37,921 nt of DNA from a virus: the UHGV virus genome UHGV-0081762. One strand, 5' to 3'. Position numbers and translations under genes: made by a program. Below are positions 1 to 37,921 of this stretch, in pieces. Below the pieces are notes generated by a model. The model ran no database searches and had not been told where the DNA came from. It saw only the letters and a list, made by a program, of their open reading frames with translations. The number at the start of each line of letters is the position of its first letter. Positions within the stretch are counted from its first letter, which is position 1.

Positions 1-6
1 TTCAGG

Positions 7-82
7 GCCGATATAGCTCAGTTGGTAGAGCAGCGCATTCGTAATGCGAAGGTCGGAGGTTCGACTCCTCTTATCGGCACCA
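7..82 (+). tRNA. thrW: tRNA-Thr (anticodon CGU), thrW-like; 3' portion from about position 37 is the prophage-side att copy
   Basis: Cloverleaf readable by eye: acceptor GCCGATA/TATCGGC, D-arm GCTC..GAGC, anticodon loop TTCGTAA (CGT), T-loop TTCGACT, CCA at 80-82. Confidence 0.85.
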
Positions 83-100
83 TTTAAATCAATAAGTTAC
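37..100. repeat. attL direct repeat (tRNA 3' half plus 18 bp downstream)
   Basis: attcgtaatgcgaaggtcgGaggttcgactcctCttatcggcaccatttaaatcaataagttac matches 37818-37881 with 2 mismatches. Confidence 0.85.
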
Positions 101-1257
101 CTCACATTTAAGTAAACCACGTTCTCCTCTTGTGCCGTATTTGTGCCATTGCGACTTATAATCGCATCGATTTTGCTCGCGTGCTCGGTGAGATGCCCGG
201 CTGAAAGGTGAGCGTATCTTTGAACCATTTCGAGAGTTTCCCATCCCCCCATCTCTTTAAGTGCAAGAAGAGAGACTCCGGACTGAACCAGCCAGCTTGC
301 CCAGGTGTGTCTCAGGTCATGGAATCGGAAGTTGCTAATGCCTGCCCGCTTTAACGCTCCCTTCCATGCTTTGTTGCTATCGGTTCTCATCTTCCTTACC
401 GCAGCTGTTTTTGTTCCGTCGCTTCGGTAGGCAGGTTTGGTGTGGACAAATACCCATCTCTTATGGAGCCCCTGCTGTTTTCTTAATATCTGGCATGCGG
501 TTTCGTTAAGAGGAACTCCGATCGCATTGCCAGCTTTTGTTTCATCAGGGTGCATCCATGCCATTTTCTTATCCAGATCGACCTGTGACCACTCAAGGTC
601 TGTAACGTTGGAACGGCGAAGGCCTGTAGTTATTGCGAACATGACCACAGGGAAGAAATGAGGAGCTATTTCTGCAAACAGGCGCTTCGATTCCTCTTCT
701 GTAAGCCATCTAATGCGTCCATTCTTAACGCGTGGTGTTGATATTTTGGGAGCCCTGTCAAGCCATCCCCATTCAACAGCCATATTGAGAATAGCGCGAA
801 GTATTGCCAGATGTCGCGTCTTCGTTCCTTTGCTTGCCAGCTTTGGTTTATACTCCGGCACTGGCTTGCCAAGCCGCAAACACCTGTCCCGGCTCATTTC
901 CCAGTTCAGGCGATGGCGGCGGTTTTCCATCCCGTCTACCGCCTCCATTATTTTTTCTGTTGTTATGTCAGAGAGAATGGTTTCTCTGAAGTGCAACATC
1001 CAGAACGATATAATGCTCTTGTCATCATCAATGGACTTCTTATCCGATTTCTCACGCAGCCACCGTATGCAGGCTTCCTTGAATAGCTTTTTCGGCGATT
1101 CCCCGAGATTTTTTACTCTCCACGCTTCTGCTTTCAGACGATCGTGAAGTTCTTGCGCTTGCCTTTTGTCCGATGTTTCAAGAGAGCGTCTAACTCTTGA
1201 TCCATCTGGCGCGACGAAATCGCAGTGCCACGTGCCACCGCGTAGTTTGATTGACAT
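97..1257 (-). CDS. int: Tyrosine integrase (P22/lambda Int family)
   Basis: 386-aa ORF adjacent to tRNA; C-terminal HDLRHTWAS and LEMVQRYAHL motifs typical of tyrosine recombinase catalytic domain. Confidence 0.9.
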   Translation of the reverse strand: MSIKLRGGTWHCDFVAPDGSRVRRSLETSDKRQAQELHDRLKAEAWRVKNLGESPKKLFKEACIRWLREKSDKKSIDDDKSIISFWMLHFRETILSDITTEKIMEAVDGMENRRHRLNWEMSRDRCLRLGKPVPEYKPKLASKGTKTRHLAILRAILNMAVEWGWLDRAPKISTPRVKNGRIRWLTEEESKRLFAEIAPHFFPVVMFAITTGLRRSNVTDLEWSQVDLDKKMAWMHPDETKAGNAIGVPLNETACQILRKQQGLHKRWVFVHTKPAYRSDGTKTAAVRKMRTDSNKAWKGALKRAGISNFRFHDLRHTWASWLVQSGVSLLALKEMGGWETLEMVQRYAHLSAGHLTEHASKIDAIISRNGTNTAQEENVVYLNVR

Positions 1258-1553
1258 GCTTTAACCTCCTGCACATCAACCGCATTCACCGCGCTATTGT
1301 GTCTCACAGACTTAAGCGCCGCAATGCAGTCTGACTTGCAAATGCGATATGGACTTTTAGGTTTATCTGGATTTATCTTTGCGGCCTGAAGTCGTCCACT
1401 TCGTATCCACTGTGTGATAGTGCCTTTGTCTACCTTCAGATACGACGCAGCTTCTTCACGAGTGAAGATTTCTTCTTCCACCTGGAATCTCCATTTATTG
1501 GATTGACATGATTGCGGTAGGTCTGGATATCTTGAGAAATGAACAGGCCTCAT
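1134..1553 (-). CDS. xis: Excisionase-like HTH DNA-binding protein (start uncertain; overlaps int 5' end)
   Basis: ORF directly upstream of int with FTREEAASYLKVDKGTITQWIRSGRL helix-turn-helix segment. Confidence 0.55.
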   Translation of the reverse strand: MRPVHFSRYPDLPQSCQSNKWRFQVEEEIFTREEAASYLKVDKGTITQWIRSGRLQAAKINPDKPKSPYRICKSDCIAALKSVRHNSAVNAVDVQEVKACQSNYAVARGTAISSRQMDQELDALLKHRTKGKRKNFTIV

Positions 1554-1580
1554 CGAGTGTGAGGCCGTGTGATTCCATAG

Positions 1581-1925
1581 TTAGTCCTTGCGTAGCTCGC
1601 TGATTCTTCTGTAAGTCTCTGGTGCTTTGTTTCCGTGTATCTTCATTTCCGACTTCAACAGAGCAACGAGGGAATCCCATTCGTTGAGGATTCCTTTGAA
1701 TGCCGGAACGCGCTTTGCAACCTTGTCGAATGAATCTCTGATTTCTGGAATCTGCTCGACAAGCGCAACGCATCGCCGGAAATCGGCTGCGTCATGTGGA
1801 GCGCCGAAGTGATGACCATAGATATTCTTTTTCAGTCCACATGCGATTGAGGCAAGAGTTGCGCTACTGATGCCGACATCGCCAGTCGATTGCCATTTCA
1901 AAACCTTCATAGCCAAATCTGACAT
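1581..1925 (-). CDS. Hypothetical protein (early-left accessory region)
   Basis: 114-aa ORF in operon orientation, downstream of intrinsic terminator. Confidence 0.5.
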   Translation of the reverse strand: MSDLAMKVLKWQSTGDVGISSATLASIACGLKKNIYGHHFGAPHDAADFRRCVALVEQIPEIRDSFDKVAKRVPAFKGILNEWDSLVALLKSEMKIHGNKAPETYRRISELRKD

Positions 1926-1959
1926 TTCTTGTCTCCATAAAACAAAACCCGCCGTAGCG

Positions 1960-1993
1960 AGTTCAGATAAAAGAAAACCCGCACTCGGCGGGT
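1960..1993 (-). terminator. Rho-independent terminator (leftward transcripts)
   Basis: Hairpin aacccgc/gcgggtt with 5-nt loop followed on minus strand by T-rich run (plus-strand ataaaagaaaa). Confidence 0.55.
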
Positions 1994-2151
1994 TCGCATT
2001 TGTTCAAATTGCGCTTACTTCTTGGCATTCTTCCCAGACATTTCCATGTATCGCGATTCGCTGACTTTAGGTGGTGTTAACGACTGCTCGCGATAGCATG
2101 TTAACTTTGTCGCGTTCTTCCTATGATTTTGCTGCAATGTTGAAAACAGAT

Positions 2152-2448
2152 TTATTGATCGCTTATAGTCTTAGACATTTCGAATTTTTCACCGATTGGC
2201 TTTAGCTCATCAATAGCCTTATAGATTTCGTCATTTGATGGTTTTTTACCAGAATAAGCATAGTTGTAAGCATAAAAAACATCTCCTCTGGTATCCTTGA
2301 ACTCCATAACAGAAATCTCTTGAACTTTTCCACTGTTATCACTTATTTCGATAGACTTGATGTCTTGGTGGCTTGTGTGCAGTCTTGGTTCTTTTCCTTC
2401 TTCAAAAATTATTTGCTGATACATGATCTGATCCTTGTAATTCATCAA
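2152..2448 (-). CDS. Hypothetical protein encoded in AT-rich moron-like segment
   Basis: 98-aa ORF; markedly AT-rich compared with flanking genes; terminator immediately downstream. Confidence 0.5.
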   Translation of the reverse strand: MMNYKDQIMYQQIIFEEGKEPRLHTSHQDIKSIEISDNSGKVQEISVMEFKDTRGDVFYAYNYAYSGKKPSNDEIYKAIDELKPIGEKFEMSKTISDQ

Positions 2449-2511
2449 ATAGTTAACAACAAAAAGTGAATTTGATTGTACCTAAAAATTCTTTTGCTTT
2501 CTGCTGCTGAT

Positions 2512-2832
2512 TTAGTCATTGATATTCACCTTTATCGCGAACACCTTTACCGGTTTATCTCCGAAGTGTGGATGTGTGATTGTCTTCACTTCATATCCGC
2601 CATACGGGACGTCAATTCTGCGACTGGAATCGTCGCGCTTCGGATATCCCTTTGTGATAATCAGGCGGTCATACTCGCGGAACATAATTCGCTTATTCCA
2701 GTAGTCATTAAACAGGCGATACTCTTCCGTTTTCTCTCCGCGAATCATGGCATCGAAGTATTCACCTTTAACGGCAAGTTGCAGGTTAGCCACGGTTAAC
2801 CTCCTGAGGCGGTTCTGCTGCAAAATACGCAA
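2512..2832 (-). CDS. ASCH/DUF3850-like domain protein
   Basis: 106-aa ORF with GEYFDAMIRGEKTEEYR...REYD pattern resembling ASCH/PUA-like fold proteins common in phages (from memory). Confidence 0.45.
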   Translation of the reverse strand: MRILQQNRLRRLTVANLQLAVKGEYFDAMIRGEKTEEYRLFNDYWNKRIMFREYDRLIITKGYPKRDDSSRRIDVPYGGYEVKTITHPHFGDKPVKVFAIKVNIND

Positions 2833-3691
2833 TACCTTTATCCCAGATGGATTTTATGGTCGTCCACGTGACTGGTACTTTAATTTCAATCCGCCCGCTA
2901 CCGTCACAGGTATCGCAATCATCATCGCCAAAGCATTCCGGGCAGCTGATAAACGTAGTTTCTGAAAATTCACCGGATAGCGCACCCTTAGCGCCGTTCT
3001 CGGCTGTTAGTCTCTTCGGCACCACGACCCAACCATCCGGAGTTACCGGAGAGTTGCCATTTACATCGAAGTTTGGCTCTGCGTCCTGAACCAGGAGGAT
3101 GTAACCATTCTTGGCAGTATCAAGTTCTAACGCCTCGGTGACGGTGCCGAAATAGCGATTGCCTAAATCAGCATCACAAGTGCTTACATCAATGGAAACT
3201 TCCATGCCCTCGATTAATTCTGGCAAGTTGTAAGTTTGGCTTACAGGTTCGGCACCATGAAGCATGGCGTCGCTCCGCTCTATGCCATCCAGCGCGATTC
3301 GCAGTGCCTGAATTGTGGTAATGCTATCGTTTGGGGCTATTCCATATCGCTCGAATACAGCGATATGACCGCGCATAATCTCAGGCGTAAGCTCTTTGTA
3401 AGCATAAGCAAGCGACCCTGATGCATCATCCGGCACAACCGACGCAGGCGCGGCAGCATAAACAGGAATAACGTCCGCTTGCTCTTTATTGCTTTCATCC
3501 GTTAAAGCCCAGAATAATTTCCCGGCCGGATGTTTGAAAATATAAGCAACTGGTTCTGCTTCCAGCGATGCCAGAGCAATTCGTGCCAGTTCTTCCGCTT
3601 CTTCTGCTGGCAGTACAACGTTGCTACCCGGTCCGTATGTTTCGCGCCACTGATTGATTGTCAGTAGTCGATCTTTGGCAATAGTGGTCAT
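2786..3691 (-). CDS. Hypothetical 301-aa protein with C-terminal Cys-rich zinc-ribbon-like motif
   Basis: Long ORF; C-terminal CPECFGDDDCDTCDGSGRIEI motif. Confidence 0.55.
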   Translation of the reverse strand: MTTIAKDRLLTINQWRETYGPGSNVVLPAEEAEELARIALASLEAEPVAYIFKHPAGKLFWALTDESNKEQADVIPVYAAAPASVVPDDASGSLAYAYKELTPEIMRGHIAVFERYGIAPNDSITTIQALRIALDGIERSDAMLHGAEPVSQTYNLPELIEGMEVSIDVSTCDADLGNRYFGTVTEALELDTAKNGYILLVQDAEPNFDVNGNSPVTPDGWVVVPKRLTAENGAKGALSGEFSETTFISCPECFGDDDCDTCDGSGRIEIKVPVTWTTIKSIWDKGIAYFAAEPPQEVNRG

Positions 3692-4203
3692 GCCGCGTTT
3701 CCTTCTTTCTTATTAACAATTACACCGTCATATATTTCATTAAGGTGCCCTCTCAACTCCATACGCCTTAATGCAGATAACATGTAATCGCATTCAACCT
3801 GCTTATTTCCAGTAAATGGCTTATCGTCAGGATTACCCCAACAGCAATTACCCTTGGGCCACCCATGTACTTTCCGTACTCTTCCGTTAACAACGTGAAG
3901 TAATCCCCAGCCAGGTGGTAAATCCTCAATTGAAATAATTCCCGGCTCACTAATAAAGAATCGCCAGTCGCCCATTCCAAGAGACGGATTTTTACGAAAA
4001 CGCTTTTTTCTATCTGCCAACAAGTCAGCACGAGAACATTTCGCCTCTATCAGGCATGATGCTGAATTTCTGAATCCCATAGCATCTGGCTGTTCTCCGG
4101 TACTGGTTACAGCTATAAAGCGGTCATGAAAACAAACCTTGAACCCGTTGCGCTTAAGGAACTTGTACGCAATCTGACAGAGTTCGCGGTGTGTTAACGC
4201 CAT
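3688..4203 (-). CDS. Putative PD-(D/E)xK nuclease-fold protein (MmcB-like)
   Basis: ORF with D...EAK motif (DAMGFRNSASCLIEAKCSRAD); start placed at MALTH with strong AAGGAG RBS; longest ORF extends to 4275. Confidence 0.45.
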   Translation of the reverse strand: MALTHRELCQIAYKFLKRNGFKVCFHDRFIAVTSTGEQPDAMGFRNSASCLIEAKCSRADLLADRKKRFRKNPSLGMGDWRFFISEPGIISIEDLPPGWGLLHVVNGRVRKVHGWPKGNCCWGNPDDKPFTGNKQVECDYMLSALRRMELRGHLNEIYDGVIVNKKEGNAA

Positions 4204-4204
4204 A

Positions 4205-4393
4205 TCACTCTCCTTTAGTGCGCAAGTGGTTTTTCCAGCGGTTTTGCGCCGCGCTGGGCTTTTTGCAAAAACCACAATCCATCATCCCGTAATATTTCAT
4301 CAACCCCATCCGTCGGTTGCTGAGTCTCACCCACTGCCAGACGCCAGGAGCGTTTCTACGAACTAACAGAATCTTTGCTTTACGGTTTTTCAT
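4205..4393 (-). CDS. Small basic protein, paralog B (MKNRKAK...)
   Basis: 62-aa ORF; N-terminus and KKPSAAQNR segment paralogous to adjacent 58-aa ORF. Confidence 0.45.
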   Translation of the reverse strand: MKNRKAKILLVRRNAPGVWQWVRLSNRRMGLMKYYGMMDCGFCKKPSAAQNRWKNHLRTKGE

Positions 4394-4566
4394 CTTACAG
4401 CGTACCCTTTCTTCCGCCTGTTCTGTGACGCAGTAGGCTTACGCTTTGCGGCAAAAGCCACCTGACCAAATGGATGGAGTACCGCTATCTTATGGTTGCT
4501 AATAACCAGCTCCACCACACGCACAGGTCGCTGTAAAAAAAGTCGTTTTGCCTTACGGTTTTTCAT
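4390..4566 (-). CDS. Small basic protein, paralog A (MKNRKAK...)
   Basis: 58-aa ORF hand-translated from minus strand; AGGAGAG RBS; ATGA overlap with paralog B. Confidence 0.4.
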   Translation of the reverse strand: MKNRKAKRLFLQRPVRVVELVISNHKIAVLHPFGQVAFAAKRKPTASQNRRKKGYAVR

Positions 4567-4738
4567 CGCTTTGCTCTCCTGCGTCTCTTTGCTGCTCGTC
4601 GTGCCGCTGCAATACCGGTATGGCGGCGCTTTGGTGCCGGGATGATGTTGTCAGCCATCAGGACATGTGGCTTTGCAATTAGCGCAGAAGCCCAAAAACG
4701 AGTCGGGTACGGTAACAAGCCGATACATGCCACACGCA

Positions 4739-5494
4739 CTACTCACCTCCGTTGATGCGAATGCCAGCGGCACGGGAATCATTCCATCGCTTTACTTCTT
4801 CACGAATTACGTCAATGCATTCTTTCGAATCCATTAGGTAATCTTCATCAAAAAGCCTTTCCTGTTCGTTTTCTATCGCAACAATGATTGCTTCAACTAA
4901 CTTTTGTGCCTGAGAACCACTTTCTAACTCTGCAATGCGCTTCTCTGCGGCTTCCAGCTTCTCGCGCATATCGTCAACGTACTCGACCAGAGATCCGCCA
5001 GCAGGAATTTCGCACTCCTCGACCAGTTGGAAGTAGATATCAGCTGCGGCCCGTGTGTTGCTATGCCTAGCGTCGCCCATCTCACCTTCACGAAGAGCAT
5101 CGCGTTCGGCGGTAAGATTGGCTATTTTGCTGTCTTTGCCTTCCAGCTCAACGCGAAGCCTCCCTACCGTTAGCGCAATTTCCTCGTTCTCCTGGTCACG
5201 GCGTTTGATGTATTGCTGGTTTCTTTCCAGTTCATCCAGTAATGCCGTCACGGTAGCTGGATTGGCTGCGGCGATGAATTCAGCATTGGCCTGCTGTTCT
5301 ATTTGGAAATCTTCATCGAAACCGCTTTCAGGATGCGCTCCTTCAATTCTGCAAATGGGAATATATCCAGCAACTTCACGATGAATTAGCGCATCATCAC
5401 CATCAAATCAGCTCTTTCCATATTCGAGCGACCACTCGCCACACGTTGCTTTTTCTGCCTTAGCACGCAGTGCCTGATAATCAATCTTGCTCAC
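4739..5494 (-). pseudogene. Ead/Ea22-like gene interrupted by in-frame TGA (N-terminal 28 codons, stop, then in-frame continuation; GTG at 5251 could restart)
   Basis: Minus-strand frame reads [28 protein letters not shown]-stop-FDGDDALIHREVAGY... continuing into the 170-aa ORF 4739-5251; coiled-coil Ea22-like C-terminus. Confidence 0.5.
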
Positions 5495-6093
5495 TGGTTG
5501 CCTCCTTTGCGAAGCTGGGCAGCAAAGTCAACTAACCACTCAGTCATTTCAACCTTCCCTACCAGGTCTGAACCAGGGTGCATACAGCAATCACTCTGCG
5601 CCGCTTTGAAATCCTTATACTCATATTCTTGGGCCACCAGATTTTTTGCAGCTTCTATAGCAGCATCCACCCCCTGCGCCCGAACTTCAGCCAGGAAAGC
5701 ATCAGTGGCTGACATATTTCCTGTTGCCTTCATGGCCTTCAAAATAACCAGAACGCCATCTCGCCCAACCACCTCAGCGATAACCTCGGTGTTGTCGCCA
5801 ACAACATCGCAGAATGCCTGAACTGCCTTACGAGCCAGCTCATTCTCCGCCGCAAGCGCCGAAAACTTCTCGTGTGCCAACTTAACAACTGCATCAGCCT
5901 GCTTAATTGACTCAATCGCTCTCTGCTGGTCTTCGGACAGAGCCGAAATCTTGGCCTCCGCTTCAGCAAATTTGCGCACCAGATATTCAGCGTTTGTTTC
6001 GTTAACCTTTAAATCTCGTGGGATGCATTTACCTTTCAGAAATCCACCCATCTCAATTAGTGACATTTGTTTCATTTTTTCCCACTCCGCCAC
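5491..6093 (-). CDS. Ead/Ea22-like family protein
   Basis: 200-aa ORF with Ala/Glu-rich coiled-coil region, position in ea region. Confidence 0.5.
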
Positions 6094-6232
6094 ATCGCAT
6101 TCAGATATTTGTTTTGATTCACTGACGGAAAAGAATTTCTCTTAAGCAATTCCTCTCTCGATGGCATTGGCTTTACGCGTTGGCGAATAATCATTTCTGC
6201 CGGAAGAATGCCGGGATTGTATGCAAGTCCTC

Positions 6233-6514
6233 TCATGATTTACTCTCCACGAACTGGTCAATAGCCATGCTAAGTGACACACCTAAATTCTCGATATGTT
6301 GCTGAATATCCTGTAGCGTCTGCGCCTGAGATAACAGGATTTCACGGTTGCATAATTCTTTAACCAGATGCTCAAACTTGCTGTAATAACCGATACGGCT
6401 TAGTGTTTCTTTCCCTGCATTCTCGCCTTCTTTGATAATTCCTCTTTCGCTAAGAATCAGGTCGTGTTTGGTTCCGGTAATAACGTATTTTCCGAGGTCG
6501 ATGTTTAGCTTCAT
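6233..6514 (-). CDS. Hypothetical protein
   Basis: 93-aa ORF in operon orientation. Confidence 0.45.
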
Positions 6515-6530
6515 TGTTAATTACTCCATG

Positions 6531-6845
6531 TTAATTTATTCGTATGCCTGCTCTTTCTTCATCGAGTTTTTTTAGCTTGTATCGCATAGCTCTCACTGAA
6601 TAAATTGAGCGGCAGGTTGCAATTGCTATTTCTTCTGCGGAGAACTTACCGAAAAGTGATACTTCGGCTCTTGTCCAGCGTCTTCCACGAAGTCGGCTAA
6701 CAATGTCAGCGCCAATCCTTGTTGCTTTCGCCATTACTGCTTTTTCAGTCCTTTCCAGTTTTTCAGCGATAACTTCAACTGGCATTGTTGCCGCTACTTC
6801 GCGCAAGAAATCGACTTCCCATTTCTCCCAAGGAGTCTTTTTCAT
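6531..6845 (-). CDS. Hypothetical protein
   Basis: 104-aa ORF in operon orientation. Confidence 0.45.
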   Translation of the reverse strand: MKKTPWEKWEVDFLREVAATMPVEVIAEKLERTEKAVMAKATRIGADIVSRLRGRRWTRAEVSLFGKFSAEEIAIATCRSIYSVRAMRYKLKKLDEERAGIRIN

Positions 6846-6856
6846 AGGCGATACCG

Positions 6857-7345
6857 TTATTTGATAAGAAGTGAAGGTTTCCCAACTTTGAGTTGAGCAC
6901 CGGGGATATTTATTCCTGCTTTTAGTTGGTGTTTGATTGCCAACTTGTCGGCTTTAATTGTCGTTTCAAACTCAACGTATTCAGGAGGAAGGGCGCTTGA
7001 GTCGATGATTTCTACAGTTTCTGACGGTTTGCGGATTGTTACCTGGTGAATACCTGCTCTAATCTTTTTCTTGCCAACCATTTCAAGCGATGACGCTATA
7101 TACGCCATAATGCTATCAATCTTATTTTGAATTACTGCTGCTCGTTCATTTAGTGACTTTGCCTCTTCCTTGAGGCGTTCAGCATAACCAGATTCATTTT
7201 TAATAATGGCGAGAAGTTGCTCTATTTTATCGGTAAATTCTCCTTCCATGCCTTCTATTGTGTCAGCAATCATCTCTGGCTCTAAATCTGAATCCATCAA
7301 TTTTGCGTATTCATTGGCTATTTCATATAGTTTGCTCACTGGCAA
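6857..7345 (-). CDS. Siphovirus Gp157-like protein (recombination-associated)
   Basis: 162-aa ORF immediately downstream of recT; resembles Gp157 family as recalled. Confidence 0.45.
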   Translation of the reverse strand: MPVSKLYEIANEYAKLMDSDLEPEMIADTIEGMEGEFTDKIEQLLAIIKNESGYAERLKEEAKSLNERAAVIQNKIDSIMAYIASSLEMVGKKKIRAGIHQVTIRKPSETVEIIDSSALPPEYVEFETTIKADKLAIKHQLKAGINIPGAQLKVGKPSLLIK

Positions 7346-8225
7346 CCTCCAGTTTCGCTTTGCATTCTATGTAAATGGCTTGTACGTTCTGCTGCAATTT
7401 CATTCCAGATGTCAGGCGATATGCTTCTGCAAAATATCGCTTCAAATCATCCATGTTTTCTGCCTGAGCCATTTCATCACAAAGAAGTTGTGCTTTATCC
7501 ATTATTTCCTGCTGGCGTTTCCGTTCATCTTCGCGGATATCTTCCTCTGATTTGTGCGGCATAACTGGCTCCTGATGCATACCTTCATCTTCGTTAAGCA
7601 GGTGAATGGCATTATCCAGTCGCTGGGCTTTAGGCCAGTATTTGCTGGCGCGTTTAACTATTGTTTTACGTGCCATCTCTTCCCAGAATGTTTTCCACGG
7701 TCCATTCTTTGCCTTGCTCGTTGCTTCCACAGCTTTAATTTCTGCCAGACTCATTTCTTCAGTCAGGTAGTCACCATCTGCTGTTTTAACCGTGCAATAA
7801 CCACCAACAATAGAGCCTCGCTCACCAAATGCGTTGTATTTGTGGGTTGGTGCTGAATCAAGGCCATTTGATTCATAGGTGTCGTTTGAGTACACCAGTT
7901 TGCATTGCCCCCACTTAATTGAACCTGTCGATTGCGCAAGGTGAAGTAATCCCATGTAACTGATATCAAGGCACACCATGCCGTCGCGAGGAACCAGATA
8001 AGCCAGTTTGCTGGCCGGGTTTAAGGTGATGCCGATCGCCGCAACATTGATGATAGCGTTCTGTGCGCTGGTTGGATTTGCCAGTGCCGTTTTAGCCAGG
8101 TAATCATTTTTCTGGAAATACTGAATTGCAAACTGGCTTTCCTTAGCCCATGTCACCGTCTGTTCAGTCAATGCTCCGCAGAATAACTGCTCCTGCTGTT
8201 TAACGAATTCAACGATATTGCTCAT
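7323..8225 (-). CDS. recT: RecT-family single-strand annealing recombinase
   Basis: 300-aa ORF; position equivalent to bet/erf in early-left operon; sequence recalled as RecT-like. Confidence 0.75.
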   Translation of the reverse strand: MSNIVEFVKQQEQLFCGALTEQTVTWAKESQFAIQYFQKNDYLAKTALANPTSAQNAIINVAAIGITLNPASKLAYLVPRDGMVCLDISYMGLLHLAQSTGSIKWGQCKLVYSNDTYESNGLDSAPTHKYNAFGERGSIVGGYCTVKTADGDYLTEEMSLAEIKAVEATSKAKNGPWKTFWEEMARKTIVKRASKYWPKAQRLDNAIHLLNEDEGMHQEPVMPHKSEEDIREDERKRQQEIMDKAQLLCDEMAQAENMDDLKRYFAEAYRLTSGMKLQQNVQAIYIECKAKLEVASEQTI

Positions 8226-8533
8226 GCTGCTTCTCCAAAAATGTGTCTGCGTTTGAATATTGCGAAGGCATATTCAGCCTTAACTCTTTTGGTTATTGCA
8301 TCCCAGAACCATTTAGCGGCTTCTTCCTGATAGTCACAGTCATCATCTTCCAGCCAGTCGATAGCGTCCTTAGTGTGTTCATCTGGTTTATATGAGCGAA
8401 GCATTTCGCTTATTGGGTCGCAACGTTTGCAGAGGCGATCAACTTCACTGTTGATTCGTTCGTAATCTTCATCAGTAAAACTTGCGATTATTTGCGATAT
8501 TTCACGCTTATCATTCAGAGTCAGAATCATCAT
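8222..8533 (-). CDS. Hypothetical acidic protein upstream of recT (Abc/anti-nuclease position)
   Basis: 103-aa ORF with acidic tract DWLEDDDCDYQEE; translationally coupled to recT. Confidence 0.45.
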   Translation of the reverse strand: MMILTLNDKREISQIIASFTDEDYERINSEVDRLCKRCDPISEMLRSYKPDEHTKDAIDWLEDDDCDYQEEAAKWFWDAITKRVKAEYAFAIFKRRHIFGEAA

Positions 8534-8614
8534 CTTTCTCCTGTTCTTTGTGCTGATTGAGCATTTTGTTCATCTGACGAATGAATTCTTCGTCTGACCA
8601 GTTATCTGTAAAAC

Positions 8615-8767
8615 TCATTTCCTGCGATACCACGGAAGGTTGATAGCTGATTTCATCGCTTTATTTGCTTCAAGCCACATTTTGGAATCACCAATAAATC
8701 TGGCTATTACTGCTTTGTTCTGTGCAGCACGAAGCATCTGGTGATTGATGGCTATTTCATTGCGCAT
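8615..8767 (-). CDS. kil: Kil-like host cell-division inhibitor (50 aa)
   Basis: Hand-translated MRNEIAINHQMLRAAQNKAVIARFIGDSKMWLEANKAMKSAINLPWYRRK; FIGDxKM core resembles lambda Kil; sits next to cIII. Confidence 0.45.
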   Translation of the reverse strand: MRNEIAINHQMLRAAQNKAVIARFIGDSKMWLEANKAMKSAINLPWYRRK

Positions 8768-8883
8768 AATAAGACCTCAACTCTTTTCCATCTGTCACGT
8801 AATTTACGGGTGATTCGTTCAAGTAAAGATTCATTTAGTTGGAAGACACCCATGCGAGCGCCTCCCGCGATTGCGTAAATCAT
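8752..8883 (-). CDS. cIII: CIII-like FtsH(HflB) protease inhibitor (43 aa)
   Basis: Hand-translated MIYAIAGGARMGVFQLNESLLERITRKLRDRWKRVEVLLCAMK; core ESLLERITRKLRDxWKR matches lambda CIII. Confidence 0.75.
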   Translation of the reverse strand: MIYAIAGGARMGVFQLNESLLERITRKLRDRWKRVEVLLCAMK

Positions 8884-8910
8884 GGGTGGTTCCTTATGTT
8901 GGTTTTATTA

Positions 8911-9261
8911 GTAGATTATTTTTGTTGCGAATACTTCGCCTTTTACGATGGCTGTTATGATATTTTTAGCAACATCTTCTGATGCACCAACCTTGATAAG
9001 GTCAGCAAGTATTTTGTTATTTACTTCTTTCCGGTGAGCTTTATCCTTTGCTCTACGCTCTTCTTCGTCCTTGATTCTTTTTTCTTCTGCTATTCTGGCT
9101 TGCTCTTTTGCTTCAGCCTCGCGACGGATTCGTTCAGCCTCCTCCTGTGCTTTTCTGCGTTCTGCTTCAATTGCTGCCTGCTTTTCTCTTTCAGCTCGTT
9201 CTGCTGCCTCTTTTGCTTCGCGCTGTGCTCGTTGCTCGGCTTGCCGTCGTGCAGCTGCACT
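8911..9261 (-). other. Start-less 117-codon open frame (Glu/Ala/Arg/Lys-rich, low-complexity) in the expected N-gene position immediately downstream of nutL
   Basis: Minus-strand frame open from in-frame TGA (9262-9264) to TAA (8908-8910) with no ATG/GTG/TTG; translation SAAARRQAEQRAQREAKEAAERAEREKQAAIEAERRK...KIIY. Confidence 0.4.
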
Positions 9262-9292
9262 TCACGTCACCCCAAAGCCAACTACTCTTTGG

Positions 9293-9335
9293 TTCCCGCA
9301 TTTCGGCGGGACAATCCCATCAATGTTAAAGAGCC
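9293..9335 (-). promoter_or_regulatory. nutL-like site (boxA GGCTCTTTAACA, boxB hairpin TTCCCGCCGAAATGCGGGAA)
   Basis: boxA-like motif and hairpin identical to the boxB-like hairpin after cro. Confidence 0.65.
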
Positions 9336-9379
9336 TGCCAATCTGTTCCGTTTGGCTACCAGCGTCCTGCTGATGGCTA

Positions 9380-9470
9380 AAGAATACTGTAGGTATTTTA
9401 TTGTGTAAATACCCAAGGTATTTATTTTTGGTGAAATAATGATAAGCAAATGAATACAAAGGATATTTAT
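9380..9470 (-). promoter_or_regulatory. oL/pL region with three 15-bp operators of form AATAC-N5-GTATT
   Basis: AATACTGTAGGTATT (9383-9397), AATACCCAAGGTATT (9418-9432), AATACAAAGGATATT (9453-9467). Confidence 0.6.
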
Positions 9471-9554
9471 TTTTTTCGGTGTCTGCTTGTTCAGTGCTTT
9501 TTATGCGGGATATGTGAAGTGGATCCCGATAGCTATTGCTGCCGGGATTATGGG

Positions 9555-9944
9555 TTAGTCAGCGAAGGTTAAGACGAGAATTACCTTAATGATGTCTGCT
9601 ACAACAGACACGGCCATAGATAAACCAAAGACAATCCAAGCCATAGAGATGTCTTCACTACCATCGTATAGAGTTCCGTAATCACTGGTGTAAGGCGTAA
9701 ATGTCGCGCCTTGATACAATAGGTATAAGCTTGATCCATAGAGAATAAATGCAGATATCCCTTGTATTGCCATGATCACCAGAATCATGAAACGAGCTGA
9801 TCTATGCGCCCAAGCCTGGCTTATTTTTTCTGATAGAGATTTCGCAATAAAAGCATGCGCTAAGCCGTAAATTGTCGAGATTGCCAACATCCCAAAAAAG
9901 CTTGCTATAGCGGTTCCAACCATAAGCGCCCCTTGCGTGATCAA
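9555..9944 (-). CDS. Small integral membrane protein (about 4 TM segments) co-transcribed downstream of cI (rex/sie position)
   Basis: 129-aa ORF, ATGA overlap with cI stop; hydrophobic segments. Confidence 0.6.
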   Translation of the reverse strand: MITQGALMVGTAIASFFGMLAISTIYGLAHAFIAKSLSEKISQAWAHRSARFMILVIMAIQGISAFILYGSSLYLLYQGATFTPYTSDYGTLYDGSEDISMAWIVFGLSMAVSVVADIIKVILVLTFAD

Positions 9945-10657
9945 ACCAGCCTTAGTTTTGTCTCAATTGCAACGCCTATAATCTTGCAGTTTCCATTGAT
10001 TGGCACGAGAGGCCATGCAGGGTTAAGTCCCTTGAGGTATTTATTTCCGCCGTCGATTATCAGCTTCTTGAATGTTGCTTCGTTAGAGTCAGAAAGTTTT
10101 GCTATGACCAAGCTGCCGTTGATCGCCTCCCTTCCGGTATCGAAAAGAACGAATGTTCCCTCTGGAATGCTTAACCCAACCGGTGCCGTCATTGAATCAC
10201 CTTCCACTTTAAGCCAAAACGCATTACCTTGAATATGCGCGTCAGACTCAAGCCAAACATCTATGTCTTTAATGGTGTATGGTTCGCATGCTTCACACCA
10301 CGAGCCAGCCTGGATACTGCTTAACACCGGATACCTCTTTCCTGCTCTGTATTCCCCTGCATACCTTACGTTGGCATCGCTCTTAAGGCTTTCTGCCTGT
10401 TCTGCAACCTTGGCAGCAATTGACTGGCTAAAATCAGCAATTGAGACTTGCAACAATCGTGCAAAACCAGATGCAACCTCAACGTTTAGCGCATTTCTGC
10501 CATTAAGATAATGCCCTACCGCTCCTTGGGTGATACCCAGTTCATCAGCGATTGAGTATTGGGTTATTCCCAATTCTTTCTTTTTTGACTCATACAAAGC
10601 CTTAAGCCGCTTAGCGTCTTCCAGCTGTTCTGTCGTCAGTGATTTTTTATTTTCCAT
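9941..10657 (-). CDS. cI: CI-type repressor (HTH plus S24 LexA-like peptidase domain)
   Basis: 238 aa; N-terminus TTEQLEDAKRLKALYESKKKELGITQ closely resembles lambda CI; C-terminal FWLKVEGDSMTAP and FKKL motifs. Confidence 0.9.
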   Translation of the reverse strand: MENKKSLTTEQLEDAKRLKALYESKKKELGITQYSIADELGITQGAVGHYLNGRNALNVEVASGFARLLQVSIADFSQSIAAKVAEQAESLKSDANVRYAGEYRAGKRYPVLSSIQAGSWCEACEPYTIKDIDVWLESDAHIQGNAFWLKVEGDSMTAPVGLSIPEGTFVLFDTGREAINGSLVIAKLSDSNEATFKKLIIDGGNKYLKGLNPAWPLVPINGNCKIIGVAIETKLRLV

Positions 10658-10763
10658 AGCTTAATTCTAATAGCTAAGGTACTTAAACTAAAAATACCCT
10701 GAGTATTGATTGCTTTGAATACCTGTAGTATTCTTTATTCATGGTTAATAACGGAGAGTGCAT
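10658..10763. promoter_or_regulatory. oR/pRM/pR divergent control region with three AATAC-N5-GTATT-type operators
   Basis: AATAGCTAAGGTACT (10669-10683), AATACCCTGAGTATT (10693-10707), AATACCTGTAGTATT (10718-10732); candidate pR TTGATT-17-TATTCT. Confidence 0.6.
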
Positions 10764-10958
10764 ATGATTCGAATGACACTTGCCGATTACGCCAAAATCC
10801 ATGGACAGGCTAAAGCAGCCAGTGACTTTGGTGTAATCCAGTGCGCTATCAGCAAGGCCATTCTGGCAGGCCGTAACATCATGGTTACGGTAAAGCCTGA
10901 TGGCAGTGTGATTGGAGAGGAAGTTCGTCCTTTCCCAAGCAACAAGAAAAACAAATAG
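10764..10958 (+). CDS. cro: Cro repressor
   Basis: [24 protein letters not shown]...FPSNKK aligns with lambda Cro; GGAG RBS; longest ORF starts at GTG 10758. Confidence 0.85.
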
Positions 10959-10964
10959 TAACAC

Positions 10965-11009
10965 CGCTCTTTAACAGTCATGGTCATCATTCCCGCCGAA
11001 ATGCGGGAA
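10965..11009 (+). promoter_or_regulatory. nutR-like site (boxA CGCTCTTTAACA, boxB hairpin TTCCCGCCGAAATGCGGGAA)
   Basis: Canonical boxA sequence followed 13 nt later by 8-bp stem hairpin identical to nutL copy. Confidence 0.7.
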
Positions 11010-11066
11010 TACAACGCGCATAAGTTGATGCGCATAACTTCTTATTTGTTAAGGAAATACTTACAT

Positions 11067-11345
11067 ATGCAACTTACAAGTACTCGCAAGAAAGCGAATG
11101 CAATTACAAGCAACATCCTGAATCGAATTGCTGTACGTGGTCAGCGAAAGGTTGCCGACGCGTTAGGGATTAATGAATCGCAAATTTCGCGATGGAAAGA
11201 CAGCTTCATCCCCAAAATGGGAATGCTTCTGGCTGTTCTTGAATGGGGTGTTGAAGACGAGGAGTTGGCGGAACTGGCTAAGAAAGTAGCCAGAATGCTG
11301 ACAAAAGAAAAAGCCCCGAAGAACGGCGAATTCTTCGAGGCCTGA
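11067..11345 (+). CDS. cII: CII transcriptional activator
   Basis: ESQISRWKDSFIPKMGMLLAVLEWGV matches lambda CII core; start at MQLT with AAGGAAA RBS; longest ORF from 10980 overlaps nutR. Confidence 0.8.
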   Translation: MQLTSTRKKANAITSNILNRIAVRGQRKVADALGINESQISRWKDSFIPKMGMLLAVLEWGVEDEELAELAKKVARMLTKEKAPKNGEFFEA

Positions 11346-11379
11346 TGTAGAAAGACTGGATCAATCCACAGGAGTCATT

Positions 11380-11541
11380 ATGACAAAACGTCGTAAGAAA
11401 TACCAGGAAAAAGAAGAGATTCGACACCCTGATTCACCTGAGGGATTAGTGGTAGCCGCAGCAAATAACAGGGCGTTCGCAGAGCGCCTTGTTGGTGTTT
11501 ACAGACTAGCCAAAGCAGGAGTGAAACATGGGCGTCGTTAA
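11380..11541 (+). CDS. Small basic hypothetical protein (53 aa)
   Basis: Hand-translated MTKRRKKYQEKEEIRHPDSPEG...GVKHGRR; GGAG RBS; between cII and replication gene. Confidence 0.35.
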   Translation: MTKRRKKYQEKEEIRHPDSPEGLVVAAANNRAFAERLVGVYRLAKAGVKHGRR

Positions 11542-12349
11542 GTTAGCTGATTACAGGCCTCAACTGGAGGTCGTGGAGCATCGCGTGGCAGATACCGAAG
11601 ATGGTTTCATGCGCGTTGCTAACGAGATTACCGACAGTCTGCTGATGGCTGATTTAACCGTCCGGCAGTTGAAGGTGATGCTCGCTATCATGCGCAAGAC
11701 ATACGGATTCAATAAGCCGATGGATCGACTCACAAACACGCAGATAGCAGCCATGACAGGTATTCATCACACTCATGTTTGCGCTGCCAAGCGCCAGCTT
11801 ATTGAGCGTAAATTCCTCATTGCTGATGGCGTGAAAATCGGAGTGAACAAGGTGGTTTCGCAGTGGATTAGCCAGGATAGCTTAACATTAGCTAAAACAG
11901 CTAATAAAACATTAGCCAAGTCGGCTAATGGGTATAAGCCAAGTCAGCTAAACACAAAAGACAATATACAAAAGACAATAAATACAAATACCCCCTTACC
12001 CCCTAACGGGGGCGGCGATGGGCAGGTTAAACCTGAACGTCGCAAGGCAGAACGAATCGACTACGAATCCTTCCTGAACGCCTACAACACCGAAGTCGGT
12101 GACAGACTGCCACACGCTGTTGCAGTCAACGAGAAACGCAAACGCCGCCTGAAGAAAATCATCCCGCAACTGAAAACGCCAAACGTGGACGGTTTCAGAG
12201 CGTATGTCAGGGCGTTTGTACATCAGGCCAAGCCGTTTTACTTCGGAGACAACGACACGGGCTGGACGGCCGATTTTGATTACCTGCTGAGGGAAGATTC
12301 GTTAACGGGAGTACGGGAAGGGAAGTTTGCAGACAGGGGGATTGCATGA
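11528..12349 (+). CDS. Replication initiator, lambda O-like (replisome organizer)
   Basis: N-terminal [32 protein letters not shown] resembles lambda O DNA-binding domain. Confidence 0.8.
11885..12025 (+). repeat. Candidate origin (iteron-like repeats plus AT-rich tract inside O-like gene)
   Basis: Repeats agccaagtc/agctaa several times, acaaaagacaata twice, then cccccttaccccctaacggggg. Confidence 0.45.
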
Positions 12350-13722
12350 AACAGGATATCGAAGCGAGCGTTATCGGTGGCCTGCTGATTGGTGGATTAA
12401 CACCAACCGCCAGCGACGTTCTGGCAACGCTGGAGCCGGAAGCGTTTTCAATTCCGCTCTACCGGAAAGCCTTCGAAGTTATCCGCAAGCAGGCGAGAAA
12501 CAGAAACCTAATCGACGCGCTGATGGTTGCCGAGGAGTGCGGAGAGGAGCATTTCACGTCAATCCTGATGACCAGTAAGAACTGCCCGAGTGCCGCAAAC
12601 CTGAAGGGATATGCCGGAATGGTCGCGGATAACTATCACCGCCGTCTGGTGCTGGAAATCATGGATGAAATGCGTGAACCAATTCAGAGCGGAACCATCG
12701 ACGCATCGAGTCAGGCGATGGATGAGCTTGTAAAGCGTCTTTCAGCCATCAGAAAGCCCCGTGACGAGGTTAAACCTGTACGGTTAGGGGAAATCATTAC
12801 TGACTACACTGACACGCTTGACAGGCGTCTGAGGAACGGAGAAGAGTCCGACACCCTGAAGACCGGAATCGAAGAACTTGATGCCATCACCGGAGGGATG
12901 AACGCAGAAGACCTGGTGATAATCGCTGCTCGTCCTGGTATGGGGAAAACCGAACTAGCGCTGAAGATTGCCGAAGGCGTTGCAAGCCGCGTTATTCCTG
13001 GTTCTGACGTCCGGCGCGGGGTATTGATTTTCTCAATGGAAATGAGCGCATTGCAGATTGCAGAGCGAAGCATTGCCAACGCCGGGAGGATGTCGGTTAG
13101 CGTACTGCGAAATCCTGCATCGATGGATGACGAAGGCTGGGCGCGCGTTGCTAACGGCATGAGTCAGCTTGCAGATTTGGATGTATGGGTAGTCGATGCC
13201 TCGCGGTTATCGGTCGAAGAAATACGCTCAATCGCAGAACGGCACAAACAGGAAAATCCAAACCTGTCACTCATCATGGCGGATTATCTTGGCCTGATTG
13301 AGAAGCCGAAAGCAGACCGCAACGACCTCGCAATTGCTCACATCTCCGGAAGCCTGAAGGCGATGGCGAAAGACCTGAAAACGCCAGTTATCTCCCTGAG
13401 TCAGCTTTCGCGCGATGTTGAGAAGCGACCAAACAAACGCCCGACAAACGCAGATTTGCGTGATTCAGGAAGCATTGAGCAGGACGCAGACTCAATCATC
13501 ATGCTCTATCGGGAAGCGGTATATGACGAGAACAGTAGCGCCGCGCCATTTGCTGAAATCATTGTGACAAAAAACCGTTTTGGCTCGCTTGGTACGGTTT
13601 ACCAGCGGTTCTGTAACGGACACTTTGTTGCATGTGACCAGGATGAAGCCAGACAGATTTGCACAACATCAAATGCACCCGCTGCACGTGGCAGGCGATA
13701 TGCACAAGGGGCTGACGTATGA
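12346..13722 (+). CDS. Replicative DNA helicase (DnaB family; P22 gene 12-like)
   Basis: 458 aa; Walker [13 protein letters not shown], DnaB-like motifs. Confidence 0.85.
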
Positions 13723-13747
13723 CCATCTACATCACTGAGCTAATAAC

Positions 13748-13779
13748 AGGCCTGCTGGTAATCGCAGGCCTTTTTATTT
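13748..13779 (+). terminator. Rho-independent terminator after replication genes (tR2-like position)
   Basis: aggcctgc-8 nt loop-gcaggcct followed by TTTTTATTT. Confidence 0.6.
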
Positions 13780-13794
13780 GGGGGAGAGTAAATC

Positions 13795-14001
13795 GTGGCT
13801 GAGTTTATGCTCGTCGCATTCAAATGCGTTGGCGTTGGATGGATTCTTCTGACGTTTTTTATTGTTCTGCATAGCTACATTCGTCTTGTGAATGACGGTA
13901 AAGACCCATGGTATACGTTGTTTGGCGCTGCATTTGTCTGGGTGATTATCGGTGTTATGCCTGTTGTCGTAGCAAAAATGGCGTGGCGTTTTGTGAGTTG
14001 A
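13795..14001 (+). CDS. Small hydrophobic membrane protein
   Basis: 68-aa ORF with two hydrophobic segments. Confidence 0.45.
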   Translation: MAEFMLVAFKCVGVGWILLTFFIVLHSYIRLVNDGKDPWYTLFGAAFVWVIIGVMPVVVAKMAWRFVS

Positions 14002-14018
14002 ACTGAGGGTAAGTATCG

Positions 14019-14303
14019 ATGGACGAATCAAGAAAGCAGTTTGAAGAAAGTTGGTTGCGACGTGGAGGCGAATCATCAGACCTTATCCGTTATCCTGAAA
14101 ATCACCATGAAATTGGCAGTGGTGATATTGGTGGTCAATACGTGATGGACGATGTTCAAGGCCACTGGCAAACGTGGCAGGCATCGCGAGCAGCTATTGA
14201 AATTGAGTTGCCTGTATGGTTTGTCAGTGATGCTATTGCTGTGTACGACCGTGACGATATCGATGAATCCATCCGCGCCGCTGGAATCAAAGTGAAGGAG
14301 TAA
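14019..14303 (+). CDS. Hypothetical nin-region protein
   Basis: 94-aa ORF, operon orientation. Confidence 0.5.
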   Translation: MDESRKQFEESWLRRGGESSDLIRYPENHHEIGSGDIGGQYVMDDVQGHWQTWQASRAAIEIELPVWFVSDAIAVYDRDDIDESIRAAGIKVKE

Positions 14304-14305
14304 CG

Positions 14306-14752
14306 ATGAAGCAAATATACATGCTTCGCAACGAAGAAATCAGAAACAACGCCATAGACGCAATACTCTCACTTCCCATCGACGACAAGTCACCTCACGA
14401 AGTCCACGTTAGAGAACCCAAACGCAGCAAAGCGCAGAATGACCGTATGTGGCCGATGCTGAACGATGTTTCGCGTCAGGTGCTATGGCATGGTCAACGG
14501 CTGGAACCGGAAGACTGGAAAGACCTGTTCACTGCCCTGTGGCTTAAGACCAAAAAACTAGAGCAACGAAGTGTGCCTGGTATCGACGGTGGCGTTGTCA
14601 TGCTTGGCGTGCGTACCAGCAAAATGCGAAAGGCCAGCATGACTGAGCTTATCGAAATCATGTTCTGGTTCGGCTCAGAGCGCAACGTGCGGTGGAGCGA
14701 TGACTCCCGGAGAGAGTATGAATGGTCACAACGAAAAGGGATGGCTGCATGA
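14306..14752 (+). CDS. ninB: NinB (Orf-family recombination mediator)
   Basis: QNDRMWPMLNDVSRQVLWHG...WSDDSRREYEW resembles lambda NinB. Confidence 0.8.
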   Translation: MKQIYMLRNEEIRNNAIDAILSLPIDDKSPHEVHVREPKRSKAQNDRMWPMLNDVSRQVLWHGQRLEPEDWKDLFTALWLKTKKLEQRSVPGIDGGVVMLGVRTSKMRKASMTELIEIMFWFGSERNVRWSDDSRREYEWSQRKGMAA

Positions 14753-15276
14753 CTATCAAATCAAATACGCCAGCACACGACAAGGACTGCTGGCAAACGC
14801 CGCTTTGGCTTTTTGATGCACTGGATATTGAGTTTGGATTCTGGCTGGATTCGGCAGCGAGCGACAAAAATGCTCTGTGCGCTCACTGGCTAACTGAGGC
14901 CGACGACGCGCTCAATTCTGAGTGGGTAAGTCACGGTGCAATCTGGAATAACCCACCGTACAGCAATATCAGGCCGTGGGTGGGAAAAGCCGCTGAGCAG
15001 TGCATACAACAGCGACAGACGGTAGTTATGCTTGTGCCAGAGGATATGTCAGTCGGATGGTTCAGCAAGGCTCTGGAGAGTGTTGACGAAGTTCGCATCA
15101 TCACTGATGGACGGATTAATTTTATCGAACCATCGACAGGGCTGGAGAAGAAGGGAAACAGCAAAGGCTCCATGCTGCTGATTTGGCGACCGTTCATCAG
15201 TCCTCGACGGATGTTTACTACCGTATCCAAAGCGGCATTGATGGCGATCGGGCAGGGCGTCAGGAGGGCGGCATGA
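14749..15276 (+). CDS. Phage DNA N6-adenine methyltransferase (Dam-family)
   Basis: NPPY catalytic motif ([10 protein letters not shown]); nin-region location; start at MTIKSN. Confidence 0.75.
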
Positions 15277-15455
15277 GACGACAGCGACGAAGTATCACCG
15301 ACATAATCTGTGAAAACTGCAAATACCTTCCAACGAAACGCTCCAGAAATAAACGCAAGCCAATCCCAAAAGAATCTGACGTAAAAACATTCAATTACAC
15401 GGCTCACCTGTGGGACATCCGGTGGCTTAGAGAACGTGCGAGGAAAACAAGGTGA
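15273..15455 (+). CDS. ninE: NinE
   Basis: [52 protein letters not shown] near-identical to lambda NinE as recalled. Confidence 0.85.
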
Positions 15456-15622
15456 TTGACCAAAATCGAAGTTACGAACAAGGAAGTGTCGAGCGAGCTT
15501 TAACGTGCGTTAATTGCGGTCAAAAGCTGCATGTGCTGGAAGTTCACGTGTGCTCAGATTGCTGCGCAGAACTGATGAGCGATCCGAATAGCTCAATGTA
15601 CGAGGAAGAAGACGATGAGTGA
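15452..15622 (+). CDS. ninF: NinF (GTG start)
   Basis: Hand-translated [56 protein letters not shown] matches lambda NinF. Confidence 0.75.
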
Positions 15623-15884
15623 TTTCTCTGAGCTTATTTCCTTCAAAAAAGACAGAGAAGAAATGCGGACTGAATCTGTCTATTACGTTCAACACCGGAA
15701 TAAACGCTCGGTGCTTGATCAGGAGCTGGTTATTACCGGAGACCTGGCGTTCAGAACATATAAGGCCAGCATGGAAATGAAGGATTTCCCTAAATGTGGT
15801 TCTGAAAGAGAAGCCGCGTTAAAGCTGGCTGAGTGGATGCAGAGAATGGCTGCTGCAATTGAGAATTACTGGAGCGAACCATAA
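15615..15884 (+). CDS. Hypothetical nin-region protein
   Basis: 89-aa ORF. Confidence 0.5.
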
Positions 15885-16495
15885 TGGCTAAACAAGCGCG
15901 AAGGCGATGTAAAAACGAAGAATGTCGGGAATGGTTTCACCCTGCATTCGCTAATCAGTGGTGGTGCTCTCCAGAGTGTGGAACAAAGATAGCACTCGAA
16001 CGACGAAGCAAAGAACGCGAAAAAGCGGAAAAAGCAGCAGAGAAGAAACGACGACGAGAGGAGCAGAAACAGAAAGATAAACTTAAGATTCGAAAACTCG
16101 CCTTAAAGCCCCGCAGTTACTGGATTAAACAAGCCCAACAAGCAGTAAACGCCTTCATCAGAGAAAGAGACCGCGACTTACCATGTATCTCGTGCGGAAC
16201 GCTCACGTCTGCTCAGTGGGATGCCGGACATTACCGGACAACTGCTGCGGCACCTCAACTCCGATTTGATGAACGCAATATTCACAAGCAATGCGTGGTG
16301 TGCAACCAGCATAAAAGCGGAAATCTCGTTCCGTATCGCGTCGAACTGATTAACCGGATCGGGCAGGAAGCAGTAGACGAAATCGAATCAAACCATAACC
16401 GCCATCGCTGGACTGTCGAAGAGTGCAAGGCGATCAAGGCAGAGTACCAACAGAAACTCAAAGACCTGCGAAATAGCAGAAGTGAGGCCGCATGA
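15884..16495 (+). CDS. ninG: NinG/Rap-like recombination endonuclease
   Basis: 203 aa; Cys-rich N-terminus and length match lambda NinG. Confidence 0.8.
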
Positions 16496-16698
16496 CGTTC
16501 TCAGTAAAAACCATTCCAGACATGCTCGTTGAAGCATACGGAAACCAGACAGAAGTGGCACGCAGACTGAAATGTAGTCGCGGCACGGTAAGAAAATACG
16601 TTGATGATAAAGACGGGAAAATGCACGCCATCGTCAACGACGTTCTCATGGTTCATCGCGGATGGAGTGAAAGAGATGCGCTATTACGAAAAAATTGA
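16492..16698 (+). CDS. ninH: NinH
   Basis: 68-aa ORF with HTH-like segment, position after ninG. Confidence 0.7.
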
Positions 16699-17341
16699 TG
16701 GCAGCAAATACCGAAATATTTGGGTAGTTGGCGATCTGCACGGATGCTACACGAACCTGATGAAAAAACTGGAGACGATAGGATTCGACACCAAAAAAGA
16801 CCTTCTTATCTCGGTTGGCGATTTGGTCGATCGCGGTACAGAGAACGTTGAATGCCTGGAATTAATCACATTCCCCTGGTTCAGAGCTGTACGTGGAAAC
16901 CATGAGCAAATGATGATTGATGGCTTATCAGAGCGCGGAAACGTCAATCACTGGCTGCTTAATGGCGGTGGCTGGTTCTTTAATCTCGATTACGACAAAG
17001 AAATTCTGGCTAAAGCTCTTGCCCATAAAGCAGATGAACTTCCGTTAATCATCGAACTGGTGAGTAAAGATAAAAAATATGTCATCTGCCACGCCGATTA
17101 TCCTTGTGACGAATACGAGTTTGGAAAGCCAGTTGATCATCAGCAGGTAATCTGGAACCGCGAACGAATCAGCAACTCACAAGACGGGATCGTGAAAGAA
17201 ATTAAAGGCGCGGACACGTTCATCTTTGGTCATACGCCAGCAGTGAAACCGCTCAAATTTGCCAACCAGATGTATATCGATACCGGCGCAGTGTTCTGCG
17301 GAAATCTCACATTGATTCAGGTACAGGGAGAAGGCGCATGA
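16676..17341 (+). CDS. Ser/Thr protein phosphatase (lambda PPase/NinI-like metallophosphatase)
   Basis: GDLHGCY and GDLVDRG metallophosphoesterase motifs; start at MRYYEK. Confidence 0.85.
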
Positions 17342-17961
17342 GACTCGAAAGCGTAGCTAAATTTCATTCGCCAAAAAGCCCGATGATTAGCGACTCACCA
17401 CGGGCTACGGCTTCTGACTCTCTTTCCGGTACTGATGTGATGGCTGCTATGGGGATGGCGCAATCACAAGCCGGATTCGGAATGGCTGCATTCTGTGGTA
17501 AGCACGAACTCAGCCAGAACGACAAACAAAAGGCTATCAACTATCTGATGCAATTTGCACACAAGGTATCGGGGAAATACCGTGGTGTGGCAAAGCTTGA
17601 AGGAAATACTAAGGCAAAGGTACTGCAAGTTCTCGCAACATTCGCTTATGCGGATTATTGCCGTAGTGCCGCGACGCCGGGTGCAAGATGCAGAGATTGC
17701 CACGGTACAGGCCGTGCGGTTGATATAGCAAAAACAGAGCTGTGGGGGAGAGTTGTCGAGAAAGAGTGCGGAAGATGCAAAGGTGTCGGCTATTCAAGGA
17801 TGCCAGCAAGCGCCGCATATCGCGCTGTAACGATGCTAATCCCAAACCTTACTCAACCCACCTGGTCACGCACTGTTAAGCCGCTGTATGACGCTCTGGT
17901 GGTGCAATGCCACAAAGAAGAGTCAATCGCAGACAACATTTTGAACGCGGTCACACGTTAG
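17338..17961 (+). CDS. Q: Late gene antiterminator Q (lambda Q-like)
   Basis: 207 aa; [16 protein letters not shown]... essentially lambda Q as recalled. Confidence 0.9.
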
Positions 17962-18003
17962 CAGCATGATTGCCACGGATGGCAACATATTAACGGCATG
18001 ATA

Positions 18004-18032
18004 TTGACTTATTGAATAGAGTTGGGTAAATT
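18004..18032 (+). promoter_or_regulatory. Late promoter pR' (TTGACT-17-TAAATT) with qut region
   Basis: Sequence matches lambda pR' region as recalled. Confidence 0.7.
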
Positions 18033-18173
18033 TGACCCAACGATGGGTTAATTCGCTCGTTGTGGTAGTGAGATAAAAAGAGGCGGCGCTTACTACCGAT
18101 TCCGCCTAGTTGGTCACTTCGACGTATCGTCTGGAACTCCAACCATCGCAGGCTGAGAGGTCTGCAAAATGCA

Positions 18174-18232
18174 ATCCCGAAACAGTTCGCAGGTAATATT
18201 AGAGCCTGCATAACGGTTTCGGGATTTTTTAT
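18174..18232 (+). terminator. tR' terminator (6S RNA 3' end)
   Basis: cccgaaac...gtttcggg long hairpin followed by ATTTTTTATTT. Confidence 0.7.
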
Positions 18233-18234
18233 TT

Positions 18235-18309
18235 GGGTCAGTCGTATAAAGGTCATTACGGAAGGCTGTTAACCTTCTTATCGTGGTTCGAGTCCACGCT
18301 GTCCCGCCA
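18235..18309 (+). tRNA. tRNA-like gene, probable anticodon GUU (Asn); one acceptor-stem and one D-stem mismatch
   Basis: Hand-folded: acceptor GGGTCAG/CTGTCCC, anticodon stem GAAGG/CCTTC with loop CTGTTAA, T-arm CGTGG-TTCGAGT-CCACG, GCCA end. Confidence 0.45.
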
Positions 18310-18314
18310 AATAT

Positions 18315-18390
18315 GCTGGTTTAGCTCCAATGGTAGAGCAGTCGCCTTGTAAGCGAATGGGTAGCGGTTCAAGTCCGTTAACCAGCACCA
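18315..18390 (+). tRNA. tRNA, probable anticodon UGU (Thr)
   Basis: Hand-folded: acceptor GCTGGTT/AACCAGC, D-arm GCTC-CAATGGTA-GAGC, anticodon loop CTTGTAA, T-loop TTCAAGT, ACCA end. Confidence 0.6.
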
Positions 18391-18632
18391 TAACTGAGCC
18401 GTAGCCACTGGCTATCCTGAATTCATCAGTGATAGTTACGCTGCGGCCTTCTACACATGACCTTCGTGAAAGCGGGTGGCATGAGGTTGCGCTAACAACC
18501 TCCTGCCGTTTTGCCCGTGCATATCGGTCACGAACAAATCTGATTACTAAACACAGTAGCCTGGATTTGTTCTATCAGTAATCGACCTTATTCCTAATTA
18601 AATAGAGCAAATCCCCTTATTGGGGGTAAGAC

Positions 18633-18956
18633 ATGAAGATGCCAGAAAAACATGACCTGTTAGCCGCCATTCTCGCGGCAAAGGAACAAGGCATCGGGGC
18701 AATCCTTGCGTTTGCAATGGCGTACCTTCGCGGCAGATATAATGGCGGTGCGTTTACAAAAACAGTAATCGACGCAACGATGTGCGCCATTATCGCCTGG
18801 TTCATTCGTGACCTTCTCGACTTCGCCGGACTAAGTAGCAATCTCGCTTATATAACGAGCGTGTTTATCGGCTACATCGGTACTGACTCGATTGGTTCGC
18901 TTATCAAACGCTTCGCTGCTAAAAAAGCCGGAGTAGAAGATGGTGGAAATCAATAA
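18633..18956 (+). CDS. S: Holin S (lambda S107/S105 dual start)
   Basis: [25 protein letters not shown]... essentially lambda S. Confidence 0.92.
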
Positions 18957-19416
18957 TCAACGTAAGGCGTTCCTCGATATGCTGGCGTGGTCAGAGGGGA
19001 CAGATAACGGACGTCAGAAAACCAGAAATCATGGTTATGACGTCATTGTTGGCGGAGAGCTATTTACTGATTACTCCGATCACCCTCGCAAACTTGTCAC
19101 GCTAAACCCCAAACTCAAATCAACAGCAGCCGGACGTTACCAGCTTCTTTCCCGTTGGTGGGATGCCTATCGTAAGCAGCTTGGCCTGAAAGACTTCTCT
19201 CCGAAAAGCCAGGACGCTGTGGCACTGCAACAGATTAAGGAACGTGGCGCTTTACCGATGATTGATCGCGGTGATATCCGTCAGGCAATCGACCGTTGCA
19301 GCAATATCTGGGCTTCACTGCCGGGGGCTGGTTATGGTCAGTTCGAGCATAAGGCTGACAGCCTGATTGCAAAATTCAAAGAAGCAGGCGGAACGGTCAG
19401 AGAGATTGAGGTATGA
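18940..19416 (+). CDS. R: Endolysin R (lytic transglycosylase)
   Basis: [24 protein letters not shown]... essentially lambda R. Confidence 0.92.
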
Positions 19417-19850
19417 GCAGAGTAACCGCGATTATTTCCGCTCTGGTTATCTGCATCATCGTTTGCTTGTCATGGGCTGTTAATCATTACCGGGATAACG
19501 CCATCGCCTACAAAGCCCAGCGCGACAAAGCCACATCCATCATCGCTGACATGCAGAAGCGTCAACGTGATGTAGCAGAACTTGACGCCAGATACACAAA
19601 GGAGCTTGCTGATGCTAACGCGACTATCGAAAGTCTCCGTGCTGATGTTTCTGCTGGTCGTAAGCGCCTGCAAGTCGCCGCCACCTGTGCAAAGTCAACG
19701 ACCGGAGCCAGCAGCATGGGCGATGGAGAAAGCCCAAGACTTACAGCAGATGCTGAACTCAATTATTACCGTCTAAGAAGTGGAATCGACAGGATAACCG
19801 CGCAGGTTAACTACCTGCAGGAATACATCAGGACGCAATGCCTGAAATGA
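19413..19850 (+). CDS. Rz: Spanin inner-membrane subunit Rz
   Basis: [31 protein letters not shown] matches lambda Rz N-terminus. Confidence 0.85.
19612..19776 (+). CDS. Rz1: Spanin outer-membrane lipoprotein Rz1 (embedded in Rz, +1 frame)
   Basis: Embedded ORF with lipobox LVVSAC followed by proline-rich segment; longest ORF starts 19582. Confidence 0.65.
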
Positions 19851-19886
19851 TCGGGCGATGAAAACCAAAAAAAACAGGAGCAATAC

Positions 19887-20162
19887 ATGACTAAGCTTTA
19901 TCACCGCATCTCAACTTTTCTCTCTGGTTGCTGGGCGTTTATCACGTCTATTTCGTTCGCCATCTTTAGTTTCGGTAGCACAGCATGCTCGCTTAGTCGG
20001 GGTCTGTGGCGTGCTATTTCAGCACTAGCGCCGAAATTTTTACCTGAAAAGGCTGTTTGGCGAATTGTAGAGCGAATGTGTAGTGAGAGCGTTCGCGAGA
20101 AGATTAACGTATTTGGACGTCATCCTCGAAATACAGGCGCATTGTGCAGTCCGTTACTGTAG
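19887..20162 (+). CDS. Hypothetical protein with hydrophobic segment (moron position between lysis and packaging genes)
   Basis: 91-aa ORF with AGGAG RBS 7 nt upstream. Confidence 0.45.
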   Translation: MTKLYHRISTFLSGCWAFITSISFAIFSFGSTACSLSRGLWRAISALAPKFLPEKAVWRIVERMCSESVREKINVFGRHPRNTGALCSPLL

Positions 20163-20456
20163 CCATTACAAAGCCTATCTACGGGTGGGCTTGATAATGA
20201 AACCAGAATTTATTCTTGGCAACCAGTTACGGCAGTACAGCGAAACAACCCAAGCCAGTAAGTGGGGAAATAACACTGGCAGCCACTGAAAGATGAACCT
20301 CCAGCCTTATGGCAAAAAAGATTCTTTGTGGTGGCGGACTGATGGAAAGACATCGGTTATTGCAGAGACCATTCAATGAGTGGTCTCGACAATGGCTTAT
20401 ACCCTACACGGGATAACTTAACTGATATCCCTTTTAACGGATAAACGGAGCCAACA

Positions 20457-20699
20457 ATGGCAGAGATTATTCCCATGACTGAAGAACAGAAATTCCAGTT
20501 AGAGATTTACAAACTGGTCATGAACCAGAACGCAGCCGCAGAAGAAGCATTTCAATTCATCGGCACTGACGAGTTGAAGCTTGAGCTATTCAAAATTCAC
20601 TTCCAGTCAGGCGGCGCTAATTCAGATATCACGATCCGCACATTTGAAGCGGTGCGTAAATCGAAGGAAGCGTTAGACCTGTTCACCACAGGAGCATAA
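20457..20699 (+). CDS. Hypothetical protein upstream of terminase
   Basis: 80-aa ORF, GGAG RBS, coupled to terS. Confidence 0.5.
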   Translation: MAEIIPMTEEQKFQLEIYKLVMNQNAAAEEAFQFIGTDELKLELFKIHFQSGGANSDITIRTFEAVRKSKEALDLFTTGA

Positions 20700-20701
20700 A
20701 C

Positions 20702-21142
20702 ATGGCGCGCCCAACAAAGTATCAAGAGGCGTATGCCGAACAGGCACGCAAACTGTGCTTGCTGGGCTACACCGATGCAGAACTTGCTGATTTCTTTGAA
20801 GTCAGTGAGTCAACTATTAACAAGTGGAAGATTGATTATCCTAAGTTTTCGGAGTCCATAAAAAAGGGTAAGGCCGTCGCTGATGCAGAAGTTAGTGATC
20901 GTCTTTATCAACGCGCTATGGGATTCGTGGCTCCAGACATCGATATTCGTGTTATTGAAAACAGAATTGTCGAAACTCCGCTTGAGAAGTATTACCCGCC
21001 TGATACAACCGCCGCCATCTTCTGGCTTAAGAACCGACAGAAGGATAAATGGCGCGACAAGGTTGATCACGAGCTAACAGGCAAAGACGGCGGCGCAATT
21101 CAGATTGAAACATCACCGATGAGCACTCTATTTGGAAAATGA
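20702..21142 (+). CDS. Terminase small subunit
   Basis: 146-aa ORF with N-terminal HTH-like region immediately upstream of and overlapping large terminase. Confidence 0.7.
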   Translation: MARPTKYQEAYAEQARKLCLLGYTDAELADFFEVSESTINKWKIDYPKFSESIKKGKAVADAEVSDRLYQRAMGFVAPDIDIRVIENRIVETPLEKYYPPDTTAAIFWLKNRQKDKWRDKVDHELTGKDGGAIQIETSPMSTLFGK

Positions 21143-22554
21143 CCTCGATTAATCCTATCTTTGAACCGTTCATTGAGGCGCATCGCTACAAAGTCGCCAA
21201 AGGCGGTCGAGGTAGCGGTAAATCATGGGCAATTGCCAGGCTGCTTGTTGAAGCGGCGCGTCGGCAGCCGGTGCGTATTCTCTGCGCTCGCGAGCTGCAA
21301 AACAGTATCAGTGATTCGGTAATCCGGTTGCTTGAAGACACCATCGAGCGGGAAGGGTATTCGGCTGAGTTTGAAATTCAGCGTTCCATGATTCGTCATC
21401 TCGGAACGAATGCTGAATTCATGTTCTACGGCATCAAAAACAACCCGACGAAGATTAAATCGCTCGAAGGCATTGATATCTGCTGGGTGGAAGAAGCGGA
21501 AGCGGTAACGAAGGAATCATGGGATATCCTGATACCAACCATCCGCAAGCCGTTTTCCGAAATATGGGTGAGCTTTAACCCTAAGAACATCCTCGACGAT
21601 ACCTATCAGCGATTCGTCGTAAATCCTCCTGATGATATTTGTCTGCTGACGGTGAACTACACCGACAACCCGCACTTTCCTGAAGTTCTCCGTCTGGAGA
21701 TGGAAGAGTGCAAACGCAGAAATCCGACACTGTATCGTCACATCTGGCTGGGTGAGCCGGTAAGCGCAAGTGATATGGCAATCATCAAACGTGAATGGCT
21801 TGAAGCTGCAACCGATGCGCACAAGAAACTCGGATGGAAGGCGAAAGGCGCTGTTGTCTCTGCGCATGACCCATCAGATACAGGGCCAGATGCTAAAGGT
21901 TATGCATCGCGTCACGGTTCGGTAGTTAAGCGCATTGCCGAAGGTCTGCTGATGGACATCAACGAGGGTGCTGACTGGGCTACTTCGCTGGCAATTGAAG
22001 ACGGCGCTGACCATTACCTGTGGGATGGTGATGGTGTTGGTGCCGGGCTACGCAGACAGACAACGGAAGCATTCTCCGGTAAGAAAATCACCGCCACGAT
22101 GTTCAAGGGCAGCGAATCGCCATTCGATGAAGATGCGCCTTATCAGGCCGGAGCATGGGCTGATGAAGTCGTACAGGGCGACAACGTTCGCACTATTGGC
22201 GATGTATTCCGCAATAAGCGAGCGCAATTCTATTACGCGCTGGCTGACAGGCTGTATCTGACATATCGGGCGGTTGTTCACGGTGAGTATGCATACCCCG
22301 ACGACATGCTGAGTTTCGACAAAGAAGCGATAGGCGAGAAGATGCTGGAGAAGCTGTTTGCAGAACTGACGCAGATTCAGCGCAAATTCAATAACAACGG
22401 GAAGCTGGAGCTAATGACTAAGGTCGAAATGAAGCAGAAGCTCGGTATTCCATCTCCTAACCTGGCTGATGCGCTGATGATGTGTATGCATTGCCCGGAG
22501 TCGGCTGCGCAACCCGACTATTCCAGTTACTCAATTCCTTGTGGTGTAGGTTGA
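21139..22554 (+). CDS. Terminase large subunit (headful, P22/Sf6-type)
   Basis: 471 aa; Walker A KGGRGSGKS; size and position match. Confidence 0.9.
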   Translation: MTSINPIFEPFIEAHRYKVAKGGRGSGKSWAIARLLVEAARRQPVRILCARELQNSISDSVIRLLEDTIEREGYSAEFEIQRSMIRHLGTNAEFMFYGIKNNPTKIKSLEGIDICWVEEAEAVTKESWDILIPTIRKPFSEIWVSFNPKNILDDTYQRFVVNPPDDICLLTVNYTDNPHFPEVLRLEMEECKRRNPTLYRHIWLGEPVSASDMAIIKREWLEAATDAHKKLGWKAKGAVVSAHDPSDTGPDAKGYASRHGSVVKRIAEGLLMDINEGADWATSLAIEDGADHYLWDGDGVGAGLRRQTTEAFSGKKITATMFKGSESPFDEDAPYQAGAWADEVVQGDNVRTIGDVFRNKRAQFYYALADRLYLTYRAVVHGEYAYPDDMLSFDKEAIGEKMLEKLFAELTQIQRKFNNNGKLELMTKVEMKQKLGIPSPNLADALMMCMHCPESAAQPDYSSYSIPCGVG

Positions 22555-22555
22555 T

Positions 22556-24754
22556 ATGGCAGAAAAAAAGATGGCTGACTGGCATCGCAAGGTGCTGTGC
22601 AACTTTGATAATGCCTGGTCAGCAACGCAGGATATGCGTGAGCAGATTATTGAGGCTCAACGTTTCGTCAGGGTGTCCGGCGCACAGTGGGAAGGTAGCA
22701 CAAACGCTGGTTACTCGTTTGATGAGGGCAGGTTTGAGCATTATCCGCGCTTTGAACTGAATAAGATTGCCCGTGAATGTGATCGCATCATTGGCGAGTA
22801 TAGGCAGAATCGCATCAGCGTTAAATTCAGGCCGAAGGACGATAAGGCATCGGAAGCGTTAGCCGAAAAGATGAACGGCAAATTCCGCGCTGACTATCAG
22901 GAAACATCCGGTGGCGAAGCGTGTGATAACGCATTTGATGATGCTGTAACGGGCGGATTCGGTTGTTTCCGCATGTGTGCCGATTACGAAGATGAAATGG
23001 ATCCGAGTAACGAGCAGCGACGCATCAGCCTTCTTCCTGTTTACGACCCAGCGACATGCGTCTTCTTCGATCAGGACAGCAAGCAATATGACCGCTCTGA
23101 TGCTATGTGGGCTATGGAAATGTTCTCCATGACGCCTAAAGCGTTCGAGGCTGAATACCCTGATTCCATCGCGGCAAGCCTTTCTCGTGATGACACTGGC
23201 ACTCAATATGACTGGTCAACTCCTGATGCTATCTATGTTGGACGCTACTACGAAGTTCGCATAGAGAAGGTGAAGCTCACGGCGTGGCGTAACCCTGTTA
23301 GCGGAGAAACGGCAATCTATGATGAAGAGCAAATCAAAGATATTGTCGACGAGCTGACCGATGGTGCATTCGAACTGATCGGTGAGCGGACAGTGAAGAA
23401 ACGCCGCGTTTATTGCGGTCTTCTGTCTGGCGCTGAATGGCTGGAAGAACCGAAGCGTATTCCGGGCGAACATATTCCTCTCATCCCGGTATATGGGCGT
23501 CGCTCATTTGTTGATAATCAGGAGCGAATAGAAGGCCACGCAGCAAAAGCGATGGATGCACAGCGTCTTGAGAACCTCATGGTTTCTATGATTGCAGATA
23601 ACGCTACTCAGGCTGGCGGTGATGGCATTCCTGTAGTTGATGTTGACATGATTCCTGGTCCTCTCGCCAATCATTGGGCGGAGCGCAACAAAAAGCGCCC
23701 GGCGTTCCTGCCGATGGTAAGTCTGAAAAACAAAAACGGAGATATTACTGCGCAGGCTCAGGTCAGCAGTTATACACCTCCGACACAAATGCCTCCTGCT
23801 CTTGCCGGGTTATTGCAGTACACCGGAACGGCTATTCAGCAAATTACCGGGGCTTCGCAGCTTGAGAACATGCCGAGCAACGTCGCCACCGATACCGTTG
23901 ATAGTATCTTTAACCGGATGGATACGCAGTCCTATATCTACATGGACAACATGGCTAAATCCATGCGTCGCGCTGGCGTTGTGTGGCTTTCTATGGCGCG
24001 TGAGGTCTATGGCAGTGATACGCCGATGCGTATCGTTAATGAGGACGGCAGCGATGACGTGGCGCTGATGACTGGTGAAGTGGTTGATCGTCAGGCAGGG
24101 CAGGTTATCGCGCTTAATGACCTTTCGCAGGGTAACTATGAAGTGACTGTCGATGTTGGTCAGTCGTTCGCTACTCGCCGTGATGCAACGGTTAAGTCGT
24201 TACTTTCCATGCTGGCACTTATCCCACCAGGAACGCCGAAGCACGACCTTGTATCGTCGATGATTCTCGACAATATGGACGGCGAAGGGATGGACGACCT
24301 TAAAGAATACAACCGCAATCAGTTGCTTCTGTCTGGAGTTATCAAGCCGAGAACTCCAGAAGAGCAGCAGATGGTTGAGCAGGCGAAACAACAACAGGCC
24401 AGTCAGCCAGATCCGGCTATGGTTGCTGCGCAAGGTCAGCTTCTTGCTGGTCAGGCTGAATTGCAGAAAGCGCAGAACGAACAGGCAGCCATTCAGGTTA
24501 AAGCATTCCAGGCACAGACTGATGCTCAGGTTGCAGCGGCAAATGTTGTGAAAATCCTCGCATCTGCCGATAGCCAGCAGAAATCTGATATCCGCGAGGC
24601 TCTGAAACTGCTCGGACAGTTCCAGCAACAGCAAGGAGACAATGCCCGTGCTGATGCAGAGCTTGTCCTGAAAAGTCAGGCACAGGGCCATGCGCAGCGC
24701 ATGGACATCAGCAGCATCCTGCAAAAATCAACTCAGCAACAACCACAGCAGTAA
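22556..24754 (+). CDS. Portal protein (P22 gp1-like)
   Basis: 732 aa; KRRRVY, GEHIPLIPVYG and C-terminal Gln-rich helical barrel resemble P22 portal. Confidence 0.9.
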   Translation: MAEKKMADWHRKVLCNFDNAWSATQDMREQIIEAQRFVRVSGAQWEGSTNAGYSFDEGRFEHYPRFELNKIARECDRIIGEYRQNRISVKFRPKDDKASEALAEKMNGKFRADYQETSGGEACDNAFDDAVTGGFGCFRMCADYEDEMDPSNEQRRISLLPVYDPATCVFFDQDSKQYDRSDAMWAMEMFSMTPKAFEAEYPDSIAASLSRDDTGTQYDWSTPDAIYVGRYYEVRIEKVKLTAWRNPVSGETAIYDEEQIKDIVDELTDGAFELIGERTVKKRRVYCGLLSGAEWLEEPKRIPGEHIPLIPVYGRRSFVDNQERIEGHAAKAMDAQRLENLMVSMIADNATQAGGDGIPVVDVDMIPGPLANHWAERNKKRPAFLPMVSLKNKNGDITAQAQVSSYTPPTQMPPALAGLLQYTGTAIQQITGASQLENMPSNVATDTVDSIFNRMDTQSYIYMDNMAKSMRRAGVVWLSMAREVYGSDTPMRIVNEDGSDDVALMTGEVVDRQAGQVIALNDLSQGNYEVTVDVGQSFATRRDATVKSLLSMLALIPPGTPKHDLVSSMILDNMDGEGMDDLKEYNRNQLLLSGVIKPRTPEEQQMVEQAKQQQASQPDPAMVAAQGQLLAGQAELQKAQNEQAAIQVKAFQAQTDAQVAAANVVKILASADSQQKSDIREALKLLGQFQQQQGDNARADAELVLKSQAQGHAQRMDISSILQKSTQQQPQQ

Positions 24755-24844
24755 TTAACCCATAACGTGCAATGGCTGTCTTTATGAGGCCTGGCACCCT
24801 ATTGCCTTCCGATGGGCTGAACATCGAGTAAACAGGGGTAACAA

Positions 24845-25738
24845 ATGGACCAGATGGCAGAAAACACACCAGAAGTTGAAATCGAAACCGACGCGTCAGA
24901 GCAGATTCCTGATGATGTCGAACTGGCTGAAGAAGTCGAAACAGAAGATGGCAGTGAGTCCTCCGGCAATGATGCAGAGGAAGCTACTGAAACTGATGAC
25001 GACGAATCAGAGCAGGAATTCTACTTTGGTGACGAAAAGCTGGATTCGCCAACCAGCGAAGATGGCGCAGAGCATGGACTGGTAAAACACCTGCGCAAGA
25101 CGATTAAAGAGAAAGACCGCGAACTGAAAGAGCTGATGCGTCAGTCTCAGAAACCCGTCGAGCAGCAGCCGGTAATCACTCAACCACCGCGAATGCCAAA
25201 ACTGGATGATGAGGACATCGGTTTCGATGAAGAAATCTACCAGCAACGCATGGCTAAGTGGGCAGAGGATAACGGCAAGTACCAGCAACAGGAGATGGCT
25301 CGCAAGCAGAAGGAGCAGGAGCTTCAGGCTGCCTATCAAGAGCGATTATCCAAATATCAGCAACGTGTTAAGGCTCTCAAAGTTCCTGGCTATCAGGAAG
25401 CAGAACAGGCCGTACTCGAGGAAATCCCCATCGAGACACAAAACGCGATCCTGTTTGAGTCAGAGAAGCCGGAAATCGTTGTTCTGGCGCTCGGCCGCAA
25501 CGCTGAACTGCGCAAGCAACTGGCAGAAGCTACCAATCCCGTAGCAATTGGTCGTCTGCTGGAACGTATCGAATCGAAGGCCAGAATCATGCCAAAAGCA
25601 AAAACCACGGCAGCCACAACCCCGACAGTTAAGGGGAGCAACGGCGCAGTAATCAACAACCTCGACAAACTGAAAGCCAAGGCGCTGGAAACTGGTGACT
25701 GGACGCCGTATTTCGCCGCTAAAAAGGCAAAAAAATAA
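24845..25738 (+). CDS. Scaffolding protein (P22 gp8-like)
   Basis: 297 aa, acidic N-terminus, coiled-coil, position between portal and coat. Confidence 0.8.
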   Translation: MDQMAENTPEVEIETDASEQIPDDVELAEEVETEDGSESSGNDAEEATETDDDESEQEFYFGDEKLDSPTSEDGAEHGLVKHLRKTIKEKDRELKELMRQSQKPVEQQPVITQPPRMPKLDDEDIGFDEEIYQQRMAKWAEDNGKYQQQEMARKQKEQELQAAYQERLSKYQQRVKALKVPGYQEAEQAVLEEIPIETQNAILFESEKPEIVVLALGRNAELRKQLAEATNPVAIGRLLERIESKARIMPKAKTTAATTPTVKGSNGAVINNLDKLKAKALETGDWTPYFAAKKAKK

Positions 25739-25756
25739 CATATCGGAGCATTAAGC

Positions 25757-27010
25757 ATGGCTAACCAATTAGCAAAAGACCTTGAAATCATGTTCGAAAA
25801 CTACGTTGAAGGCTTTGAGGCCGCCTGCGTAGTTTCCCGTAACGCTAAAAAATTCCGTCCCGGTGATACTGCAATGCAGCGAGCAGGTGATGTTCTGTAT
25901 CGTCCGCAGCATTACCACATGAACATTGAAGAAGGCCTCGATCTCAGCAGCAAAACGCCAACAGCACTGGTTCAGCGCCTTGTTCCTTCTGTGTTCAAGG
26001 AGCCGAAAAACATTCTGTACACTCTGGATGCGCGTGAAATGCGTGACCCTGAACATAAAACTGAAGCTGGTCGCGCCGCAGGTATGCGCCTTGCTGCACA
26101 GATTGACTCTGACCTGATTTCCATGGTCACGCAGCGTGCTACTAACGTGATCACAATGGCTGACTCAACCACTGGTTCACAGGGCCGTGATTTGTGGAAC
26201 TGTGCGGCAGGTATTGATGCCACCATGACGGCGATTGGTGTACCACAGGGTATCAACCGCCGCTCTTTCTGGAACCCATTCAACTATAAAGACCTTGCTG
26301 GCGAGCTTGGTCACCGTGCCTATGCTCAGGGCGCAACCCTGACAGCATACGAAAAAGCGCAAATCCCTCCGGTTGCGTCCTTCGATAGCTACAAGACCGA
26401 TATTTCTGGTCGTGTTCCGAAGGGTACAGCAACTTCCATTACGCTGGCAGCAGCACCTGCGCACAAGGTTGAAGCGAAAGATGCTAACGATATGCCAGTG
26501 GATAACCGACAGGGGACCATTACGGTATCTGCTGAAGGTTTGCAGGTTGGCGATGCGTTTACCATAGCAGGGGTGAATTCCGTACACCAGATCACCAAAG
26601 ATACCACCGGGCAGCCGCAGGTATTCCGCGTTCTGGCAGTTAGCGGAACGACAGTAACTATCTCCCCGAAAATTCTGCCGCCTGACAACGCGGATGTCGC
26701 CAGCCGTCCATATGCAAACGTTGATGCTAATGCGGCAAGTAGCGCAGCAATCACCATTCTCAACAAAAATGCCGCACCGGCCAACCTGTTCTGGGCTGAT
26801 GGTTCTGTTGAACTGATGTACGGCAAACTGGCGTTCCCAACTGGTCAGGGTCCACAGGTAATGACGGCAACCACCGAGCAGGGCGCTACGCTGATCATGT
26901 CTTACGCCTTCGACCACATCAAAGGCGTAACCACTGCGCGTTTCACCACTCTGTACGGTTGCTCTGTACTGGTTCCTGAATATACGGGCATCGTTATTGC
27001 CGGGCAGTAA
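25757..27010 (+). CDS. Major coat protein (P22 gp5-like)
   Basis: 417 aa; segments resemble P22 coat (e.g. NLFWADGSVELMYG); followed by strong terminator. Confidence 0.85.
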   Translation: MANQLAKDLEIMFENYVEGFEAACVVSRNAKKFRPGDTAMQRAGDVLYRPQHYHMNIEEGLDLSSKTPTALVQRLVPSVFKEPKNILYTLDAREMRDPEHKTEAGRAAGMRLAAQIDSDLISMVTQRATNVITMADSTTGSQGRDLWNCAAGIDATMTAIGVPQGINRRSFWNPFNYKDLAGELGHRAYAQGATLTAYEKAQIPPVASFDSYKTDISGRVPKGTATSITLAAAPAHKVEAKDANDMPVDNRQGTITVSAEGLQVGDAFTIAGVNSVHQITKDTTGQPQVFRVLAVSGTTVTISPKILPPDNADVASRPYANVDANAASSAAITILNKNAAPANLFWADGSVELMYGKLAFPTGQGPQVMTATTEQGATLIMSYAFDHIKGVTTARFTTLYGCSVLVPEYTGIVIAGQ

Positions 27011-27016
27011 TTTTGG

Positions 27017-27040
27017 TGGGGCTTCGGCCCCATTTTTATT
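27017..27040 (+). terminator. Rho-independent terminator after coat gene
   Basis: ggggc-ttcg-gcccc hairpin followed by ATTTTTATT. Confidence 0.7.
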
Positions 27041-27051
27041 GGGAGAAGACA

Positions 27052-27240
27052 ATGGCACGAACAATGCTCTATAAGCCTGGCAACATGATCACCTGTGGTC
27101 AGTTTGCTGTCGATTACATCATTGTTGATGACGAAGAAGTTAAATCTCACCTGAAAAAAGGTTGGGTAAAAACTCCTGAAGAAACCGCAACGAAGCAAAA
27201 AGTGGCTAAGGCGGAAGAAGATGGCGAAAACGAAGGGTGA
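27052..27240 (+). CDS. Small hypothetical protein (62 aa)
   Basis: ORF starting MARTMLYK with GAGAAG RBS; overlaps gp4 start. Confidence 0.35.
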   Translation: MARTMLYKPGNMITCGQFAVDYIIVDDEEVKSHLKKGWVKTPEETATKQKVAKAEEDGENEG

Positions 27241-27682
27241 TATCGTTCTAAAGGCTTTACGAAAAGCCGGGCTGTATTCCAATGCCACGTTGACAGATGC
27301 TGACCCTCAGGCAATTGAAGATGCCATTAATGACCTCGAAGACATGATGGCAGCATGGCAGGCGAAAGGTATCGAGCTTGGGTATCAGTTTGCTGATACA
27401 GAAAACGGCATCATGCCGTTACCTGACGATGATTCAGGCATCCCTGCATGGGCAAATGATGGCGTCGCTTTGAAACTCGCTGTGCAAGTGTGCATGGATA
27501 ACGTCATTCAGCCGTCAGACGCTCTCCTTACCGCTGCTGACAGTGCATATCAAACAATCTGTATCGCTTTAACCAAAATACCACCACTTGAGCGGCGAAA
27601 TGACATGCCTCGCGGTAGTGGTAACAAAAGCGCGTTTACGTGGAATCGGTTTTACATCGAGAAAGATGATCCGAGTACGTGA
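27221..27682 (+). CDS. Head-to-tail adaptor (P22 gp4-like)
   Basis: TKGDIVLKALRKAGLYSNATLTDADPQAIEDAINDLEDMMAAWQ resembles P22 gp4 N-terminus. Confidence 0.85.
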   Translation: MAKTKGDIVLKALRKAGLYSNATLTDADPQAIEDAINDLEDMMAAWQAKGIELGYQFADTENGIMPLPDDDSGIPAWANDGVALKLAVQVCMDNVIQPSDALLTAADSAYQTICIALTKIPPLERRNDMPRGSGNKSAFTWNRFYIEKDDPST

Positions 27683-27691
27683 GGTGAATAA

Positions 27692-29110
27692 ATGCCGATT
27701 CAGCAACTTCCGCTTATGAAAGGTGTCGGCAAAGACTTTCGAAACGCCGACTATATCGACTATCTTCCAGTGAATATGCTGGCTACACCCAAAGAAATCC
27801 TCAACAGCAGCGGATATCTTCGCTCATTCCCGGGCATTGCCAAACGCTCTGATGTGAACGGTGTATCTCGCGGCGTCGAGTACAACATGGCGCAGAATGC
27901 TGTTTATCGCGTGTGTGGCGGCAAACTCTACAAAGGCGAAAGCGAAGTCGGCGATGTTGCCGGAAGTGGTCGCGTATCAATGGCGCATGGTCGGACATCA
28001 CAGGCGGTAGGCGTTAATGGTCAACTGGTCGAATATCGCTATGATGGCACGGTTAAAACCGTCTCAAACTGGCCTACAGACAGCGGATTCACTCAGTATG
28101 AGTTAGGTTCAGTTCGCGACATTACGCGCTTACGTGGGCGTTATGCATGGTCAAAAGACGGTACTGATTCATGGTTTATCACTGACCTTGAAGACGAATC
28201 TCATCCTGACCGTTACAGCGCACAATATCGTGCCGAGTCTCAGCCTGACGGAATCATCGGCATCGGAACATGGCGAGACTTCATCGTCTGCTTTGGTTCA
28301 TCGACGATTGAATATTTCTCCCTGACTGGGGCAACCACCGTTGGTGCCGCTTTGTATGTCGCACAGCCATCACTGATGGTGCAAAAAGGCATTGCCGGAA
28401 CTTACTGCAAAACGCCGTTTGCTGATTCCTATGCGTTTATCAGCAATCCGGCAACGGGTGCGCCGTCTGTATACATCATCGGTTCCGGTCAGGTATCACC
28501 AATCGCCAGCGCGAGCATTGAGAAAATCCTCCGCTCCTACACTGCTGATGAACTGGCTGATGGCGTGATGGAGTCTCTGAGATTTGATGCTCATGAGTTG
28601 CTGATTATCCACCTTCCACGCCATGTTCTCGTGTACGACGCATCTTCAAGCGCCAATGGTCCGCAATGGTGTGTGTTGAAAACTGGCTTGTATGACGATG
28701 TGTACCGCGCTATCGACTTCATTTACGAAGGCAATCAGATAACGTGCGGCGATAAGCTGGAATCTGTTACCGGGAAACTGCAATTCGACATCAGCAGCCA
28801 GTACGACAAGCAACAGGAACACCTGCTGTTTACTCCGTTGTTCAAAGCGGATAACGCCAGAGTTTTCGACCTTGAGGTTGAATCGTCAACTGGCGTTGCG
28901 CAGTACGCCGACCGCCTGTTCCTCTCTGCAACCACTGACGGCATAAATTACGGTCGTGAGCAGATGATTGAGCAGAATGAACCGTTCGTTTACGACAAAC
29001 GCGTTTTGTGGAAGCGAGTCGGGCGCATCAGGAAAAATGTCGGCTTCAAATTGCGCGTTATCACGAAGTCACCTGTCACTCTGTCTGGCTGCCAGATAAG
29101 GATTGAGTAA
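27692..29110 (+). CDS. Tail hub protein (P22 gp10-like)
   Basis: 472 aa, synteny gp4-gp10-gp26. Confidence 0.8.
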
Positions 29111-29811
29111 TGGCTGATTCGAATCTCAACACCCCTGTTATTGTGCAGGCGACGCGGCTCGATACATCAATCCTTCCACGCAATATATTCAGCCAGTCTT
29201 ACCTGCTGTATGTCATTAATCAGGGGGCTGATGTCGGCGCAATTGCCGGGAAGGCAAATCAGGCTGGTCAGGGCGCTTACGATGCTCAGGTGAAAAACGA
29301 TGAACAGGACGTCGAACTGGCTGATCACGACGCAAGAATCACCGCAAACACAAAAGCGATAAATCTACTTGAGGTCAGGTTAACAACTGCCGAAGGGAAG
29401 ATAGTCGTACTGCGTAGCGATGTTGATTACTTGCTGGATGAGGTTATCGATATTCAGGCGCATCTGGTCACTGTTGACCAAAGACTGGATGACGTAGAAA
29501 ACGATGTCTCTGGCATTAAGAGTGATTACGTATCGAAAACCGTAACCGAATTGCAGTCTCTTGAGTCACCGCTGGATGTAAAAACATCATATTCAGTTGA
29601 TGGAATTCAGGTTGTTGGAGCAAGAAATACCGGATGGACTGCAGCCACAGGTACGCCACTTCTTGGCTCATTCAACGCTAACCAGTCATACACGGTCGGC
29701 ACTACGTACACACAATCCGAAGTCGCAGCTCTCGCTACAGGTTTGCAGCAGGCGCGGCAGCGTATTCTGGCGCTTGAAACAGCACTTAGATTACATGGGC
29801 TGATTGACTGA
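29110..29811 (+). CDS. Tail needle protein (P22 gp26-like)
   Basis: 233 aa; N-terminus [36 protein letters not shown] and C-terminus [16 protein letters not shown] closely match P22 gp26. Confidence 0.9.
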
Positions 29812-30266
29812 TGATTACATTCAAACCAACGCGAAACATCGACCTGATCGAAGCAGTAGGAAATCACCCTGACATCATCGCCGGGAGCAACAACGGTGAT
29901 GGATACGACTACAAACCTGATTGCCGTTACTTTGAGGTGAACGTGCACGGGCAGTTCGGCGGCATTGTTTACTATCAGGAGATTCAGCCGCTGACATTCG
30001 ATTGCCACGCCATGTACCTGCCAGAGATTCGCGGATTCAGCAAGGAAATCGGGCTGGCGTTCTGGCGATACATTCTGACTAACACCACCGTTCAGTGCGT
30101 CACATCGTTCGCTGCACGCAAATTCCGCCACGGTCAGATGTACTGCGCAATGATTGGCCTTAATCGTGTAGGAACCATCAAGAAATACTTCAAAGGCGTG
30201 GATGACGTGACGTTTTACAGCGCAACACGCGAAGAACTAATCGACTTCCTGAATCACGGGAGATAG
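29811..30266 (+). CDS. Head assembly / DNA stabilization protein (P22 gp14-like)
   Basis: 151-aa ORF in gp14 synteny position. Confidence 0.6.
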   Translation: MITFKPTRNIDLIEAVGNHPDIIAGSNNGDGYDYKPDCRYFEVNVHGQFGGIVYYQEIQPLTFDCHAMYLPEIRGFSKEIGLAFWRYILTNTTVQCVTSFAARKFRHGQMYCAMIGLNRVGTIKKYFKGVDDVTFYSATREELIDFLNHGR

Positions 30267-30268
30267 CC

Positions 30269-30964
30269 ATGTTATATGCATTTAAGCTGGGCAGAAAACT
30301 GCGCGGCGAGGAACCTTGGTGCCCTGAAAAAGGCGGGAAAGGTGGTAGCTCTGATAAAAGCGCAAAGTATGCCGCAGAAGCTCAGAAGTATGCAGCAGAC
30401 CTGCAAAATCAGCAGTGGCAGACGATCATGAAAAACCTTGCTCCGTTCACGCCTCTTGCGGAGCAGTATGTTAACCAGCTTCAGAACCTTTCCAGTTTAG
30501 AAGGTCAGGGGCAGGCACTTAATCAGTATTACAACTCTCAGCAGTATAAAGACCTTGCAGGTCAGGCGCGTTACCAGAGTCTTGCTGCTGCGGAGGCGAC
30601 GGGTGGACTTGGTTCGACAGCCACAAGCAATCAACTGGCTACGATCGCGCCGACACTCGGTCAGTCTTGGTTATCAAATCAGATGAGCAATTACAACAAT
30701 CTGGCAAACGTTGGGCTTGGTGCGCTGCAAGGTCAGGCAAACGCCGGGCAGACGTACGCCAACAACATGAGCAGCATTGCACAGCAAAGCGCAGCTCTTG
30801 CCGCTGCTAATGCTAATAAACCATCAGGTCTTCAGACAGCAATTAGCGGCGGAGCTTCAGGAGCTATGACTGGCGCTGCTCTTGGCTCTATTGTTCCTGG
30901 ACTGGGCACTGGATTAGGTGCGGCAATTGGCGGCGGACTTGGTCTGCTTGGCTCGTTGTTTTAA
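30269..30964 (+). CDS. Ejection (internal) protein (P22 gp7-like)
   Basis: 231 aa, Gly/Ala-rich C-terminus, synteny. Confidence 0.75.
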   Translation: MLYAFKLGRKLRGEEPWCPEKGGKGGSSDKSAKYAAEAQKYAADLQNQQWQTIMKNLAPFTPLAEQYVNQLQNLSSLEGQGQALNQYYNSQQYKDLAGQARYQSLAAAEATGGLGSTATSNQLATIAPTLGQSWLSNQMSNYNNLANVGLGALQGQANAGQTYANNMSSIAQQSAALAAANANKPSGLQTAISGGASGAMTGAALGSIVPGLGTGLGAAIGGGLGLLGSLF

Positions 30965-30973
30965 GGGGTAATC

Positions 30974-32269
30974 ATGGCTACTTGGCAAGGAACAAATGGC
31001 GGATTGTTGGCTGGTATCGGTGGTGTCAACTCAAACGCTCCGAGCGTAAATGACATCGGCAATACGCTTCAGCTTATCAGGCAGAACAATGATATTGAGC
31101 GTTCAGGCGCTAACAATGTTGGGCTGACTGCTTTGCAAGGTCTTTCAGGTATTGCGGGTGTTTTTCATCAGGAAAAGCAGGCTCAGCGGCAGAAAGAATT
31201 TCAGCAGGCATACGCTAATGCTTATGCGTCTGGTGATCGCGGAGCTTTGCGTCAGTTGGCTACTCAATATCCAGACCAGATTGAATCTATTCGTAAAGGC
31301 ATGGGGTTCATTGATGAAGACCAGCGCAATTCTATCGGCACCTTAGCGGCTGGCGCTCGTCTTGCGGCATCGTCTCCAGAAGCAATGCAATCATGGCTGC
31401 AAAACAACGCCAAGGAACTGACTCGCGTCGGTGTTGACCCTAACAACGTTGCTCAGATGTATCAGCAGAATCCTTCAGGATTTGGTGAGTTTGTTGATCA
31501 CCTTGGAATGGCTGCTCTTGGTCCGATTGACTACTTCAATGTTCAGGACAAGATGGCTGGTCGTGAGATTGACCGAGGCAGGCTGGCAGAGACAATCCGC
31601 AGCAATCAGGCTGGCGAGGCACTAACAGCACGAGGTCAGGACATCCAGATACGTGGTCAGAACATCAGCGCACAGAATGCTGCGCTTTCCCGCGAAATAC
31701 AAAGAGCAGAATTACAAGAAAAGGCTCTGGACAGACAGATAGCCAGAGAAAGCAATCAGTTAAAGCTTGAAGAGCTAAAACAGAAACAGGCAGATGTTCG
31801 GCAAAAGGCTGACATAGCCCGCGCTGACAGGCAGGCCGCCGCTCAGGGTGCAGTTGATACGTTCAGCACCGCGCTTGATTCTCTCAACGAGATAGAGCAA
31901 AGCCCCGGCCTTTCAAAAGCAGTAGGAATTCGCTCAGCGTTTCCGACAGTTCCTGGCTCTGATGCGGCTAACTTTGAAGCAACGCTCGACACCTTTAAAG
32001 CTCAAACTTTCCTTCCTATGGTGCAGTCCCTTAAGGGGATGGGGGCTCTTTCAGATGCTGAGGGTAAAAAATTATCCGATGCGGTTGGTGCCCTAAGCCC
32101 CAAAATGAGTGAAAAGGCTTTTCGTGACTCTATCGGAAAGATTAGAAATCAGCTTGAAAGCAAGTTGAGCACTGTTAAAAAACAGTTTGATTATCAGGAG
32201 CCAGTACAGAATACGCCAGGGCAACAATCTACTACTGGCAGTAACTTTTCTTCACTATGGGGTGATTAA
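30974..32269 (+). CDS. Ejection protein (P22 gp20-like)
   Basis: 431 aa, synteny. Confidence 0.75.
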   Translation: MATWQGTNGGLLAGIGGVNSNAPSVNDIGNTLQLIRQNNDIERSGANNVGLTALQGLSGIAGVFHQEKQAQRQKEFQQAYANAYASGDRGALRQLATQYPDQIESIRKGMGFIDEDQRNSIGTLAAGARLAASSPEAMQSWLQNNAKELTRVGVDPNNVAQMYQQNPSGFGEFVDHLGMAALGPIDYFNVQDKMAGREIDRGRLAETIRSNQAGEALTARGQDIQIRGQNISAQNAALSREIQRAELQEKALDRQIARESNQLKLEELKQKQADVRQKADIARADRQAAAQGAVDTFSTALDSLNEIEQSPGLSKAVGIRSAFPTVPGSDAANFEATLDTFKAQTFLPMVQSLKGMGALSDAEGKKLSDAVGALSPKMSEKAFRDSIGKIRNQLESKLSTVKKQFDYQEPVQNTPGQQSTTGSNFSSLWGD

Positions 32270-34266
32270 TGGCTAAAGCATGGAAAGATGTTATCGCCTC
32301 TCCACAGTATCAGGCGTTAGCACCAGAACAAAAAGCTCAGGCTCAGGAGCAATACTTCAATGAAGTCGTGGCCCCGCAAGCCGGAGAAAATGCAGAGCAG
32401 GCTAAGCAAGCTTTCTATGCTGCCTATCCATTGCCATCTGTGCAGTCAGTGGAGACACAGCAACCAGTAGCACAGCAACAACCACAGCAAAGTGGATTTA
32501 TGTCTGATCTTGGCGAAGCAGTAAAAGAGACTGGTCGCGGACTGGTGCAGGCTGGCGTGAATGTGGCAAACATACCTGCATCAGTTGCCGATGCTGTCAC
32601 AAGCGCAGCGGCATGGGCTGGCGGTAAACTCGGTATTGGTGATGGTACATATCAACCAGCGCCACGAGTAACAACTCAGGGATTAGAGCAGGACTTTAGA
32701 CTTCAGCAAGGTGCGCTGACTCCACAAACGACAGAGGGCAGGGTATTTGCTGAAGCATTGCCTTACCTCACTCCTGCTGGCGTTGAGAGAGTGGCAACAC
32801 AGGCACCAACAATTGCTGGTCGAATTGCTCAGGTGGCAACTCGCCTTCTCGCAGAAAACGCAGTTGGATCACTTGCTGCAAACAGTGCGAAAGATGATGC
32901 GGAAGCACTCGCCACCGATTTAGGCGTTGGTGTGCTGGCTGGCGGTGCTATTAACGCTGCCGGACGTGGATTAGGTGCTGCTTATCGTGGTGTTCGTGGT
33001 TCGATAGCACCAGAAGCGCAACAGGCTATCAGATTTGCAGAGCGTGAAGGAGTTCCTCTGCACACCACAGACCTGTTACAACCCACTTCCCGCGTCGGAA
33101 AAATGGCGCAGACTACAGCAGAAAATATCCCTCTGGCTGGCACAAGCGGAATGAGAGCAACGCAACAAGAAGCGAGAAGCCAGTTGGTGCAGAGCTTTGC
33201 CGATAAATTCGGTGAGTATGATCCAGCGGTTGTTATTGACAGCCTTAAAGCGAAAACATCAGGAATTCGTCGTGCTGCAGGGAACCGTCTTGAGCAGGTT
33301 CAGAATGCAATGGCGGGAGTCAATATCCAGCCTGCGCGAGCAATTCAGCAGATTGATACTGAGATATCTAATCTGCAGAAGCTTGGTAAGGTAGCTGATA
33401 ACGAGACAATTTCAAAACTTCAGTCATATCGTGATGAGCTTGTTCGCAATGCTGGCCCTGATGGTCCGGTAAATCTGGATTTGAAGCAATTAAGCGACCT
33501 GCGCAGCCAGTTCAGAATGGACGTGAAGGGTGAGCGACCAGTGTTACCAAACCGTTCCGATGCTGCCATTCAGCGCGTTTACAAGGCAATGACTGACGAT
33601 ATCAATGGTGCCATTGGTCAGAATCTTGGCAACGATACTCTCCGTAAATATCAGCAGGCCAATGCCGTCTACGCTGACGAAGCGGCGAAACTAAAGAATA
33701 CCAGGCTGAAGAATGTTCTCATGAAAGGCGACCTGACACCGGAAGTTGTCAACAACATGCTATTCAGCAAGAACAAATCGGAAATTAAGACGCTGTATAA
33801 CTCAGTTGGTCGTGTTGGCAGGGCGCAAATGCGCAATGGCATCATTGGAAAGGCGATGGAGAAATCTGGCGGATCCCCTGACCAGTTCCTTCGGCAGCTT
33901 AACATCCTGCAAAACCAGACTGGCATCACATTTAAGGGGCAGGACGCTGCTTATCTGAAAGGATTAAAAAACTACCTACAATCCACGCAGCAGGCTGCAA
34001 AAGCGGCAGTAACAACACCCACAGGGCAGCAAACTATCCCGTTCATTATTGGGTATGGGACGGCAATGAACCCGGCGACAACTGGCGCAGCAGTAAGCTA
34101 CGGACTTCTTACTCGCGCCTATGAGAGCGAGCCATTCAGAAATGCAATGCTCCGAATGGCAAACACCCCACGCGGATCAACAGAGTTTGAGAAAACCATG
34201 CAGCAGGCACAAAAGGCAATTAACGCCCTGACGCAGGGTGCGAAGTCTGATTCGTTGTCAGAATAG
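32269..34266 (+). CDS. Ejection protein (P22 gp16-like)
   Basis: 665 aa, synteny. Confidence 0.75.
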   Translation: MAKAWKDVIASPQYQALAPEQKAQAQEQYFNEVVAPQAGENAEQAKQAFYAAYPLPSVQSVETQQPVAQQQPQQSGFMSDLGEAVKETGRGLVQAGVNVANIPASVADAVTSAAAWAGGKLGIGDGTYQPAPRVTTQGLEQDFRLQQGALTPQTTEGRVFAEALPYLTPAGVERVATQAPTIAGRIAQVATRLLAENAVGSLAANSAKDDAEALATDLGVGVLAGGAINAAGRGLGAAYRGVRGSIAPEAQQAIRFAEREGVPLHTTDLLQPTSRVGKMAQTTAENIPLAGTSGMRATQQEARSQLVQSFADKFGEYDPAVVIDSLKAKTSGIRRAAGNRLEQVQNAMAGVNIQPARAIQQIDTEISNLQKLGKVADNETISKLQSYRDELVRNAGPDGPVNLDLKQLSDLRSQFRMDVKGERPVLPNRSDAAIQRVYKAMTDDINGAIGQNLGNDTLRKYQQANAVYADEAAKLKNTRLKNVLMKGDLTPEVVNNMLFSKNKSEIKTLYNSVGRVGRAQMRNGIIGKAMEKSGGSPDQFLRQLNILQNQTGITFKGQDAAYLKGLKNYLQSTQQAAKAAVTTPTGQQTIPFIIGYGTAMNPATTGAAVSYGLLTRAYESEPFRNAMLRMANTPRGSTEFEKTMQQAQKAINALTQGAKSDSLSE

Positions 34267-34430
34267 CTTTGCAAACACCAGAAATGTGCAAAAACCAAAT
34301 ATATAGAACGCAATATTCAACAGATCTTTTTGCATAGACTCATCTCATAGTTAACAAATCATAACTTACATTAATGCAATGCCGGGCAAGTTGCATCTTG
34401 TTCCGCATTGCTACGTCTGGAGAAAATTAA

Positions 34431-36797
34431 ATGACAGACATTACAGCCAATGTTGTAGTGAGTATGCCTTCGCAACTTTTCACTATGGCGCGTTCTTTTA
34501 AAGCAGTAGCCAACGGCAAAATTTATATCGGAAAAATTGACACTGACCCGGTAAGTCCAGAAAACCAGATTCAGGTTTATGTAGAGAACGAAGACGGCTC
34601 TCATGTTCCTGTTTCGCAACCAATCATCATTAACGCTGCTGGATATCCGGTATATAACGGGCAGATTGCCAAATTCGTAACTGTGCAAGGCCATTCTATG
34701 GCTGTATATGATGCATATGGCACTCAGCAGTTTTATTTTCCAAATGTATTAAAATACGATCCTGATCAACTTAGGGAAGAGATTTTTTCTGACCGTATGC
34801 TGCTAATTACGCCACAGCATTATGGGGCGAAAGGTGACGGTGTTAACGATGATACGGTGGCATTTATTGCAGCAGCAAATGCTCTTGGAGATGGTGGAAA
34901 GTTATATATTCCAACTGGAACATATAATTTAATTGGACCAGTTAATATACCACCAGTGAATATGTGTGGCGATGGACAGGGTAAAACGGTTATTGTGTTT
35001 GATAATACCACATCACCAAAAGATGGATTTGTTTTCGCTGCACCAACTAAGCATGATGTTGAATTTGGTTTAAGTCACCTTACAATTAAAAGCAAAGGCG
35101 GGAATGGCGCTAATGCCATATATACCCCAAGAGGTGTCGGGCTTAATCATCTAAGGCCAAAACCAACATTTAGATTTTTATCTTTCTGTTCTGAGACTGC
35201 AAATATTGATTCTGATGAATTCGCACAGAAGTACGGTTGGGAATGGTCTTTTAACTGTGGTGATAGTTGGCAGTTCACAATCGAACGCATTGATGCTGTT
35301 GGATGTTATCAGATAGCCAAAAGTTATAATGAACAGTTCCTTGATGGATTCATTCGCACCGCTCCAGAAGAAGGTATTTTATCCATGCGTGTGAGTGATA
35401 TCACAACGCATAACGTTGCCAATTTTTTTGAAATTAAGCAGAAGACATATTTCAATCTTACCAATGTCGATGTTGCTAGATCCCTAAACGGTGTTTATGA
35501 TGCTCAGGATAGAGTGTTCGAATCAAATCGCTATGCGTATGGTGAGTCTATATGGACAAACGTTATCATTAATAGCCAGCTTCACCCTATTAATCTTGAT
35601 AACAGATTTCTTTTGATTGCTAATGGACTAGCCATACATAGAGCAGGAGGAGGATATGACCACGGAAATGAATGGGTAGGAATTAGACTCATCAGACCAA
35701 GAGTGTGCACCATTAATGGATTGGAGATTAGCAGTGCATCAGGTTATACGACGACTAAAAAAGGAATAATTATAGATGGTGGCGATGCAAACAACTTCAT
35801 TAATGTAAGTTTTGGTACATTGGATATTGGAGCTCAGATAGGAGTAACATCATCAATACATGGAGCAAATCAGGCGACAAACTTTTCCAATATTAGCATT
35901 AATGCTAATGTCACAACATTACTTAACATACAAAACGCACGTGGTTTTAATTGCAGCCAGTATACTGCATCTCCTCTCTACACTCTTGCCAATTTCATGG
36001 TCAATGATGACAAAGTAAAAAACACATTTACACTTACAAATATTGATGGCAAAAATAATTACACTGATAACTCTATTTATCTTTATAATCAGGAAGCATC
36101 AGAAGATACCAAAAGATGGAGGATAGATACTCGTACCGGATACACACTATCCACTCAGAAAGACAATGGTGCACAAGGTAATAACGCTATTATTATTCGT
36201 CGCAGTGGAATAATTGTAGACTCTATAGAATTACGCACAAAAAACGATTCTGGCGGATATCTTCTTCATACATCACCTGAAACTCATTTTTCTGGCCTTA
36301 TAAAACCAACTGTTGATAATGTTAACTCAAACGGAACATCAGCATTTCGATGGTCACAGGTATACGCTGGTACTGGCAGTATCAACACGTCGAATGAAGA
36401 GCTGAAATTGCGTATTGAGGCTGACGAGAAAACAACAGAATCAGAGCGTCTTGCTGCGCTTGAAATAAAGAAAAATATCTGGAGGTTTAAATTTAAAGAT
36501 GCAGTAAAGATCAAGAGTGATGGCGCTCGGATTCATTTCGGTGTTGGTGCACAAACTGTAGGTAATATTCTCAGAAAATACGGTCTTGACCCTAATAACT
36601 ATGCGTTCTGGTGTTATGATGAATGGGATGATATTTATGCTCCAGAGGTATTAATTAGGAGTGTTAAAAACAATGAAACAGGAGAGTGGTACGACGAGGA
36701 ATATTACACAGGAAGGCAGGTTATTATTAAACCTGCTGGTTATCAGTATGGTATCAGATACGAGGAACTTCTGATGTTTATTCTTATGTTTATTTAA
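34431..36797 (+). CDS. Tailspike: P22-like N-terminal head-binding domain, pectate-lyase-like beta-helix, C-terminal S74-type intramolecular chaperone
   Basis: N-terminus [40 protein letters not shown]...KYDPDQ matches P22 gp9; [17 protein letters not shown] motif; C-terminal [10 protein letters not shown]...GIRYEEL. Confidence 0.85.
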
Positions 36798-36800
36798 AAT

Positions 36801-36820
36801 ATAGCGCAGGGATGCGCTAT
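36801..36820. terminator. Bidirectional hairpin between convergent tailspike and acetyltransferase genes
   Basis: Perfect inverted repeat atagcgc-aggga... gcgctat. Confidence 0.5.
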
Positions 36821-37488
36821 TCAACAATTTCACCGGATGGAAGAATTGTAAATCTCTTATAAGATGCCTTCTTTTTATCTTTTACAGCATTAAACTGCTC
36901 TAAAAAAGTAGTCGGTGTCCTTGTATCAATCCCAATAAATGAGCTTAAATCATATTCCCACCATTGGCTATCCAGTAACTCTTTGATGATTGATTCCTCA
37001 AATCTGTACCCTAGGTGTTTTGCAGAAACGCCACCTACGATTGAATATGGCTCGACATTTTTGGTGACAATAGCGCCAGCAGCAATAACAGCGCCAGTAC
37101 CAATAGTTATACCTCGCCTGATAACCGCATTTGCACCTATCCATACGTCATGACCAATTCTTGGTATACCATGCTTCTGTTGAGAGAGGTCGCGTTGCAT
37201 TCCTATACCATCAGGGATTTTAAAACCATTTTTTGAGCCAAAGAAAAAAGGATGCGTAGAAAAATACCCAGTTTCATGCTCGCCAAGGCCAATTTTTACT
37301 CCTGGAGCAACTGAACAAAATCTACCCATCGTAAAGCCGCCGAGCATACAATTAGCGCCAAAGTAGGAGAATGCTCCAACATTTATTGGGGCAACAACAA
37401 GACCTGAAGCATGAAAAAAACATTGCTCCTCGAAGCTAACTTTTGCTTGTGGAGTCATCTGAACGCTTAACATTGCATCAATCACCAT
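36817..37488 (-). CDS. Hexapeptide-repeat acetyltransferase, XAT family (CatB/Vat-like)
   Basis: [45 protein letters not shown] and [16 protein letters not shown] align with CatB-type chloramphenicol acetyltransferase as recalled. Confidence 0.7.
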
Positions 37489-37817
37489 ATCTTAAACACA
37501 AACTTTGACAAGCTAACATATTAATCATGAACGGAAAACCATAAAACAACGAGACGTGCGTCTGGTGACAGATTCCTGCATCGCAGTTAAAGCAGAATTA
37601 CCTATGAGACAAAACTAAGGTACACAAAGCTTTGCACTGGATTGCAAGGCTTTGTGCTCTTCTATGCTGGGTGGCTACATGTTTGAAGATCGTTGTGCCG
37701 TATTTGTGACATACACATGACAACATCATGCATCAACTTTCTGTTTGTGCCATCAACTATTGCTTGGTGAATGCGGTTAATGCTTGCTAAAACAGATAGT
37801 TATGATTGGTTCTACAG

Positions 37818-37881
37818 ATTCGTAATGCGAAGGTCGTAGGTTCGACTCCTATTATCGGCACCATTTAAATCAATAAGTTAC
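37818..37881. repeat. attR direct repeat containing displaced native 3' half of tRNA-Thr (ends CCA at 37866)
   Basis: attcgtaatgcgaaggtcgTaggttcgactcctAttatcggcaccatttaaatcaataagttac; no matching tRNA 5' half upstream. Confidence 0.85.
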
Positions 37882-37921
37882 ACATCATTAGTACCTTCCT
37901 TATTTTTTGACTGGGACAAAT

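Follow-up and report, generated by a model that had tools for sequence, protein, structure and literature searches.

A P22-like Escherichia coli prophage carries an XAT-type acetyltransferase gene beside its tailspike, a candidate modifier of one rare capsule

The acetyltransferase gene and its place in the prophage

The window analysed here, a stretch of 37,921 nucleotides (viral genome UHGV-0081762), holds a complete P22-like prophage of E. coli integrated at thrW. Its left end carries an intact tRNA-Thr(CGU) gene (7-82, plus strand), detected with ARAGORN, within which the attL core begins (37-100, plus strand). The attR core at the right end (37818..37881, plus strand) consists of the 3' fragment of tRNA-Thr and downstream bases, and the two cores form a 64-bp direct repeat with 2 mismatches. 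In the list of ORFs, a 386-aa ORF (97-1257, minus strand) occupies the integrase gene position, after the tRNA and attL. The final gene ahead of attR is an acetyltransferase ORF on the minus strand (36817..37488), with 223 aa counted from the first ATG, which is convergent with the tailspike gene on the plus strand (34431..36797). The first-pass annotation of this DNA had described the ORF, its convergence on the tailspike and its position as the last gene before attR, all of which were confirmed by the ORF coordinates and the 64-bp repeat. It had also called the gene AT-rich cargo in the slot between tailspike and att, in agreement with a GC content of 0.408 versus 0.483 across most of the prophage. 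Near-identical copies in RefSeq are annotated from M6, 5 codons downstream of the first ATG, and the close homologue P0003 starts at the same M6 position. The true start is therefore probably M6, at window position 37473, which would give a protein of 218 aa.

Pfam and PDB searches resolved the 788-aa tailspike into a P22-type head-binding domain (aa 1-113; PF09008, 8.9e-67), a middle part predicted from its sequence to be a pectate-lyase-like beta-helix with receptor-binding or depolymerase function, and a C-terminal Peptidase_S74 intramolecular-chaperone domain. The GC content of the receptor-binding part is 0.382; since this part and the acetyltransferase gene are similarly AT-rich, they look like one imported cassette. 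The tailspike and acetyltransferase pair was found together at three different att sites, and the two genes thus seem to travel as a single cassette among P22-like prophages. The region upstream of the acetyltransferase (37489..37665, minus strand) is kept with the cassette in alignments of prophages at other att sites, the match to prophages at the torT site stopping at window position ~37665, and contains a hairpin with a 14-bp stem at 37623-37656.

A second hairpin, with a perfect 8-bp stem and a 4-nt loop, lies between the convergent genes at 36801..36820 and overlaps the acetyltransferase stop codon. It was scored as a terminator, a minus-strand site with ATTTTAAATA after it, and its sequence showed no differences among the four of four copies that were aligned. 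This hairpin is likely to be a terminator common to the tailspike and acetyltransferase genes. A promoter scan returned a single weak sigma-70 match (37511-37484), fewer than expected by chance. Clustered upstream GATC sites regulate P22 gtr; a visual check for such clusters upstream of the acetyltransferase gene found only one GATC. There were no tandem repeats in the gene or its upstream region, which therefore lack a heptanucleotide tract like that of neuO, discussed below.

The gene does contain a homopolymer, T7 on the coding strand (37414..37420, minus strand; codons 23-25), which is polymorphic across E. coli copies. T7 was read directly in the window and in strains GF43, 2018-10-1CC, LSC52 and TUM9803, and T6 in A10 and both copies in GF4, that is, in 3 of about eleven copies. 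T6 truncates the frames starting at M1, M6 and M11 after 24-34 aa, and puts in frame an internal ATG, with GAGGAG ahead of it, from which a 201-aa product is predicted. The majority of E. coli copies are intact and at least 99% identical, and the gene is still intact in a decayed prophage whose tailspike has been truncated by IS1. The opposite orientation, the lower GC content and this retention in a decayed prophage are all consistent with cargo status. Strains GF4 and 2018-10-1CC each contain two related prophages, which does not fit strict superinfection exclusion, though both GF4 copies are T6.

Fold, family and catalytic residue

The first-pass annotation had recognised hallmarks of xenobiotic acetyltransferases (XATs) in a soluble protein, and both points held in searches of sequence and structure. 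Pfam identified hexapeptide repeats (Hexapep, 9.6e-12; Hexapep_2, 5.2e-11), and no membrane segment was found (Kyte-Doolittle maximum 1.43), consistent with a soluble protein. The best PDB relatives by sequence were type B chloramphenicol acetyltransferases (CATs) and Vat enzymes, with E values of 3e-26 to 8e-20. Short beta strands run through the whole AF2 model (pLDDT 94), and its top 20 Foldseek matches were type B CAT or Vat without exception (E 3e-10 to 1e-8, TM 0.48-0.56, 30-38% identity). Identity to solved XATs was 30-41%, over a core of ~135-165 residues that leaves the first ~50 and last ~40 residues unaligned. The C-terminal 'QWW' segment also aligns with XATs. An alignment check for the catalytic His had been suggested for this gene, and we ran it. 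In 6pu9 the residue paired with H71 is the His of 'GNQGHRTDWVSTFPFF', and the VatA chains 6x3j and 4myo likewise have their His at this place; H71 is invariant across 43 homologues. We take this to be the catalytic His on the extended XAT loop, which would correspond to His79 in PaXAT and His82 in VatD. Every family-invariant residue is kept in the prophage protein. By homology and predicted structure, it is an XAT-type left-handed beta-helix enzyme with His71 as its catalytic residue.

Membership of the fold did not extend to membership of the resistance families. The CatB model NF000490 scored 97.4 bits against an equivalog cut-off of 350, in an alignment confined to residues 53-182, and the Vat model NF000311 scored 99.6 bits against an equivalog cut-off of 300. 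Since scores of 97-100 bits compare with curated cut-offs of 300-350, the prophage acetyltransferase is neither CatB nor Vat. The best NCBIfam match was TIGR03308, a phosphonate-metabolism hexapeptide transferase family, at 120 bits versus a cut-off of 201.65, and the PHROG family matched has no known function. RefSeq names the protein 'CatB-related O-acetyltransferase', a label that tracks fold and not function and calls for caution in resistance-gene screens.

Genomic settings and a candidate capsular target

The closest relatives of the acetyltransferase (46-66% identity) occur in two settings, either in Kps (ABC-transporter) capsule loci or as cargo beside tail-fibre genes of unrelated prophages. 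KpsM/T genes on one side and KpsS/C/D/E genes on the other flank the homologues P0004 (59%), P0009 (52%), P0014 (56%) and P0020 (48%), each of which adjoins a polymerase of 1,160-1,210 aa; P0017 (55%), on a short contig, also adjoins such a polymerase. These five capsule-locus homologues align at 46-59% identity across 87-98% of the length, and the adjoining polymerases carry a Bcs3-like ribofuranosyltransferase-phosphatase module. E. coli strain 2273-PO3 has an acetyltransferase homologue and a polymerase in a matching capsule-locus arrangement. One P2-like prophage and one lambda-like prophage of Pseudomonas have homologues next to their receptor-binding genes (62% and 50% identity, respectively). 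The receptor-binding part of the tailspike is itself homologous (E 8e-49 and 3e-11) to beta-helix proteins whose genes adjoin those of acetyltransferase homologues in capsule loci, and the tailspike of lytic phage PSK1 is 54% identical over this part. The tailspike appears to recognise the same capsule that the acetyltransferase would modify.

Wider searches returned more distant proteins. Among 72,556 plasmids there was no close homologue, the best matches (at most 45% identity) being from rhizobial megaplasmids and environmental replicons, and all E. coli occurrences of the gene were in prophages on chromosomes. No close homologue was present in the phage collection, where the best matches, at 46%, were Staphylococcus phage records. 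Species-representative genomes held only distant relatives (at most 50% identity), with KpsC/S/D/E-like genes near 5 of 80 loci; this census lends weak support to the capsule link.

We then related the gene to host surface loci in 5,426 complete E. coli genomes. It was present in 10 assemblies, and all ten fall among the 22 that share one rare group-2 K-locus region 2 (Fisher p 1e-25, or 8e-24 once duplicate assemblies were removed), so that lysogens make up about half of the genomes with this K locus (10/22). Four typed hosts represented four O types: O16, O25, O154 and the O17/O44/O73/O77/O106 family. An O antigen common to the hosts was rejected after reading the four O loci and searching with the O154 cluster, as the O types differ. 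Tailspike alleles were 99.6-100% identical in one O16 and one O25 host, which have the same K locus. Since the O types differ and the K locus is constant across carriers, the target is likely a K antigen.

In the host K locus, region 2 has just two genes, one for a 1,169-aa polymerase and one for an alpha/beta-hydrolase-like protein of 329 aa that has a homologue in a Pseudomonas prophage, and we found no hexapeptide acetyltransferase encoded in this locus. The capsule locus of strain 2273-PO3 was also considered as that of the hosts and was rejected, as it is unique to that strain. The host polymerase (WP_039720365.1) matches Bcs3 at 2.8e-28 and is 70% identical to the polymerase of capsule locus L004, in which the 59% acetyltransferase homologue adjoins the polymerase exactly at the region 2 accessory-gene position. 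Since the host locus is without a hexapeptide acetyltransferase and L004 has a homologue, the prophage would make up for a gene that L004, the orthologous locus, has in cis. Comparison with KrkA-type loci makes ribofuranose and Kdo probable constituents of the capsule polymer; the first 423 aa of the polymerase have no detectable solved relative, so that this 'Kdo-ribofuranose' composition rests on architecture and literature. A JBC paper described a KrkA homologue of O16:H5-ST131, with 41% identity, that 'may synthesize K19 or K97', and this may be the same protein as the host polymerase here. The 329-aa protein might itself be an acetyltransferase or esterase, and if it acetylates or deacetylates the capsule, the added value of the phage enzyme is less clear.

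Fold and catalytic residue, the anatomy of the prophage, the contexts of the homologues and the co-occurrence with a single K locus together make it probable that the enzyme O-acetylates capsule in the cytoplasm, as a functional counterpart of NeuO acting on one rare K antigen. These are direct observations, from which, and by analogy, we infer that the gene is expressed in the lysogen, that its product is active at a certain position of an acceptor sugar and that a phenotype results. The enzyme would be soluble, acetyl-CoA-dependent and, as in solved XATs, probably trimeric. In the lysogen cytoplasm it would O-acetylate the group-2 (KpsMT-exported) capsular polysaccharide during synthesis, ahead of export. 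As with NeuO and CUS-3, the outcome would be an altered K antigen with changed antigenicity, which capsule-specific phages would use less well as substrate or receptor.

Other readings of the gene were weighed against this proposal. An antibiotic-modifying XAT, that is, a phage-borne resistance gene of the CatB (chloramphenicol) or Vat (streptogramin A) kind, had been one of the two options of the first-pass annotation, and would explain why type B CAT and Vat are the solved enzymes that the protein resembles most in sequence and fold, why the catalytic His is conserved and why RefSeq calls the protein 'CatB-related'. However, the CatB and Vat scores fall far below their cut-offs, with alignment limited to the ~135-165-residue core, plasmids hold no close homologue, close homologues are all in capsule loci or phage tail modules, and the gene is confined to one K type, which makes a resistance function very unlikely. 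The other option, a cytoplasmic sugar acetyltransferase giving serotype conversion, came close to the best-supported function except in its proposed target, the O antigen of LPS. The slot usually carries O-antigen modification genes in P22-like phages, and the O127 O-antigen cluster of E. coli does contain an XAT-like gene between wzx and wzy (37% identity). Against an O-serotype-converting O-acetyltransferase stand the four O types of the four typed carriers, the near-identical tailspike alleles across O16 and O25 hosts, the single K locus of all carriers, and the position of the nearest homologues (46-59%) in Kps loci, to which the O-antigen-cluster gene is more distant; we consider an LPS target improbable.

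It is similarly unlikely, if slightly less so, that the K-locus link reflects phage host range only, and that the enzyme acetylates something else in the cytoplasm, such as a nucleotide sugar, a phosphonate-type metabolite or another small molecule, or serves the phage otherwise. The K-locus co-occurrence is explicable by tailspike host range alone, and for this link only the homologue contexts argue against such a reading: a capsule polymerase has a homologue as its neighbour in four or more independent Kps loci and on one short contig, and that of L004 sits exactly at the accessory position of region 2. The best NCBIfam match, TIGR03308, and a PHROG family of no known function would also suit another substrate, but the TIGR03308 score is well under its cut-off. 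There is little to suggest that the gene is a decaying or non-functional passenger. The T6 frameshift allele in A10 and both GF4 copies and the lack of a clear promoter in the scan would fit decay; however, the family-invariant residues are all kept, most copies are intact and at least 99% identical, the gene is intact where IS1 destroyed the tailspike, and even the T6 allele is predicted to leave an in-frame product of 201 aa.

Acetylation of the capsule by this enzyme would have practical consequences, since E. coli K antigens are targets for vaccines and phage therapy, and genome-based K typing now takes the kps locus as defining the antigen. The authors of a 2026 typing scheme reported that acetylation-defined serotypes such as K18 and K22 were indistinguishable, because the acetyltransferase probably lies outside kps, and proposed that some K serotypes need acetyltransferases coded outside this locus (PMC13171606). 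The gene described here is a concrete case, a prophage acetyltransferase tied exclusively to one K locus of ST131 and other lineages. Should capsule acetylation by the enzyme be real, prophage content would have to be considered in the typing tools applied to this K type, in cocktails of phages or depolymerases against it and in the design of glycoconjugates. We raise, more tentatively, the possibility that the O-acetylation of a K antigen as yet untyped, found in ExPEC lineages including ST131, is set by the prophage gene and not by kps, and with it the serological subtype and the susceptibility to phages. The polymer of this antigen would probably include ribofuranose and Kdo, and the gene may switch by T7/T6 slippage. 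In this extension, a widespread receptor-editing cassette could consist of an XAT-like gene and the tailspike or tail-fibre gene that it accompanies, in prophages of the podo-, myo- and siphovirus kinds, and in some of them a partner alpha/beta-hydrolase as well. Such cassettes, if widespread, would account for K serotype pairs inseparable by kps sequence alone.

Comparison with known acetyltransferases

The closest functional parallel is NeuO, encoded at the same slot in the P22-like phage CUS-3 (PMC3046976), which O-acetylates the K1 capsule and thereby shields cells from lytic K1 phage (PMC13001214). In both cases a P22-like prophage carries the gene of a soluble hexapeptide-repeat acetyltransferase as cargo, flanked on one side by int/att and on the other by a capsule-specific tailspike whose C-terminal domain is a chaperone. 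Both hosts have a group-2 kps locus without the enzyme; NeuO is cytoplasmic and acts on a KpsMT-exported polymer. The prophage gene described here is likewise restricted to one K type (10 of 10 carriers). The two have no specific resemblance in sequence, as the NeuO structure 3jqy matches only at E 8.9e-5 over residues 112-157, which are hexapeptide coils, and the enzyme here belongs to the XAT-like branch. Furthermore, neuO is co-directional with the tailspike gene in CUS-3, whereas the gene here is convergent with it, and the heptanucleotide tract that gives neuO phase variation is absent here, where there is only a T7/T6 homopolymer polymorphism. The target also differs, since NeuO acts on polysialic acid (K1) and the capsule here is not polysialic acid. 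The NeuO precedent was absent from the first-pass annotation.

Related enzymes are also encoded within capsule loci. The K13 locus contains the KrkA polymerase and an acetyltransferase called 'vatD', and K13, K20 and K23 differ by O-acetylation alone (PMC12887879); KL112 carries a 'CatB-related' gene (bioRxiv 10.64898/2025.12.15.689991). By their published descriptions, the K13 'vatD' and the KL112 gene may be of the same kind as the prophage enzyme; the genes of the metagenomic loci L004, L009, L010 and L013 and of strain 2273-PO3 share its clade (46-59% identity), catalytic His, length, architecture and polymerase family. These capsule-locus acetyltransferases are chromosomal and lie within region 2, in contrast to the gene here, which is on a prophage, apart from kps and linked to a tailspike. 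CatB, PaXAT and Vat have in common with it the fold, a helical 'WW' segment at the C terminus and the extended loop on which the catalytic His sits; unlike CatB and Vat, the prophage enzyme scores far below the family cut-offs, has divergent N- and C-terminal parts and is not in a resistance-element context.

Other prophage acetyltransferases include the Atr enzymes of A. baumannii phages (PMC13228068) and Klebsiella prophage enzymes associated with K loci (PMC13123978). These enzymes and Oac of Sf6 resemble the proposed system in that a temperate phage alters the surface polysaccharide that serves as phage receptor. Oac of Sf6, like many such enzymes, is a membrane protein of the acyltransferase-3 type and works on polysaccharide that has already been exported. 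In contrast to this membrane type, the enzyme here is predicted to be a soluble cytoplasmic protein of the hexapeptide class.

The acetyltransferase gene and its product

We found the window to be a complete P22-like prophage of E. coli, with an intact tRNA-Thr(CGU) at 7-82 and attL and attR (37-100 and 37818-37881) formed by a 64-bp repeat of the 3' part of tRNA-Thr with 2 mismatches. The acetyltransferase ORF (36817-37488, minus strand, 223 aa) is convergent with the tailspike gene (34431-36797, 788 aa), which encodes a P22 head-binding domain, a pectate-lyase-like beta-helix and a Peptidase_S74 chaperone domain. GC content is 0.408 in the acetyltransferase gene and 0.382 in the receptor-binding part of the tailspike, with 0.483 in the remaining phage. 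The ORF, att repeats and GC content agree with the first-pass annotation, which had described an AT-rich gene, last before attR and convergent to the tailspike. As the near-identical RefSeq copies have their annotated start at M6 (218 aa) and homologue P0003 (62% identity) begins at the same position, the true start is likely at window 37473. A hairpin with a perfect 8-bp stem (36801-36820) overlaps the acetyltransferase stop codon, and at its 3' end the tailspike gene has 2.2 copies of a 12-nt unit (36769-36794), which give rise to '...LLMFILMFI' at the C-terminus of the protein. A long hairpin with a 14-bp stem (37623-37656) lies in conserved sequence upstream of the acetyltransferase gene, near the point where similarity to prophages at other att sites stops; it may insulate transcription or belong to an attP arm. 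A promoter scan gave no convincing promoter for this gene. The prophage also carries tRNA-Asn(GTT) and tRNA-Thr(TGT) at 18235-18390; the same pair lies between the Q antiterminator and holin genes in the related prophage of strain 2018-10-1CC.

The 5' coding region of the acetyltransferase gene contains a T7 homopolymer (window 37414-37420), which is one base shorter (T6) in strain A10 and the two GF4 prophage copies. The T6 allele stops the normal frame after 24-34 aa and brings an internal ATG behind GAGGAG in frame, giving a 201-aa ORF. This allele may be explained by phase switching, by a fixed mutation or by sequencing error in the homopolymer.

Pfam matched only hexapeptide repeats in the protein, and its sequence has no membrane segment. 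The best solved relatives by sequence were type B chloramphenicol acetyltransferases and Vat enzymes (E 3e-26 to 8e-20), which were also the nearest solved folds to an AlphaFold model made with 43 homologues as input (mean pLDDT 94.1; TM 0.48-0.56, 30-41% identity over ~135-165 columns). Alignment placed H71 on the XAT catalytic His, and this residue is invariant in the 43 homologues, as are G55, C58, D114, V115, W116, G132, Y148, R162 and W176; the first ~50 and last ~40 residues did not align with XATs. The protein scored 97.4 bits for the CatB family (cut-off 350), 99.6 bits for the Vat family (cut-off 300) and 120 bits for its top NCBIfam match, TIGR03308 (cut-off 201.65). The XAT hallmarks originally proposed thus hold for the fold and catalytic residue, but do not extend to membership of a resistance family. 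Given the CatB and Vat scores, and since the plasmids searched contained no close homologue (best at most 45% identity), the suggestion of an antibiotic-modifying enzyme is unlikely to be correct.

Homologues in capsule loci

A search of 5.8 billion proteins identified one 99% cluster, with the next homologues at 66% identity or less; no close homologue was present in the sequenced phages searched (best 46%). We inspected the neighbourhoods of seven of the closest homologues. P0004 (59%), P0009 (52%), P0014 (56%) and P0020 (48%) are located in Kps capsule loci, adjoining a large polymerase; P0017 (55%) likewise adjoins a large polymerase, on a shorter contig. KpsM/T, KpsC/S and KpsD/E genes are present in these Kps loci. 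P0003 is the last gene of a P2-like prophage, adjoining a tail fibre and its chaperone, and P0016 (50%) directly follows the tail genes of a Pseudomonas putida lambda-like prophage. The adjoining polymerases (1,160-1,210 aa) have no Pfam match, form one family with pairwise identity of 23-70%, and have matches to Bcs3, which polymerises the type b capsule of H. influenzae (E 1e-25 to 3e-28); one also matches the solved ribofuranosyltransferase 7shg. The same arrangement was seen in E. coli O15:H12 2273-PO3, where an acetyltransferase 52% identical to the window protein lies inside a kps locus found in no other of 5,426 genomes. IS elements interrupt this locus, in which a fragment of kpsT has been annotated as a pseudogene. 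More distant XAT-like genes are found in O-antigen clusters (for example O127, 37% identity).

Two proteins of capsule loci, both encoded beside acetyltransferase homologues, show homology to the receptor-binding part of the tailspike (aa 126-783). One, in a metagenomic locus (L010:3896-6121), is a beta-helix protein of 741 aa carrying an S74 domain (27% identity over 675 aa, E 8e-49); the other is a 609-aa beta-helix protein in the 2273-PO3 locus (L014:11942-13771; E 3e-11). A tailspike-like beta-helix protein is also encoded in a further metagenomic Kps locus with an acetyltransferase homologue (L013:6128-7999).

Distribution among prophages and host K locus

In a set of 5,426 complete E. 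coli genomes, 10 assemblies carried the gene at 99% identity or more, in each case adjoining this tailspike family. The pair occupies the thrW site in the window, GF43 and TUM9803, a torT-adjacent site in A10, 2018-10-1CC and GF4, and an intS-adjacent site as the second GF4 copy, and therefore moves as one cassette. GF4 is a double lysogen, whose P22-like prophages occupy separate att sites and carry one tailspike variant each; the T6 allele common to both prophages suggests exchange between them. The torT-site prophage of 2018-10-1CC is decayed, with much phage DNA gone and the tailspike cut by IS1 to a 266-aa remnant; the acetyltransferase gene is intact, and its retention after tailspike loss fits a benefit to the host. 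A second P22-like prophage of this strain, near sbcB, has a related tailspike and no acetyltransferase. In the older NRZ14408 assembly (NZ_LT599830.1) the acetyltransferase phage is a separate 41,305-bp record in which the integrase adjoins the acetyltransferase gene (an attP-like junction), and the newer chromosome assembly (NZ_CP158426.1) was absent among the acetyltransferase matches; the phage may have been excised or lost.

Among hosts with the K locus described below there are two tailspike variants, which share 81% identity over the whole protein and 48-60% within aa 400-600. NRZ14408 has a related receptor-binding part (79% aa identity) on the tailspike of a non-P22 prophage that lacks an acetyltransferase; this tailspike has another N-terminal anchor and is annotated 'glycosyl hydrolase family 28-related protein'. 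A receptor-binding part at 54% occurs in the lytic T7-like phage PSK1. Three more hosts of such tailspike genes (Br_112_kylling, EC17CM13 and AR_0085) lack the K locus, so the central domains of their tailspikes may have another specificity.

The first-pass annotation had also suggested serotype conversion. Using RefSeq type-specific wzx/wzy names, we assigned the O loci of four hosts to O154 (2018-10-1CC), the O17/O44/O73/O77/O106 family (A10), O25 (AVS0578) and O16 (AH21A060). These four O types accompany one common K locus, making an O-antigen modifier unlikely; because the O25 and O16 hosts carry tailspikes 99.6-100% identical to that of the window, the O antigen is also unlikely as receptor or target. 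The kps loci of AVS0578 and AH21A060 are identical to each other and contain no hexapeptide acetyltransferase. Region 2 of the host locus has two genes only, for a 1,169-aa polymerase (WP_039720365.1) and a 329-aa protein (WP_000028051.1). It was found in only 22 of the E. coli genomes, among them every carrier of the gene (Fisher p 1e-25; 8e-24 with duplicate assemblies removed; 1.5e-10 with only the four lineages of verified distinct O types). By itself, this association could reflect phage host range. A sugar acetyltransferase, the other function first proposed, is supported by the close homologues in Kps loci together with the K-locus restriction. Full-length comparison of the host polymerase with that of L004, a metagenomic Kps locus, gave 70% identity; in L004 the gene after the polymerase, located where E. 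coli has its 329-aa gene, encodes a 59% homologue of the prophage enzyme. From this adjacency, the prophage appears to supply in trans what the orthologous capsule locus encodes in cis.

The 329-aa protein (L030:7257-8246) is alpha/beta-hydrolase-like, with a G-x-S-M-G-G motif and TPR repeats. Its homologue in the P. putida prophage (L008:9782-10930; 26% identity over 314 aa, E 2e-23) is encoded directly downstream of the acetyltransferase homologue, and the two products may act together.

Comparison with known capsule acetyltransferases

The gene encodes a soluble XAT-fold hexapeptide enzyme with a catalytic His; it is prophage cargo beside the tailspike, its occurrence is confined to one K locus, and related capsule loci contain close homologues. 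We consider it best read as a NeuO-like capsule O-acetyltransferase of an XAT-like branch, specific for a rare group-2 K locus. The enzyme would use acetyl-CoA as donor and His71 as general base, and would O-acetylate the nascent polymer in the cytoplasm prior to KpsMT export. Because of the polymerase architecture, and with kpsU as the sole precursor gene in the host K locus, this polymer probably contains ribofuranose and Kdo. Acetylation would be predicted to change antigenicity and reduce use of the capsule by capsule-specific phages.

The K13 capsule is made by a single large enzyme, KrkA, which is both Kdo transferase and ribosyltransferase-phosphatase; the locus includes an acetyltransferase named 'vatD', and O-acetylation is the sole difference between K13, K20 and K23; a KrkA homologue in O16:H5-ST131 is without documented serotype (PMC12887879). 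The kTYPr study grouped K types by a common ORF of >1,100 aa with KrkA-like architecture and considered that an acetyltransferase outside kps probably underlies some acetylation-defined serotypes, without mention of prophages (PMC13171606). K-locus-associated prophage acetyltransferases have been reported in Klebsiella (PMC13123978) and Acinetobacter (PMC13228068); in the literature searched, neither this gene nor any prophage acetyltransferase serving this K locus of E. coli was found described. For the K1 capsule, the soluble hexapeptide O-acetyltransferase is NeuO, encoded by the P22-like prophage CUS-3 (PMC3046976); NeuO activity shields K1 cells against neutrophils as well as lytic K1 phage (PMC13001214). 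In CUS-3, neuO lies between the endosialidase tailspike and int. The prophage enzyme resembles NeuO as a soluble hexapeptide protein carried beside the tailspike of a P22-like prophage, but belongs to a different, XAT-like branch, its match to the NeuO structure (3jqy) being confined to generic coils (E 9e-5).
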